Part shown: piece by piece, positions 1-64,000 of the stretch
Layout: each line of letters opens with the position of its first letter
Position numbering within the stretch: position 1 is the first letter of the stretch
DNA from: an uncultured delta proteobacterium
GTDB lineage: Bacteria; Desulfobacterota; Binatia; UBA9968
Length of the DNA stretch: 64,000 nucleotides
Assembly (NCBI GenBank): GCA_963755715.1
Contig: CAVWLW010000057.1
Coordinates: 32,001-96,000, forward strand
Reading direction: 5' to 3'
Notes under the pieces: model-generated
Database searches by the model: none
Told to the model about the DNA's origin: nothing
What the model saw: the letters and a program-made list of their open reading frames with translations, nothing else
Program-made: the position numbers and the translations under genes

Positions 1-241
1 GGCCGCGCGATTGGCTGACGCCCAAATTACGCGCTGCGGCAACGCCTTTTCTAGCCGTGACAAAAAGGCGCAAACGAGGGCCGATTTTTTTTAGCTCTTC
101 GGCCGTGCCATCAGTCGATCCGTCATCGACCACGAGCAGTTCGAAATCCCGAAAGCTCTGCGCGAGCACGGAATCGAGCGCTTGCCGAAGCAGCGGCCGA
201 CGGTTGAAAGTCGGCACAATGACGCTAATCAGAGGCGTCAC
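1..241 (-). CDS. Glycosyltransferase family 2, N-terminal part (runs off the window)
   Basis: Not in the ORF track. Manual translation VTPLISVIVPTFNRRPLLRQALDSVLAQSFRDFELLVVDDGSTDGT...GVAAARNLG gives the classic GT2 N-terminal motifs. Start codon uncertain. Confidence 0.9.
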   Translation of the reverse strand, partial: MTPLISVIVPTFNRRPLLRQALDSVLAQSFRDFELLVVDDGSTDGTAEELKKIGPRLRLFVTARKGVAAARNLGVSQSRG

Positions 242-314
242 AACGGAATCACTGGATAAGATCGGGTTAGCTGAATCGCAGGGCACGGCGGTCGACAAGG
301 GTTTGCCGGCGCGG

Positions 315-746
315 CTAGACAAAAGTTTCCATCTTCTTGAAAAACTGTTCGACCATCATTTTGGCGACGCCGTTCATCATGCGTTGTCCGACGCTGGCGA
401 TGAGACCGCCGATCTTGGCGTCGGTGCTGTATTTGAGCACGGTTTGACCGTTGCTTTCTTCCAGGTCGATGGCGACGTCGCCCTGCATGAAACCGGGTCC
501 GCCCGAACCCTGCCCGCTCAAAACATAATGCGACGGAGCTTGCTTGTCCTTGATCGCCACCTTGCCTTTATACGTGCCTTTGACCGACGCAACGCCGACC
601 TTCATGATGGCCTCGAATTGATCCGGCGCCACTTCGTTCATGCTCTCGCATCCCGGCATGCACTGCGCGATGATTTTTGGGTCCAGCAAGACCTGCCAGA
701 CCCTATCCCGTGGTGCGTTGAACGTGTAATTGCCTTCGATCTTCAA
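315..746 (-). CDS. CoxG/SRPBCC family protein (carbon monoxide dehydrogenase subunit G-like)
   Basis: APRDRVWQVLLDP..IAQCMPGCE and GGLIASVGQRMM..VAKMMVEQFF are typical CoxG motifs. Confidence 0.85.
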   Translation of the reverse strand: MKIEGNYTFNAPRDRVWQVLLDPKIIAQCMPGCESMNEVAPDQFEAIMKVGVASVKGTYKGKVAIKDKQAPSHYVLSGQGSGGPGFMQGDVAIDLEESNGQTVLKYSTDAKIGGLIASVGQRMMNGVAKMMVEQFFKKMETFV

Positions 747-966
747 GAAAAGCTTCCTCCTCGCTCGTCCGAGCCGGCTATTTCAACCACGACCCGTCGA
801 CCAAAAGCCACCGGCTTCGATCGAAAAAACCATAACTGCCATCAATGTAAAAAACAATACGGCCATCGACCTGCGGTTTTTCCGCCAAAATCCCGCCGAG
901 CGTGCTATTTGTCGACAGAGATTTAATTGAATCAACGCGCCGGCTTCGCTAAACTTGCCTTAAGTC

Positions 967-3013
967 ATGATGCGCGCGATCGCCGTACTATTGTTGGTCC
1001 TATCCGTGGGAGCCTTTCCCGCGCCGCTCCTTGCCCAGACTAACGAGCAAAACGATACCTTTGCCAAAGCTTACGCGCTTTATGCCAACGGCAAATCGGC
1101 CGAAGCCCGGGAACTCTTCGAGAGGACTCTCGAGACAAGGTTCCGCCTGATCGATTACAGCTTGTATTATCTCGCCGTGATCCATTTCAGTGGGTCGAAT
1201 TGGGATCAAGCGCGCCAGCTTTTGACCCAACTCAGGCAGAAGTATCCGCAGAGTATTTGGCTTCAGCCGGCAACCCTGCTGCAAGCCAAGATCGATATAG
1301 CGGAAAAAAAATACGCCCAGGCCGACACAACGCTTCGGCAAATCCGCGCGGACAAAACCGCGCCGCGCGATACCACCGATGAAGCGCTTTACCTACAAGC
1401 ACAGATCCAGGAAAACCGGGACGATCCGAGCCGCGCATATGCGCTTTATGATGAGCTGCGCGACAAATCACCCAACTCGCGCTGGACGGCCCCGGCGCGC
1501 AACGGCGCAAGCGCGCTTGCGCGAGGCCTTTCCCGAGCTTTTCGCCTTCCACACGATCGAATCCCTTGCCAACGATGCCGACCGTCTGACCCGCGAGCGG
1601 CAAACCGGCGACGCCGAAGTTCTCTACAAAAAAATTCTGAACAACGTTTCCGATGCCGACTCGCGGGCGCGGTTCTTGGGCAAGCTCGCCAACCTTTACC
1701 TTTCCACCCGCAGCCGAAACGACGCGATTCCGATCCTCGAGCAGATCGCTCGCGATTTTCCCGACAGCAGCGAAGCTCCGAAGGCGCTTTATCAGATCGG
1801 GCAAATCTTCTGGAACCGTCACGAAAACTCCCAGGCGCTCGGCTATTTTAAACAGGTATTAGAAAACTACCCGAGCAGCGACTACGTCGACCGTGCCCAG
1901 TTTGCCGCGGCCGATATTCATGAATTCTTCGGCCGAAAAGAAGAAGCGATTCAGCTCTACAACAGCGTCATCCGGCAGTTTCCTAAAAGCCAAGTGCGCG
2001 ATGATGCCGCCTGGCGGCTCGCGTGGCTCTATTATCAAAACGGCGATCTCGCAACCGCAGCGGCGGCTTTCAAAAGCCTGGAGAGCCAGTCCAAGAATGG
2101 TCCATTCGCCGTGGCGGCGCTGTATTGGCAAGCGCGTGTCACTGAAAAATTGGGCGAATTGGAATCGGCCCGGCAACTTCACCGCCAGATCATCGACGGC
2201 GCGGCCGAGTCTTATTATCAAATGCTGTCGCTGCGCGCGCTGAAGCGACTTGGCGAAACCGTCAACGAAGTCAAATCAAATAAAGCCGCCGTGACGCCGG
2301 AAGCCGATCCGCCGATTGCGCCGGACCTGATGTTTCACTTGACTCGCGCGCGCGTGCTTGCGTCGCTGGCTTTGCGCCAGTTGGCCGTGGCTGAGTTGGA
2401 CGCGGTTGATCGCCAGAGCAAACCGAACGGTGCTTTGCGCGCTTTCCTCATGCGCGAGTATTTTCAGACGGCTGCTTATGGACGGAGCCTTCAGCTTGCC
2501 AACCAGTTGCCGAGCTCGCGCCCGGAGCGCGATCTTTACCGTTACCCGCTCGCTTTTTGGGACCTGATTCAACAGAAAGCGCAGGACCGCGATCTCGATC
2601 CCTATCTGGTGCTCGGACTGATTCGCCAAGAGAGCCTATTCGATACGCGCGCCCGTTCACCCGCCACGGCGCTGGGTTTGATGCAACTGATACCGCCGAC
2701 CGCGGCGCGAATCGCCAAACAGTTGGGCTTGCCCGCGCCGACCCAAGAAACCCTCTTCGAGCCAGAAACAAACCTGACGCTCGGCACGCAGTATCTCAAA
2801 GATCTGCTGCAAAGATATTCGAACAACTGGCACAAAGCGCTCGCTGCCTACAACGCCGGCGAGGCCGCGGTGGATCGATGGGAAAAAGAAATCGTCACCG
2901 ATGATATCGAGGAATTCGTCGAGCGCATCCCCTATGTGGAAACACGGGGCTATGTTAAGCTCGTGCTACGAAATCAGCAGATTTACAAACGGCTCTACGA
3001 CACGCAAAAATGA
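967..3013 (+). CDS. TPR-repeat soluble lytic murein transglycosylase (Slt70-like), one frameshift near 1500
   Basis: Signal peptide and TPRs in ORF 967..1851 join ORF 1379..3013 at RWTAPAR/TAQARLREAF. C-terminal SLT motifs are IRQESLF, ALGLMQL, AAYNAGE, IPYVETRGYVK. Confidence 0.85.
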
Positions 3014-3768
3014 CGAGGGACGCTCGGCCGTTCATCGGCGTCACCGCGGATCTTTCCGAAGCTCCCGGGAAACTCGACAATTATCAAGAATCGACCCTGT
3101 TCGTACCGCAACGGTATTTGAGTGCCATCGAACAAGCCGGCGCGATTGCGCTGGTTTTGCCGCCGAATCAGTCTGAGGCGGCGCTGCACCGGATGATCGG
3201 TCTGGTGGACGGTTTAGTGATCACCGGCGGTAACTTTGATATCCACCCGCGCTACTATGGCGAACGACCGATTCGGGAACTCGGCGCGATCAAAGCGCGC
3301 CGGACGAAGTTCGAGCTGGAAATGACCGCTGCGGCCTTAGAACAAGACGTGCCCATCTTGGGCATCTGCGGCGGCGCGCAAGCGATCAACGTCGCCTTGG
3401 GCGGCTCGTTGTATCAAGACATTGAAAAACAGGTTGCCGGCGCCGGCGCCCACGAACAAGGCGCGCGCAAAAACCATGGCGGCCATCAAGTGAACGTAAC
3501 AGCAGGCACGCGGCTTCACGCCATCGTCCGCCGCAGAAAAATGGAAGTAAACACCACCCATCATCAGGCGGTGAAAAAAGTCGGCCGCGGTCTGGTGGCC
3601 AACGCCGTCGCCGAGGACGGCATCATCGAAGGCATCGAGAGCACCCAACATCGATGGGTTCTCGGCGTTCAGTGGCACCCGGAAGTTTTGGCGCCGCGGC
3701 GCAAGGACCAGCAACGCATTTTCTCTCTTTTCGTCGCCCATTGCGCTCGGCGACGCCGCGGGGCTTGA
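3010..3768 (+). CDS. Gamma-glutamyl-gamma-aminobutyrate hydrolase family (peptidase C26, PuuD-like)
   Basis: DGLVITGG, GICGGAQ (nucleophile Cys), HHQAV and GVQWHPE motifs. ATGA overlap with the upstream stop. Confidence 0.9.
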   Translation: MTRDARPFIGVTADLSEAPGKLDNYQESTLFVPQRYLSAIEQAGAIALVLPPNQSEAALHRMIGLVDGLVITGGNFDIHPRYYGERPIRELGAIKARRTKFELEMTAAALEQDVPILGICGGAQAINVALGGSLYQDIEKQVAGAGAHEQGARKNHGGHQVNVTAGTRLHAIVRRRKMEVNTTHHQAVKKVGRGLVANAVAEDGIIEGIESTQHRWVLGVQWHPEVLAPRRKDQQRIFSLFVAHCARRRRGA

Positions 3769-3784
3769 TGCCTCCCATCCGCTC

Positions 3785-6103
3785 ATGATCGTCGAGATAC
3801 TCAATCCGGATAACTATCAAACGAGTCTCTTCGCTCTGCCGACCTTGCTCACCGCGAGCATCATGTTGGCGCTCGGTCTTCGCGTCCTCATCGGCGAACA
3901 CCGCTCACGCGTCACTATTTCTTTCTTCGTCATGACCACGACGGCGGCGCTTTGGCTGTCGAGCTATTCGCTGATGTATTGCGCACTCGACGAGCGGGTG
4001 GCGGCCGGCTGGAGCCGGATTGGCCAGGTCGGCATCCTGTTTATTCCCGCGTCGGTTTATCACTTTACCCTAGCGGCTTTGGGAAATTATGAGCGCCTCA
4101 AGCGCCGGGTCTGGTTGATCTGGGAGATCTCCCTCGGTTTTTTGCTGACTGTTTTTACCGGCGATGCATTTATCGGCGGCATGCGGCACTATGACTGGGG
4201 CTACTATCCCAAGTACAACTGGATGGGAACGCTCTTCATTTGCTTTTTTTGCGCCCTGATGGCGTTGAGTTTGCACGGCTACTGGCGCGCCTACCGCGCG
4301 GCGCCGGCGGGCGCCGCTAGATTGCGGAGCCAGGGATTACTACGGGCTTTTGGTATCGCTTACCTGGGATCTTTTGATTTCTTTGCGGCGTACGGCATCC
4401 CGCTCTATCCCTTCGGCTACATTCCCGTGTTGGGGTTCATCCTATTTGCCAACCGCACAATTCGACGCTACCGCTTGGTCGATATCACCCCGGAGCTCGC
4501 CGCGAAACAAATTATCAATGCCATGGAGGATGCTCTTTTGATTCTCGACAGCGACGGCATTGTGCGCGTCGCGAATCACAGCGCCTGCGAAATCTTTTCT
4601 CGATCGGGAAGCGACCTCGAAGGCTCGCCGTTATCAACGCTCGCGCCGGCCTTTGCGCCGGTCACGGATTCTTTCGCGCGTGAGCTTCTCGACGGCAGGT
4701 TACGCAACTCTGAATATTCGATCCGCCACGGCGCCACCACCGTGAGCCTGTCATCCTTCGTCATGCGCGACGCGGACCAAGCTCCGATCGCTACGGTTTG
4801 CATGATCCGAGACATCACCAAAGAAAAATCCACGCAGCGTGAAATCCAACGTCATATCGAGCGCCAAACCGCGCTCTACGAGCTCAACCTGGCGGCCACC
4901 TCGACGCTCGAGCTACGCGCCGTACTGGACGTTCTTTTGGAATGGCTCGCCGGCTTGGTCCCCAATACCGCCACAACGGTCTTATTGGTCGGGGAAGCCG
5001 GCGAACCGCTGCGACGAGTCGCTTGCCGCGGCATCGATGAAGCGGCATGGCAATCGACATCCCCGCGCGAAAGCGCGGCGCTTCACCCGGTACTGCGCTC
5101 TAAAGACGTTATTTTGGTATCGAATATCCAGATCGCCAATGACGGACTGGACTCGGCATTTTTTGTCGCCCGAGGATTTCGTTCTTACCTCGGTTTACCT
5201 TTGATCGCGAAAAATCACGCCGTCGGCATTCTCTCTTTTTATTCCCAACAAGAGCGCCACTACAGCGATGAAGAAGTCAATTTTCTCCGCAGTCTGGCCG
5301 GCCAAGTGGCTGTCGCGATCCATAACTCTCAGCTCTACGAGGAGACCAGCCGACAGGCCTCGGCATTGGAAAAAGCCAATCTGGTGAGAGAGGATTTTTT
5401 GGGCGTTATGTCCCACGAGCTGAGAACGCCGCTGAACGTTATCTCAGGCTACGCGCGACTTGTTCAAGAAGGCGTGATGGGCGAGGTGAACGCCGAACAG
5501 AAAAAAGCCTTGGATAAAGTCGGACATCATGCCGACGAGCTCTTATTTATGGTCAACAGCATCATGAACGCGACCAAGATCGAAGCAGGAGCGCTGTCCG
5601 CGGATCGTGAAAGCTTTCTCTTGTCCAGTTTTTTGGACGAGCTGAGGATGCTTTACGATTATCCGTTCGGCAAAGAAATCACTATCGAATGGGACTGTCC
5701 GGAGGATCTGCCTCAGCTGTTTACCGATCGGGACAAGCTAAAACACATCTTGCAGAATCTCATCAATAACGCGCTCAAGTTTACCGAAGAAGGCTCGATC
5801 ACGGTCACGGCTCGCTACGTGGCCGAAATAGACCAGGTCGAGTTGACGGTAACCGATACCGGCGTGGGCATTCCACCGGCAGATTTGCCGCTCATCTTCG
5901 ACCGTTTCCGGCAAATTGATAGCACAAGAACGCGGAGTCACGGCGGGGTTGGCTTGGGACTACACATCGTCAAGACATTCACCGACCTTCTTAACGGTCA
6001 GATTCTGGTCACTAGCAAACCCGGCCGGGGCTCGAGCTTCTCGATCACATTGCCCTGTGTGGGCGAGGAAACCGACGCGGCAAACATTTCAGGCGGCCGC
6101 TAG
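3785..6103 (+). CDS. Membrane sensor histidine kinase (7TM N-terminus, PAS, GAF, HisKA, HATPase)
   Basis: Hydrophobic N-terminal helices. H-box MSHELRTPLN, N-box NLINNALKFT, G boxes DTGVGI and GVGLGL. Confidence 0.92.
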   Translation: MIVEILNPDNYQTSLFALPTLLTASIMLALGLRVLIGEHRSRVTISFFVMTTTAALWLSSYSLMYCALDERVAAGWSRIGQVGILFIPASVYHFTLAALGNYERLKRRVWLIWEISLGFLLTVFTGDAFIGGMRHYDWGYYPKYNWMGTLFICFFCALMALSLHGYWRAYRAAPAGAARLRSQGLLRAFGIAYLGSFDFFAAYGIPLYPFGYIPVLGFILFANRTIRRYRLVDITPELAAKQIINAMEDALLILDSDGIVRVANHSACEIFSRSGSDLEGSPLSTLAPAFAPVTDSFARELLDGRLRNSEYSIRHGATTVSLSSFVMRDADQAPIATVCMIRDITKEKSTQREIQRHIERQTALYELNLAATSTLELRAVLDVLLEWLAGLVPNTATTVLLVGEAGEPLRRVACRGIDEAAWQSTSPRESAALHPVLRSKDVILVSNIQIANDGLDSAFFVARGFRSYLGLPLIAKNHAVGILSFYSQQERHYSDEEVNFLRSLAGQVAVAIHNSQLYEETSRQASALEKANLVREDFLGVMSHELRTPLNVISGYARLVQEGVMGEVNAEQKKALDKVGHHADELLFMVNSIMNATKIEAGALSADRESFLLSSFLDELRMLYDYPFGKEITIEWDCPEDLPQLFTDRDKLKHILQNLINNALKFTEEGSITVTARYVAEIDQVELTVTDTGVGIPPADLPLIFDRFRQIDSTRTRSHGGVGLGLHIVKTFTDLLNGQILVTSKPGRGSSFSITLPCVGEETDAANISGGR

Positions 6104-6250
6104 TTGGCCTTTTGTTCGCGCTTACCAGCTTCCTTCATTGCCCGCGGCCAATAGTTCTACTCTGCTCCCGGCTTGTGGTTGCAATCTACCTTGGCCTGGG
6201 GCAAACAGAAGAACGAAAACATTTCTGCAAGCGCGGGAAGGAGAAGATTC

Positions 6251-7387
6251 ATGGTAAACAAAACCGGTGGAGACGTGTTCGACCGCGCCGAAGCGGAAAA
6301 GCTGCTCTTCCCCGCGAGCGGCTTGCCGGGCGGCGGCCAACTCGAAGTGCGCATGGAAATCTCGCCCGATCATCCCGATCCGGACATTCGCGGCGTCGCG
6401 CGCCGGGTCAAGTTTTTCAATCTCGAAAGTTGGCACAAGGAATGGACTGAAGTCGCCATTAAGAACGAAGAGCTGGCCTCCGCTTTCGAGCAGGACAACC
6501 GCAAACAGACCGCCCATGAGTTCTATTTGCGCGCCGCCGATTTCTATCGCCGCGCCGTGGTTTATATGGCTGAGAGCGATCCGCGCATGTTGCCGACGTA
6601 TAAAAAACTCGAAGAGAATTTTAACAAAGCCTGGAGCACTGCGACGCCGCCTTTCGAGCGGGTCGAAATTTCCTACGAAGGCCACAAGCTGCCGGCCCAT
6701 TTCTGGCCGGGACGCGGCAAGCCGGGATCGAAGCTTCCGGTTGTCTACAATTACGGCGGCGCCGACGGCATTTTGCTGCGCGGCGAAGACGGCGGCGCGG
6801 GCCAGTACGTCCGCCGCGGCATGTCGTTTATCGACGTTGACGGTCCCGGACATGGCGGCACGCTACGTTATCACAAACTCTACGCGCCGCCGGATTCGGA
6901 GCGTGTCGCCAAAGCGGTGATCGATTACCTCGTCACTCGCGCCGACGTCGATCCCGAGCGCATCGGCCTGCACGGTTCGAGCATGGGCGGTTATTCCGGC
7001 CCGCGTTGCGCCACGATCGAGAAAAGAATCAAAGCCGTCGCCGTCTGGAGCGGCGCATACGATCTGGTCGATGATATATTCGATAATTATCCGCCGATAC
7101 AGGAACGTCTGCGCTGGCTGATAGGCGCCAAAGATCTAAAAGACGCCCGCGAAAAGATCAAAGAGTTTACGCTCATCGGCAGAGCAGACAAAATCGAATG
7201 CCCCCTGCTCGTCGGCTATAGCATCGACGACCGGGTGATGGACCCACGCGGCGCCCTCAAGCTCTACGAGAACGCCGTCAACTCGCCAGACCGCTCGATG
7301 GTCGACGGCGTCGGCCATGGCCAGAAAAAATTCGAAAGGCGGACTTACATCGCCGACTGGTTCATGAAGCAGTTAAAGGCGGGGTAA
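6251..7387 (+). CDS. Alpha/beta hydrolase (FrsA / 2,6-dihydroxypseudooxynicotine hydrolase-like)
   Basis: AHEFYLRAADFYR, DGPGHG, GSSMGGY nucleophile elbow. GGAG RBS before ATG at 6251. Confidence 0.8.
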   Translation: MVNKTGGDVFDRAEAEKLLFPASGLPGGGQLEVRMEISPDHPDPDIRGVARRVKFFNLESWHKEWTEVAIKNEELASAFEQDNRKQTAHEFYLRAADFYRRAVVYMAESDPRMLPTYKKLEENFNKAWSTATPPFERVEISYEGHKLPAHFWPGRGKPGSKLPVVYNYGGADGILLRGEDGGAGQYVRRGMSFIDVDGPGHGGTLRYHKLYAPPDSERVAKAVIDYLVTRADVDPERIGLHGSSMGGYSGPRCATIEKRIKAVAVWSGAYDLVDDIFDNYPPIQERLRWLIGAKDLKDAREKIKEFTLIGRADKIECPLLVGYSIDDRVMDPRGALKLYENAVNSPDRSMVDGVGHGQKKFERRTYIADWFMKQLKAG

Positions 7388-7412
7388 GCCGCCAAGAAAA
7401 TTGGAGTAAGCC

Positions 7413-8254
7413 ATGCCATCTCTCAATTTCGCCGAGTCTTTGGATCATTTCGTCGTGCCGGTCGACGACATCGTCGTCGCCGAAGAGTTTTACGCGCGCG
7501 TCTTCGGCGGCGTGATCACCAAGCGCAACGGCCTGAACGTCCGTCAACGCAAGCGCGGCGCGGTGCCGCACACGTTTATTCAGATCGGCGGCAAACGCAT
7601 GGGCGTGTATCTGCAAAGCGACGAACGACCAGCGGCCGACCCATGCTCGCGGTTTGCCCACCTATTCGTTTACGACGACGCCGCAAGGTTTGGCTGAAGT
7701 GGCAACAGAGCTGCAAGAGCTGGGCACGGACGTTGAAGGACCGGTAAAAAACACCTATCCATTTACTGATAAGTGCCTTTTCTTTTTCGATCCGGCAGGA
7801 AATCACTACGCGGTTTACACTCCGAAGCGCTCCGACTAAAAATGCAAATGGCGCCATTGGCCGCATGACTGGAGTCGGCTATATCGAGCTCGAAGCTCCC
7901 GACGTAGCGGCTTCGATCCAATTTTACACCACGGTTTTGGGCTTTGAATTGATGAACCGCTCGGAAGACATGCGGCAAGCCACGCTCAAGATGGCTAGTG
8001 GCCAGACTTTGATCTTGACCCAAGCACCCTTCTCTTCCAAGGGACTCGTCATGAGCCGCAAAGTGCCGGGACCGCATATCGCTTTTTACGTTCCGGCTGC
8101 GAGTTGGAGCGCCGCGATATCGCGGTTGGAGCAATTGGAGATTGCCAATGGCGACCGCGGTGCGGCCAAGGAGCGCCACGATGGCCAAGGCGGCACGTAC
8201 ATGGACGATCCCGCCGGCTACGTGATCCAATATATTACGGACGGGATGGAGTAA
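7413..8254 (+). CDS. VOC/glyoxalase family protein, probably one two-domain protein split by two frameshifts (near 7633 and 7830)
   Basis: LDHFVVPVDD..AEEFY and FFDPAGNHY in the first domain; GYIELEAPDV..SIQFY and DDPAGYVIQ in the second. An alternative frame reads APTKNANGAIGRMTGV across the 7839 stop. Confidence 0.7.
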
Positions 8255-8264
8255 GTTTTTGCCG

Positions 8265-9102
8265 ATGAACGATCAAGACAAGCGTGCGCTGCTTCGTAAA
8301 ATTTTCGACGACCCGAAAGGCGCGATCGCGCCGGGGATCACAGACGCTCTGTTCGCTCGCCTCGCCCAAGACTGCGGCTATAAAGCGCTGCATCTGTCGG
8401 GCAATGCCATTCACAGAAACTTTTGTCTCCCCGATCGAAATCTCTTGACGGTCACGCAAATCGCTCAACGCGCCGCGCAGATCGCCGAGGCGACCGACAT
8501 CCCGCTAATCGTGGACGGTGGATCGGCCTGCGTCGAAACGATCGCGCTGGCCCGCGCAGTCAAGCACTATGAGCGCGCCGGCGCCGCCGCGTTGCGCTTC
8601 GAAGACGCGCTTGTGAACGAGTATGGGGCTTCCGTCGACGCGCTGGCGATCGCACCAATCGCGCTTATGACGGAGCGCATCAAGGCGGCCGCCGATGCGC
8701 GCCGCGACCCATCGCTCGTGCTGATCGCGCGCTGTGATTCGCGTCCGCAAGAATCCCTCGCGCAAGTTCAAGATCGCCTGGCGGCGTACGCCGAAGCCGG
8801 CGCCGATGCGCTCGGCGTGCAGCTTTCCGAGATCGACGATTTTCGCCAAGTCGGCGCGGCCGCGCCGGCGCCGCTGGTCAGCATGTGGCCGAGAGGGACT
8901 CATGACAGCGCACGAATTTATTCAAACAGGTTTTCGTGTCGCGCTGCTGCCATCGAGCGTGCCGCTCGCGGCCCTCACCGCCGCGCGGGCAATGCTGATC
9001 GAATTGCAGCGCTCCGGACGGGACCGAGATTACTTCGCGAGACAAAGCGAATTCGCCAAGACCGAAAGCTGGTATAAAGACTTGGGCTCAGGTCTGAAAT
9101 AA
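8265..9102 (+). CDS. Isocitrate lyase / PEP mutase superfamily protein, frameshift near 8895
   Basis: APGITDALFARLAQDCGYKA, IPLIVD, LIARCDS and AYAEAGAD. The C-terminus continues in ORF 8734..9102 (LMTAHEFIQTGFRVALLP). Confidence 0.8.
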
Positions 9103-9126
9103 CCCAAATCATTCACTGGAGATTCC

Positions 9127-9627
9127 ATGCTGCAAGAAGTCGCATTGCCACAGGCCTACCGCGTCACACCCACCGGGCTCTACCTGATCTCGACCGCCCA
9201 CGAAGGCAAGCGCAACGTGCAATTCGCCTTCCGCGCGCTAGGGATTTCCGACGAGCCACCGCTGCTCGTTATCGGCATTCAGGACAAAAATTTCAGCCGG
9301 GAGGTCATCCAGAAAAGCGGCGAGTTTGTTGTCAACGTCTGCTCGGAGAATCAGCTGCATGCGGTGGACAAAAGCCGCACGCTTTCCGGACGCGACGTCG
9401 AAGATAAATTCTTGGCCCTCGGCCTGGAAACCATTCCAGCAAAACACGTACAAGCGCCGCTCGTGGCCGGCTGTCACGCCAATGTAGAATGCCGGGTCGT
9501 GCATGAATTCACCGTGGAGGGATTGTTTCTTTTCGTTGGCGAGGCGCTGGTTGCGCACGTCGACAACCAAGTCGCACCGATCGGCCGATTGGCCGGAAAG
9601 AGTTTTCGCCTTGGCAGCCCGATCTAA
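9127..9627 (+). CDS. Flavin reductase family protein
   Basis: EPPLLVIGI, SGEFVVNV, SGRDVEDKF, APLVAGCHANVECRV and LFVGE motifs. Confidence 0.9.
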   Translation: MLQEVALPQAYRVTPTGLYLISTAHEGKRNVQFAFRALGISDEPPLLVIGIQDKNFSREVIQKSGEFVVNVCSENQLHAVDKSRTLSGRDVEDKFLALGLETIPAKHVQAPLVAGCHANVECRVVHEFTVEGLFLFVGEALVAHVDNQVAPIGRLAGKSFRLGSPI

Positions 9628-9651
9628 CCAGCCTCAACGAGGAGGCATACC

Positions 9652-10725
9652 ATGAGGAATCGAATCCGGCTTTGCGCTGCATCTTTTGCTCTCGTCATCG
9701 TCTGCTCCATGGCATTTTCGCGCGCCGAAGCTGCCAGCGCCGAAGAAACTCTGGCGAAAATCAATCGGCTGCCAGCCGCCGAGCGCCAGGCGGCGTTGGT
9801 GAAGGAAGCTAAGAACGAAAAAACCGTAATCTGGTATGCACCGATGAACCGCGAGGATCTGCGCCAGTTCACCGCCGGGTTCGAAACGGAATACCCTTTT
9901 CTCAAGGTCGAAGTCCTGACCGGCGGGCCGCAGAGCCTGCTCAATCGCATTTTGACCGAGCGCCGCGCCGGCAAAGATAACTTTGATATACTCAATATTC
10001 GAAGCTCCGCGCTCTACACGCTCAAGAAAGCTGGCGCCATCGGCCGCTACGACTCGCCGCAGCGGCGCGGCTTGCGCACAGGCTTTTACGACAAAGACGG
10101 TTATTTCAACGGCATCTGGGCGTCGCTCATGGTTTACCTGTTCAACACCAAACAGGTCAGCCGCGCGCAGGCGCCCAAATCCGTCGACGATCTGTTGCAA
10201 CCCAAGTGGAAAGGGAAAATGGGCATGGATCAGGACGCCGACGATTACCTCGCCGCGCTGCTCGATTATTACGGCGACGACAAAGGTAAACAGATCACGA
10301 GGAGCCTCGGAGCGCAGCAGTTGAATATCCGCAAAGGCCGCTCGCTGGTTTCTCAACTGGTCGCCGCCGGCGAATTTCCCGTTCAGATCGACGCGCATCA
10401 TCACGAAGCCGTCGCGCTGCGCCAAGCCGGCGCGCCGGTTGACTACGTATTTCCTGAACCGTTCATCCCGGTAAAATCCGTCTCCGCGTTACCGATGTCA
10501 TCCCGTCCGCCTCATCCCCATGCCGCAGCCCTGCTCGTGGATTTTATGCTCTCGAAGAGAGGTCAGGAACTCGCCTTCAAGCAGCGCCGCTGGCCGGCGT
10601 TCAAAGAACTTGCCACCGGCGGCCCCGACGACGTCGGCAACCGCAACACGCTGGTCCCCGACGCAGACAAATGGGGCAGCCGCTATGAAGAGCTGGTGCA
10701 ACTGACTGCATTACTGGGACGCTAG
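9652..10725 (+). CDS. ABC transporter extracellular solute-binding protein (AfuA/SBP_bac_6-like)
   Basis: Signal peptide; DLLQPKWKGK, LVAAGE, GAPVDY and PPHPHAAALLVDFMLSKRGQE motifs. Confidence 0.88.
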   Translation: MRNRIRLCAASFALVIVCSMAFSRAEAASAEETLAKINRLPAAERQAALVKEAKNEKTVIWYAPMNREDLRQFTAGFETEYPFLKVEVLTGGPQSLLNRILTERRAGKDNFDILNIRSSALYTLKKAGAIGRYDSPQRRGLRTGFYDKDGYFNGIWASLMVYLFNTKQVSRAQAPKSVDDLLQPKWKGKMGMDQDADDYLAALLDYYGDDKGKQITRSLGAQQLNIRKGRSLVSQLVAAGEFPVQIDAHHHEAVALRQAGAPVDYVFPEPFIPVKSVSALPMSSRPPHPHAAALLVDFMLSKRGQELAFKQRRWPAFKELATGGPDDVGNRNTLVPDADKWGSRYEELVQLTALLGR

Positions 10726-10757
10726 AAATTTCAGCCATTGGTACCACCCTGGCGTCC

Positions 10758-10973
10758 ATGGACAAACGAGAGACACCTCTAAGGGGCGGACGGACGATCC
10801 CAGCCATCGTTCGCATCGAGGATAGCGTGCACCGTCCAGTCAGCCCGCACTCCGCTTTCGTTCATCAACTGCTCATTAATCTGGAAACGCGAGGGTTTTC
10901 CGGTGCGCCACGATTTCTCGAGATTGACTCATCGCACCGAGAGATACTTAGTTACAACGTTTCGGAAGAATAG
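10758..10973 (+). pseudogene. Truncated N-terminal fragment of an aminoglycoside-phosphotransferase-like kinase
   Basis: ETPLRGG..IVRIEDSVHRP...FVHQLL..LE..GFSGAPRFLEID...REILSY resembles the N-lobe of that family, but the ORF stops after 71 aa. Confidence 0.55.
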
Positions 10974-10990
10974 CACGAAAGGAAATTCCG

Positions 10991-12004
10991 ATGCGGCAAA
11001 TTTCTTCGATGAAGGCAAAATTTTTTGCACTCGTCTGTCTCATCATTCTTTTAATGATTGCGATTGGTCGTTCGCTCTATGCCGCTTCCCCGTCGCCGAC
11101 CATCGTTCGCGTCGGCTACCCGCAACTGAACGGCGCCGTCATACCGCTCTGGACCATTCAAGAAGGCAAGCTCGATCGGCCTTACGGCGTCGACTTCAAG
11201 CCGATTTATATCCCAGGAGGCTCGCGTCTGACGCAGACCGCGGTTTCAGGCGACGTCGACATCGCCTTGACCGGTGGCGCGGTGATCAACGCGATCTTGA
11301 GCGGCGCCGAGTTGATGTATATCGCGCTTCAAGTGCCGACCTATGCCTTTTCGCTGTACGGCCGGCCCGAAGTCAAAGAGGTGTCGGACCTGCGCGGCAA
11401 GATTCTCGGCGTCATCACCAAAGGCGCGGCTTCCGACCACGCTTCCATCGCGCTTTTGCGGCTACACAAGATGACTCAGAAAGACATGAAGGTTTTATAT
11501 TTTTCGCGCCAGCAAGACGCCCTCGCCGCGCTCGATAAAGGCATCGTCAATGCCGCGGTGCTTTCCGCGCCGACCACACTGATGGCGCGCCGTCTCGGCT
11601 ACAAGCAGGTCGTCAACATTGGATCGCTCAAGCTCCCCTACACCTTTATCGGTGCGGCGGTAAACCGCTCCCTCGCGCGCCAAAATCCTGAGGTGATCAA
11701 GTCGTTCTTGAAAGCCTTCATGGCAGGTTTGAAAGCTTCTAAAGACCAACCGGCTCTCGCCAAGCAGTCCTCGGCGCGCCATTTCGGCAGCCAAGATCCG
11801 GAAATTGCGGACGAGGCTTACAATTCTTTTGTCCCGCTGTTTCCGAGAGTGCCTTATGTCCTCGAAGAAGCCGTGCGCGGCACCCTTGCGGCGACGGATC
11901 ATCCCAAAGCAGCCACGGCAGATCCGAAGATGTTTTTCGACAACCGCTTCCTTCAGGAACTCGAGTCGAGTGGATTCGTTAAAGAGCTTTACGGCAACAA
12001 GTAA
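10991..12004 (+). CDS. ABC transporter substrate-binding protein (NMT1/THI5/TauA-like)
   Basis: Signal peptide; VRVGYPQ, SGDVDIA, DLRGKILGV and PKMFFDNRFLQELESSGF motifs. Confidence 0.88.
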   Translation: MRQISSMKAKFFALVCLIILLMIAIGRSLYAASPSPTIVRVGYPQLNGAVIPLWTIQEGKLDRPYGVDFKPIYIPGGSRLTQTAVSGDVDIALTGGAVINAILSGAELMYIALQVPTYAFSLYGRPEVKEVSDLRGKILGVITKGAASDHASIALLRLHKMTQKDMKVLYFSRQQDALAALDKGIVNAAVLSAPTTLMARRLGYKQVVNIGSLKLPYTFIGAAVNRSLARQNPEVIKSFLKAFMAGLKASKDQPALAKQSSARHFGSQDPEIADEAYNSFVPLFPRVPYVLEEAVRGTLAATDHPKAATADPKMFFDNRFLQELESSGFVKELYGNK

Positions 12005-12055
12005 AGAATGGATTAGCTTTTCTTGGCGTGGCGCGGCTCATGGCCGGCTTTGTGA

Positions 12056-13279
12056 TCAGCTCTCGCCGCCCAACCGGACTAACGCCGCCTTGATGCTCGA
12101 GCGCATGCGTTCGAGCGCGCGCGATAGTTCGCCGAACTCGCTTTTGTCGTCGGTCCCCAGCGCGGGAGCATCGAGATCGCCGCTGCTGATTCGGTGCGCC
12201 GCTCGGACCAAACGCAGGATCGGCCGATTGATTCTCCAAGCGAGATAAACGGCCATCAAGACGCCGCCGCCAACTACGAGCAACAGAACTTTGACAAGCG
12301 GCATCACGTCTCGATTGATCTCGGAGGTGATTTCATCACGCCATAACCCAAGCCGCACTGCGCCGATTTTACCATCCATCACCGGTACGGTCACTTCATA
12401 GACAACGCCATCGCCCAGTCGAAAACTCCGCTGGCTCTCGGCCCGGATGTCGCCCAAGGCTGTCGTGTTTTGAACTTCCTCGGGCAAGATGTCTAAACTG
12501 TGAGCGAAGATTTTACCGGCGCGATTCTGCACAATGATATAGGCCACCTCCGGTTGATTGACGTGCTTGCGCAATAGTTCGCGGAGCCCTTTGGCGTTAT
12601 TTTTAAATAGATACCCGGCCGCATTGTCGCCGACGTTGATCGCCGTCAGCCGAGCCCTTTCAATCACCTGCCGGCGCAGCGAAGCGAACAGTGTAAAATG
12701 AACCAGAAAAATCGTGAATAGGCCGAACATCGCAACCACGCCGGTGAAACTAACAACCAGCCGGCACGTTAGGCCGTACCTGTACGACGCCCAGCGTGCC
12801 CACACGCTGCTCGGCGCAGATCGGCGTCTCCCCAATGCGAAATCGGCGCGGGTCTCGGCTGAGGCGATGGGCCGCTCGGAATAAGTTTCTTCGGTTTGAG
12901 CGTTTTGCCGCCACTGGCGGTTTCGGACTATGACTACTTCCGGTGCTTGGACAATGTTTGACCGGGCCGGAGCCGGCATTTTTCGCGAGCGCTCTTCCTT
13001 GATGATGTACAGAGCCGAAATGATGGCCCGCAACGCCAGGAAGATACCACAGACGCCGAGCACTCCATAAAAGAACGATTCCAGTCCCACGCTGGCCAAC
13101 CAGGCTCGCCCACCAACCGGCTCATTGAAGCTCTTTGCTGAATTAACGCCGCTCTTCTGCGGCGTTGAGAGTTCCGCCAAGGTTATCGAATTGCTTCGCT
13201 CGAAGTATGCGAGCAACACGGCAAAGGATCCAAAGGCGAGAATGAAAATCAAAGTCAAAATGAAGAAACGGCTTCTCAT
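12056..13279 (-). CDS. Membrane protein with an extracytoplasmic sensor (Cache-like) and a terminal HAMP domain, no output domain
   Basis: Several TM segments. HAMP INRPILRLVRAAHRISSGDL...EFGELSRALERMRSSI is followed by only about 11 aa. Confidence 0.8.
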   Translation of the reverse strand: MRSRFFILTLIFILAFGSFAVLLAYFERSNSITLAELSTPQKSGVNSAKSFNEPVGGRAWLASVGLESFFYGVLGVCGIFLALRAIISALYIIKEERSRKMPAPARSNIVQAPEVVIVRNRQWRQNAQTEETYSERPIASAETRADFALGRRRSAPSSVWARWASYRYGLTCRLVVSFTGVVAMFGLFTIFLVHFTLFASLRRQVIERARLTAINVGDNAAGYLFKNNAKGLRELLRKHVNQPEVAYIIVQNRAGKIFAHSLDILPEEVQNTTALGDIRAESQRSFRLGDGVVYEVTVPVMDGKIGAVRLGLWRDEITSEINRDVMPLVKVLLLVVGGGVLMAVYLAWRINRPILRLVRAAHRISSGDLDAPALGTDDKSEFGELSRALERMRSSIKAALVRLGGES

Positions 13280-13578
13280 CGAGATGGTCCGTTAGAAAGC
13301 AAAAGCTGAACTCAAAACAGCCTGACGGCGCCGACAGTCCTTCCCATAATGACCGAATCTTGCAAAAATCGCTGAAAAACTCAATCACGACAAAATTCCA
13401 TACACGACGATGCGGCGCCAGCAAGCGCAGAGACGCGTCAATGACCACTGGAAGTCAGCGCTCAAAGCTCCAAAAGTCAACGTGTGGCACGGTAGCGATT
13501 TACCGGACGCTCGAAGGTTTCGCCGCAGGGCCTGCGCCGCCCCGGATAGCCGGAACGTAAGTGGCGCTAGCGCTTCGG

Positions 13579-14694
13579 CTAGATCAGTTGGTTTTGATCG
13601 AGACGGCTCATCACCGCGCGCAAGCTGGATCGCATCCGCTCCAACGATCGCGCGATCTCGCCGATTTCGTCCGCGCGCTTGAGTTGGAGGGGCACGCCGA
13701 ATTCGCCTTTACTGATTCGGTCCGCATGCTGGACAAGATCAAGGAGGGGCCGATTTAGAGACCACGCGATGTAGACGAATGCCACCGAGATGCCAAGGAG
13801 CGCAACCGCCATCATTGCGACCATCGGTGCCAAAGCGCGCCGCGATTCCGCTTCAATTATCCCGCGCCAAAGACCGAGATGAACGAAACCTTGTCGGCCG
13901 CTACCAACGCGTTTGGCAACTTCATATACGGCCGAGCCGCGATATTGGACCACAGCACCGGGCAACGCGCGTTCGGCCGATCTGGGAAAATCTCGATCCA
14001 AATAGATCGGCAAGTCCTTGGGATGGTGTACGATGATCCTGCCTTGAGCGTCCTCGATAAAAATAAACGCGACCCCGTCTATCGAAGCGTACTTGGCAAT
14101 TATGTTGGCAAGGCTCTGAATCGTTCCCGCTGCCAGATTGCGTGTTGCGATTTCATTGATGCCAAACGCCATGTCATCAGCGCGACTCTCGACTTGCTTG
14201 TCCATAACCCGGCTTAGAAACCCGTAAACGATGATGCCGGCGCTGATGCCGAAGAAAATACCGACCGCGCAAAATGAAACCGTCAGCTTGCCGAGCAAGC
14301 CGTATTGACGCCGTTTGTTTTGTGGCGGCTCTTCAGCGCTAGGCAGCGCGCCCGTCGGCTTGTTCTCGACGTACGCTGTCGGCACCGCGCCTGTAGGTAT
14401 AGCGGCATCCGGCTCGGGGGTCGCTTCTCTCATGGCCCTTTTTGCGCGGGTTACGACCAATAAAAGGGAAAATATCGCCGCGCCGACTATCGTCACCGGG
14501 ACAACTATGTCATTCATCCAACCGTAGTTGGTGCGGTCGAGCGCGGGGGCGAAAATCGCGCCGAATATCGAGACAACTTTTCCTAGTAGGCCGACCACGC
14601 TCCAATGCGAATCGGTAAAATAGAGATAATCTGCCAGTAATCCGCAGAACACGATCGAAAGGATGGTGGGACCGATTAATCGTCGCTTATTCAT
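13579..14694 (-). CDS. Membrane protein with an extracytoplasmic sensor (Cache-like) and a terminal HAMP domain, no output domain; paralog of the adjacent gene
   Basis: HAMP LNRPLLDLVQHADRISKGEF...DEIGEIARSLERMRSSL. Shares YGL..L.VSF, VYEV and V.LGLWR motifs with 12056..13279. Confidence 0.8.
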   Translation of the reverse strand: MNKRRLIGPTILSIVFCGLLADYLYFTDSHWSVVGLLGKVVSIFGAIFAPALDRTNYGWMNDIVVPVTIVGAAIFSLLLVVTRAKRAMREATPEPDAAIPTGAVPTAYVENKPTGALPSAEEPPQNKRRQYGLLGKLTVSFCAVGIFFGISAGIIVYGFLSRVMDKQVESRADDMAFGINEIATRNLAAGTIQSLANIIAKYASIDGVAFIFIEDAQGRIIVHHPKDLPIYLDRDFPRSAERALPGAVVQYRGSAVYEVAKRVGSGRQGFVHLGLWRGIIEAESRRALAPMVAMMAVALLGISVAFVYIAWSLNRPLLDLVQHADRISKGEFGVPLQLKRADEIGEIARSLERMRSSLRAVMSRLDQNQLI

Positions 14695-14928
14695 GAAATG
14701 CGCTTATTGTAATCTATCCGGCGAGCTACTCAAAGCGATCGATTCGCGCCGTCGATTTGAAATGAACGTTCCGCGGCAAGACAATCCGACAGCCAACATG
14801 CGTCGCGAATTTAGCAGTAAACAACTAGATCTCGACCGCAGCGCGCAGCTTACCGCATACTTTTTATTGGCAAGCAGCGAGGCAAGCAATTCCGATACGG
14901 ATCAGGCGCTGAGTCAGGCGAGTGAGCC

Positions 14929-16215
14929 TCAAGCGGATTTGTCATCGAGCTGTAAAGCCGCCAGCGCTTTTTCGATCAACAGGCGTCGGACTTTCTTTTC
15001 CTCCGCCGCCGATACTTTGGCATCGCCCACAACGTGAACAATGCCGTTACCAAGCACCAGTCGATTCGCGCCGACCATCTGGGCGACGGACAGCGCCGAG
15101 GTAATTTGCACGGTGGGGATACCCGCCTTCTCCAACTCGGTTGTGATCGCAGCGCCGCTGCGCGTGCTCGTCCCTCACGTGGAAGTAAGGATGACGGCGT
15201 CGATACCGAGTCTTTTTACCTTGTCGGCCATCTCGCGTCCCATGCGCCGCGTATTCGATAATGGGTTGGCCAAACCGGAAGTTGAAATAAATTCGTCGCA
15301 TAGCGCGCCGATGGCGCCCTCACTTTCAAGCTCGCGCAGGACATCCAACGGCACGAGGCGGTCGGGATCTTGCCGGACGAACTGCGGATCGTAGCCGCCG
15401 TGTGAAATCTCATAGTCTTCGCTCTTCAAGTCGTCGCAATCTTTAATGCTATACGAACCCCAGCGTGTTGCCGCCGAGCCTTGGATCTTGTCGGGATTGC
15501 CCTTCGGTACCAAGCCGCCGTCGGTAATCAACATCACCTTCGCGTTCCGCAAGTCTTTGATGCCCGCAGGCATGGGCACCGGTTGAAACGTCGCCGGCGC
15601 CATTTCCGTCTCGAACGGCTCGCCTCGGGTTTTCGCGAGCACCATTTCGACCAGCCGCTCAGCAGCGCTCTTTTCAACGAACTGATCGCGGATCAGACCG
15701 CGCGCAATATAACCCTCCTCGGCGGGAAAACCGATTGGCTCGTGGCGCATCAATTTGACCGCGAGATGCGCCATCTTCTCCAACACGTCGCGCATCCGCG
15801 CCGCGCTGTCGCCGCTGTCGATGATGTACAGCGGTTCGCGATAAAGATCCGCGCCGGGATTTTCCCGCGCCATACCGGTCACCACCGGGATGCCGATTTG
15901 CGATTGTACCGCCGAACCAAGCGCACCCGCGGCCACGCCATATCGCCCGGCCAAAAAACAGGGTCCGGCGACGAACAAATCGGCCTTGCACGCGCGAATT
16001 TTTTCCAACGCCGCAGCAATCAACGACTCTTGATTCTCGACCGCGTAGTTGTCGCCGCAGATAAGGGTCATCACCAGTCGGGCTTCGGCCCCAAGCAACT
16101 GCTCCAGAAGCTTTCCGGGACCTATCGCACCGTCGCGCGTCTCGAGCGGAGTCCCCGCTTTCTCTTCCCCGCCAAGTCCGCCGAAGAACTGATTTAGATA
16201 ATGAATGACGCGCAT
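14929..16215 (-). CDS. grdB: Glycine/sarcosine/betaine reductase family selenoprotein B (GrdB-like), Sec at UGA 15175-15177
   Basis: MRVIHYLNQFFGGLGGEEKA, ICGDNY, AGRYG and HGGYD motifs. The frame continues through TGA: VILTST-U-GTSTRSGAAITTELEKAGIP, joining ORF 14929..15135. Confidence 0.9.
15148..15162 (-). promoter_or_regulatory. Putative bacterial SECIS hairpin for the GrdB-like gene
   Basis: CGCAGC-GGC-GCTGCG: 6-bp stem with a G-starting loop, beginning 12 nt after the UGA. Confidence 0.65.
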
Positions 16216-16228
16216 GATTCCTCCGGAA

Positions 16229-16307
16229 AGGCACTAGGCATTGGGCAACAGGCAACAGTAAGAAACTTTTGTTCTACTTTTGCCAAATGCCTTTTGCCTC
16301 ATGCCTT
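16229..16307. repeat. Inverted array of heptamer repeats (AGGCAnn x4 facing nTGCCnn x4) forming a long imperfect hairpin
   Basis: aggcact aggcatt gggcaac aggcaac ... ttgccaa atgcctt ttgcctc atgcctt, lying between the grdE-like and grdB-like genes. Confidence 0.65.
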
Positions 16308-16308
16308 C

Positions 16309-17583
16309 TCAATACACCATCGATCTTAGCCGCGACGCGCCCTGTTGGTTCGCAACGCCGACCACGTTCAGCGATTCAATTTCGAACGGTCCGGCAAGCA
16401 ATTCGGCCAGGCCGCTGTTCGCCGCGATCACGCGCTCGACCGGGGGCAGAGTCCAGTTCGTGCTATTGCCGCCAACGCAAACAATCGCGTTCACCTCAGG
16501 AAAATTGAACAACAGCGCCGACTCGACGCGATGATCGCGCGCCAGATCGGTAACCTGCACGGCGGTCTTGATGCCGTCGCATTCCAATAGCCGCGCTGTT
16601 TCGGATAAATCGGTGTGTGGCACTCCGCCGCCGAATTTTGTCAGCACTGCAGCATCGGCTCTGAGCGCCCATTTGACCAGATTGGCGCTAAAGCGCGTGT
16701 TGCGCTCTCGGTCGAAGTTATTAGCCGAGGCGATGGTCGCGACCGTGCCGACAAAATTTATTTCATCCGCTCGATGGCGCCGATAGAGTTCCAGAATCAC
16801 CGGATGGTTTTGATAAAAATAAGTTTCCGCGCCGCCGAGCGAGGTGTGATACGAGGTTACGACTGCGCCATCGAGCCATTCATTCGGATGCAGCAGAGTT
16901 GGCAGCAAGCCGTCGGTGTCCGCGCCGTAAATAATCTGTTCATCGGCTTCCGGCTTTCTCTGGCGTGAAAAAATTTGCCCGATATAAGCGATTCGCGGCA
17001 ACCCGCTTCTGTCGCCTGGGGCGGCAAGCTCGAAGGTCTCCGCGCGCTCGGGTGACTTGTCGAAAGCCGCCCGCGCCAAATGCACGGCGACTTTCAATTG
17101 CGCGGAGCGATAAGCTTTGTGGCGGGAATGGATCGGCAAATCGCCGCGCGTATGCGGGATGACGATCAAATGATGCAAAGCCGCGTAACGCGAGCCCGCC
17201 GCCGCGGCGCCGCTCATCTCCAAAACATAACCGGTGGCGCCACGGGAATCGCCGGGCGATTCTTCGCGCAATGCGGTGACCGCTGCACCCGACAAGACAT
17301 GGGTCGTGCCATTGCCGGCCGTCTGCGGCGGACCGATAATACCTGGCCAATCGGGACTTCCGCCCGGCGCCTTAGCTCTCGGCTCGACGATATCGAAGAT
17401 CGGTCCCGCGCGGCAACTCTCGCCGGGGCGCGCGATCTGAAAGTCGACGGCTTCGATCGCGCCATCTTCGAGGATCAATCGGCTGAGCTCCGCTGCGTCG
17501 ACAACTAGCCTCTTCCCTTCGAGATCGAGTCTTTTTCCAAAACAGATTTCCGTGATCGGGTGGATGGCAAGTGTCAGCGGCAT
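16309..17583 (-). CDS. Glycine/sarcosine/betaine reductase component B alpha/beta subunit (GrdE/GrdG/GrdI-like)
   Basis: IARPGESCR.GPIFDIVEPRAK, G.GTTHVLSGAAV, LPTLLHPNEWLDGAVV, TY.YQNHPVILELY and INFVG motifs. Directly upstream of the grdB-like gene. Confidence 0.88.
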   Translation of the reverse strand: MPLTLAIHPITEICFGKRLDLEGKRLVVDAAELSRLILEDGAIEAVDFQIARPGESCRAGPIFDIVEPRAKAPGGSPDWPGIIGPPQTAGNGTTHVLSGAAVTALREESPGDSRGATGYVLEMSGAAAAGSRYAALHHLIVIPHTRGDLPIHSRHKAYRSAQLKVAVHLARAAFDKSPERAETFELAAPGDRSGLPRIAYIGQIFSRQRKPEADEQIIYGADTDGLLPTLLHPNEWLDGAVVTSYHTSLGGAETYFYQNHPVILELYRRHRADEINFVGTVATIASANNFDRERNTRFSANLVKWALRADAAVLTKFGGGVPHTDLSETARLLECDGIKTAVQVTDLARDHRVESALLFNFPEVNAIVCVGGNSTNWTLPPVERVIAANSGLAELLAGPFEIESLNVVGVANQQGASRLRSMVY

Positions 17584-17707
17584 GAAAGAACCCTGCAAGA
17601 AATTTGATATGAATCTAGTTCTGAACGGACTGCCTTGTCAATTCGCATGATTGGCTTGACATCGGGCCTTTGGCGGCATTACGCTCGTGACAAGAGAGGT
17701 TAACGTC

Positions 17708-18887
17708 ATGGCGAAACAAGGATTCAAAGTATTCGACAGCGACATGCACATCATGGAACCACCCGATCTTTGGGAGCGCTACATCGATCCGCAGTTTCGT
17801 TCCCAAGCGCCGCGCGGCAGGACTTCCGAGAACGTGCGCGATCTCGGCACGATTTTTCCGAAGGTACCGGTAGATACCCGACGCACCGGCGGCACGCCTC
17901 ATCGCGGCCGCAACTTTGACAAAAACCAGGACATCTATCGAAACCATGCGGAGCGTGGCTGGACCGGCGAAGTCCAGCTCGAAGCGATGGACACCGAAGG
18001 CATCGACACCGCCGTGCTGTTTCCCACCCGTGGCCTCGGCATCCTCACGTTCCCCGACCAAGACCCGCGTTTTGCCGCGGCGATGGCGCGCGCCTACAAC
18101 GATTGGCTGCACGATTTTTGCCAAGCCGACCCGAATCGCCTGCTCGGCGCCGGCATGATTTCCGTCTACGATATCGACGACGCCGTGCAGCGAGACCCGC
18201 CGAGTCGCAGAAGAATACGGTTTTCGCTCGGTGTTTCTGCGCTCGAATATCGTCAACGGCAAGAACTGGTACGATCCTTACTACGAGCCGCTGTGGAACC
18301 TGCTCGAAGAACTTAATCTACCGCTCGGTTTCCACGAGGCGTCCGCGTCGCGCTCGCGCCAATGCGCGGAAAATTTCGAGCCGAACTTCGGCCTGCGCCG
18401 GGTTTACGCGCAACCGTTCGAGCAGATGCTCGGCCTCGGCAGCTTCGTCGGCGGCGGCATTCTCGAACGCCATCCGAAAATGAAAGTCGCGTTCCTCGAA
18501 GCAAACTGTTCGTGGCTGCCTTGGCTGCTTTGGCGTCTGGACGAAGGCTACGAGCGCGAGGGCGACATTTTCATGCCGGACTTAAAAATGCCGCCGAGCG
18601 AATATTTCAAGCGCCAGTGCTTCATCTCCGTGGAGCCCGACGAGGCGCCCGCGCGCCATACCATAGAAGAAATCGGTTGCGACCATCTGGTCTTCTCCAC
18701 CGATTATCCGCACGGCGATTCCAAATATCCGCATGCCGTAGAGAGCTTTCTCAAGCTTACGTTGCCCGACGAAGACAAGCGCAAAATTCTCTGGGACAAC
18801 TGCGCGCGCTTCTACGGCGCAACCGATTCGGCAAACGAAAACAAATCCCCTGCGGCCAAAACGATTCCACAACAACCGCATCCATAA
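17708..18887 (+). CDS. Amidohydrolase family protein (Amidohydro_2), frameshift near 18190
   Basis: DSDMHIMEPPDLW, MDTEGIDTAVLFPT and ARAYNDWL, then in the second frame LGFHE, AFLEANCSW, FSTDYPHGDS and KILWDNCARFY. Confidence 0.88.
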
Positions 18888-18896
18888 GGAGGAAAA

Positions 18897-19538
18897 ATGG
18901 AAACACAGACCGAGAGCCAGTCGCAGCCGCAAACCCAGAGCGAGAACGCAATGGATCGCTTTATCCGCAAGACGCGGGCGCTTTTTGCCAAGGAACCCGA
19001 TCTCGACAAGCGCTGGAATGCGCTGCGGCCGATTCTGGCGGAATTGCTCGCCGATCCGCAAGTCATCGCGGCAGCGAAGCAATGGCCGGACTGCGTGCCG
19101 GCGAACGGCCGCGCGGAAAATTTACTTTTCTACGAAGATCCCGATTACGGCTTTGCGATCAACGGCCTCACCAAAGGCGAGGCCCGGCACGGCCAGCGCG
19201 CGCGCATTCATGATCACGCGCATATCTACACGCTCTACGGCGTGCTCGACGGCCGGGAGCGAGTCGTGCGTTATGATCGCCTCGACGATCGCTCGAAACC
19301 CGACTATGCAGAGATCCGCGAGAGCAGCAACGTGCTCGTTAGTCCTGGCGAAATCGACTTGGTCAAGCCGTATGAAATTCATACCGAGCTAACCGTCGGC
19401 GAACGCACCGTGGCCGTCATCATTCGCAGTCAAAAAGGCGGCGATTTCAATCAAGGCCGTTACATTCCGGAGGAAAACAAATACTACGAGAGTCTCGGAC
19501 CGCGGCAGACTCCATGTGAAATGCTGCCGAGAAACTAG
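18897..19538 (+). CDS. Cysteine-dioxygenase-like cupin metalloenzyme
   Basis: LLFYEDPDYGFAIN, IHDH, YGVLDGRE and EIH metal-binding His pattern. Strong AAGGAGG RBS. Confidence 0.7.
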   Translation: METQTESQSQPQTQSENAMDRFIRKTRALFAKEPDLDKRWNALRPILAELLADPQVIAAAKQWPDCVPANGRAENLLFYEDPDYGFAINGLTKGEARHGQRARIHDHAHIYTLYGVLDGRERVVRYDRLDDRSKPDYAEIRESSNVLVSPGEIDLVKPYEIHTELTVGERTVAVIIRSQKGGDFNQGRYIPEENKYYESLGPRQTPCEMLPRN

Positions 19539-19576
19539 GGTCTGATCGGAGCACCCACAACGTTACGGAGAATTTT

Positions 19577-20413
19577 ATGTCACGACCCGAAAGAGTCGAA
19601 GAATCCCTGCCCGCCTTCGAAGCCTTCGTCAATTATTCGGTCGATACCGGTGAGAAGCCCGCCAGCTACGGCGGCATCAACACTTTCGAAGCCGACAAAA
19701 AGCGCACAGGGAAGTATCAAGAATACAAGATGCCGATCTACAATGGCCGGGCAATCGCCAACAATCTCTCACTTGAAAGAGAGGGATTTATCCTTGTTCG
19801 CCATGACACCAGGGTAAAAGATTTTTACGAAGAGAGTGAAATCCGTTCGGTTTACTATCCGGAGATCGAGCAGCTGGTAAAGCAAACTGCCGGCGCGAAA
19901 AGAGTTCTGGTGTTTGACCACACGCTCCGCTCGGCCGACAGCGCAACCCGCGAAGCGAAACAGATCAGCGGTCCGGTGCGCAATGCGCATAATGATTACA
20001 CCGAATGGTCGGGACCTCAACGCGTGCGCGACCTATTGCCGGGCGAAGCCGAGGAATTGCTCAAGCGCCGCTTTGCTGTCGTCCAGGTGTGGCGTCCCAT
20101 TCGCCATCCAGTGCAAAGAGAACCTCTGGCCATTGCCGACGCGAGAAGCATCGGCATGAAGGAGCTATTTCCCAGCTCGCGCGTTTACCCGGACCGGGTC
20201 GGTGAGGTGTATCATTGCGCTTATAACCCGGAACACCGTTGGTATTACTTTCCCAATATGCAGCGTCACGAAGCAGTGGTGTTCAAAACCTTCGACTCGA
20301 TAAAAGACGGCCGCGCCCGGTGGACGGCTCATACGGCCTTCGACGATCCAACCAGTCCGCCCGATGCCCCACCGCGGGAAAGCATCGAGATGCGAACCTT
20401 GGCTTTCTTCTGA
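19577..20413 (+). CDS. CmcJ/NvfI/AsaB-family putative Fe/2-oxoglutarate oxidoreductase
   Basis: LEREGF, YYPEIEQLVK, VFDHTLR, AHNDYT, VWRPI, WYYFPNM, HTAF and RESIEMR motifs. Confidence 0.85.
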   Translation: MSRPERVEESLPAFEAFVNYSVDTGEKPASYGGINTFEADKKRTGKYQEYKMPIYNGRAIANNLSLEREGFILVRHDTRVKDFYEESEIRSVYYPEIEQLVKQTAGAKRVLVFDHTLRSADSATREAKQISGPVRNAHNDYTEWSGPQRVRDLLPGEAEELLKRRFAVVQVWRPIRHPVQREPLAIADARSIGMKELFPSSRVYPDRVGEVYHCAYNPEHRWYYFPNMQRHEAVVFKTFDSIKDGRARWTAHTAFDDPTSPPDAPPRESIEMRTLAFF

Positions 20414-20437
20414 TTTCGGTAGCCGACTCGGATAAAC

Positions 20438-20472
20438 AAAAAGGCCTGCGTTTTAGTATCGCAGGCCTTTTT
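20438..20472. terminator. Bidirectional intrinsic terminator
   Basis: aaaaaggcctgcg-ttttagtat-cgcaggccttttt: GC stem with A/T runs on both sides. Confidence 0.85.
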
Positions 20473-20541
20473 AGTGTGGGTTTTTGCGAAGCGCAAATTT
20501 AAAGATCTTTTCAAGATCTTGGCAACTCGGAGACCATCCGA

Positions 20542-20607
20542 TTATTTGCTGGTTTGTTTCTTTCTCGGCCGTTTCCGGCACGTCATACAGTCGATCTTTG
20601 CAGCCAT
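20542..20607 (-). CDS. Candidate 21-aa small protein MAAKIDCMTCRKRPRKKQTSK
   Basis: RBS AGGGAGG about 6 nt upstream of ATG, a promoter-like TTGACG-N16-TACAAA upstream, and a terminator downstream. Confidence 0.55.
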   Translation of the reverse strand: MAAKIDCMTCRKRPRKKQTSK

Positions 20608-20632
20608 GATTTCCCTCCCTGTAGTGCGGTTC

Positions 20633-20660
20633 TTTGTATCATCCAATCCTTAGACGTCAA
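20633..20660 (-). promoter_or_regulatory. Putative sigma70-type promoter for the small ORF
   Basis: TTGACG-N16-TACAAA, with TG two bases before the -10 box. Confidence 0.4.
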
Positions 20661-20963
20661 CCGGCTAAGCTCCATCAAATCGCCCGCAATCGTACACTTT
20701 CCATTGACTGTCTAGGCAGTTAGGCCATTCTAGAAAATTCTACGCCACCACTTAGCAGAACATCTTGAAGTAAAAAGCCATAAACCACGGTAAAGCGCCT
20801 TGAAATACAGGTAATTTGCCGGATCGAAGACGACGTAAAAAACTGTCTGGATGGGGGATTGGACGGTTTCGCGCACATTCGACAAGCACTTGTCTTGAGG
20901 TCCCAACTTCCGGTAAAGTCCGTTAGACATTGAAATCTAGAATCAACTTACAGGAGGGAAAAG

Positions 20964-21401
20964 ATGGCTAAGATAGACAAGATTACGGTGGTGGACGTGG
21001 AAAAACAGGCGCAATGGGGCCGGCCAACCGGGCGCAACTACGCGCGCCCAACTCAGACCGACCGCGTTCACATTGCACTCAACAGCTACGAACCGGGAGT
21101 CAACGATGAGCTGCATTGCCATCCCGGCTCCGATCACACCTTTTTCGTAGTCCAGGGCGAATGCACCATGAAGGGCCTGAAACCGGATGAAGAGTTCGTT
21201 TTAAAGCAGCACCAAGCGGTACATGTTCCCGCAGGCTTCTTTTATCAGCTCAACAATACGGGCAAGGAACGTTTGATCCTCTATCAGGTCAGCACCGAAC
21301 CCAAGCCACGACCGAAAATCGGCAAAGTCATCTACGGCGTTCACACCGGCCTCAAAGAGCATCTCCTCAATCCCGTCGAAGCGAAAGTCGCGCGCCCATG
21401 A
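20964..21401 (+). CDS. Cupin domain protein
   Basis: LHCHPGSDHTFFVVQG and HVPAG motifs; AGGAGG RBS. Confidence 0.85.
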   Translation: MAKIDKITVVDVEKQAQWGRPTGRNYARPTQTDRVHIALNSYEPGVNDELHCHPGSDHTFFVVQGECTMKGLKPDEEFVLKQHQAVHVPAGFFYQLNNTGKERLILYQVSTEPKPRPKIGKVIYGVHTGLKEHLLNPVEAKVARP

Positions 21402-21655
21402 CCTTTGCCGAAGTTCTCGATTGGTGCCGAAAAAATCATGCTGACGTGCGCGGTGTTTACCGCGGCAAAGATGTTTCTATTTCGCATAAGGATAGCGCAC
21501 TTCCTGCGGAGCTGCCGTCTATCGGCGAGATCTTTCACTGGGATGTCGAAATGCCTGAGTTGAATCACTACGTGAGCAGCTCGGACTTTGAGCGCATCGT
21601 GACCGGCAAGCTCACCATCGACGGCTTCAAGAGCACACTGCGCGGCAGCGATTAA
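21398..21655 (+). CDS. Hypothetical protein (85 aa), translationally coupled to the cupin
   Basis: ATGA overlap with the cupin stop, protein-like composition, followed by a terminator. Confidence 0.7.
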   Translation: MTFAEVLDWCRKNHADVRGVYRGKDVSISHKDSALPAELPSIGEIFHWDVEMPELNHYVSSSDFERIVTGKLTIDGFKSTLRGSD

Positions 21656-21678
21656 GCGAATTCTCGACTGTGCATAAA

Positions 21679-21720
21679 CAAAATCGCCACCCGCGGCTTT
21701 AGCCGCGGGTGGCGATTTTG
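21679..21720. terminator. Perfect 20-bp inverted repeat, probable bidirectional terminator
   Basis: caaaatcgccacccgcggct-tt-agccgcgggtggcgattttg between convergent genes. Confidence 0.85.
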
Positions 21721-21739
21721 TCTTTGCAGCGTAGATCTA

Positions 21740-22498
21740 TTATGCGGGCAGGTTCGGATTCCCGACCTCGGGCGAGTTCCACTTCAGGTGGCGCTCTAAG
21801 AAATCAGTCACCAACGGCCACGAAAGGTCGGCGGTGTGAGCGTTATACCCGGGCGCTCCGGGGTCGACGTAGCCGTGGCCGCCGAATGGAAAAAAGTGCC
21901 ACTCCAACGGCTGGCCGTTCTCTTTAAATGCCTGCCACATTTGCTCCTGCACCGGCAGCACCGTAGTGACATCATCAGCGCCATAAAGATTAATCGATGG
22001 ACAGCGAATCTTCCGTGCGCTGACCGTTGGGTGCACCGGCCGGAGCGGCGAGTCGGGCTCGGCGCGCACCGTCGGATAATAGCCGACGAAAGCGCGCACG
22101 TCGGGAGTCGCCGCGACGAAATGGATCGCGATGCGGCCGCCCATGCAGTAACCACAGACCGCCACTCGATCTTTGTTGACCGTTGCTTGCTTGAGCAGAA
22201 AACGCCAGCCTTCCGTCAGCACACGGGTAAATTCAGGATCCGGCGTTTTCGCTTGAATCTGCGAACCCGTGACAATATGGGTTGGCTCTGGATAACCCAG
22301 TTGCTCGAAGACATTGATCGCGAAAGTGGTATAGCCAAGCTTGGCGAACTTTCGCGTTTCGGTTTTGATATATTCGCCAAGCCCTCCTTTTGGATGAATT
22401 AAGAATAATGCCGGACCGGGCTCAGACCGCTCCGGGTAGGACAGAAATCCCGCCACTCCATGATCTTTGGTGCTAAAGGCTTTCTCAATAATCCGCAT
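21740..22498 (-). CDS. Dienelactone hydrolase family protein
   Basis: GYCMGG nucleophile, LYGADD and GHGY motifs. Confidence 0.88.
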   Translation of the reverse strand: MRIIEKAFSTKDHGVAGFLSYPERSEPGPALFLIHPKGGLGEYIKTETRKFAKLGYTTFAINVFEQLGYPEPTHIVTGSQIQAKTPDPEFTRVLTEGWRFLLKQATVNKDRVAVCGYCMGGRIAIHFVAATPDVRAFVGYYPTVRAEPDSPLRPVHPTVSARKIRCPSINLYGADDVTTVLPVQEQMWQAFKENGQPLEWHFFPFGGHGYVDPGAPGYNAHTADLSWPLVTDFLERHLKWNSPEVGNPNLPA

Positions 22499-22852
22499 TA
22501 CCGACTCCTCGGAAATTTGATATAGAAACGCAACCTAACACGATCCCTCGAGATCGGTAAAGAGCTGTGCGTTAACAAAGCATCGATCACAAGTTTTTAT
22601 ACGACAGTACGGCCGATTTCGGGTTTGGCGCAGCCCGCGGGAGAGAAACTTATATGCCCGTATATTGCAAAAATGCCGATCTGGCACCCCTTGAGGTATA
22701 GTCTCGCTAACGCGCAGCTTCCTCTATCGTGAAAAAGTGAACATTATTGGCCGAGCAAACAAAAGAGACGTGGCCACGACCAAAAAGACGACTACGCTCA
22801 ACCCTGATTTTTTAAGCATTTAGAAGAACTATTTAATGCCAAAGCTGATGGA

Positions 22853-23824
22853 ATGAGAATTGCTCAGTTTCGCAGTGAGCAAAAGCTTGCCTCGAGACCA
22901 CAGGAGAACTTTGGCGCAATGCAAGACCAGGGATCCATACGACCGCTACCCCCATCAAATAAGAACCAAGAGAATAAAGGAGATCTGATAGCGTTTCCGG
23001 CTACTCCGTCGTTTTCTCTCGCCGAGGCCAATTCCATCGTCGACATAGAAATTCAGGCCGACCAACTTCTCGCCTACATTAATAAACTTACTTCGCTCGC
23101 CGATCGGGCGTGCAGCACGGCGATAAGCCAAAACGAAACGACGCACCTAATCGAAGAAAACCGGCGCAGCGAGATGATCAACTTGCGCAGTCATTTGGAT
23201 CAGCAGAGCGCTCAACTGCGCGAACAGCAACTTGCCCTGCTCCGTCTCGAACATGAATCAAAAACCAAAATCGCAAGTTTGGAGAATCAGTTACAACAGA
23301 CCAAGTTTCACCGAAACGAAGAAAACAGACTGGCGTTATTGCGCGACGAGAATGCGAAACTTGCCAGCCAGCTCCGTGAAGCCGAGTCGCGGGCCGAGCA
23401 GACCCAGTCGCACACTCAAGGCGATCTCGCACCCCATAGCCAGGAAGTCGCCGAATTGAGGCTACAGCTCGCCAAACGGGATGAAACGATTCAAAGTAAA
23501 AACAACGCGATCAAAAATATCGAAGTCGATTTTCGCGCTAAGATCTTGGCGTTGGAGCAGAGCCTGCGGGACACCCAAGCCGAATTAAGAAATCACGAGG
23601 CGCAACTCAAAGAAAAAGACGCTCTAGTTCAAGCAACTGCCGCCAAAGAGGCGGAAATGGGCAATCTCATCAAGCGTTTATCCACCGAGTGCTCGACTCT
23701 GAGTAAGGAACTTCATCAAAAGAACCGCAAACTCGCGCACACCGAGTCAAAACAAGGGCAACCTATCGCTGACGCAAGAATTTGGCGCCGAGTGATCGGA
23801 CGCCTGCAAGAAGATCCGCAATAA
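22853..23824 (+). CDS. Hypothetical long coiled-coil protein
   Basis: E/Q/K/L-rich heptad pattern over about 200 aa, ending IWRRVIGRLQEDPQ. Confidence 0.7.
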   Translation: MRIAQFRSEQKLASRPQENFGAMQDQGSIRPLPPSNKNQENKGDLIAFPATPSFSLAEANSIVDIEIQADQLLAYINKLTSLADRACSTAISQNETTHLIEENRRSEMINLRSHLDQQSAQLREQQLALLRLEHESKTKIASLENQLQQTKFHRNEENRLALLRDENAKLASQLREAESRAEQTQSHTQGDLAPHSQEVAELRLQLAKRDETIQSKNNAIKNIEVDFRAKILALEQSLRDTQAELRNHEAQLKEKDALVQATAAKEAEMGNLIKRLSTECSTLSKELHQKNRKLAHTESKQGQPIADARIWRRVIGRLQEDPQ

Positions 23825-23860
23825 GTCGTTCTGGCATTAGATCCGTCCGTTGCCAGAGAC

Positions 23861-24462
23861 TCATCGATCAAAAACCCCTTCTCTTTCCAGCTGCTCGACG
23901 AAAGACGAATCGACCAGTGATGCCAGGTCGATGTTCCTTGCCTTGGGATTCGCTTCGGCAATCATCGCTGTTAGAATTTTCATCGCGCTCGGATCGGCGT
24001 ATGGCTTCTTGAGCATCAGCTCGCGATAGGTTTCGTAACCTTCCTCAATCATCGCGCGGTTTTTCTCCAATGGCATGCGCAAGTACTTGGCCAAGATCTT
24101 CGACTTGTTGCGATTAAACTGCATCCCTTCAGCCAGCGCCGCGACGAATCCCGACACGGTGCGCGAATCTTCGCGCAAAGAATTCTCCGAAACCGCGACG
24201 ATATTGCGCAGATAGGGCACGTCCATCGGCGCCAGATCCACGAGCAGTTTGTAACCTTCCTTGGCTGCCATCGTTGTGTACGGCGGATCCAATATCGCCG
24301 CCGGCACTTTGTTGCCGAGCAACGCTTCGAAACGCGCCGATTTGCCGCCGATATTGAGCGGCACTACTTAATCCTTCGCGAGCCCGAGCCCAAATGCGTT
24401 TTGCGCCATCAGAGCGAACCCAGCCAACCAGACAAACCCAGGAATGATTTGCCTCGATTCAT
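23861..24462 (-). pseudogene. Internally deleted NMT1/TauA-type substrate-binding protein pseudogene
   Basis: Frameshifted signal peptide (MNRGKSFLG/VWLAGFALMAQNAFG) joins directly to LGLAKD*VVPLNIGGKSARFEALL, with an in-frame TAA at 24368-24370. The C-terminal half (LVDSSFVEQLEREG) is intact. Confidence 0.75.
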
Positions 24463-24497
24463 TGAAACACCGGTTATTCCACCATTCCAATACTCGG

Positions 24498-26123
24498 TCA
24501 TTCCAACCGTTCCTGCATCACCGCCACAGTCTGCATATGTGTTCCGGTGCGTCCCGGCAGATACGCCGATTTGGCGCCCGCCCCACCGGCGACGACGAGC
24601 CAAATATCCTCCGGTCGGTCCACGGCGCCAATTTCACGAGCTGCGCCATTTTTTTGAAACCAGCGCGGCCGCCGCTTGGACAACAGTTCGAGATTTTCAT
24701 CTGAAATCTTTTCATGAGGCAGTCGCGCCATAGCGAACAATTCCTGGCGAATGGCATCTTTCGAGTATCCGCCGGCAGCGAAGATCGCCGCGTGCTCCGG
24801 GCAAATTACGAATAGAACCTCCGTCGTGGTCACGCCGCTCGCCAAACCGCCGGTCATCGTCAGCGCGAAGGTCTTGAGCAGTCCTTTGGCCGTCTGGCTC
24901 GCCATATCGACGGCGCTATACACGCCGCTGCAACCCGTGACGCTGACTGTGTCCACGCCCTTACCGACGCTGCGTTCGACATGCAGCGGCTCCCACGGAC
25001 TCGCCTCTTCGTTCTCACCGAAGCAAAAGGTGTACTTGGCCGGCTGCCCGACCGTCGACTTGTCGAATTGCCCGGGAGTCGCCCCGCCGATATTGGCCAT
25101 AATCAATCGCAGCGCCCTGCCGATGGTCGCATTGGCGCGCCATCCCTGGCCGAGCACATTCGCCCCCGAATTGATTTTCAAGCGGTGCCGGCACGGCCCA
25201 TTGACGATAATCATCGGTGCGACATTGCCGGTGGTGGTTTGCACGCCGTCGAGATTGAATCCCGGCAGCAGCACGCCTTTTGTCGCGGCGACAACCAGCG
25301 GAAAATATTCCGGCAAACAGCCGGCCATCACCGCGTTAGCAGCAAGCTTTTCGATCACCGCCCTGCCGTTTAATGGTGGCATCGCGCCGAGGGAAAAATG
25401 CTTATCCAATCCGCTCGCCGCGACCATTATTTCAACCGCCGCCCCCGTCGGCGGCAGAACCGGCAGGCCGTCGCTCCAGCCGCGCTCGATCATCTCGTTG
25501 AATAATTCAGCGGGCTCGCTTGAAACCATAATGAGTGAATCGGAATCATCGCCGTTCGTCCTGTTTATCGCCGTCGCGCCGGCAGCAAATTTACTATTGC
25601 GCAGCAACTGCTCCGCAATCGCGTCAACCGTCGACTCCGCCAACGAGCGCAATCGGTCGAGAGCAATCGATCCCACCGGGTGCGGCACCTTCACCAAAGG
25701 CAAATCGGCCATGCCGCGATTTTGCGACTCGCTCTGAGCCAGGGAAAAGAACTCGTCGGTGACCACCGTGGCGGTCGGAATCGCCGCGCTTTCGAGTTTG
25801 ACGGAGTCGTGGACACTCCACGACGTGCACGAGCCTCAATCGGCAAAGGCGTTGATCACGACATCACAACGCGCAATCAGCTCGGGCAAACAGTCCGCCT
25901 CGGTCCGGCTCATTTTGCACAGCGCCACGAGCTCGATGTCGCCGGCGCGCCGCTTGAGCAGGTCACCGACAAATTGCAGAAACTTGTCGGCATTGGGCTT
26001 GTTGTTGTCGAGCAGACCGACACGCAATCCGTGCAGAGAATCGTGCTTGCGCCGAGCCAGACCGGTTTGCTTGCTCTCGCCGACTCCTACCGGATTGACG
26101 ATTTCGATCGATGTCTCGCTCAT
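24498..26123 (-). CDS. UGSC-motif selenoprotein fused to a C-terminal conserved GWSDGLP-type domain (541 aa), Sec at UGA 25836-25838
   Basis: ORF 25836..26123 (VGLLDNNKPNA...VINAFAD) continues in frame through TGA as U-GSCTSWSVHD into ORF 24498..25766 (VPHP; GWSDGLPVLPPT; NAVMAGC; NATIGRALRL). GGAGG RBS. Confidence 0.88.
25806..25824 (-). promoter_or_regulatory. Putative bacterial SECIS hairpin for the UGSC gene
   Basis: GTCGTGGA-GTG-TCCACGAC: perfect 8-bp stem with a G-starting loop, beginning 11 nt after the UGA. Confidence 0.75.
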
Positions 26124-26169
26124 AGAATGCCTCCGATTAGCCGCGCCGAAATTACGCGCCCGTGGGGAT

Positions 26170-27279
26170 TCAGCGAATTTTTAACATGCGCTCGATGGGC
26201 ACCCGAGCGCGCGCAGCCAGCTCCGGGGCCACGGTAATCTCGTGGACGCCGTCGCGCAAGGATTGATAGACTTTGCGCAAGGTATTCTGCTTCATGAAGG
26301 CGCAGACCGCCTCACGGCTCGCCGGTACGATAGTCTTGTCCGGCGCCGCTTTTGAAAGTGGATAAATATTCCCGACCTCGGTCGCCATGATGACGACTTT
26401 TTGCGGCGTGTCGCGCACGAATTGCACCATCCCTTGGGTCGAACGAAACTGCATCATCTCCACAGGCGTTTTCTCTTGCGCCATCTGGCGCATGCAAGCA
26501 CTGGTGCAACCGCACTCGGGATGGACCACCACCGCCGCATCGGGATAGACGCGCCGTTGCTGCTCGACATGATAGGGACGAATCCGATCGTGCACGTGGC
26601 AGGCGCCCATCATCAGCCACAGCCGGTCCAGCGGTTGGTTTTGCTGCTCTAATAATTTCGCCGCATAGAATCCTAAATAAACATCCGGCAGAAAAAGGAT
26701 CGGCTGGCTCGTCTCCGAGTGTCTCAACACGTGGAGAATGACCTGAGCGGCATTGGCCGATGCGCAGCAGTAATCGCTCTCCGCCTTCACGTCTAAATAC
26801 GTGTTCACGTAACTGATCACGATACCGTCGCGATGCTCCTGCTTCCAGCGGCGGATCTTGTCGACGTCGGCGTGGGCGGCGAGGGAACAGAGCGCGCCGA
26901 GATCGGGCGCGAGCACGCGCTGGTGCGGCTTTTTCATAATCGCGAGAATTTGATTCATGAACAGGACGGAAGCTTCGAGCAAGATTTCCGCGTCCGACTC
27001 GGCGCCCTTCTGCGCTAAATAGAGCGAATCGCCGACCGCGTCGGAGACGTCCTGGATGTCCGACGGCGCATAGTTGTGCGCCAGAATGTAAGCGTTTTTT
27101 TCTTTCTTGAGACGGGCGATTTCTGCCAAAAGCCAGCGATGCTCTTCCGTCGGCACATTCTTCGGCTCGGCTTCCGGCGGCAGCGGTGGGATTTCGAGAG
27201 GCAAACCAAGATCGATCTGATCAATCAAATCGATCGCCTCGCGGGCGGGGAAAATATCACCAGACATCGGTCCGTCCAT
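26170..27279 (-). CDS. nadA: Quinolinate synthase A
   Basis: ILAHNY, GDSL.LAQ, CSLA, SYVNT, FLPD.YLG, GACHVH, VHPEC, ATE and C..MKQNTL; three cluster-ligand Cys present. Confidence 0.93.
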   Translation of the reverse strand: MDGPMSGDIFPAREAIDLIDQIDLGLPLEIPPLPPEAEPKNVPTEEHRWLLAEIARLKKEKNAYILAHNYAPSDIQDVSDAVGDSLYLAQKGAESDAEILLEASVLFMNQILAIMKKPHQRVLAPDLGALCSLAAHADVDKIRRWKQEHRDGIVISYVNTYLDVKAESDYCCASANAAQVILHVLRHSETSQPILFLPDVYLGFYAAKLLEQQNQPLDRLWLMMGACHVHDRIRPYHVEQQRRVYPDAAVVVHPECGCTSACMRQMAQEKTPVEMMQFRSTQGMVQFVRDTPQKVVIMATEVGNIYPLSKAAPDKTIVPASREAVCAFMKQNTLRKVYQSLRDGVHEITVAPELAARARVPIERMLKIR

Positions 27280-27508
27280 GGTAAAAGCCTCGGTTTCTAA
27301 GAGCCTAAATCCTGACGGGAATTTAAACAGGAGTTAGAGGAGAGTTAAAGAGCGCCCAAATCAAATTACTTGCACCCCAGGTCGGATATCGGCGCAGCAA
27401 AATAACCCGCGAAAGCAAAACGGATTTGGCCTGCGCCCGTACCGTTCGAGTGCATTCAACCAGTGGCTTACGAAGAAACAATCGTTCTTACGTCGTATGG
27501 GGACGCGT

Positions 27509-30500
27509 TCAAAAGTCCGGCGCGCCGTCGCGCAGCGGTTCCCTTTTACGTTTCGGTTGGCCGGGCGCGGCGGCTTGGATCGGCAGCGTGACCGTAAACG
27601 TCGAACCCCGTTCAAACTCACTTTCCACGGCGACGGTTCCACCAAGCAGCTCGGTAAACTTTCTGACGATATAAAGTCCCAATCCGACGCCGCCGAACTT
27701 CCTCGTCGCCGAGCTGTCCACCTGTTGAAACATGTCGAAAACAGTTTCAACCTTTTCTTTCGGAATCCCGATGCCGGTATCGCTGATTTTGAATTCTATC
27801 GCGCGCGTCTGCGCCAAGTGGCGCACGGCAACAGTGACTTTTCCTTTCTCGGTGAACTTGATCGCGTTGTTTATCAGATTCTGAATCACTGCCTTCAATT
27901 TTTCATCATCCGTCCAAAGGATCGGCAGGTCCGCCGGGTAGTCCCAGCTAACGGTCAAATCTCGGCCGAGCGGAATACCGTAGTTGGATCGTAGTTCGTC
28001 CAGGAGCTCCGCGAGATTCACTTCCCAGGAAGCCGCGCGAACGGCGTCGGCCTCGATCCGGGTCACTTGCAACACGCCGTTGATCATGTTGAACAGCTCC
28101 ATCGACTGATTGCTGATCGTTTCAACGGCCTTTTTTTGCTCCGGAGTAATTTCGCCGAGTACGCCTTGCATCATGATTTCTGTATATCCCTTGATGACGT
28201 TCAGCGGCGTTCTCAATTCATGGGAGATGACCCCCAGAAACTCATCTTTTCCCCTGCTCGCGGTTTCGAGCTCAATGGTTTTCTTGTTCACTTGGGAAAA
28301 GAGCCGCGCGTTCCCCACCGCCACGCCCAGATGATAGGCGATGGCGTTGATCAGTTGAATGTCGGCTTCAGAAAAATGATAGCGCTCCTTGCCGAGAAAA
28401 TTCATCACGCCCAATCCCTCTCCCCGGACTCGAAGGGGAATAAGAAATGAGCTGTGAAATCCTGCCTTCAACATATTCTTGTTATGAGCCAGCTTGTTAT
28501 AGAGCGTGTCGGTGGCCATATCATCGACATACATCGCCTCGCCGGTTTCGATAGCCCGGCCTAAGTGACCCTCTCCAGCTTTATAAACCGCGACCAGCGG
28601 CACACCCGGGGGAATGCCGTAGTGCGTGACCAGGTGCAGATCGCCGCTATCTTCATTACAGAGATAGATTCGCGCCGCATCGAAATTAAAAATCGCCAAT
28701 AGCTTTTCCATTGTCTTTTTCAAAACGACGTTGATATCCAAGGACTCGCTGGCGATGCCGGCGACCGAATAAAGCGTGGCGAGCTCCTTGGCCTTGGCGG
28801 CCGTCTGCTGATACAAGGTGCTGTTCTCCACGGCGATGCCAATCTGGTTATTCATAGACTCGAGCAAATTAATTTCGTTGGCCTTGAGCAGGCGAGGCAA
28901 CGTTCCAGCGCATACCAGCACTCCCCAGGTTCTCAGCTTCGTCTTGATCGGAAACATCGCCAGGAAATGAGCGCCCGCCTGACTCGCGCCGTGATTTCCG
29001 CTCATTGCCCAATAGCGCGGATCGAGAGCAATGTCGGCAGAGACAAATGCCTGGCCGGTCTCGGCGACCTGTCCGACGAGAGATTCTCCGCGCCGAAAGT
29101 AACTGGCTTCACGCCAGAATTCCGGCCGAGCCTCGAAAGCGGCTTTTACCCCTAGCTCGGTCATCTCCGCATTGAAAAGAAACACGCGGGTAAGGTCGAA
29201 ATGGAACAGCTGCGTGATCTTTTGGATCGTCTGATGGAGCACCACGTCTAGGTCCAACGATTGTGTGGCTGCCACGGTAAGCGTATGCAAAGCCGATATT
29301 TCAACCTCGCTGCGCCGAGTCTCCTCGTAGAGTTTTGCGTTTTGGATCGCGATCGCGGACTGACCCGCCAAGGTGCTCAAAAATTCGATCTCGTCGTCGT
29401 TGAAGGCGTGTTCCTCTTTCGTGTAAAAGGCGATGAGTCCAAGCAATTGATCCTTAGCGACGAGCGGAATACCGAGGTAGGAGACCAGACCGAAGTGCTT
29501 TGCGAACTGGCGTTTATCGTTGCGCGGATCGGTTTGCACGTTGGCCACGGTTAAGGGAATCTTGTTTTCCAAAACAATCTTGGCGAATTCATGAAGCGAC
29601 CCCGAATTGGCGGCGCGCCATTCGGTTTCGTCGAGGTTTCGACAAGCCACGGCCTCCAGCTTGCCGCTCTCCTTGCTGATCAGCCGAATCGTGGCCACAG
29701 CGCCGGGCAGCACGAGATCGACCTTTTCCATGAGAATTTTCAACACGGCGTGCAAATCCAGCGTCGAAGTGATCGCCATGTCGATATCGTGCAGAGCATT
29801 GAGACGCTGCAGGTTTCGCTCCAAACGTTTTTCGGCGGCAACGGCTTCGGATCGACGCCCTTGGAGAGACTTTGCCATCTCGTCGAAGGAAGTGGCGAGA
29901 CGGCCGATTTCGTCGTTTCGGTGCGGCAGTCCCGTGCGCGCGCCGAGATCACCGGTGCGCAAGCGCTCCGTTACAGTGAGCAATCTTCTCAATGGACCGA
30001 GAACGAACGCGTCGCCGCCGTACCAGGCAGCCAGGAGCGCCAACAAGCCTACCAGGAACAGAGCCGCCAAATTGCGCCAGAGTAAACCATCGGCGTTGGC
30101 CAATGCGACTCCGATCGGAACACCGATATGGAAAAAAATTTGTCCTTCGCGAGAGCCATCCCCGATGCTGGTAAATCCGTAGATGCGCCTTTGGCCGTCG
30201 GGGCCGGCTGCCTCAACCACCCCCTCGGAGCGCGCTGAAACGATTTGAGCAAGCTCGCCTTCTGGGACAGGTTTACCCACCAGACGGTCGGCGTCCGGAT
30301 AGCGCGCGAGGATGGTGCCTCGGCGATCGTAGACGGCGAGCGAAGCATAGCTCGGTAAATTGAGCGCGCCAACGGTCTGTTGGAACCACGCTAAATCCAG
30401 CGCGGCAAAAACGACGCCAGTGACGCGTCCCTCGGTAGCACGGATCGGATAGGCCAGGTTTAAGGTCGCCCGGTCGGTCGCGCGGCCGATTTGATACTCG

Positions 30501-30928
30501 CCGATGGCGAAATTGCGCCGCTGCAGCGCCTGGCGGAAATAGCTTCGGTCAGAAATATTGACGGGCATCTTGGCAAGACGAGCGCCGCAAAACTGCTCAC
30601 CGTGAACATTCGCGGCGCCTAGGTTGGCATACATCGGATATTCGGCGAGCAGACTGCTAAAAAGATCGCTGCACGTCGAACTGTTATGTGCGCGTACCTC
30701 GGGAAGCAGAGATAACGCGACAAGCAGATGTTGAGTGCTGTCGATGAGCCGCTGCTGGCTGGTGGAAACGATTCGCACCAGCTTGAGCGCGTCGCGCCGC
30801 GCCTCTTGACTGTCTGTGATGCGTTGTTCACCGGCGCTATAAACGATGACACCGAGGGCCGGAAGCACGGCAAGAAGAACCAACTGGATCAAGCGCGCGC
30901 GAAGGCTTGAATGAAAGTGGCTTTGCAT
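27509..30928 (-). CDS. Sensor histidine kinase (dCache, HAMP, three GAF, HisKA, HATPase)
   Basis: ISDRSYF Cache motif, DEIGRLA HAMP, three GAF-like repeats, ISHELRTPLN, NNAIKFT, DTGIGI and GVGLGL. Confidence 0.92.
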   Translation of the reverse strand: MQSHFHSSLRARLIQLVLLAVLPALGVIVYSAGEQRITDSQEARRDALKLVRIVSTSQQRLIDSTQHLLVALSLLPEVRAHNSSTCSDLFSSLLAEYPMYANLGAANVHGEQFCGARLAKMPVNISDRSYFRQALQRRNFAIGEYQIGRATDRATLNLAYPIRATEGRVTGVVFAALDLAWFQQTVGALNLPSYASLAVYDRRGTILARYPDADRLVGKPVPEGELAQIVSARSEGVVEAAGPDGQRRIYGFTSIGDGSREGQIFFHIGVPIGVALANADGLLWRNLAALFLVGLLALLAAWYGGDAFVLGPLRRLLTVTERLRTGDLGARTGLPHRNDEIGRLATSFDEMAKSLQGRRSEAVAAEKRLERNLQRLNALHDIDMAITSTLDLHAVLKILMEKVDLVLPGAVATIRLISKESGKLEAVACRNLDETEWRAANSGSLHEFAKIVLENKIPLTVANVQTDPRNDKRQFAKHFGLVSYLGIPLVAKDQLLGLIAFYTKEEHAFNDDEIEFLSTLAGQSAIAIQNAKLYEETRRSEVEISALHTLTVAATQSLDLDVVLHQTIQKITQLFHFDLTRVFLFNAEMTELGVKAAFEARPEFWREASYFRRGESLVGQVAETGQAFVSADIALDPRYWAMSGNHGASQAGAHFLAMFPIKTKLRTWGVLVCAGTLPRLLKANEINLLESMNNQIGIAVENSTLYQQTAAKAKELATLYSVAGIASESLDINVVLKKTMEKLLAIFNFDAARIYLCNEDSGDLHLVTHYGIPPGVPLVAVYKAGEGHLGRAIETGEAMYVDDMATDTLYNKLAHNKNMLKAGFHSSFLIPLRVRGEGLGVMNFLGKERYHFSEADIQLINAIAYHLGVAVGNARLFSQVNKKTIELETASRGKDEFLGVISHELRTPLNVIKGYTEIMMQGVLGEITPEQKKAVETISNQSMELFNMINGVLQVTRIEADAVRAASWEVNLAELLDELRSNYGIPLGRDLTVSWDYPADLPILWTDDEKLKAVIQNLINNAIKFTEKGKVTVAVRHLAQTRAIEFKISDTGIGIPKEKVETVFDMFQQVDSSATRKFGGVGLGLYIVRKFTELLGGTVAVESEFERGSTFTVTLPIQAAAPGQPKRKREPLRDGAPDF

Positions 30929-31450
30929 GGAAAAGTCAGTTGGTTATGGGGCGTTCATGCTTCTGAACAAGTTTGCTTCAATACCTTTTTCGCCAATCGA
31001 GTCACCTTCATGGAATTATCGTCACTTGGCCGCGGTTCACGGCCAGCTATCGACGCGCCGCAAATTGAATCCAGCCAGCCGATTCAATTCAAGCCCCGTG
31101 CCATCGCCTCGTGAAGCGTAACGATTGAATAATGAATGGATTATCGAACAGCGGGAGCTAATTGCCGGTGAATAAATGGCAAAAAGTTGGCATCAACGTG
31201 CAATAAACGCCTAGAGTAAGGGCTGAGTGTCACTTCAAAGCCTAGAACGGCGATAAATCACGCCCGTCCGCTCTCGCCAACCAAGCGAAGAACGGAGTTT
31301 ACGCTCCCGCGGCGCCTACAATGAGGATAACAATCCAAGTTGACAGTGCACTGGACTTTACACTACCCTCCGTTTCGCCGCGCGCCGTGAGAGCAACCAC
31401 GGTTTGCAATAGCGCCAAAGGCAAAGACGACGAGGCCGCAGCACCGATCC

Positions 31451-32428
31451 ATGAAGCACCGCTTGCAAGCGCTCTTTCGAATGATTCTAATTATCGCAGT
31501 ATTCGGCGTCCCGCCGGCCGTTTGGGCGCAAACCCAAAGCAAAACTAAAATCAGAATCGCCACAGCGTCACCGTCGCTGAGCTATCTGCCGATTTACATA
31601 GCCGTTAAAAAGGGCTTTTTCGCCAAGCGCGGCTTCGACGTGGAAATGATTCAGATGAACGCGAGTCTGACCGCTCCTGCTTTGCTCAACCGTTCAGTGG
31701 ACTACACGACTATTCCCAGTACGATCGCTACCGCGGCCGCTCGTGGCGCGCCCGCCAAAGTGATTTTTTTCGCGTCGGTGAAGTTGCAACACATGCTCCT
31801 CGCCCGCCCGGATATCGCCACGGTCAACGACTTGGCCGGCAAGAAGATCGCCGCCAGCGGCTTTGGCAATCTCACTTCCTACGAGATTCAGTTTTTGATC
31901 GACCGCTACCGTCTTGGTCCCAAGACAACGATCGTCTCGGTCATAAGCTCGACCGATCGGCTGATCGCGATGCATAAAGGAATCGCCGACGCGGCGATCA
32001 TTTCCGCTCCCCTCGATTTGAAAGGCGAAGAGATGGGTTTGAAGCGGCTGTTGCATATGGGAACGATCTTGCAGATTCCCCAAGCGGGTCTCGCTACCAC
32101 TGAGGAAAAAATCAAAACGAAACGCAGCGAAGTGCTGGACGTCCTGAAAGCCAGCATCGAAGGGCTCGAATACACACTGTCTGAACGCGAAGAGAATAGC
32201 GAGATCATCAGCAAATGGATGGCACTCAACCCCAGCCAAGGCGTAAGAGCCTATGATTCCGTGAAGGACACCTTCTCGCGCAACGGTATTCCCACCGACG
32301 AGCAAAGCAAAGCCTACATCGCGATGCTTGCCGCGACTGCAGGCGTGAGCGCGGAGCTGAAACCCGAATCGATTTTCGATTTTTCACTCGCTGCCGCAGC
32401 GGCCAAAGATCTGGCGCGAAAAAAATAA
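31451..32428 (+). CDS. ABC transporter substrate-binding protein (NMT1/TauA-like)
   Basis: Signal peptide; LPIYIAVKKGFF..GFDVE, DLAGKKIA and IFDFSL motifs. Confidence 0.88.
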   Translation: MKHRLQALFRMILIIAVFGVPPAVWAQTQSKTKIRIATASPSLSYLPIYIAVKKGFFAKRGFDVEMIQMNASLTAPALLNRSVDYTTIPSTIATAAARGAPAKVIFFASVKLQHMLLARPDIATVNDLAGKKIAASGFGNLTSYEIQFLIDRYRLGPKTTIVSVISSTDRLIAMHKGIADAAIISAPLDLKGEEMGLKRLLHMGTILQIPQAGLATTEEKIKTKRSEVLDVLKASIEGLEYTLSEREENSEIISKWMALNPSQGVRAYDSVKDTFSRNGIPTDEQSKAYIAMLAATAGVSAELKPESIFDFSLAAAAAKDLARKK

Positions 32429-32560
32429 CGACCTCGTCGAGCCAAGTCTGTCTTTACCTTAAGAATTGCCTCGGGCAATGATAGAATGAGGCACGACAGC
32501 GTGTCGCGCCACCAGCCGCGAACAAATCCCGGATCATTGAACTTGACGACGGAGATCGAC

Positions 32561-33850
32561 TTGCCCAAAGCCTTCGGACTAGACTTCGGCACGACCAATA
32601 GCGCCCTCGCCCACGCTGCACCGGACGGAACTGTTCGGCTGGCACAGTTCAGCGGCGACGCGACGTTTCGCTCGGTGATTTATTTCGATGAGGACGAAGC
32701 TCCCGCATCGCGCAAGTACCGTGTGGTCGCCGGACCGGACGCGATCCAGAGTTACCTCAATGCCAAAACACCGGGTCGACTCATCCAATCGACCAAGTCG
32801 TATCTCGCTAGCCGCCTCTTTACCCAGACACAAATTTTCGGCGAAACCTACTCGCTCGAAGAGCTGATCGGCATATTCTTGCGCTATCTACGAAAGTCCG
32901 CTGAAGCGCAGTTCGGCGATTTAGGAACCACGCTCGTCGCCGGCCGCCCAGTGCATTTCAGCGGCACTCAAGACGACGGCGACGACGAGTTCGCTGTCGC
33001 TCGACTGCGCAACGCCTTTGCCAATGCCGGTTTCACCGACGTGCAATTTTTACCCGAGCCTGTGGCCGCAGCTTATAAGTATCAGCGTCAGCTTGACCAC
33101 GAGGAGTTGGTGCTCATTGCCGATTTTGGCGGCGGCACCAGTGATTTCTCGCTGGTGCAATTGAAACCCGGTGCATTGAGTGCAAGAGAAAGAGCAAACC
33201 AAGTCCTCGGCACCGACGGCGTCGGCATTGCCGGTGACGCCTTCGATAGCAAGCTGGTGCGCCGCCTCGTCGCGCCGATGCTCGGCTTGGGGTCAGAATA
33301 CAAATCTCAGTTTGGGAATATCTTGCCAGTACCGAACTGGCTCTATGAGCACCTGGAACGCTGGCATTACTTATCTTTTTTAAAGACCCGGAAGAACCTG
33401 GATCTGCTGCGCCAAATCCTCTTTCAAGCCCTGGAGCCAAAAAAAATCGCCGCCCTGATCGAACTGGTCGACAACGATCTTGGCTATCGACTTTATCAAG
33501 CCGTCGAAAAAACCAAATGCCGGCTCTCGGACAGTACAGTCAGCGAATTCCGTTTTCGCGAAGCCGCGATTGCGATCAACGACAGCGTGCGCCGTGAGGA
33601 GTTCGAGGGTTGGATCGATCGAGAGCTGCGACAAATCAGCGACTGCGTCGATCGCCTACTTGCGCACTGTCAGGTCACGGCGAAAAACGTCGACGCGGTG
33701 TTCATGACCGGCGGCTCATCCTTTGTCCCGGCGATCAGAAGAATTTTTGAGGATAAATTCGGCGCCAAAGTCCCGATACGGGTCGGCCAGGAGTTTACTT
33801 CGGTCGCCGAAGGGCTGGCGATCTATGCTTTGGAGTTGCTGGAAGGATAG
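32561..33850 (+). CDS. yegD: Hsp70-family protein (YegD-like)
   Basis: GLDFGTTNS, GRPVHF, EPVAAA, DFGGGTSDFS and TGGSSFVP; lacks the DnaK substrate-binding domain. TTG start inferred from a GGAG RBS. Confidence 0.85.
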   Translation: MPKAFGLDFGTTNSALAHAAPDGTVRLAQFSGDATFRSVIYFDEDEAPASRKYRVVAGPDAIQSYLNAKTPGRLIQSTKSYLASRLFTQTQIFGETYSLEELIGIFLRYLRKSAEAQFGDLGTTLVAGRPVHFSGTQDDGDDEFAVARLRNAFANAGFTDVQFLPEPVAAAYKYQRQLDHEELVLIADFGGGTSDFSLVQLKPGALSARERANQVLGTDGVGIAGDAFDSKLVRRLVAPMLGLGSEYKSQFGNILPVPNWLYEHLERWHYLSFLKTRKNLDLLRQILFQALEPKKIAALIELVDNDLGYRLYQAVEKTKCRLSDSTVSEFRFREAAIAINDSVRREEFEGWIDRELRQISDCVDRLLAHCQVTAKNVDAVFMTGGSSFVPAIRRIFEDKFGAKVPIRVGQEFTSVAEGLAIYALELLEG

Positions 33851-33902
33851 GTCAGGAGCGATAAAATGATAAATTCACCGTTGTCAGATCCGATTTACCT
33901 TT

Positions 33903-34181
33903 TTAATACTCTGACGGATCATTCGTCGGTTTCACGGCCTTTTTTGTTTCCTCGCTGACAGCTTTCGCCGCATCACGAGTCCCCTCGCCGATCCCTCTCA
34001 CAACATCTCGTGTACCGTGACCGATCTCTCTCGTAACGTCCCGAGCACCATGACCGATTTCTTTGGTCACATCACGAGTCGTGTGGCCGATCGTTCGACC
34101 GGCTTCTTTAACCGGAGCGCAACCCCATAGGATGCAGCCGACCAGCATCAAAAAAACAATTTTTAGTGAAGGATTGAACAT
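33903..34181 (-). CDS. Small lipoprotein with tandem 11-aa repeats
   Basis: Lipobox-like LWGC; repeats IGHTTRDVTKE/IGHGARDVTRE/IGHGTRDVVRG/IGEGTRDAAKA; GGAGG RBS. Confidence 0.8.
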   Translation of the reverse strand: MFNPSLKIVFLMLVGCILWGCAPVKEAGRTIGHTTRDVTKEIGHGARDVTREIGHGTRDVVRGIGEGTRDAAKAVSEETKKAVKPTNDPSEY

Positions 34182-34530
34182 TATCCCTCCAATGTGTCGC
34201 CACCGGATTCGTGGACGTTAGTATACCACGATGAAAATCCTTAATCCCGCTTAACTGTCCGTTTCGGAGTAAACGACCTTCGGCTCTAAGCCGAGGGGTT
34301 CTGAATTGGTCGACTAGAAGTCAACGGTTGTTCCTGTCATTCCGGCGTAATCCAGGCTCTTTCATGCCTGATTCAATTCAAAACGACCTGGTTGCCCTAA
34401 ATTCACAGATCAACTGCAACACTTGTTGTACAAGGCGTTGAACGGGACGGCAGGATGGGCAGCTTACATTTGGAACAACGTTGCACGATTGCCCGGCATA
34501 GCCAAGCCGGGAAACAACCAATGTACACCT

Positions 34531-35316
34531 TCAATACAACTCACCTTCACTCTTGCGTTCCTCGCGAGGACGCCAGCGGAGGAGATACGACTCCGCGCGA
34601 TTGATCACTTCGTTACAGATGACAACCACCATCGCGAGAACGAGAATCCCGCCGAGCGCGCCGGTAGTCGAAAACAGCGACGTATTGTAATTGATCAAAT
34701 ATCCCAAACCTTTGCTGGCGGCGATGAACTCCCCAACGACCGCGGCCACGATCGCGTAAGGCAGACTGATCTTCAGCCCCGTAGTAATCCACGGCACGAT
34801 TGCCGGCAGCGTGATTTTCATCAGGATCTGCCGTTCTGTCGCGCCCATGATACGTAGAATATTTTTGAGCTCCTCGTCGACGCCTTTCACGCCGGCATAA
34901 GTATTGAAGAACGTCAGAAAGAACACCACGCTCACAACCAGAATGACCTTTGAAGTCGGCCCGATACCGAACCAGATGATAAACAACGGCGCCAGAGCGA
35001 TGCGCGGTATCCCGTTGAACGCGACGACGTAGGGATCGAGAATTTGTGCGAGTGTTTCACGACGACCGAGGGCGAAACCGACACCGATGCCGAAAATAGC
35101 CCCGATGAAAAATCCGGTGAAGGTCTCGTAGAGAGTTATCGCCAGGTGGCCAAAGATGGATCCATCGGCAATCACGCCGTAGAGATACACGAAAACGAGT
35201 GACGGACTCGATACCCAGAAAGGATCGATCAATCTTCCGGAGCTTAGCTCCCAAAAACTCAGTAGGAGTAAACCAAAGATCAGTCGATAGAGAAACAGGC
35301 GCGTGCGGCTGATCAT
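34531..35316 (-). CDS. ABC transporter permease (NitT/TauT family)
   Basis: IPRIALAPLFIIWFGIG and AVVGEFIAASKGLGY motifs. Confidence 0.93.
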   Translation of the reverse strand: MISRTRLFLYRLIFGLLLLSFWELSSGRLIDPFWVSSPSLVFVYLYGVIADGSIFGHLAITLYETFTGFFIGAIFGIGVGFALGRRETLAQILDPYVVAFNGIPRIALAPLFIIWFGIGPTSKVILVVSVVFFLTFFNTYAGVKGVDEELKNILRIMGATERQILMKITLPAIVPWITTGLKISLPYAIVAAVVGEFIAASKGLGYLINYNTSLFSTTGALGGILVLAMVVVICNEVINRAESYLLRWRPREERKSEGELY

Positions 35317-36326
35317 TTCATCAGAAAGTCGTTGGTGACGATTTCGGAAAACACGACGCGCTTTTTTAATATCCCCGCCTGTTCGAGAATATCTTGCGTG
35401 ATCTGCACGCTGCGTTCACTGGTCCGCCCGTCTTTACTGAGCGCCGGTCGAACAGCCTGGACTCCGGCCAGAAGAAGATCCGGTTGAATCGTGGTCATCG
35501 ACGGTTTAAGTGCCTCGGCCACCTGTTCCGGCGTGCTTTGCAGCGCCCATTGGTTCGCCTTAGTTAAGGCACGCACCATTCGGCGAATCGTATCTCCATC
35601 CTTGGCAACGGTCTCGGGACGCGCAATGAGATTTTCCATAAGGAACTCGGGAATCGACGGGTCTTCACCCTTGGCGTTATTGATCAGCAGAATCGCGAAA
35701 CCGCGGCTGATTGCGGTATCCGGCACGGGTGGCGCCGTCAAGGCGACATCGACCTTGCGATTTTCCAGGGCGGCAAGCCAGGTCGGCCCCGAACCCACCG
35801 GAACAATGTTGACGTCCTGTTGGGGGTTGTAACCTGCTTTGCGAATCACGAACGCCGCGAGGTGCGCTGTCAGCGCGCCGGGATTCGTCACGCCGATGGT
35901 CAACCCCTTGAGCGCTTTGATTTTGTCGGCGAGCGGCATGGATTCGGTAACGCCTTTGGATTTTGCTACATCTTTATGCATCGCCCAGTTGATAAACAAT
36001 TTATTCAAGCCGCTCATCACCATGATCAATTTCTTGCCTTCCTGCTGGGCAAGAACAACGTTATCACCGGTGGTAAAACTGAAGTCGACATCGCCCGCGA
36101 TCAGCGCGCGAATGTCAGGTCCGCCACCGTTTGTCGACGTGACGTCCACCTCCAATTTTTCATCCGCGAAGAAGCCCTTATTCTGTGCCAGAAACACCGG
36201 GGTCATCGAGTGTGCGATCACCGGGATCGTGATCTTAACCTTTTTTGGAGCTTGCGCTTGCAACGGCAAAGACGAGAATTCCAGATAGAATAAGGCACTG
36301 GCCAAAATAATCATGAATCGTTTCAT
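35313..36326 (-). CDS. ABC transporter substrate-binding protein (NitT/TauT family)
   Basis: Signal peptide MKRFMIIL; FLAQNKGFFADEKLEV and LKGLTIGVTNPG; overlaps both neighbours. Confidence 0.9.
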   Translation of the reverse strand: MKRFMIILASALFYLEFSSLPLQAQAPKKVKITIPVIAHSMTPVFLAQNKGFFADEKLEVDVTSTNGGGPDIRALIAGDVDFSFTTGDNVVLAQQEGKKLIMVMSGLNKLFINWAMHKDVAKSKGVTESMPLADKIKALKGLTIGVTNPGALTAHLAAFVIRKAGYNPQQDVNIVPVGSGPTWLAALENRKVDVALTAPPVPDTAISRGFAILLINNAKGEDPSIPEFLMENLIARPETVAKDGDTIRRMVRALTKANQWALQSTPEQVAEALKPSMTTIQPDLLLAGVQAVRPALSKDGRTSERSVQITQDILEQAGILKKRVVFSEIVTNDFLMK

Positions 36327-37117
36327 ATCAATTCCCCTTTCGCCGATTCGCTTAAAGTGACTTCGGGACGGAGCTGCTGCCACAATCTTTCATAGGCCGA
36401 ACGAAACTGTGCGTCTTCGTGAATCTTGAATACATCCCGCGGCCGCGGGATAGCGATCTCCTCGATGGACTTGATCCGGCCGGGCCGCGCGCTCATCAGC
36501 ACGACGCGGTCCGCCAGCGTGATCGCCTCGATGAGATCATGGGTGATGAATACGATCGTCTTTTTCGACGCGTACCAAAGTTTCAAGAGCTGATCCTGCA
36601 AAACGATTCTGGTTTGCGCATCCAGAGGGCCGAAGGGCTCGTCCATCAAGATCAGCTCGGGGTCGTAAATAAGCGTGCGAATGATATTGGCGCGCTGGCG
36701 CATGCCACCCGACAACTCATGCGGATAATGGTCTTCGAAGCCGCTCAAGCCGACTTGATCGATCAAGTCCTGCGCTTGGGTGCGCCGCGCGCTCTTCTCA
36801 ATGGCCCTAATCTCCAACGCGATCTCGACGTTTTCGATCAGGGTGCGCCAAGGCAGCAGGTTATCCTTCTGCGTCACGTAGCCAATTTTTGTAGTGATAC
36901 CTTCGATGGGCGCGCCGCGAAATACGATACGCCCCATGCTCGATCGCATCAGGCCGACGATCAAATTGAGCAATGTCGACTTGCCGCAACCGGATGGGCC
37001 GACAACGGTGACGAATTCGCCCTCGGCGATCGTCAGATCCACCGAGTCGAGAGCTAAAACTTTTTTGCCTCGAACTTGATACTCCTTGCGAACGTTTTCG
37101 ATGGAGAGCAGTGCCAC
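36323..37117 (-). CDS. ABC transporter ATP-binding protein (NitT/TauT family)
   Basis: GPSGCGKST, LSGGMRQR, LMDEPFGPLD and ITHD motifs. Confidence 0.95.
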   Translation of the reverse strand: MALLSIENVRKEYQVRGKKVLALDSVDLTIAEGEFVTVVGPSGCGKSTLLNLIVGLMRSSMGRIVFRGAPIEGITTKIGYVTQKDNLLPWRTLIENVEIALEIRAIEKSARRTQAQDLIDQVGLSGFEDHYPHELSGGMRQRANIIRTLIYDPELILMDEPFGPLDAQTRIVLQDQLLKLWYASKKTIVFITHDLIEAITLADRVVLMSARPGRIKSIEEIAIPRPRDVFKIHEDAQFRSAYERLWQQLRPEVTLSESAKGELI

Positions 37118-37125
37118 TGCGGCTC

Positions 37126-38121
37126 CTAAGGAGTGATCTGCGCGATCGACGCGCCAATGCCGTCCAAGGCGGACTTGCCGTTCGCATCCATGTTGTCACG
37201 GCGCGGCGTATCGTAGTTCGCGATATATGCGGTATCGCCGATGAAGACGATGGCGGCGGGAAATTCCAGCGGACCGCTGCTGCCGTTTTTGGCGATCTCC
37301 TGCACCTGGCCGTCCGGCGTAACGGTGACTACGGCATTGCGCTCATTCGCCGCGACCCAGAGCTTGCCGGTGCGATCAAAGTCAAGGCCATCGGCGCCTT
37401 CGAGCAACGGACTTTGCGCCAATAGAGAAGGCTTCCCGCCTTTGCCGTCGGGGCCGATCACCACCGTCCAAATCGCGCCCCGCGAAGTATCGGCAATGTG
37501 CAGTAGGCCCTTCGCGTCAAATGCCAACCCGTTGGCAACGGTCGCCTGCTGTGTCTTGCCGTCGGGAAGTGTGCGCGTGTGCTTTTCTATTTGAACCGCC
37601 GGTTGGGCGGCACCGCCACTCGCGCCGACTCGGTAGACGATTCCGCTGGCGCCGCCTGAGATGAAAAGGTTTCCTTGGCGGTCAAACGCGATTCCGTTAG
37701 CGCCGGCTGTCCCTGTCGCAAATGTTTGCGCCACCCCCGGCTTCGCTGGATTTAGATCAGATCCCCTGACACGCACGACTTCGCCGAAGGGGCCCACGGC
37801 TACAAAAAGATCGCCCTGCTGATTGAAAGCGATTCCTGCGCCGTCGGCATTGACCTTTTTTCCCGTGATCTCACGCGCTTCGATCCGCCCCACCACAACG
37901 GGCTTCGGAACTTTCGGATCGACGCGAAGAATATTGCCCGTGACCCGATCAGGTAAGTAGAGCCTGCCGTCTTTGTCCGCTGTGATACTTTCCACGATTA
38001 CGGTGCGGTCGGCGCTGGCGGGATCGAGGTCGACTAGGATCGAAACCGCCGGGCTCCGACTTTGGACGGTTGCGCAGGCGCCGAGAAAAAGCGTCAGAAC
38101 GGCAATCGAAATCAATTGCAT
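37126..38121 (-). CDS. SMP-30/gluconolactonase-like beta-propeller lipoprotein
   Basis: Lipobox LGAC; repeated ANGIAFD, ANGLAFD and ADGLDFD blades. Confidence 0.82.
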   Translation of the reverse strand: MQLISIAVLTLFLGACATVQSRSPAVSILVDLDPASADRTVIVESITADKDGRLYLPDRVTGNILRVDPKVPKPVVVGRIEAREITGKKVNADGAGIAFNQQGDLFVAVGPFGEVVRVRGSDLNPAKPGVAQTFATGTAGANGIAFDRQGNLFISGGASGIVYRVGASGGAAQPAVQIEKHTRTLPDGKTQQATVANGLAFDAKGLLHIADTSRGAIWTVVIGPDGKGGKPSLLAQSPLLEGADGLDFDRTGKLWVAANERNAVVTVTPDGQVQEIAKNGSSGPLEFPAAIVFIGDTAYIANYDTPRRDNMDANGKSALDGIGASIAQITP

Positions 38122-38205
38122 ATCGACCTCTCCCCTTACGAGCTATCGAACGATTAAGGAGTCATTCCTCTTGATTACAGGACCGGATGCATTATCGCGT
38201 TAGGG

Positions 38206-39186
38206 TCAAAGATTCAAGGCTTGCGCCGCGTTGCCACCGAGGATTTTTTGCCGTTCGCCATCGGCAAGATCGAGCTGCATTACCTTGTTCACCGTATCAA
38301 AATCACCCATCCCCATCGGATAGTCCGTGCCGATGACGACCCGATCCGCGCCGACGACTTGAACTAAATACTGCAGCGCCGAAAGCGAATGAACAATGGC
38401 GTCAAAATAAAGTTTCCTAAGATACTCGGAAGGTTTTTGCGGCAGGGTCTTTCTCAAGTCCGGACGCAATCCGTACGAATGATCTAGACGCCAGATGTTG
38501 AACGCAACCAATCCGCCGCCATGAGAAAGGCACAGGCGGAGGTTCGGATATTTCTCGAACATACCTTTCAATATCATGCGCTCGATCATCAGGGTGGTGC
38601 GAAAAGTAAATTGCAAAACGTTGCCGAGGATCGGCGCCAGCGGATCGTCGCGATCCAGCCCGCCTTCGAGAGGATGAACAAACAACAGCAATTCCAACTT
38701 CTGCGCCGCTTCAAAAAACGGCTCGAAGATCGGATCATCCAAAGGCTTGTCGCCCACGGCATTGCCGATCTCCAACCCTTTCAAGCCCATGCTCTTCGCC
38801 TCTTCTGCGATGGCGATGGAATCAATCACGCTTTGCAGCGGCACGCTGCCGAAACCGACGAAGCGATCCGGATGCGTTTGCACGACCGCTTGAATCGCCG
38901 CGTTTTGCTTGCGCGAAAAGTGGGCGGCCACAGCCGGCTCCTCCCAGTAAAAAAGCAAAATCGGCGACGGCGAAATCGCCTGCATGTCAATTCGCATCTC
39001 GTCCAGCGCCTTGATCCGCGCCCCAGGATCGTACGCCCCGGCACCAAGGCCGGAACGAAATCCGATCTGCGACGTGACCGACAGCTTGCCCTTGTCCAGC
39101 ACAAGCTTGGGCGCGTGCCTCTCGTACTTGCCGGGGTTCTGCAACGCTTCCACAGGAAAGAAATGAGAGTGTAGATCGATGTTCAT
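38206..39186 (-). CDS. Amidohydrolase_2 family protein (ACMSD-like decarboxylase/hydratase)
   Basis: IDLHSH, FVHP, SHGGG and GTDYP motifs. Confidence 0.88.
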   Translation of the reverse strand: MNIDLHSHFFPVEALQNPGKYERHAPKLVLDKGKLSVTSQIGFRSGLGAGAYDPGARIKALDEMRIDMQAISPSPILLFYWEEPAVAAHFSRKQNAAIQAVVQTHPDRFVGFGSVPLQSVIDSIAIAEEAKSMGLKGLEIGNAVGDKPLDDPIFEPFFEAAQKLELLLFVHPLEGGLDRDDPLAPILGNVLQFTFRTTLMIERMILKGMFEKYPNLRLCLSHGGGLVAFNIWRLDHSYGLRPDLRKTLPQKPSEYLRKLYFDAIVHSLSALQYLVQVVGADRVVIGTDYPMGMGDFDTVNKVMQLDLADGERQKILGGNAAQALNL

Positions 39187-39292
39187 GGCGTACTGTTGCC
39201 TTTGAATGCTCTCTGCTGGCCCGTCCTTTCACATACTCTATACACTAAGGCGTGATTTTCACACTAGCGATTTTCAGAGCCGCCGTCGGCGC

Positions 39293-39517
39293 GTGATCCG
39301 GACCATCGGTGCTCCGATCGAGGTCTCGGATTTGGTCGTGACTTTCAGTAACGATTAAAAGTTTAATCCGAAATTGCGTAACCGCTTTCCCGAAGCATCG
39401 GGTAATCGGGTGTTCGACCTGCCAGGCGAGCACCGAATGATCAAGCCAATCGATTTTGATTATCTCAGCATCGACCGATGCGAGGGACGAGGCAAGGTCG
39501 AAATCTACGCCGGCTAA
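39293..39517 (+). pseudogene. Decayed fragment of a small beta-sandwich secreted protein (DUF2541-like)
   Basis: Manual translation VIRTIGAPIEVSDLVVTFSND*KFNPKLRNRFPEASGNRVFDLPGEHRMIKPIDFDYLSIDRCEGRGKVEIYAG has an internal stop and no N-terminus. Confidence 0.45.
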
Positions 39518-39568
39518 GATTTCTGATCGTGGTGCGGCCGGAATCTCCACTTCGATAGTAGAACCACA

Positions 39569-40681
39569 CTATTTCTGTTTCGCCTTGGCCAAAACCTCGT
39601 CGACGAGTTTCTGCAACGGCTTTATGTCTTCGTATTGGGGTAAGCTCGACAAGAGATATTTGCCGCCTTCTTTCGGCACCTGCTCGTCTTTGTAACGAAT
39701 CATATCTTTCGGGATGTCGGTTCGAAATGAATTTCGGCCGGTCAATTTCTGCCAAGCCAATTGCCCGTCGCGGGATAGAAACCAGTTGAGGTAGACTTTG
39801 GTCGCGTTCGGATGGGGCGCATTCTTGAAAGCAATGATGTGCCCCGAGCCTGAGCTGATCGTATCGCCCTCTTTTTCGCTGAAAATTTGCCTTACCGGCA
39901 AGCCCTGACTACGGGCGTTTTCCGTGTTCTCGAATTTTGCCAGAACGTGCATGTAATACTTTCCGGCGCCGAGCCAATCCATCATTTGATGTTCATTGCC
40001 GCCGAAAACCACTTGCGCCTCGGTGAGCAAACGGGTGATAAACTTTGGACCGAGATCAGGGCTGTAATAGATAAACCGCCAATTGCCGATGTTGCCCGCA
40101 GAGTCGGGGTCCGTCATGACGAACTTGCCTCGATACTTGGACGCGAGCAGATCCCACCACGAGTCGATTTCACCGGCCTTGATAAAGTTCGTGTTGATGG
40201 CTCCGATACCCGATCCCGCGTCCCCTTGCGCCATGAAGACATGCTGCCTTTCGGGATCCGAATAAAGGTGCTTCTTCGACCACCATTTCGTCTGATCCAC
40301 GACTTCAGGGAGAATCAGTTGCGGCGGCAGCGCCTGCAGAAGGCCGGCCTTATGATAGACCAGCACCATCGTTCCGCCGCCGCCGATGCTCAGGTCGACG
40401 AGATGCTTGTCCGCCCTTTTCTCGGCCATAATCTTTTTCGCCAAGTCGCTTCCCGATCCGCCGATGAAATTGATCTTGATCTTGGGATAGGCATCTTTGA
40501 ACGCAAGAATCGCCTTACCGACCCCCGCGCGCGATTGCCCATAGATCGTCACCTCCCCTTCCTTTTCGGCCGCGGCGACGGTCTTATCCCAGTCCTGTTT
40601 CCAATCACCGCGCACGCGATCCACCACGATCAAGTTGAGCAGGAACACAGCTAATAGGCTTACCCCGAGTGAATTCTTCAC
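39569..40681 (-). CDS. ABC transporter extracellular solute-binding protein
   Basis: Signal peptide; WDKTVAAAEKEGEV, WWDLL..KYRGK and NAPHPNATKVYLNWFLSRDGQ motifs. Confidence 0.88.
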   Translation of the reverse strand: MKNSLGVSLLAVFLLNLIVVDRVRGDWKQDWDKTVAAAEKEGEVTIYGQSRAGVGKAILAFKDAYPKIKINFIGGSGSDLAKKIMAEKRADKHLVDLSIGGGGTMVLVYHKAGLLQALPPQLILPEVVDQTKWWSKKHLYSDPERQHVFMAQGDAGSGIGAINTNFIKAGEIDSWWDLLASKYRGKFVMTDPDSAGNIGNWRFIYYSPDLGPKFITRLLTEAQVVFGGNEHQMMDWLGAGKYYMHVLAKFENTENARSQGLPVRQIFSEKEGDTISSGSGHIIAFKNAPHPNATKVYLNWFLSRDGQLAWQKLTGRNSFRTDIPKDMIRYKDEQVPKEGGKYLLSSLPQYEDIKPLQKLVDEVLAKAKQK

Positions 40682-40913
40682 ATGACACCTAACCTTTTCA
40701 AAGGGTCACTTATCTCAATCCAGCCAAGGTCGCCTCGCGCTATACGCGACACTCATAGCCAGACCAGTATCTTTAGCCGTTATTGGTAATCAAGAGAAGT
40801 GGCTAAGGTTTGGGCACGCTGGAAAGAAAAATTTCCTGGAAACAACGAACTGATCACTGGCAGCGCGCTCTGCTAAAAATGAATGAGGGGATTTGCCGGC
40901 GGCGTGAAGGACA

Positions 40914-40950
40914 AAAATCCAGCCGCTCAGCATGGAAGCGGCCGGATTTT
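40914..40950 (-). terminator. Probable intrinsic terminator
   Basis: aaaatccagccgct...gcggccggatttt imperfect hairpin downstream of the small basic protein gene. Confidence 0.5.
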
Positions 40951-41029
40951 CGCACACGCGATAATGATGAACAAATAGAACCGACCTTCAGTTGACCGGT
41001 TTACACTCTTCGCTGGGTCTCGTCGAGCC

Positions 41030-41218
41030 TTATTTCTTTTTCGATTTCTTGCGCGGCACCTTTGCGCCGGCGCGGCGCGCTTCCGAGAGACCGATCGCAA
41101 TCGCTTGCTTGCGACTCTTTACCTTTTTTCCTGATCGCCCGCTTTTCAGCGTGCCTCTTTTGCGTTCGTGCATTGCCCGCTTAACTTTTTGCGCCGCTTT
41201 TTTACCGTATCTCGCCAT
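41030..41218 (-). CDS. Small basic protein (DUF6496-like)
   Basis: MARYGKKAAQKVKRAMHERKRGTLKSGRSGKKVKSRKQAIAIGLSEAR; AAGGAG RBS. Confidence 0.85.
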   Translation of the reverse strand: MARYGKKAAQKVKRAMHERKRGTLKSGRSGKKVKSRKQAIAIGLSEARRAGAKVPRKKSKKK

Positions 41219-41283
41219 AATGCGCTCCTTTAGAATACTTGTGAGAATATTGAGCACGTCCAAAGGTAAGACCGTCGGCACCG

Positions 41284-41730
41284 TTAGCTCGCCTTACGCA
41301 TTCGTTTGTGTTTGGCTTCCTCGATTTGTTCGCCCAACTGCTCTAGCTCCGCGCTGTCGATCAGCCTGCGAATCTTGGGAAACATTTTCCCTTCCTCTTC
41401 CTCCTCCGCGTGGTGCTCGACATCGTCTTTCAGTACTTTGAATTTCGGCTTAAACCGCTCGCTGCTGGGCGAGAGCCGGGACATCTCACGGAGCACCGTT
41501 TTAACTTGCTTGTGCTCCTCCAAAGATTCGAGCACCATGTCCTTCAACTCTTCGTATTCTTCGATCGCTGGATAAAAAATCGTCTCCTCGAGCCGGGTAT
41601 GTGTTTCGAGCTCGGTCTTGATCTCTTTAAAAATCTGTTTCTGCTGCTTTTTGTCTTTGGCTGCTTGACATTGTTCGAACAGTTGCTTGACCTTTTGATG
41701 ATCCTGTTTAAGAAGCTCCAATGCGTCCAT
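41284..41730 (-). CDS. Hemerythrin-like (HHE) cation-binding protein
   Basis: LLKQDH..VK.LF, LETHTRLEETIFYP, EEH and HHAEEEE..MFP motifs. Confidence 0.9.
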   Translation of the reverse strand: MDALELLKQDHQKVKQLFEQCQAAKDKKQQKQIFKEIKTELETHTRLEETIFYPAIEEYEELKDMVLESLEEHKQVKTVLREMSRLSPSSERFKPKFKVLKDDVEHHAEEEEEGKMFPKIRRLIDSAELEQLGEQIEEAKHKRMRKAS

Positions 41731-41769
41731 TTTTAATACTTCCGTGAATGACCCTGATACTCAAAAGTG

Positions 41770-41784
41770 GCAAGTCTTATGCCA
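41770..41784 (-). promoter_or_regulatory. Putative sigma54 (-24/-12) promoter of the hemerythrin/DUF6496 unit
   Basis: TGGCATAAGACTTGC (GG-N10-GC) about 40 nt upstream of the ATG. Confidence 0.65.
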
Positions 41785-42117
41785 AACGGGTTGTGCTATC
41801 GGCGAGTGCTGCGATAAGCGCGTTCCGAAAACACTTTTCTCCTGGGCCCGTTGATCCGCGCTGGTTTACAGACCCACGCGCCAAGAGTTTTCCTGTCGGC
41901 ATTTATCCGACGAAGCTTGATTTTTGTATAAATTTCGCGACAGAAATTTCTTGTTCGCAAGCATGCATGGTCTTGCCGTCCGGCTTGACATCACTCACAG
42001 CCGAGGCTCTGCGCAAGTGATTACTTGACCCAAGGGCTCACCCTGCCCTATTTTACGCCCACGTCGACTCAACGGAGTCCGGTCAGTCGGCGCAAGCTTC
42101 AGAAAAAGAGGCGAGCT

Positions 42118-43113
42118 ATGCGACGATTATCGATCTGGGCCCTTGTTTCGCTTTTCCTGCTGGAAACGAACGCAGCCGTGCGCGCGGCGGACGCTATGCG
42201 CGCGGCCAGCGGCGGCTTCACCACGGCGATTCACGCCGTCATGTGGGCCGCCTATGATGAAAAGCTTTTCAAGAAATACGGTCTCGATGTCGAATACCTG
42301 GCGCTCAACTCCGGTCGATTAGGGATGCAGATGCTGCTTTCCGACGACGTACAGACGCTGTTTTCAACCGGCGTTACCGTGGTCACGACCAATTTGCAGA
42401 AGGCCGACTTGGCGATCATCGCCGGCGGACTCAATTTTTTCCCGACGAAGCTCATCGTTCGTCCGGAAGTAAAAAGAGCCGCCGACCTTAAAGGCAAGGT
42501 TCTCGCCGTCGGCGGCTTCGGCGCAGCCAATCACATGGCGCTCTTGGTCGCGTTGGAAAAGCTCGGCGTCAATCCGAAGGATGTCACAGTCATCCAAGTG
42601 GGCGGCGCAGCGGCACAACTGACGGCGCTCGCCAAAGGCGTGGTCCATGGCCTGATGTTCAATGAGCCCCAAGCAACAATCGCGGTGAGAAAGTTCGGCA
42701 TGCAAGCGCTCATCGACCTGATGGAAAGCAAAACCCCTTTCCCGCAGAACTGTTTTATTGTCAAACGAAGCTATCTCGAAGCCAACCGTGAAAAAGTCGG
42801 CAACTTCATGAAAGCGGTGGTCGAGGCGATTTATCTGCTCAAGAAAGACCGGCCGCTGGCGCTGCGGCTCATCAAAAAATATATCCGTGTGAGCGACGAG
42901 GAGGCGGCGCTCGGCTACGATTATTACCTGGCCAAGCACAGCGAGGGCATCTTGGAGCTGCCCGACCGACGCGGTCTTCAGTTTGTCATCGATGAGACCG
43001 CGAAGACCAATCCCAAGGCCGCGGGACAGACGCCGGAGTCGCTCAAACTGCTCGAACCCGCCGTCCTCGACGAGCTGAAAAAAAGCGGTTTTGTGGAGCG
43101 CGCAAAAAAATAA
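42118..43113 (+). CDS. ABC transporter substrate-binding protein (NMT1/TauA-like)
   Basis: Signal peptide MRRLSIWAL; LFKKYGLDVE, DLKGKVLAV and LDELKKSGF motifs. Confidence 0.88.
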   Translation: MRRLSIWALVSLFLLETNAAVRAADAMRAASGGFTTAIHAVMWAAYDEKLFKKYGLDVEYLALNSGRLGMQMLLSDDVQTLFSTGVTVVTTNLQKADLAIIAGGLNFFPTKLIVRPEVKRAADLKGKVLAVGGFGAANHMALLVALEKLGVNPKDVTVIQVGGAAAQLTALAKGVVHGLMFNEPQATIAVRKFGMQALIDLMESKTPFPQNCFIVKRSYLEANREKVGNFMKAVVEAIYLLKKDRPLALRLIKKYIRVSDEEAALGYDYYLAKHSEGILELPDRRGLQFVIDETAKTNPKAAGQTPESLKLLEPAVLDELKKSGFVERAKK

Positions 43114-43329
43114 TTCGCGCTTGGCGCAACGATGAACGCGTAGCGATCAGCCCGTTGATGGGCTAAAGACAGCGCCATTCTATGAAATAAACCGCGCCCG
43201 TGACAGGTATTCCTTCAAGGGGCCTGCCATCTTGACGGCCATCGTCGGTTTGCCGTATTCAAGAGGTGAGAATAGTGATAGCGTCTCGGACAAAATTACT
43301 TTACGGATAGCAATCAAAAGGAGGTTTTT

Positions 43330-43767
43330 ATGAGTCTACTCAAAGTCGAAGGCGTGACGCACTGGTCGATTCCGGTGAATAGTCTTGACGAATCCGAAAA
43401 ATTTTACGGCGACCTGCTCGGCCTCAAACCTCTCGGTCGACTGGGCAATTCCGGCATGTCGTGCTTTAACGTCGGCGACCACAACATCCTGCTCTGCCAG
43501 CGTGCAGCGAACGTCGATAAATCCTTTACCGAGGACCAGAACGTGCACCATTCCTTCACCGTCAGCCCGGAAACGTTGGTGCAAGCCTGCAAGATCTTCA
43601 AAGAGCAAAAAATACCTATTGACCGGCTGTACTATCGGGCGAAGGGTTTTTTCACCGGTAGGGAGCTTTATTTCTTCGATCCGAGCGGCAATCGCCTCGA
43701 GCTGCGTGATCCGACCTGGAAAGCGGGCATGCCGGAACCGAGCTTTGAAGAGCTAGCGCACTCTTAG
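43330..43767 (+). CDS. VOC/glyoxalase family protein
   Basis: THWSIPVNSLDESEKFYGDLLG, HHSF and YFFDPSGNRLEL; AGGAGG RBS. Confidence 0.9.
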   Translation: MSLLKVEGVTHWSIPVNSLDESEKFYGDLLGLKPLGRLGNSGMSCFNVGDHNILLCQRAANVDKSFTEDQNVHHSFTVSPETLVQACKIFKEQKIPIDRLYYRAKGFFTGRELYFFDPSGNRLELRDPTWKAGMPEPSFEELAHS

Positions 43768-43948
43768 CACGATAGTAAACAGGCAGGAGCAGTCTGGCTT
43801 GTACCGCTGGGACGCGGCCTGCCCTATTTTGCCGACGAGCCGCAACGTAGCGGGAAGCGACGGATTATTTCTGCACGACGGCCCAAGACCACCGCCCAAA
43901 AAGCGTATAAAAACCCTCTCCATAGACTCGGCGTTTCGTGAGGTTTGA

Positions 43949-43977
43949 TTGACAACCTCACGAAGCGCCGATAAACT
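43949..43977 (+). promoter_or_regulatory. Putative sigma70 promoter
   Basis: TTGACA-N17-TAAACT upstream of the cupin at 44039. Confidence 0.6.
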
Positions 43978-44038
43978 TTTGATGTTTTCGGGTTTTTCGC
44001 CGGTACGAGTGACGCACCGCGAGATAAGGAGCCCCGTC

Positions 44039-44401
44039 ATGATTCTCTCTAAAAATGCTGACGTCCAAGGGGTGATCGTTAAATCCATCGAAGGTAAACC
44101 GATGTACGGCGGCGATCTGATCGTCAAACCGCTGCTCAAAGGCGACGAGATGACCTTTCTCGAGATTCATTATACGCCCGGCGTGGGCGCGCCGCTGCAC
44201 GTGCACACGCATGAATCGCTCGCTTATGTCGTCAAAGGGAAAGTGAAGATGACCGTAGGCAAGGAAGAATATATCCTCGGCCCCGGCGATGTGTGCCGCC
44301 ATCCCAAAGGGGTGCCGCACGGCGTCGAAGGCATCGAGGAATCGATCGTCGTTGAAATCAAATCGCCCGCCCCCGAGATCGGCAGCTTTCTCGGCATGTG
44401 A
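44039..44401 (+). CDS. Cupin domain protein
   Basis: PLHVHTHESLAYVVKG and PKGVPHG; AAGGAG RBS. Confidence 0.88.
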   Translation: MILSKNADVQGVIVKSIEGKPMYGGDLIVKPLLKGDEMTFLEIHYTPGVGAPLHVHTHESLAYVVKGKVKMTVGKEEYILGPGDVCRHPKGVPHGVEGIEESIVVEIKSPAPEIGSFLGM

Positions 44402-44449
44402 CATTCGATGCGCTCAAGCTAGTAAATCACTCGAGGAGATGAAAAAATT

Positions 44450-44803
44450 ATGGCGGGCAAGGCAAAATATTTGATGATCGCGACGATGGATATCGATGCC
44501 GAGCATGAAGCGATTTTCAATGAAGTGTACGACAAAGAGCACGTGCCGAATCTGAGTAAAGTGCCCGGCGTGATCGGCATCACGCGCTATAAACGCGGCA
44601 CGCTGAAGATGAACATCGGCGGTGAAACCAAGACTATCGAGATACCCAACGAGCCGGCTTATACGGCGATCTACGAACTGGAAAGTCCGGACGTTTTAAC
44701 CAGTCCGGGCTGGGACAAAGCGATCGAAGAGGGCCGCTGGCCCAGTCAAGTAAGACCTTTCACGAAAAACCGCCGCCACGTTCTGCTAAAAATCATGGAC
44801 TAA
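44450..44803 (+). CDS. Dimeric alpha-beta barrel (EthD/DUF4286-like) protein
   Basis: FNEVYDKEHVPNL.KVPGV and YTAIYELESPDVL motifs. Confidence 0.7.
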   Translation: MAGKAKYLMIATMDIDAEHEAIFNEVYDKEHVPNLSKVPGVIGITRYKRGTLKMNIGGETKTIEIPNEPAYTAIYELESPDVLTSPGWDKAIEEGRWPSQVRPFTKNRRHVLLKIMD

Positions 44804-44821
44804 CGACGTTGTCGTGCTGGT

Positions 44822-45295
44822 TTATCGAGCGGCGCCACCGGCCAAAATTTTTTCAAGCGACGCGCCGATCGACTCCGCTTGCAAGCTTTCAATATGGCGT
44901 TCGAAGAGTGGAAATAATTCGCGCTCTTCTTTGCGGATGTGGCGTTCGAGAAGATCCCCTAAATCGAAGACGAGCTTAGCGACACCGGTGCCGGCCTCAA
45001 GCTGGGGCACTGCCTGGCGCATCGCGGCGTGATCACGGATCAGCTCGTCGATAACCAACCCGATCTCGGGCAGCGCCGCGCGCAGCGCCGGAAACAGCAC
45101 TTCCTCCTCGGCGCGAAAGTGCGCTTGCAAGTTGTTCGTATAAAAAGCGACAAATTCGCTGGCGCGCTCGCGTAAACCGGCAGCGCCCATCGGCTTGATC
45201 TGCCCCAGCGCCTGTTTGCGGCAACGCAGCGCCAAAGCCAAACCATGGTGATGATCGTGCGATAGCGGAATTAAACTGGGGTGGCGGGCGGTCAT
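44822..45295 (-). CDS. Hemerythrin-like domain protein
   Basis: RHPSLIPLSHDHHHGL, HFRAEEEVLFP and HIRKEERELFP motifs. Confidence 0.82.
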   Translation of the reverse strand: MTARHPSLIPLSHDHHHGLALALRCRKQALGQIKPMGAAGLRERASEFVAFYTNNLQAHFRAEEEVLFPALRAALPEIGLVIDELIRDHAAMRQAVPQLEAGTGVAKLVFDLGDLLERHIRKEERELFPLFERHIESLQAESIGASLEKILAGGAAR

Positions 45296-45351
45296 AAGAA
45301 GCCGAGGCAATGGAGTATCGAGATCCCGACACCTCCGGTACTCCAATCTTT

Positions 45352-46527
45352 TTATATCGCTTCCTTAGCGCGCAGATCCGAAATCGCCGCGCGATCGAAT
45401 CCCAGCCCCGTCAAAATCTCTTCCGTGTGCTCTCCCAGCATCGGCGGCGGCCGATCGATGCTGGGCGGCGTACGGCTCATGTCGACGGCGTTGCCGAGGA
45501 GCTTCATTTTGCCCATCTTGGGATGCTCGACTTCTATGGGAAAGCCATAGGTCTGCACTTGCGGATCGGCGAACACCTCGTCCAACGTGTTGATCGGCGC
45601 GGCCGGAACATCCATTTCGGTTAAACGACGTAACCAGTCCTCGCGCCGCCCGCCGCGAAAGATCGGCGTCAGTTGCTCGACGAGCGTGTCGTAATTTTCT
45701 ATCCGTGCTTTACGGTTATTGAACCGCGAATCTTCCGACCACTCGGGCTTGCCGACCACCTCGAACATGTTGCGCCAGAACTTATCCGGCGACGACATAT
45801 GCAGGACAAACGGCAAGCCGTCGCGATCTTCGAATGCGAAAACTCCCGCCGTGGTCGTGCGGTGCTTGCGCCGCGGCACATGTCCGGTCTCGAAGTAGCG
45901 CGCGGCGTTTTCGCCGACGAAGGAAACCGAGGCGCGCAAAAGCGACGTCTCGACGTGCTGTCCTTCGCCGCTGAGCATGCGGTTCATCAGCGCACTCAAC
46001 ACGCCGTAGCATGCGTACATGCCGGTCAAGTGGTCGGAGAAGGAAATTCCCATGCCCTGCGGTTTTCCTGGGTCCGTGAGCAGGCTTAACAAGCCGCTAC
46101 GTGCCTGGCCGACCGTGTCATAACCGGGCATATCGCGGTAAGGTCCCGTCGGACCGAAACCGGAAATCGAGCAATAGACGATTTTGGAATTTAATTTTTT
46201 GATATCGTCGTAGCCCAAGCCGCGCTTCTCCATCACGCCCGGACGGAAATTCTGGATCAGAACATCCGCCTCAGACGCGAGCCGGAGCGCGATATCGCGC
46301 CCCGCATCGACGCGCAAGTCCAGTGTGATGCTTTTCTTGTTGCGATTTAGACTGCAAAACGTCGCGGCATAATTTCTCTCACCCCAACCGCGAAACGGAT
46401 CGCCGCGCTTTGGTTCTTCGATCTTAACGACTTCCGCTCCCATGTCCGCCAGAAGCTGTGAAGCAAACGGACCGGTAACGTAGCTCGCCGCCTCGACGAT
46501 CCTGATGCCCGCCAGTGCGCCATTCAT
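45352..46527 (-). CDS. CoA transferase, CaiB/BaiF family III
   Basis: GPFASQLLADMGAEVVKIE, NRNKKS, NFRPG, ISGFG..GPY and PPMLGEHT motifs. Confidence 0.93.
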   Translation of the reverse strand: MNGALAGIRIVEAASYVTGPFASQLLADMGAEVVKIEEPKRGDPFRGWGERNYAATFCSLNRNKKSITLDLRVDAGRDIALRLASEADVLIQNFRPGVMEKRGLGYDDIKKLNSKIVYCSISGFGPTGPYRDMPGYDTVGQARSGLLSLLTDPGKPQGMGISFSDHLTGMYACYGVLSALMNRMLSGEGQHVETSLLRASVSFVGENAARYFETGHVPRRKHRTTTAGVFAFEDRDGLPFVLHMSSPDKFWRNMFEVVGKPEWSEDSRFNNRKARIENYDTLVEQLTPIFRGGRREDWLRRLTEMDVPAAPINTLDEVFADPQVQTYGFPIEVEHPKMGKMKLLGNAVDMSRTPPSIDRPPPMLGEHTEEILTGLGFDRAAISDLRAKEAI

Positions 46528-46700
46528 GAGAAAACCATCCTATTTCTATTTAAATTTGAAAAAATTGCCGCTCATATGTCGTAGGTTGGACGGCCCGGTA
46601 AGTCAAGGCCAAGCGGGCAAACGGATAGCGCGCCGATCTGCCCCTCGGTGGCAACCAGCGCGCTTCGGTACTCGTGATGGGTTCTAAGTGAGTTGTAGAA

Positions 46701-46904
46701 CTAACGTTCTTCAGTGTGCATCTTGCGCGGCGGCGGGGTCGTACCCTGAGGTGATACCATAGCGATGATCTCGCTCCGGCTAAAGCGCCAACCGCCACCG
46801 AACTTGCGACCCGGTATCGAGCCCTCTTTAACCAGCTTGTAGACAGTTCGGGGGTGTATCTGCAAAAGCTCCGCTACTTCGCCGGCCGTTAAAATCTCAT
46901 CCAT
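46701..46904 (-). CDS. Excisionase-family helix-turn-helix DNA-binding protein (HTH_17)
   Basis: ILTAGEVAELLQIHPRTVYKLVKEGSIPGRKFGGGWRF. Confidence 0.88.
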   Translation of the reverse strand: MDEILTAGEVAELLQIHPRTVYKLVKEGSIPGRKFGGGWRFSRSEIIAMVSPQGTTPPPRKMHTEER

Positions 46905-46947
46905 AATCAGGTCTCCCGCCTTTCGTGAAATCTAGAGTTCCATATAG

Positions 46948-46962
46948 GCAGAATCCGTGCCA
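46948..46962 (-). promoter_or_regulatory. Putative sigma54 (-24/-12) promoter of the HTH gene
   Basis: TGGCACGGATTCTGC (GG-N10-GC) about 44 nt upstream of the ATG. Confidence 0.6.
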
Positions 46963-47192
46963 GCTCGACAACCTAGAATTAGGTGGCCAAAAAACGACAA
47001 ATTCAGAAATTGAAACCGCGTCCCGTAGGAAAGTCCTACAGATAAGTGCAGGAAATGCGAAAAAACGAACAATTGTAAACAACCCTATGAATACTCCGAG
47101 CATATCGATCAGGCCGATGAATCCGCGATCACAACCGGCAGTTTGTCGCAAAACAGACTTCGCGCGCGCTCTTGTACAACAAACGAAACTAT

Positions 47193-47906
47193 TCATCCCC
47201 CTAAGTAAGCGTCGACGATTTTCGCATCTTTCAGCAGTGCCGCGCTTGCACCGCTCAGCGCAATCCGGCCGTTTTCCATGACGTAGGCACGTTGGGCGAT
47301 GCTGAGCGCCTGACGGGCGTTTTGCTCGACCAGGAAAATCGTCAGGCCTTGAAGATTCAGCGTGCGCAGGGTGTGAAAAATCTCCAGCACGACGAGCGGC
47401 GCCAAACCCATGGAGGGCTCGTCTAAGAGCAAGACACGCGGCTTGGCCATCAGGGCGCGGGCTATCGCCAACATTTGCTGCTCGCCGCCGGAGAGGTTTC
47501 CCGCCGCGCCATCGAGCCGCTCGCGCAAGAGAGGAAACAACCCAAGCAACCGTTCTAGATCGGCGGTGATCTCATTTCGATGGGTACGCCGGTAGGCGCC
47601 CAAAAGCAGGTTTTCCCTTACCGTCAGCGTGGTGAGAATTTCCCGCCCTTCGGGCACCTGGACGAGTCCCCGGGCGACGATCTCGTGCGGCGCCAATCGC
47701 GTCAACTCGCAATTATCGAATCGAATCGATCCCGCCGCCGGCTTGATTAAGCCCGACAACGCCAGCAAGGTGGTTGATTTGCCAGCGCCGTTTGCGCCCA
47801 AGAGGGCCGTGATCTCGCCTTGTTCCAGTGTCAGGTCGATGCCTTTGACCGCTTCGATGACGCCGTAGCGAACCTGCAAGCCGGTAACGTTGACAATGGC
47901 ATTCAT
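47193..47906 (-). CDS. livF: Branched-chain amino acid ABC transporter ATP-binding protein (LivF-like)
   Basis: GANGAGKST, VPEGRE, LSGGEQQM, DEPSMGLAP and VEQNA motifs. Confidence 0.92.
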   Translation of the reverse strand: MNAIVNVTGLQVRYGVIEAVKGIDLTLEQGEITALLGANGAGKSTTLLALSGLIKPAAGSIRFDNCELTRLAPHEIVARGLVQVPEGREILTTLTVRENLLLGAYRRTHRNEITADLERLLGLFPLLRERLDGAAGNLSGGEQQMLAIARALMAKPRVLLLDEPSMGLAPLVVLEIFHTLRTLNLQGLTIFLVEQNARQALSIAQRAYVMENGRIALSGASAALLKDAKIVDAYLGG

Positions 47907-48682
47907 TGTTTCGGACTCGATACCGCGTCGCCATCGGTGCCCAAATAAGCTTCGATAACCTGGGGATTCGCGCGCACTTCAGCAGGACTGCCACGGGCGA
48001 TGATCTGGCCGAAATTCAACACGACAATTTCCCGGCACAGGCCCATGATGAAACCCATGTCATGCTCGATGATCATGATATTCAAACCGCTCTCATCGAG
48101 CTTGACGATTTCACTCATCAACTCGCGTTTCTCGGCGGCGTTCATGCCGGCGGCCGGTTCATCGAGGAGGAGCAACTTGGGTCGGGTCGCCAGCGCGCGG
48201 GCAAGCTCCAATCGGCGCTGCTCCCCATAAGAAAGCGTGCCGGCTTGGTGACCGGCTTTTTCCACAAGCCCGACGCGCGCCAAAAGCCCGCGCGCCGCGT
48301 CCCTCTCGCGCTGCTCGGCGTCACGATAACCGGGCCAGCGCAGGAGCGCGCGTACGGTGCCGTAGCGCGTCTGATCGACCATCGCTACCAGCACATTTTC
48401 GAGCGCCGTCATCTCTTTAAACAGACGAATGTTCTGAAACGTCCGCGCGACCCCGCATCGGGTAATCTGATAGGGCCGCCGGCCGTCGAGCCGTTGTCCG
48501 AAGAACTCAATAGCGCCGGCGTTTGGAGTCAATAGGCCGGTGACGAGGTTGAACAAGGTCGTTTTGCCGGCGCCGTTCGGACCGATCAAGCCGAAAATGC
48601 CGTGCTCAGGAATCGTCAAATGGATATCTTGCAAGACGTCCAAGCCGCCAAAGTGTTTGGAAACCGATGAAAGCGTGAGCAT
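47903..48682 (-). CDS. livG: Branched-chain amino acid ABC transporter ATP-binding protein (LivG-like)
   Basis: GPNGAGKTT, RTFQNIRLF, LSYGEQRRLE, DEPAAG and IEHDM motifs. Confidence 0.92.
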   Translation of the reverse strand: MLTLSSVSKHFGGLDVLQDIHLTIPEHGIFGLIGPNGAGKTTLFNLVTGLLTPNAGAIEFFGQRLDGRRPYQITRCGVARTFQNIRLFKEMTALENVLVAMVDQTRYGTVRALLRWPGYRDAEQRERDAARGLLARVGLVEKAGHQAGTLSYGEQRRLELARALATRPKLLLLDEPAAGMNAAEKRELMSEIVKLDESGLNIMIIEHDMGFIMGLCREIVVLNFGQIIARGSPAEVRANPQVIEAYLGTDGDAVSSPKQ

Positions 48683-48684
48683 AG

Positions 48685-49548
48685 CTAGCTTGTCGTGCTT
48701 GGGCGCGGCCGGCGCATCGCGAATTGTAAAAGCTCCCAAAGCCCTTTGGGCGAATAGAGAATAATCACGATGAGAATGACGCCATTGATCAGCGATCGAT
48801 AGTGGCCGAGCCCACGCAGGAGCTCCGGCAAAAGCGTGACCAGTGCTGCGCCGATCAACGCGCCCCACGGGCTCGTGGCGCCGCCGAGCACCCCCATGGC
48901 GAGGATTTCCACGCCGCGCTCGAAGCCATATTCGTTCGGGCTGATAAAAAACGTGAAATGAGCGTTGAGCGCTCCCGCTAGTCCAGCCAGCGCCGCGCCC
49001 AAAACAAAGGAAAATAATTTGTAGGCGCGGACATTGATGCCCATCAGCTCGGTGGCCACTTCATCTTGACGGATCGCGGTCATCGCGCGGCCGATCCGCG
49101 CATGCGCCAGTCGCAGGAGCACATAAAGCGTAACGCCGACGGCCAGCGTCACGTCAAGCCAGGTGGTGAGCAGCGGAATACCGTTGAGGCCGAGCGCGCC
49201 ACCGGTGATCGACTCGGCGTTGAGGATCAAGATACGCACGACTTCACCGAAAGCGAGAGTGGCCATGGCCAGGTAAACTCCCGACAGCCTCAGCGTTGGA
49301 CGACCGATCACGAGCGCGATCAATGCCGGCAGGAGCGCGCCAGCCGTGATGGCGAAGAAAAACGGAATGCCGCCGTTGATCGTCAGCAGCGCCGCCGCAT
49401 AGGCGCCGATCCCCATGAACGCGGCGTTGGCCACGGTGAGAAGACCGCAGGCGAGGGTGAGATAAATCGACAGCGCGAGCAGTATGTTGGTGCCGACGGA
49501 AAGCACCAAGGTGCTGTAGGTCGCCCAGAAACTATCGAGCCATTCCAT
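48685..49548 (-). CDS. livM: Branched-chain amino acid ABC transporter permease (LivM-like)
   Basis: AFMGIGAY, LRLSGVYLAMATLAFGE and GRAMTAIRQDE motifs. Confidence 0.9.
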   Translation of the reverse strand: MEWLDSFWATYSTLVLSVGTNILLALSIYLTLACGLLTVANAAFMGIGAYAAALLTINGGIPFFFAITAGALLPALIALVIGRPTLRLSGVYLAMATLAFGEVVRILILNAESITGGALGLNGIPLLTTWLDVTLAVGVTLYVLLRLAHARIGRAMTAIRQDEVATELMGINVRAYKLFSFVLGAALAGLAGALNAHFTFFISPNEYGFERGVEILAMGVLGGATSPWGALIGAALVTLLPELLRGLGHYRSLINGVILIVIILYSPKGLWELLQFAMRRPRPSTTS

Positions 49549-49585
49549 AAGGTTTTGAATCGACGAGCCGATGCCGCCGTCGCGC

Positions 49586-50467
49586 TCAAGCGCGCCGCTG
49601 CGCCGTGTGGCCGAACAAACCTTGCGGGCGAAACAGCAAGATCGTGAAGAGCAGGCCGAACGCCACGGCATCGCGCATGGTCGAGCCGATGTAAGCGATT
49701 GAAAATACCTCGGCGAAGCCGAGAAAAAAGCCGCCGAGCAAAGCGCCGCGGATATCGCCCATGCCGCCGAGGATCACGATCGCGATCCCCTTGTGCAGCA
49801 TCGGCTGGCCCATGTGCGGGAATACGGCGTTGGAATAAAGCGCGATGAGGACACCGGCCACGCCGCCGAGCATCGCGCCGACCACCGAGGTCATGCGAAA
49901 CAAGCCCTCGACATCGACGCCCAAGAGCGCCGCCGCTTTCGGCGATTCCGATAGGCCGCGCAGCGCGCGACCGAGGCGGGTCCGCTTCAAGCCCCACAGC
50001 AACAATGCCATGAGCGCGAACGCGAGCAAGATAATTCTCAGCTCGAGCCAAGTGATCTGCACATCGGCCAAGCTCAAAACTTCAGTCGGCATCAGCTCCG
50101 CCGGAAAGCGTTTATTCTCGGCGCCGAAGGTGCCTTCGATGGCGCTGGTCAGCACCATCGCCAAGCCGATGGTCGCGATCATCGGCGCCAGATGCGGCGC
50201 TCCGCGTGCGCGGAGCGGCGCGAAGATCCACCGATCGAGAATCCAGCCCGCGGCTCCAGTCACAATCATGGCCAGGAAAATCCCGGCGAGCAACGGCAGC
50301 CGGAGCGCCACCACCGAGTACAAGGCGGCGTAGGCGCCGAGCATAAAGAGCGCGCCTTGGGCCAAGTTGATAACGTTCAAGACGCCGAAGACGAGAGTAA
50401 AACCGAGGGCAAAGAGAGCGTAAACTCCGCCGAGAGAAAGCGCGTTGATGAGTTGTTGCGCGAGCAT
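49586..50467 (-). CDS. livH: Branched-chain amino acid ABC transporter permease (LivH-like)
   Basis: QQLINALSLGGVYALFALGFTLVFGVLNVINLAQG, ILGGMG and FRPQGLFG motifs. Confidence 0.92.
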   Translation of the reverse strand: MLAQQLINALSLGGVYALFALGFTLVFGVLNVINLAQGALFMLGAYAALYSVVALRLPLLAGIFLAMIVTGAAGWILDRWIFAPLRARGAPHLAPMIATIGLAMVLTSAIEGTFGAENKRFPAELMPTEVLSLADVQITWLELRIILLAFALMALLLWGLKRTRLGRALRGLSESPKAAALLGVDVEGLFRMTSVVGAMLGGVAGVLIALYSNAVFPHMGQPMLHKGIAIVILGGMGDIRGALLGGFFLGFAEVFSIAYIGSTMRDAVAFGLLFTILLFRPQGLFGHTAQRRA

Positions 50468-50470
50468 GCG

Positions 50471-51622
50471 CTATTTTTGAATCACGTACTGATTCGCCTT
50501 GGTCACCATGACGATCGCGGTTTGCACGGCGTCGTAGCCCGCCGGCTTGCCGTCGCGCCCGACCGCCTGGCGAAACTTGAAAGGTCCGGTTGCGCCGCTC
50601 CATTGAGCCGCGGGCAGCGCATCACGCAGCGTTTTGCGATCCGCTTCGAGCTGTCCCGTGAGCTTAATTTTTTTTAAGGCTTGCGCTGCGATATACATTG
50701 CGTCATAGGCCTGGGCCGCGAATTGATCGGGGAGTGTGCCATGGGCTTTTTGATAGGCTGCGATAAACCGTTTGTTCTCAGTCACCGGATTTTCCACCGA
50801 CCAAGGACTACCTACCCAGAGATTATCCGAATTGTCTTTAGCGAGCTCGAACACCCGCGGTGAGTTCATGCCGTTGCCGCCGATAAACGGCAAAGCGATA
50901 CCTAATTGACGGGCTTGAACCATGATCGGCGCGCCCTCCGCCACCAGCGCCGACATTACGATGGCATCGGCCCCGCTCGCTTTGATCTTGGTCAACTGCG
51001 GCTTGAAATCCACATCCCCTTTCGCGAACGTCTCCGTGGTCGCGACCGGGATCTTTAAATCCTGCAGCGCTTTCTTAAAATTATCGTAGCCGCTCTTGGT
51101 GAAAATATCGTCGTTGCCGTAAAGCACCGCGACTCTCTTCAAGCCGGTCTTCTGCGCCGCGATTTTGAGCGTGACCGGCAAGATGTCCGCTTCCGTGACC
51201 GAATTGCGAAAGACGTAGTTGCCGATCGAAGTAATGCCGTCAGCGGTATTCGAGGTGCCGAAGACGACGACTTTTGCGCCTTGAGCGACGGGATCGGATG
51301 CCTGGGCGGAGTTGGATAGAGTCGGGCCGAACAACATCAGCACCTTGTCTTGAAAAATCAGTTTTTTGAAAACATTGATCGCTTCCTCTTTCTTGCCTTG
51401 CTCGTCCTCGACTACCAGCTCGATCTTGCGACCGTTGATGCCACCACTGGCATTGATCTCACTCAGCGCCAGCTCGAAGCCCTTGCGAATCGGCAGGCCG
51501 TATTGGGACGCGTTCCCGGTCAAAGCTTCTGCGGCGCCGATTTTGATCTCAGCGGCGCGGGTCGGACCCGGCAAAACACCGAACACCAAGAAAATCCAGA
51601 GAATTACGATTCGCGACCTCAT
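50471..51622 (-). CDS. Branched-chain amino acid ABC transporter substrate-binding protein (LivJ/K-like)
   Basis: IKIG, LTG, EINASGGINGRKIELVVED, DFKPQLTKIK and AQAYDA motifs. Confidence 0.92.
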   Translation of the reverse strand: MRSRIVILWIFLVFGVLPGPTRAAEIKIGAAEALTGNASQYGLPIRKGFELALSEINASGGINGRKIELVVEDEQGKKEEAINVFKKLIFQDKVLMLFGPTLSNSAQASDPVAQGAKVVVFGTSNTADGITSIGNYVFRNSVTEADILPVTLKIAAQKTGLKRVAVLYGNDDIFTKSGYDNFKKALQDLKIPVATTETFAKGDVDFKPQLTKIKASGADAIVMSALVAEGAPIMVQARQLGIALPFIGGNGMNSPRVFELAKDNSDNLWVGSPWSVENPVTENKRFIAAYQKAHGTLPDQFAAQAYDAMYIAAQALKKIKLTGQLEADRKTLRDALPAAQWSGATGPFKFRQAVGRDGKPAGYDAVQTAIVMVTKANQYVIQK

Positions 51623-51778
51623 CACTGATTCGGAAACCTCAGCTGTGAATTGAACCGGCGCCCCGAAACTTGTGCCGCGTGGCCGATCCACGGGCGAGCC
51701 GTGAAGACGACTCGCGGGAAGCAACCTCTCGCATGACAACACGTCGCAATCACGAGCATAAACTACGCGCGAGGAAAA

Positions 51779-52351
51779 TTACTTCTTACCGGCTTCGACG
51801 TGCCAGAGATAAAGAGTATGATCCCAACTCGAGTCGTCCTTGATCTCCTCGGTTTTAAGCGGTTTCCAGTCGCCCATGTCGAAATCGTGCGAAACGATCC
51901 GCGAGCCCGGCTTCATCTGCTTCCAAATATTGGGGCGAATCATCAGATTGACTTCTGGAAGAAGATACATGGTCAGCACCGATGCCTGCGATAAGTCGAC
52001 GGTACGGATATCTTGCTGGCGGATCTCGACCAAGTCTTCGACCCCGGCCTTTTTGATATTTTCATGCGATTCTTTGATCCGTTGCGGATCGATTTCGAAA
52101 CCGATCGCCTTGACGCCGTACTTTTTCGCCGCGGTGACGACGATGCGACCGTCGCCCGAGCCGAGGTCATAAACCACATCGCCTTTTTTGACTTGAGCAA
52201 GCTCAAGCATGCGATCGACGACGGCTTGCGGCGTCGGCACATACGGTACGATCTTGCCTTCCTGCGCCTGCGACAAGCTCAGATTTACGCCGCTCGAAAC
52301 GAACAAACACAGCGCGATCGCCGATAGTGAATTCCGTCCAAACCATTTCAT
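51779..52351 (-). CDS. Class I SAM-dependent methyltransferase with a signal peptide
   Basis: VPYVPTP..VVDRML, YDLGSGDGRI, LTMYLLP and IVSHDFDMGDW motifs. Confidence 0.9.
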   Translation of the reverse strand: MKWFGRNSLSAIALCLFVSSGVNLSLSQAQEGKIVPYVPTPQAVVDRMLELAQVKKGDVVYDLGSGDGRIVVTAAKKYGVKAIGFEIDPQRIKESHENIKKAGVEDLVEIRQQDIRTVDLSQASVLTMYLLPEVNLMIRPNIWKQMKPGSRIVSHDFDMGDWKPLKTEEIKDDSSWDHTLYLWHVEAGKK

Positions 52352-52386
52352 AAGCGCCTCCTGCTTTTGTCGGGAATGGTTGTTCG

Positions 52387-52692
52387 TCAACTATTTTTCT
52401 GCCAAAACTTGCCCAACCAACTCGCGCTGTCTTTCTCCGCCACCTGCTCGAGCTCGCCGGCGTCGAGCCAGATGCCGCTGCACCCGGTGCATTGATCGAT
52501 CTGAATTTTTTGGAAGCTGCGCTCTTTAAGTGACGCGCCGCATTTGGGGCACTTCATAGAGGACGCTTTTTGGGCCGCCTCTTTGGCTTCAGCCTCCTGC
52601 TTCGATTTTAATTTCTCCAGCAACTCCCGTTCCTTTTTGACAAAGTACTCGTCTTCCTTCGCCTTCTTGCGCTCGTCCCACTTGTTCGCCAC
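52387..52692 (-). CDS. zf-TFIIB zinc-ribbon domain protein
   Basis: KEDEYF..KE.E, MKCPKCG and IDQCTGCSGIWLDAGELE motifs. Confidence 0.88.
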   Translation of the reverse strand: MANKWDERKKAKEDEYFVKKERELLEKLKSKQEAEAKEAAQKASSMKCPKCGASLKERSFQKIQIDQCTGCSGIWLDAGELEQVAEKDSASWLGKFWQKNS

Positions 52693-52723
52693 GGCTTACC
52701 TCCTCGCGTCACAATCGTTGAAT

Positions 52724-53422
52724 TTACGCCAGCACTTTGCGCAGCCATTTGGCCGTTTTTGCCACCGACTTCTCGGCGGCTTCCCGATTCGCCACATTTT
52801 TTGTCTGCGGATTATTCAGGAACGCATGTCCCGCTCCCGGATACATCGAGATCTCGTATTTCTTTTTGTGCTTATCGAGGCTCTGGCGAAACAGATCGAT
52901 TTCGGTCTGGGTCGTGCCCGGGTCGTCGGTGCCGTAGTGGCAAAGCATGGGCGCAGTGATGTCCTTTAAATCTTCTGGATCGGGGAACATGCTTTGATAG
53001 TAAATCACCCCGGCAGCGAAAGCTTTGGACTGGGCGAGGGCGTATAGCGCCAGGCCGCCGCCCATGCAGAACCCCAGCACCGCGACTTTTTTGTCGCCGA
53101 CCCACGGAAGCTTGCGCAAGTACGGCACGCTGTCGACAATGTTATGGACAGCCCGTGGAATATCGAGGGATGTCTTTTTCAGGGCGCAGTCTTCAAGGGT
53201 ATGATACGTCTTGCCATGAAAAAGATCCGGCGAGAGACAGACAAAACCTTCCTGGGCAAAGCGGCGCGTCACCGCTCTCTGGCCATCGTCCAGGCCGCGA
53301 TAACCATGAGCCAAAACGATCGCCGGCCGCTCGCCGCCAGCGCTCGGCCGGGATAAGAACCCGTCGACGACCTCTTTGCCGCTCCGATGAGCGGCATGCA
53401 TAGAGACGATTCTTTCAGCCAT
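52724..53422 (-). CDS. Dienelactone hydrolase family protein
   Basis: PDLF, GFCMGG, HYGTDD and YPGAGHAF motifs. Confidence 0.9.
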   Translation of the reverse strand: MAERIVSMHAAHRSGKEVVDGFLSRPSAGGERPAIVLAHGYRGLDDGQRAVTRRFAQEGFVCLSPDLFHGKTYHTLEDCALKKTSLDIPRAVHNIVDSVPYLRKLPWVGDKKVAVLGFCMGGGLALYALAQSKAFAAGVIYYQSMFPDPEDLKDITAPMLCHYGTDDPGTTQTEIDLFRQSLDKHKKKYEISMYPGAGHAFLNNPQTKNVANREAAEKSVAKTAKWLRKVLA

Positions 53423-53470
53423 TCGGGAAAATCAAAGTTGCGCGGAAAAACAAGAAACAACTGCCGAGCG

Positions 53471-54085
53471 CTAAGCGGTAAATCCAGTCATATAAGGCAA
53501 CTTCGCCGCGGTTTTTTTGACCGCGTCGAGATTAGCGCGCAATAACGTCGTGGAGTCCCAATAACCCTGGGTCAGCGCCGTGCGATAAGTCTCCGGTAGA
53601 TCGATAGGAATTTTTTCACCGCCATAGGAAATCGTCCTGCTTTCCAGATCGACCGTATATTCCGTGCGCGGATTGTCCTCGACGCTTTTCATCAGTTGCG
53701 CGATTTCCTTGGCGTCGACGACTACCGTGGGCAAGCCCATCATCGTGCAGTTGCCGGCAAAAATCGCCGCAAAGGATTCGCCGACGATCGCCTGGATGCC
53801 GAAACGGTACAACGCCTGCGGCGCATGCTCGCGGGACGAGCCGCAACCGAAGTTCTTGTTCACGAACAAAATCGACGCGCCTTTATACTCCGGGTCGTTG
53901 AACGGATGATCTTTCTTTTTTTTCGAAGCATCAAAGCGTTCGTCGAAAAACGGATACTCGCCCATGCGCGCGAAAGTGACTTCCTTCAGATAGCGCGCTG
54001 GAATGATGCGGTCGGTATCGATATCGTTGCCCCGGATCGGCACCGCGGTGCCGGCGACTTTGGTAATCTTGACGATCTCGCTCAT
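53471..54085 (-). CDS. leuD: 3-isopropylmalate dehydratase small subunit
   Basis: DIDTDRIIPARYLK and NFGCGSSREHAPQAL motifs. Confidence 0.96.
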   Translation of the reverse strand: MSEIVKITKVAGTAVPIRGNDIDTDRIIPARYLKEVTFARMGEYPFFDERFDASKKKKDHPFNDPEYKGASILFVNKNFGCGSSREHAPQALYRFGIQAIVGESFAAIFAGNCTMMGLPTVVVDAKEIAQLMKSVEDNPRTEYTVDLESRTISYGGEKIPIDLPETYRTALTQGYWDSTTLLRANLDAVKKTAAKLPYMTGFTA

Positions 54086-54095
54086 AGCTCCTCGC

Positions 54096-55493
<1,398 letters not shown>

Positions 55494-55563
55494 TAAACAC
55501 TCTCCTTCGCGGAGATAATATCGGTCGCTACCAGTGAGATCAAGAGAGGCGAAGAGTCGCGAG

Positions 55564-55660
55564 ATTCCTACTTTCTGGTTCTAGGTTTCAATTTAAAGTC
55601 CTCGCAATCGCTCTGCAACGCGCACATCCAACTAGAAACTTAAAACTGGGAACGAGAAAC
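55564..55660. repeat. Degenerate inverted heptamer repeats (TTCnAGn-like facing GAAACTn-like)
   Basis: ttcctactttctggttctaggtttcaattt ... aactagaaacttaaaactgggaacgagaaact. Confidence 0.45.
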
Positions 55661-55669
55661 TGCCCAGCC

Positions 55670-56584
55670 TCACAAACATTTTTTCTTCACCCAATCGACG
55701 ATCTCGCACCGTTTCGCGAACCAAAGATCAGGAAACGACTTGGCATACTTGATACACTCGTCGTAAACCTTGCCGGTCGCCGGAAAGGCCATTTGGCAAT
55801 GCATCGCCAAAGTCAGCATCTTGGGCTCGTCCGCCGATTCTTCGTACAATAGGTCAAATTCGTCCTTGAATGAGTTGAACACATCACGGGCCGTAATCCC
55901 GCGGCGATACATGCCGGTGTCGTTGAGTCCGCTGACCGCGTTCTTATACGGCACGACGATCATCGTCTTACCGTTGATATTCACCGGATAGGGATTGTCA
56001 TCGTTGACCGCGTCACCATGCCACGCGAAGCCTTCGTCGGCGAGAATTCCTAATGTTCGCTCCGTATGGCGCATGCCCGACGTGAGCCAGCCCGTCGGCC
56101 GCACGCCGACAAAGTCCTGAAACATCTTCGCACAAGTGCGGATCTCGTCGCGCTCCTGCTCTTCGGTCAGCTGCGTCAGTTGAAAGTCTTCGGCATAAGA
56201 ATGACCGACGATCTCATGGCCGCGCTGGTGAATCGCTTTGACCGCCTCGGGATAACGATGGATGCAAAGAGCATTCGTATTGAACGACGCCTTCACACCG
56301 TATTTGTCCAAGATGCGCAAAATGCGCCACACACCGGTCCGCCCGCCGTAGTCATTTTCACTCGCGGTGCGGCAATCGTACTGGGAGACAACATCGTCTT
56401 CCTTGATCGGATTCGAGCCGCCGACATGATGCGTGCGCCGGTGCTTGGGATTGGGGATTTCCGTCCAGGCTTCCAAGATTACCCGCCAACGCGATCGCCA
56501 TGCGCGCGCCTTGCGGCCATTTGAATCTTGAGTCTTTTTCGCCTTCGAATAAACGTCGTAGAAGTTATCGTGTTGCGGCATCAT
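55670..56584 (-). CDS. Polysaccharide deacetylase family protein (PuuE-like), with compensating frameshifts near the N-terminus
   Basis: YGGRTGVWRIL, GHEIVGHSY, RPTGW, DDNPY and EFDLLYEE. An alternative frame near 56490-56530 reads RFKWPQGARMAIALA, the typical N-terminal motif. Confidence 0.85.
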   Translation of the reverse strand: MMPQHDNFYDVYSKAKKTQDSNGRKARAWRSRWRVILEAWTEIPNPKHRRTHHVGGSNPIKEDDVVSQYDCRTASENDYGGRTGVWRILRILDKYGVKASFNTNALCIHRYPEAVKAIHQRGHEIVGHSYAEDFQLTQLTEEQERDEIRTCAKMFQDFVGVRPTGWLTSGMRHTERTLGILADEGFAWHGDAVNDDNPYPVNINGKTMIVVPYKNAVSGLNDTGMYRRGITARDVFNSFKDEFDLLYEESADEPKMLTLAMHCQMAFPATGKVYDECIKYAKSFPDLWFAKRCEIVDWVKKKCL

Positions 56585-56636
56585 GGCCCGCTCAAGCCTC
56601 CTTCAAAAAAACGCCGTCTTGTTTATTTCCGGTTCC

Positions 56637-56665
56637 GGTATAAGTAAATCACCACAGGGTGTCAA
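56637..56665 (-). promoter_or_regulatory. Putative sigma70 promoter for the deacetylase (and possibly leuCD)
   Basis: TTGACA-N17-TATACC. Confidence 0.45.
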
Positions 56666-56864
56666 TCTAGAATCTCATTTTGGCAGCGCGCCCGTCGTCG
56701 CGAGCAGAGCGATAAACACCGATCAAAAACGCGGGAAATTGCCCGCTGCGAATCCCCATGTCAAAGCCATGAGTGCTTTGGCGACCAAGGAAGAGCAGAT
56801 CCACTACGTCAGCCGTCCGAGTCAAGTTTGTTCCCTTTGTCTTCACAACCAATTGATTCGCCAT

Positions 56865-57596
56865 TCAGTATTTGACTTCCACTAAAAACAATCCATGCGG
56901 AGGCGCCGTCGCGCCGGCTTTGGTTCGGTCGCGCGCTTCCAATAATTCCTTGAACGATTCTGCCGTGCGCAAGCCGCGCCCCACTTCGACAAGCGTTCCG
57001 ATGATATTGCGCACCATGTGGCGTAGAAACGCCGTCGCTTCGATCGTGTAAACGAGCAAATCCCCACGCTGGTCCAGAGACGTCCGGTAAACCTCTCGAA
57101 CCGCATGCTCTGCGTCGCATGCTGCCGCTTGGAAGGACGAAAAATCATGCTCCCCGAGGAGGCATTGAATAGCTTCGCGCATCGCTTCAAGCTCCAACGA
57201 CTCATGCAAGTGCCAAGCGCGATGCCGATAAAATGGCGACGCCGTTGCGCGGTTGAGGATGTGATATTCGTACAACCGGCTGCGGCCATCGCGCCGGGCA
57301 TCGAATGAGTCGGCAACAATCTCCACTTCCCTGATAGCAATGTCGTCGGGCGTGAGCGCGTTGAGCGCGCGGCGAATTCGGTGCGGGTTATAGATTTCCG
57401 CTGAGAAGAAATTGGCCACCTGTCCGAGCGCATGAACGCCGGCGTCGGTCCGTCCGGAACCGGTTACACGGGTGGGCGTTTTGAGAAAGGTCGAAACCGC
57501 TTTTTCCAAAACAGCTTGAATCGTCTCGCCGCGGGGCTGAATCTGCCAACCGTGATAGTTGGTGCCGTCATATTCGATGGTGATCTTGACGTTCAC
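56865..57596 (-). CDS. truA: tRNA pseudouridine(38-40) synthase
   Basis: YDGTNYHGWQ, GSGRTDAGVHA.GQV, GEHDFSSF, AFLRHMVRNIIG and TAPPHGLFL motifs. Confidence 0.97.
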   Translation of the reverse strand: MNVKITIEYDGTNYHGWQIQPRGETIQAVLEKAVSTFLKTPTRVTGSGRTDAGVHALGQVANFFSAEIYNPHRIRRALNALTPDDIAIREVEIVADSFDARRDGRSRLYEYHILNRATASPFYRHRAWHLHESLELEAMREAIQCLLGEHDFSSFQAAACDAEHAVREVYRTSLDQRGDLLVYTIEATAFLRHMVRNIIGTLVEVGRGLRTAESFKELLEARDRTKAGATAPPHGLFLVEVKY

Positions 57597-57684
57597 ACAA
57601 GAATGGTTTCGGATCTTGGGTTAGCGCTGAGTCATCCGGTCTTCGGTCACCGGTTCTATAATCGCATTCGTCATTGCGGGCAAT

Positions 57685-58707
57685 CTAAATATAATCGCGG
57701 ATCAGAATCTCGGCGATCTGCACGGCGTTAAGCGCCGCGCCTTTGCGCAGATTGTCGGCGACGATCCAGAGATTGAGGCCATTGGCGACCGAATTGTCCT
57801 CACGAACTCTGCCGACGTAAATAGCGTCTTTACCGGTCGCATCGATCGCCATCGGATAAATGTTTTCTTCCGGCACGTCGGCCAGGATGATACCCGGCGC
57901 TTCGCGCAGAATCTGCTTGGCCTCCGCCGCCGAAAGCTTCACCACGGTTTCGACATTGACGGACTCCGAGTGGCTGCAGAAAACCGGCACGCGCACGGTG
58001 GTCGCCGTGACCGGCAGGTTCGGTTCGCCAAGAATCTTGCGCGTCTCGTCGATCATCTTGATCTCTTCCTTGGTGTAGCCGTTTTCCAAGAAGACATCGA
58101 TGTGCGGGATGCAATTGAAAGCGATCTGATGCGGAAACTTGTTCTTTTCAATCTCCTTGCCGTTGAATAACGCCGCCACTTGCTGGCTCAATTCATCCAT
58201 GGCCTTGCGCCCGGCTCCCGATACGGATTGATAAGTCGACACGACAAGCCGCTTGATACGCGCCGCGTCGTGGATCGGCTTGAGCGCCACGACCATTTGA
58301 ATGGTCGAGCAATTGGGGTTGGCAATAATACCGCGGTTTTTGTAACCGGCGATTTCCTTGGCATTCACCTCGGGAACCACCAACGGAACGTCCGGCTCCA
58401 TCCGAAAAACCGACGTGTTGTCGACAACCACCGCGCCCGCATCTACGGCAAGGGGCGCGAATTTGGCGCTCACGGTGCCGCCGGCAGAGAACAAACCGAT
58501 GTCGATTCCCTCGAAGGAACCCTCATTCAGCACTTCAACGCGAAGCTGCTTGCCTTGAAAGGGCAGAAGCTGCCCCGCGGATCTCTCAGAAGCCAGAAGC
58601 CGCAACTCACCGACGGGAAATTCGCGTTCTTCCAAAACTTCGCGCATCTGCTCGCCGACCGCGCCGGTAGCGCCGACGACGGCGACGTTGTACTTTTCTT
58701 TCTTCAC
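57685..58707 (-). CDS. asd: Aspartate-semialdehyde dehydrogenase
   Basis: VVGATGAVG, IANPNCSTIQ, STYQSVSGAG, RVPVFCSHSE and DNLRKGAALNAVQIAE motifs. Confidence 0.97.
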   Translation of the reverse strand: MKKEKYNVAVVGATGAVGEQMREVLEEREFPVGELRLLASERSAGQLLPFQGKQLRVEVLNEGSFEGIDIGLFSAGGTVSAKFAPLAVDAGAVVVDNTSVFRMEPDVPLVVPEVNAKEIAGYKNRGIIANPNCSTIQMVVALKPIHDAARIKRLVVSTYQSVSGAGRKAMDELSQQVAALFNGKEIEKNKFPHQIAFNCIPHIDVFLENGYTKEEIKMIDETRKILGEPNLPVTATTVRVPVFCSHSESVNVETVVKLSAAEAKQILREAPGIILADVPEENIYPMAIDATGKDAIYVGRVREDNSVANGLNLWIVADNLRKGAALNAVQIAEILIRDYI

Positions 58708-58713
58708 GACTAA

Positions 58714-59802
58714 TTATCCCTTTGCCTTTTCAATCTTATCGCGGACCAACCGGCCCATTTCCTTGCAGCCAACCAACTTGCAGCCCGGCTCTTGTATATC
58801 CGCCGTTCGGTACCCCTCATTCAACACTGCCTCGACTGCGCTATCGATCCGATCCGCCGCCGCCGCTTGATCGAAACGAATGACGCAACATCATCGCCAC
58901 GCTCAAAATAGTCGCCAGCGGATTGGCCTTGTCCTGGCCCATGATGTCAGGTGCGGTGCCATGCACGGGCTCGTACATGCCGACCTTGCCGCCGAGACTG
59001 GCCGACGGCAACATACCGATGGAGCCGGTAAGCATCGCCGCTTCGTCGCTTAGAATATCGCCGAACATGTTCGTCGTCACCACCACGTCGAACTGCTTGG
59101 GATTGCGGATCAACTGCATGGCGCAGTTATCGACCAGCATATGCTCCAGTTGCACGCCGGCGTAGCCCTCGTCTTTATGCACCCGTGTCACCACCCTGCG
59201 CCAGAGCTCCGTCACCTCTAATACGTTGGCTTTATCGACAGACGTCACTTTCTTGCGCCGCTTGAGCGCCGCTTGAAATGCCACGTGAGCGATGCGCTCG
59301 ATCTCCGGCGTCGTGTACACTTCCGTATTGACGCCGCGCTCGGTGCCATCCGGCAGTTTCGTCACGCCTTTGGGCTGGCCGAAGTAAATGCCGCCGGTGA
59401 GCTCGCGCACCACGAGCAAATCCGTACCCTCGACGACCTCGCGCTTCAGCGTCGATGCCGAGGCGAGGGCGGAAAACAATTTTACCGGCCGAAGGTTGGC
59501 GAACAAGCCAAGCTCCTGGCGCAAGCCCAACAGCGCTCTTTCAGGGCGAATCGAGTAATCGAGGCCGTCCCACTTGGGGCCGCCCATGGCGCCGAGCAAT
59601 ACCGCGTCGCTCTGTTTGGTTAAATTGAGCACCGGATCGGTGAGCGGCTTACCGTGCGCGTCGATCGACGCGCCGCCGACAATCCCGTATTCCAGCTCCA
59701 CGCCGAAGCTATAAAGCTTCGCGACTTGTTGGAGCACCTGCGTGCCTTCGCCCATCACCTCAGGGCCGATGCCGTCTCCCGGTAAAACTGCAATTTTGTA
59801 GT

Positions 59803-59806
<4 letters not shown>
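58714..59806 (-). CDS. leuB: 3-isopropylmalate dehydrogenase, frameshift near 58875
   Basis: [37 protein letters not shown] and [10 protein letters not shown]. Removing one base restores [29 protein letters not shown]...EMGRLV to a TAA at 58714. Confidence 0.95.
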
Positions 59807-61359
<1,553 letters not shown>

Positions 61360-61399
61360 TTTACTATCTCCTCGAGGTTTGATCCGTTGGCTCGCCCAG

Positions 61400-61433
61400 A
61401 AACAAAAACTCCCGCGGCAGGGCCAACGGGAGT
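61400..61433 (-). terminator. Terminator-like hairpin in the pssA-leuA spacer
   Basis: Minus strand ACTCCCG-TTGGCCCTGCCG-CGGGAGT-TTTTGTTT. Confidence 0.6.
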
Positions 61434-61463
61434 ATCAATTTACTTTTGACTAGAGCCAGGATC

Positions 61464-62312
61464 TTACGGCATCGCGTGCGCCGCCTCCCGTCTCCTCTCC
61501 CGCTGGTGCTTGTAGGTCGTTAAGCACCATAACAGAGGCCCGGATAACGTGTACAGTAAGACGATCGTGAAGAACATAATCTGCCTTTGAGCAATGATCA
61601 GTGTAATCAAAATAAACCCGGAAACCAACATCCAAATCGGATGACGCCTTTTAACGTCGTTATTTTTCAAGCTGAAGTACGGAATATTGCTTACCATCAA
61701 TACCGCCAAGCCGTAAATAACCAGCAACAAGGTCAAATGCCGGCTGGGCGATCCTTCGCCACCCAAAAAGTAATATAGGATCACGGTCGAAGTGATCATT
61801 TGCGCCGCCGCCGGGATCGGCAGACCGACAAAATGACTCTTCGACACCCCTAACGACTGAACGTTGAAACGGGACAATCGCAACGCCCCGCAAACGACGT
61901 AAGTACACGCCGCCAGCCAGCCCCAAGTCTCCCACGGCACCAACGCCCAGAGATAGACCAAAACCGCCGGCGCAACGCCGAACGAAACCACATCCGCCAG
62001 CGAATCGAACTCGACGCCGAACTGGCTGGTGGTCTTGGTCAGGCGCGCAGCATAGCCGTCGATGCCGTCGAACACATTGGCTAACAAGATGAGCAACGCG
62101 GCGGTGATGTAATCGCCACGAAAGGTGGCGATGATGGAGAAAAAACCGCACATGAGATTGCCCGCGGTAAACAAGCTCGGGATCAAATAAACGCCGCGGC
62201 GCAGCTTTTCCTTGGGCATGCGATGGCGCAGCGGCACGCGCGGCCGGCCACGCCGGCGCAGCAGCCGAACATTGCCGCTCTCCTGGACTGGATTGGGGTC
62301 CATCGCACTCAT
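61464..62312 (-). CDS. pssA: CDP-diacylglycerol--serine O-phosphatidyltransferase
   Basis: LIPSLFTAGN, FDGIDGYAAR, FDSLADVVSFGVAP, RLSRFN and FVGLPIP motifs; ATGA overlap with psd. Confidence 0.93.
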   Translation of the reverse strand: MSAMDPNPVQESGNVRLLRRRGRPRVPLRHRMPKEKLRRGVYLIPSLFTAGNLMCGFFSIIATFRGDYITAALLILLANVFDGIDGYAARLTKTTSQFGVEFDSLADVVSFGVAPAVLVYLWALVPWETWGWLAACTYVVCGALRLSRFNVQSLGVSKSHFVGLPIPAAAQMITSTVILYYFLGGEGSPSRHLTLLLVIYGLAVLMVSNIPYFSLKNNDVKRRHPIWMLVSGFILITLIIAQRQIMFFTIVLLYTLSGPLLWCLTTYKHQRERRREAAHAMP

Positions 62313-62938
62313 ACAAACCTCGCTATGATGGTTTCGCCGCCCTTCACTCGTTGTCCTTCCGTGACTTCGATCCGGCAACCGCGCGGCAGATAAGCGTCCG
62401 TGCGTGAGCCGAACATGATCAGACCGAAACGCTCGCCACGCTTTAGGTTGTCGCCGCGGCTAACCCGACAAATGATCCGCCGCGCTACTACGCCCGCGAT
62501 TTGCACAACTGACAACGCGCGCCCCTGCTCATCGAGAAGCTTTAAAGCGTTCTGTTCGTTGTGCTCTGACGCCGCTTCTTTGTACGCCGCAAAAAACTTC
62601 CCCCGCTGGTAATTGACTTGTTCGACCTTCCCGCTAACCGGACTTCGATTGATGTGCACGTCGAGGGGCGAAAGAAAAATACTCACCCGCGCCGCCGCCT
62701 CGGCAAACTTGGGATCGTCTTTGATATTGGCAATACTCACCACTCTACCATCCGCGGGAGATACGATCAGCCCTTCGCCAGTCGGAATCGTACGTTCCGG
62801 ATCGCGAAAAAACGCCGCGATTGCCAGCGTACATATTCCCAGTATAACGCCGATCGCCACCCAACCAAGCACAAATGCCAAAATCGTGACAACCGCCGCC
62901 GCCACGATGAGTGGATAACCTTCCCGTGCGATTTTCAT
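62309..62938 (-). CDS. psd: Phosphatidylserine decarboxylase proenzyme
   Basis: FFRDPER, VSPADG, IFLSPLDVHINRSP and FGLIMFGSRTD (GS cleavage site). Confidence 0.94.
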   Translation of the reverse strand: MKIAREGYPLIVAAAVVTILAFVLGWVAIGVILGICTLAIAAFFRDPERTIPTGEGLIVSPADGRVVSIANIKDDPKFAEAAARVSIFLSPLDVHINRSPVSGKVEQVNYQRGKFFAAYKEAASEHNEQNALKLLDEQGRALSVVQIAGVVARRIICRVSRGDNLKRGERFGLIMFGSRTDAYLPRGCRIEVTEGQRVKGGETIIARFV

Positions 62939-62982
62939 CCGCTTTCACAGCCTGCTCGATCGATTCGCTCAGAATGCGGCGC

Positions 62983-63999
62983 CTAGTTCCGGGTTTTGTC
63001 GACCAGGCGATTTTGCGCCAGCCACGGCATCATCGCGCGCAAGCCCTCACCGACCTTTTCGAGCGGATGATTGGCCGCTTCTTTGCGCAGCTCGGTGAAA
63101 TGCGGACTGCCGCATTTGTATTCGTTGATCCACTCCTCGGCGAATTTGCCGGATTGGATGTCCTTCAAAATCTGCTCCATCGCCTGGCGCACCTCGGGTC
63201 CGATCACTCGTTTGCCCCGCGTCAAGTCGCCGTATTCCGCCGTGTTGCTGATCGAATAACGCATGTTGGTCAAGCCGCCTTCGTAGATCAAGTCGACGAT
63301 CAGCTTGACTTCATGGACGCATTCAAAATAAGCCATCTCCGGCGGATAACCCGCGTTGACCAGAGTGTCGTAACCGGCTTGGATCAGCGCGCAAAGCCCG
63401 CCGCACAAAACCGATTGCTCGCCAAACAGATCGGTTTCCGTTTCATCTTTAAACGTCGTTTCGATAACCGCGGCGCGAGCACCACCGATGGCGCTGGCGT
63501 AAGCCAATCCGATTTTTTTTGTGTCGCCCGATGGATCTTGATGCAGCGCGAGCAAACAGGGCACGCCGCGGCCTTTTTGATACTCGCTGCGGACCAGATG
63601 GCCAGGCCCCTTGGGCGCAACCATAAAAACATTTACCCCGGCGGGCGGCACGACGCGTTTGAAATGGATGTTGAAACCATGACCGAAAGCGAGATAATTG
63701 CCGTTCTTGAGGCCCGGCTTAATTTCCTTCTCGTAAGCGTCGCCTTGCAGCTCATCAGGCAACAAGATCATTACGATGTCAGCCGCGGCCGCGGCATCCG
63801 CTGTTTCCGCGACCTTGAGGCCGGTGGCCTCGGCTTTTGGCCATGAACTGCTATCGCGTCGGAGACCCACAACAACTTCCACACCTGAATCGCGCAGGTT
63901 ATTCGCATGCGCATGACCCTGACTGCCGTACCCAAGGACGGCAACTTTCTTGCCCTTGAGCACGCCCAGATCGGCGTCTCGATCGTAGTAAACTTGCAT
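62983..63999 (-). CDS. ilvC: Ketol-acid reductoisomerase
   Basis: [36 protein letters not shown] and [10 protein letters not shown] motifs. Confidence 0.97.
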
Positions 64000-64000
64000 T

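Follow-up and report, generated by a model that had tools for sequence, protein, structure and literature searches.

An in-frame UGA probably joins a UGSC domain and a conserved cysteine-bearing domain in one selenoprotein of an uncultured delta proteobacterium

Two open reading frames that lie one behind the other on the reverse strand of the 64,000-nucleotide stretch analysed here (the window), one of 95 amino acids (25836..26123) and the other of 422 (24498..25766), raise the question of whether they are separate genes or a single selenoprotein gene and, if a single gene, what its two parts do together. The earlier note on this DNA had claimed that a TGA is all that parts them, and the frame bears this out. 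Positions 24498..26123 (-) form one coding sequence of 541 residues, which ends in a TGA at 24498-24500 (-) and has as its sole internal stop the TGA of codon 96 (25836..25838, (-)), within VVINAFAD-U-GSCTSWSVHD; around the putative selenocysteine (Sec) the sequence reads NAFAD-U-GSCTSWSVHDSVK. This UGA would supply the U of a UGSC motif, an assignment based on TGA and Cys in the aligned column of relatives, and Cys99 (25827..25829, (-)), conserved across alignments, would be the resolving cysteine of the UxxC motif. A Shine-Dalgarno-like GGAGG, read off the sequence at 26130..26134 (-), is located 6 nt ahead of the ATG at 26121-26123.

Conserved sequence flanks the in-frame TGA on both sides. 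Among the 75 UGSC copies found in 78 related loci (the best 78 of at least 606), column 96 holds TGA in 73, and the remaining two have TGC and CAG. Same-genus orthologues, present in five of 12 genomes, are 67-91% identical and carry exactly one TGA each. An independent soil-metagenome contig also covers codon 96, with no differing letter listed. The earlier note had made its proposal depend on homologues with Cys or Sec at the UGA and on a host genome with selABCD. Of 33 full-length relatives, 25 align CGSC with the UGA and the other eight lack Cys at column 96; the Cys99 column holds Cys in 20 of these 33, and when TGA is read as C, an alignment of 33 UGSC domains shows no variation at C96, G97 or C99. 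The genome encodes the machinery as well: selA (617.3 bits) and selB (416.1 bits) were found above cut-off in the same assembly, as was selD, in two pieces around an in-frame TGA of its own (212.8 and 155.4 bits), together with a tRNA-Sec (76.7 bits versus a gathering score of 47).

A perfect 8-bp hairpin had been described 11 nt downstream of the TGA, and it is indeed there: a SECIS-like element within the coding sequence at 25806..25824 (-), GUCGUGGA-GUG-UCCACGAC, with an 8-bp stem and a GUG loop. Taken alone, the hairpin is within chance for a single sequence, as the 76-nt fold of its region has a z-score of -0.46 and 68 of 200 shuffled sequences fold at least equally well. Across 70 distinct homologous sequences, 89.5% of cells show its eight pairs intact, compared with 20-49% in controls that shift the 3′ partner by one to three columns. 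Both sides have changed in 31 cells, including a switch from G:C to C:G at one pair in 16 sequences, and the covariation score was matched by none of 500 shuffles. A search of Rfam returned nothing relevant, only two snoRNA rows at chance level.

These observations also bear on the possibility that translation truly stops at the TGA or that the TGA marks a pseudogene lesion, leaving the two frames separate or dead, or that the codon is read as another residue. Gene callers do split the gene at this TGA, its terminal stop is also TGA, and the hairpin by itself is statistically ordinary. Against such a reading stand the constancy of the TGA column between conserved flanks, the Cys homologues known among relatives, the compensatory changes in the hairpin and the full set of Sec machinery, and we regard it as extremely improbable. 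Homologue alignments stop at the second TGA, which indicates that TGA still acts as a stop elsewhere. Thus, 24498-26123 (-) very probably encodes one 541-residue selenoprotein, with UGA96 decoded as Sec by the host SelA, SelB, SelD and tRNA-Sec and directed by the conserved hairpin 11 nt downstream.

That standard annotation would miss such a gene had also been anticipated, and the databases agree: the best 120 relatives of its C-terminal domain are all 317-437 amino acids long, none is near 540, and many retain a remnant of the UGSC part. Gene callers consistently truncate UGSC/C-domain genes at the Sec codon. Contigs from the RNA libraries of three soil studies contain fragments of the gene, and none of them crosses the UGA with 31 letters to either side; given this and the possibility of DNA carry-over, they are not counted as evidence of expression.

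The N-terminal part, residues 7-174 (25602..26105, (-)), is a UGSC domain by profile matches and is predicted to adopt a flavodoxin-like alpha/beta fold. Its proposed membership in the UGSC family, which goes back to Zhang and Gladyshev (2007/2008), is upheld by NF041046 (132.9 bits versus a curated cut-off of 125, residues 32-173) and by PF24696 (155.1 bits versus a cut-off of 25, E 2.6e-45, residues 7-174). With that family the protein shares the U-G-S-C motif, the in-frame UGA, the downstream hairpin and the above-cut-off HMM match; whereas the family models span about 150-170 residues, the present protein has an extra domain of about 345. A UGSC (seleno)protein model already exists at NCBI, and its name has been given to one relative. 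In the accessible parts of papers from 2007, 2008 (PMC2398784), 2022 and 2026, the function of the family is given as unknown, and the accessible part of a 2026 review lists UGSC proteins among the selenoproteins with largely uncharacterised functions. In the structure model, U96-G-S-C99 sits where a beta-strand meets a helix. The rows that Foldseek returned for the full model were all weak, four of them at E <= 1e-3; among the matches listed, those of N-domain size (130-147 aa) with TM of at least 0.5 were a receiver domain, lumazine synthase and flavodoxin, the TM values being target-normalised, 0.50-0.58, and given without alignment ranges. No match was found for the domain among solved-structure sequences at E up to 10.

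Residues 175-196 (25536..25601, (-)) form the inter-domain linker. With pLDDT of 58-80 in 10-residue blocks, they are the sole internal low-confidence stretch of an otherwise confident AlphaFold model (full-length pLDDT 93.5, pTM 0.94; C-domain model pLDDT 94.1), as the earlier claim of a linker between two domains would have it, and the stop and restart of split forms fall in the same region. Beyond it, residues 197-541 (24501..25535, (-)) form a C-terminal domain of the 'Unknown_1' type, assigned by its motifs and by two near-invariant cysteines, Cys269 of NAVMAGC (codon 25317-25319, (-)) and Cys367 of FCFGENE (codon 25023-25025, (-)). The protein has the GWSDGLP, NAVMAGC and NATIGRA motifs, all three of them conserved, and both cysteines reach at least 90% conservation in an alignment of 146 sequences and in one of 59, stand-alone C-domains included. 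The CPEH cysteine (C441), singled out earlier, did not hold up in this respect: it is present in just 10 of 33 full-length relatives, and C367 is the conserved one instead. Invariant residues of the domain include D218, N331, R336, E370 and W377, along with many Gly, Pro, Asn, Arg and Glu.

The C-domain matched no entry in Pfam or NCBIfam and no PDB sequence (solved structures searched at E up to 1), Foldseek with its model gave no row at E <= 1e-3, and a search of the ESM Atlas returned the protein's own family only. When the domain was compared with 48,161 chains by VIA-align, the best Z was 7.0 over 77 residues; because the matches are within the tool's stated background, no fold is named. 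Two candidate folds were considered and rejected: orotic acid hydrolase, the top Foldseek match at an E of only 3e-3 and a TM of 0.18, and the class I fumarate hydratases, which gave a VIA-align Z of 5.4 over 182-198 residues with an rmsd of 5.1-5.9, as well as weak Foldseek rows. The domain is widespread, with relatives in at least 606 species-representative genomes and 5366 protein-cluster representatives. It stands alone in 65 of the 150 best representatives and has paralogues, including three tandem copies in one related locus (L027) and several copies in the present genome. Other architectures include a fusion of UGSC, C-domain and a ferredoxin:thioredoxin reductase beta-type domain (P0233) and tandem C-domain proteins like P0203 without the second cysteine.

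How the two domains are related can be read from the related loci, where the fused/split tally rests on counts of in-frame stops, since tblastn alignments run through stop codons. The earlier note described the C-domain as a frequent separate neighbour gene, and this proved right: 52 of the 75 UGSC copies are genes of their own beside one for the C-domain, and the other 23 are truly fused. Fused relatives with a single TGA occur in 21 of the 78 loci. Split pairs occur in either gene order, and 15 copies are split in the same frame, among them the only Cys copy, from locus L025.

We used this natural split Cys pair for complex modelling. The three runs scored 0.85, 0.84 and 0.85 versus 0.00 for the best control, with contact agreement of at least 91% and partner pLDDT of at least 88. 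The score mark that the L025 pair attains was also reached by 116 of 157 solved complexes and by two of 215 mismatched pairs, benchmark counts that hold only roughly here because own alignments were used. On the UGSC side, the predicted interface comprises residues 94-96 and 98-100, in which C94 corresponds to the Sec site; on the C-domain side, it comprises residues 73-74 and 77, immediately ahead of the AGC cysteine. In the L025 partner, the counterparts of C269 and C367 are C80 and C178, neither of which is named as an interface residue. By eye, about 11 of 48 conserved C-domain residues lie at the predicted interface, versus about eight expected by chance, and we draw no claim from this. 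The prediction that the UGSC domain docks onto the C-domain, with the Sec loop at their contact surface, is thus a high-confidence one. The Rosetta-stone argument of the earlier note, that the fusion marks the two domains as one redox enzyme, gains support from this modelled complex.

The fusion itself has been known since 2008, when Zhang and Gladyshev (PLoS Genet; PMC2398784) described UGSC fused to a conserved Cys-bearing domain as 'UGSC/Unknown_1', and in the accessible part of their Dataset S1, ocean-metagenome reads carry CUGSC followed by GW(S/T)DGLP(I/V)VPPT, NGVMAGCRPEYMP and NT(A/S)(V/I)GRFWRL. Matched by eye to that part of the dataset, the same motifs appear here as GWSDGLPVLPPT, NAVMAGCLPEYFP and NATIGRALRL, within residues 215-340. 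The present gene therefore adds no new kind; whereas the 2008 examples, as given in the accessible part of the paper (PMC2398784), are fragments in marine and freshwater reads, the gene described here is complete and part of a 7.4-Mb genome. This host genome is found mainly in soil metagenomes.

GrdB and PrdB provide a second comparison. The hhalign comparison of the UGSC profile with the window's GrdB-family selenoprotein placed U96 on U347 over 29-38 columns (E 1e-4), at a weak probability of 54-58% and with just three sequences running through the Sec site on the GrdB/PrdB side. Shared features are Sec within a strand-Sec-helix-strand unit followed by ELEKxGIPT, and PrdB is given with the same UxxC motif in Table 2 of the 2008 paper, so far as its text is accessible (PMC2398784). 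NCBIfam TIGR01917 (GrdB) hits residues 83-157 at E 0.035, with 13 bits versus a cut-off of 602.2 and hence below it, and PF07355 (GrdB/PrdB) was unreported for the UGSC protein even at E up to 10. Unlike GrdB, the UGSC protein lacks the large N-terminal part, and a pyruvoyl partner of the GrdE/PrdA type (PF09338) is not adjacent to the fused gene. The window does contain a genuine GrdE/GrdB-like pair, but as a separate unit at a distance of 7-9 kb, where the PF09338 gene (16309-17598) adjoins its own GrdB gene; the window's GrdB-family protein matched no solved-structure sequence at E up to 1. With thioredoxin-fold UxxC selenoproteins (Trx-like, Prx-like), the UGSC domain has in common a UxxC redox motif at a helix N-terminus, but a search at E up to 10 gave it no hit to either kind of family. 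The rows listed by Foldseek include no thioredoxin-fold chain, although families outside the listing may also match.

The gene neighbourhood varies. The fused gene is flanked by nadA (quinolinate synthase; 26170..27279, (-); PF02445 E 2.5e-87), which lies upstream, 46 nt from the start codon, and by an NMT1-like remnant. NadA is not kept in the orthologues, as the same-genus ones have an Amidohydro_2 gene in its place. Among 105 neighbour proteins scanned, out of 276 candidate neighbour ORFs in related loci, there was no single conserved partner. Recurrent neighbours are TctC receptors in Betaproteobacteria, MmgE/PrpD (twice) and DSBA (twice), and acyl-CoA dehydrogenases are present in three loci (L025, L028 and L053). 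This variable context of catabolic and carboxylate-transport genes hints at a substrate that is either a small organic acid or a carboxylate of the heterocyclic or amino type.

Taken as a whole, the observations are best explained by a Sec-decoded protein of two linked domains that may share an active site, a reading to which we assign an overall probability of about 75%. Our best reading of its function is a two-domain selenol/thiol reductase with a GrdB/PrdB-like Sec loop. A redox role is favoured by the invariant UxxC motif, by the conserved C269 and C367, and by C-domain fusions to AhpC/TSA-type and ferredoxin:thioredoxin-reductase-type modules, which point to a thiol/selenol electron relay. 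The detailed mechanism is more tentative, with odds a little short of even: the two domains would form one composite active site in which U96 serves as nucleophile or reductant and C99 as the resolving residue. On docking of the two domains, the selenol would face the conserved face of the C-domain, and U96 would attack or reduce a substrate, or a cysteine-bound intermediate, held by that domain. C99 would then resolve the adduct, giving a selenenylsulfide that an external thiol or a ferredoxin-linked system could re-reduce. In its logic, such a mechanism would resemble that of GrdB and PrdB, the selenoprotein B subunits with a UxxC motif.

The UGSC domain could instead be a thioredoxin-like electron donor only, leaving all catalysis to the C-domain, for example through C269 and C367 as a dithiol-disulfide pair that the selenol re-reduces without ever meeting the substrate. 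The conservation of both cysteines even in stand-alone C-domains would fit this, as would a protein (P0234) in which an AhpC/TSA thioredoxin-fold domain with CPTS is fused to the C-domain in place of UGSC. So would the eight full-length relatives without Cys at column 96 and the 10 of 78 loci in which a C-domain has no UGSC gene in its flank; together with the C-domains that stand alone, these cases suggest that the C-domain may not strictly need the selenol. On the other hand, the weak alignment of the Sec loop is to its catalytic counterpart in GrdB and not to a thioredoxin, the listed Foldseek matches of N-domain size with TM of at least 0.5 are flavodoxin-like, and the second cysteine is missing from tandem C-domain proteins such as P0203. 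We therefore consider a donor-only role rather unlikely. Less probable still is a module for sulfur or selenium trafficking or for redox regulation, in which the C-domain would act as carrier or as sensor and UGSC would load or reduce its cysteines. The absence of a match to a known catalytic fold and the widely varying gene context are compatible with such a module, and weak Foldseek rows point to selenophosphate synthetase (3u0o_B, E 0.048; 5l16, E 0.095). These rows, however, are within background, the invariant D218, N331, R336, E370 and W377 resemble a substrate pocket, and the paralogue expansion in L027 and in the present genome is more typical of catabolic enzyme families; we hold this explanation to be quite improbable.

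Returning to the two-domain reductase with a composite active site, the pair of UGSC and 'Unknown_1', known from reads of ocean metagenomes and also from groundwater, lake and soil relatives, might represent an abundant selenium-dependent reductase class. In this speculative extension, which we think unlikely to be right in full, a Sec module derived from GrdB/PrdB would have taken a new-fold domain as its new partner, without a pyruvoyl subunit; the substrate, a heterocyclic or amino carboxylate, would be cleaved reductively or have its ring opened, and electrons would arrive via modules of the thioredoxin or ferredoxin:thioredoxin-reductase type. With a partner domain that is very widespread and genetically linked to UGSC, the question of what UGSC proteins do is now more testable. 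Since relatives are found in isolates, such as Robertmurraya sp. 2P01SA and Vineibacter terrae CC-CFT640, and not only in metagenome bins, genetics may be feasible.

The 95-aa and 422-aa ORFs on the minus strand (25836..26123 and 24498..25766 in the ORF list) had been read in the earlier note as a single frame split by TGA only, and translation bears this out: positions 24498-26123 form one frame of 541 residues, interrupted internally only once, by a TGA at codon 96 (window positions 25836-25838) in the context ...CDVVINAFAD-U-GSCTSWSVHDSVKLE.... GGAGG lies 6 nt upstream of the ATG, and the frame is terminated by a second TGA (24498-24500). Since the alignments of relatives also stop there, TGA otherwise serves this organism as a normal stop codon. 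The proposed UGSC-family identity is upheld by matches to Pfam PF24696 (UGSC; residues 7-174, E 2.6e-45) and to NCBIfam NF041046, "UGSC family (seleno)protein" (residues 32-173; 132.9 bits, curated cut-off 125).

The claim that the TGA encodes selenocysteine (Sec) hinged on a genome with selABCD and on homologs aligning Cys or Sec with this codon. The 7.4-Mb source assembly carries selD, selB, and selA head to tail on one contig (G000:C3:71086-75411), selD having an in-frame TGA of its own, together with a tRNA-Sec that scores 76.7 bits (gathering score, 47). We sorted the best 150 of 5366 cluster representatives related to the C-terminal domain (C-domain; residues ~197-541) by architecture. 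Both domains are present and read through column 96 in 33; another 46 start just past this column, as would result from gene callers truncating Sec genes; the remainder comprise 65 C-domains alone, two partial sequences, and four other forms. In an alignment of 33 full-length proteins (500-600 aa), Cys occupies column 96 in 25 sequences and column 99 in 20. Among 75 UGSC copies in 78 related loci of species-representative genomes, the Sec column holds TGA in 73, TGC in one, and CAG in one. An orthologue with exactly one TGA, 67-91% identical, occurs in five of 12 same-genus genomes, a tally that takes in one genome flagged as unpublished (G005), and a sixth genome has the orthologue in two pieces. 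A contig from another study's soil metagenome also spans the Sec codon, with no differing letter listed. We consider this a genuine Sec-decoded gene, with a probability of about 0.9.

The hairpin reported 11 nt downstream of the UGA is present as described (window positions 25806-25824), pairing GUCGUGGA with UCCACGAC around a GUG loop. Its single-sequence fold is unremarkable (z = -0.46; 68 of 200 shuffles were equally good). The 48 nt starting at the TGA give a gap-free alignment of 70 distinct sequences, and here 89.5% of cells at the eight hairpin pairs are paired, versus 20-49% after sliding of the 3' arm. Double changes occupy 31 stem cells; one pair switches from G:C to C:G in 16 sequences, and another from G:C to A:U or C:G in four, and these compensatory changes cross codon boundaries. 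None of 500 shuffles reached the observed covariation score, a count that is not a probability because the sequences share kinship and sit in a coding region. In one soil metagenome, summed contig depth over positions 25808-25871, which cover the Sec codon and hairpin, was 174 versus about 4-15 over the remainder of the gene. The matches of many contigs are confined to these ~40-60 bases, beyond which the contigs diverge. The DNA of this site appears to be shared, near letter for letter, with many other genes or organisms in that sample.

Although the C-domain has no sequence match in Pfam, NCBIfam, or PDB, it is very common: one database search scored 7941 of 8000 candidates at E ≤ 1e-3, and species-representative genomes contain at least 606 loci. 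Conserved across 146 aligned sequences are GW(S/T)DGLPxxPPT, a TT/NGP stretch, RANATIGRA, and SPW, as well as NAVMAGC, with G268 invariant and C269 at least 90% conserved, and KYxFCxxENE, with C367 and E370 at least 90% conserved. Conservation does not extend to the cysteine of CPEH, which occurs in 10 of the 33 full-length relatives. Other architectures also occur. In the cluster representative P0234, an AhpC/TSA thioredoxin-fold domain with CPTS replaces UGSC before the C-domain; P0233 combines a UGSC remnant, the C-domain, and a ferredoxin:thioredoxin-reductase beta-type domain that keeps its Cys-rich motifs; P0203 and similar proteins (~710-740 aa) have tandem C-domains and lack the second conserved Cys.

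We classed copies in the 78 loci as fused or split after checking for in-frame stops; these loci are the ones closest to a fused query, which biases the proportions. There were 23 true fusions in 21 loci (22 TGA, one CAG) and 52 separate UGSC genes directly adjoining a C-domain gene in either order (51 TGA, one TGC), while no UGSC gene was found within the flank of the C-domain in 10 loci. Elsewhere, the source genome encodes a split UGSC(TGA) and C-domain pair on another contig (C59:33367-35214), a lone UGSC(TGA) gene (C59:16979-17431), a lone C-domain gene (C43:32570-33538), and a second, more distant fused paralogue with TGA (C64:149730-150956; 29% identity). Given these counts and the genome's own split pair, both the statement that the partner is often a separate neighbouring gene and the Rosetta-stone argument drawn from the fusion hold. 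Comparable paralogue sets recur in same-genus genomes. A Chloroflexi metagenome-assembled genome (L027:3935-9281) has three tandem full-length fusions, each with TGA at the Sec column, and in alphaproteobacterial loci (e.g., L045, L048, L056, L059) a second, more divergent C-domain gene immediately follows the first.

The full-length predicted model is confident (pLDDT 93.5, pTM 0.94), with low confidence limited to the linker (10-residue blocks of 58-80) and the last three residues. Its N-domain is parallel alpha/beta, and U96 follows strand 88-94 and precedes helix 97-112. Three N-domain-sized structures among the Foldseek matches listed, a receiver domain, lumazine synthase, and flavodoxin, have target-normalised TM ≥0.5 (0.50-0.58); we assign them to the N-domain by inference because the matches come with no alignment ranges. 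On these listed matches the modelled N-domain may be flavodoxin-like rather than Trx-like, the "Trx-like fold" having been suggested in 2008. The C-domain modelled alone is likewise confident (pLDDT 94.1) but lacks a clear relative among solved structures: Foldseek gave no match at E ≤ 1e-3, and with VIA-align both the best match (Z 7.0 over 77 residues) and the longest ones, to class I fumarate hydratases (Z 5.4), lie within the stated background.

We modelled a complex from a natural split pair at locus L025, whose Cys-form UGSC gene adjoins a C-domain gene and needs no recoding. Three runs scored 0.85, 0.84, and 0.85 versus 0.00 for the best control, with at least 91% of contacts in agreement and partner pLDDT of at least 88. 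Of 157 solved complexes, 116 reach the mark passed here, as do two of 215 mismatched pairs, a calibration that holds only roughly because our own alignments were used. The predicted interface includes UGSC residues 94-96 and 98-100, C94 being the Sec position, and C-domain residues 35-38 (PPT motif), 73-74 and 77 (just before AGC), 101, 103-110, 151, 155-156, and 158; the two conserved C-domain cysteines are not among the residues named. PDB searches found no similar solved complex. The model supports binding of the two parts to each other.

The UGSC module carries a conserved UxxC and the C-domain two conserved cysteines, and the two are genetically linked by fusion and neighbourhood. The alternative architectures of P0234, P0233, and P0203 provide additional hints to how the pair may work. 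Selenoprotein B has a Sec loop weakly similar to that of UGSC: NCBIfam GrdB matches residues 83-157 (E 0.035), and an hhalign comparison between 33 UGSC domains and three proteins, the GrdB-family selenoprotein encoded in the window plus two relatives, placed Sec opposite Sec across 38 columns (probability 58%, E 1e-4). We tentatively favour, at somewhat under even odds, a PrdB/GrdB-like catalytic cycle in which the C-domain would hold a substrate, or a Cys-bound intermediate, for attack by the selenol. C99 would resolve the adduct to a selenenylsulfide, and an external thiol or ferredoxin system would re-reduce it. The main rival, in which UGSC merely donates electrons to the C269/C367 pair, seems somewhat less likely.

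The window's GrdB-family ORF (15175-16215, minus strand; PF07355, E 2.5e-132) marks a second selenoprotein gene. It stops at a TGA beyond which the frame stays open for a further 81 codons, reading ...VILTST-U-GTSTRSG... across the stop and ending at 14932. Just upstream is a GrdE-type gene (16309-17598, minus strand; PF09338, E 1e-75), the pair spanning 14932-17598. Of the 120 database relatives listed, 118 align with only about one-third of the stretch searched around the Sec site; most are 346 aa long, a pattern that truncation at the Sec codon would give.

A NadA gene lies 46 nt upstream of the fused gene. Downstream, alignment to an orthologous same-genus locus revealed the C-terminal half of an NMT1/THI5-type binding-protein gene (23861-24388, minus strand), matching residues 193-373 of the full-length neighbour at 78% identity; this remnant is 5'-truncated and lacks the N-terminal ~150 residues. 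Two same-genus orthologues (G004 and G010) have an Amidohydro_2 gene in place of NadA, along with an NMT1-type binding-protein gene, whole in G004 but cut off in G010 by the end of the retrieved locus. The remnant and the differing upstream neighbour suggest local rearrangement. Neighbours at more distant loci include TctC receptors, MmgE/PrpD, acyl-CoA dehydrogenases, and DSBA, among others; this context does not fix a substrate and loosely suggests small-carboxylate catabolism.

Thus, the earlier observation is confirmed and its interpretation supported, but the kind of protein is already known. Zhang and Gladyshev 2008 (PMC2398784) described a UGSC/Unknown_1 fusion, and in passages of their Dataset S1 ocean-metagenome reads show ...CUGSC... 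followed by GW(S/T)DGLP(I/V)VPPT, NGVMAGCRPEYMP, and NT(A/S)(V/I)GRFWRL, by eye the same motifs as in our protein. The 2007 NAR paper describes the selenoprotein UGSC as having no known function, UGSC appears with no domain assigned to it in a 2022 review, and a 2026 review counts it among selenoproteins with largely uncharacterised functions. The gene is a new, unannotated member of the published UGSC/Unknown_1 fusion class. It remains of interest because the function of this abundant family of selenoproteins is unsolved, and our work contributes points that can be tested: a docking model that places Sec in the interface, alternative redox fusions, a Sec loop with weak likeness to that of GrdB, and isolates carrying relatives.
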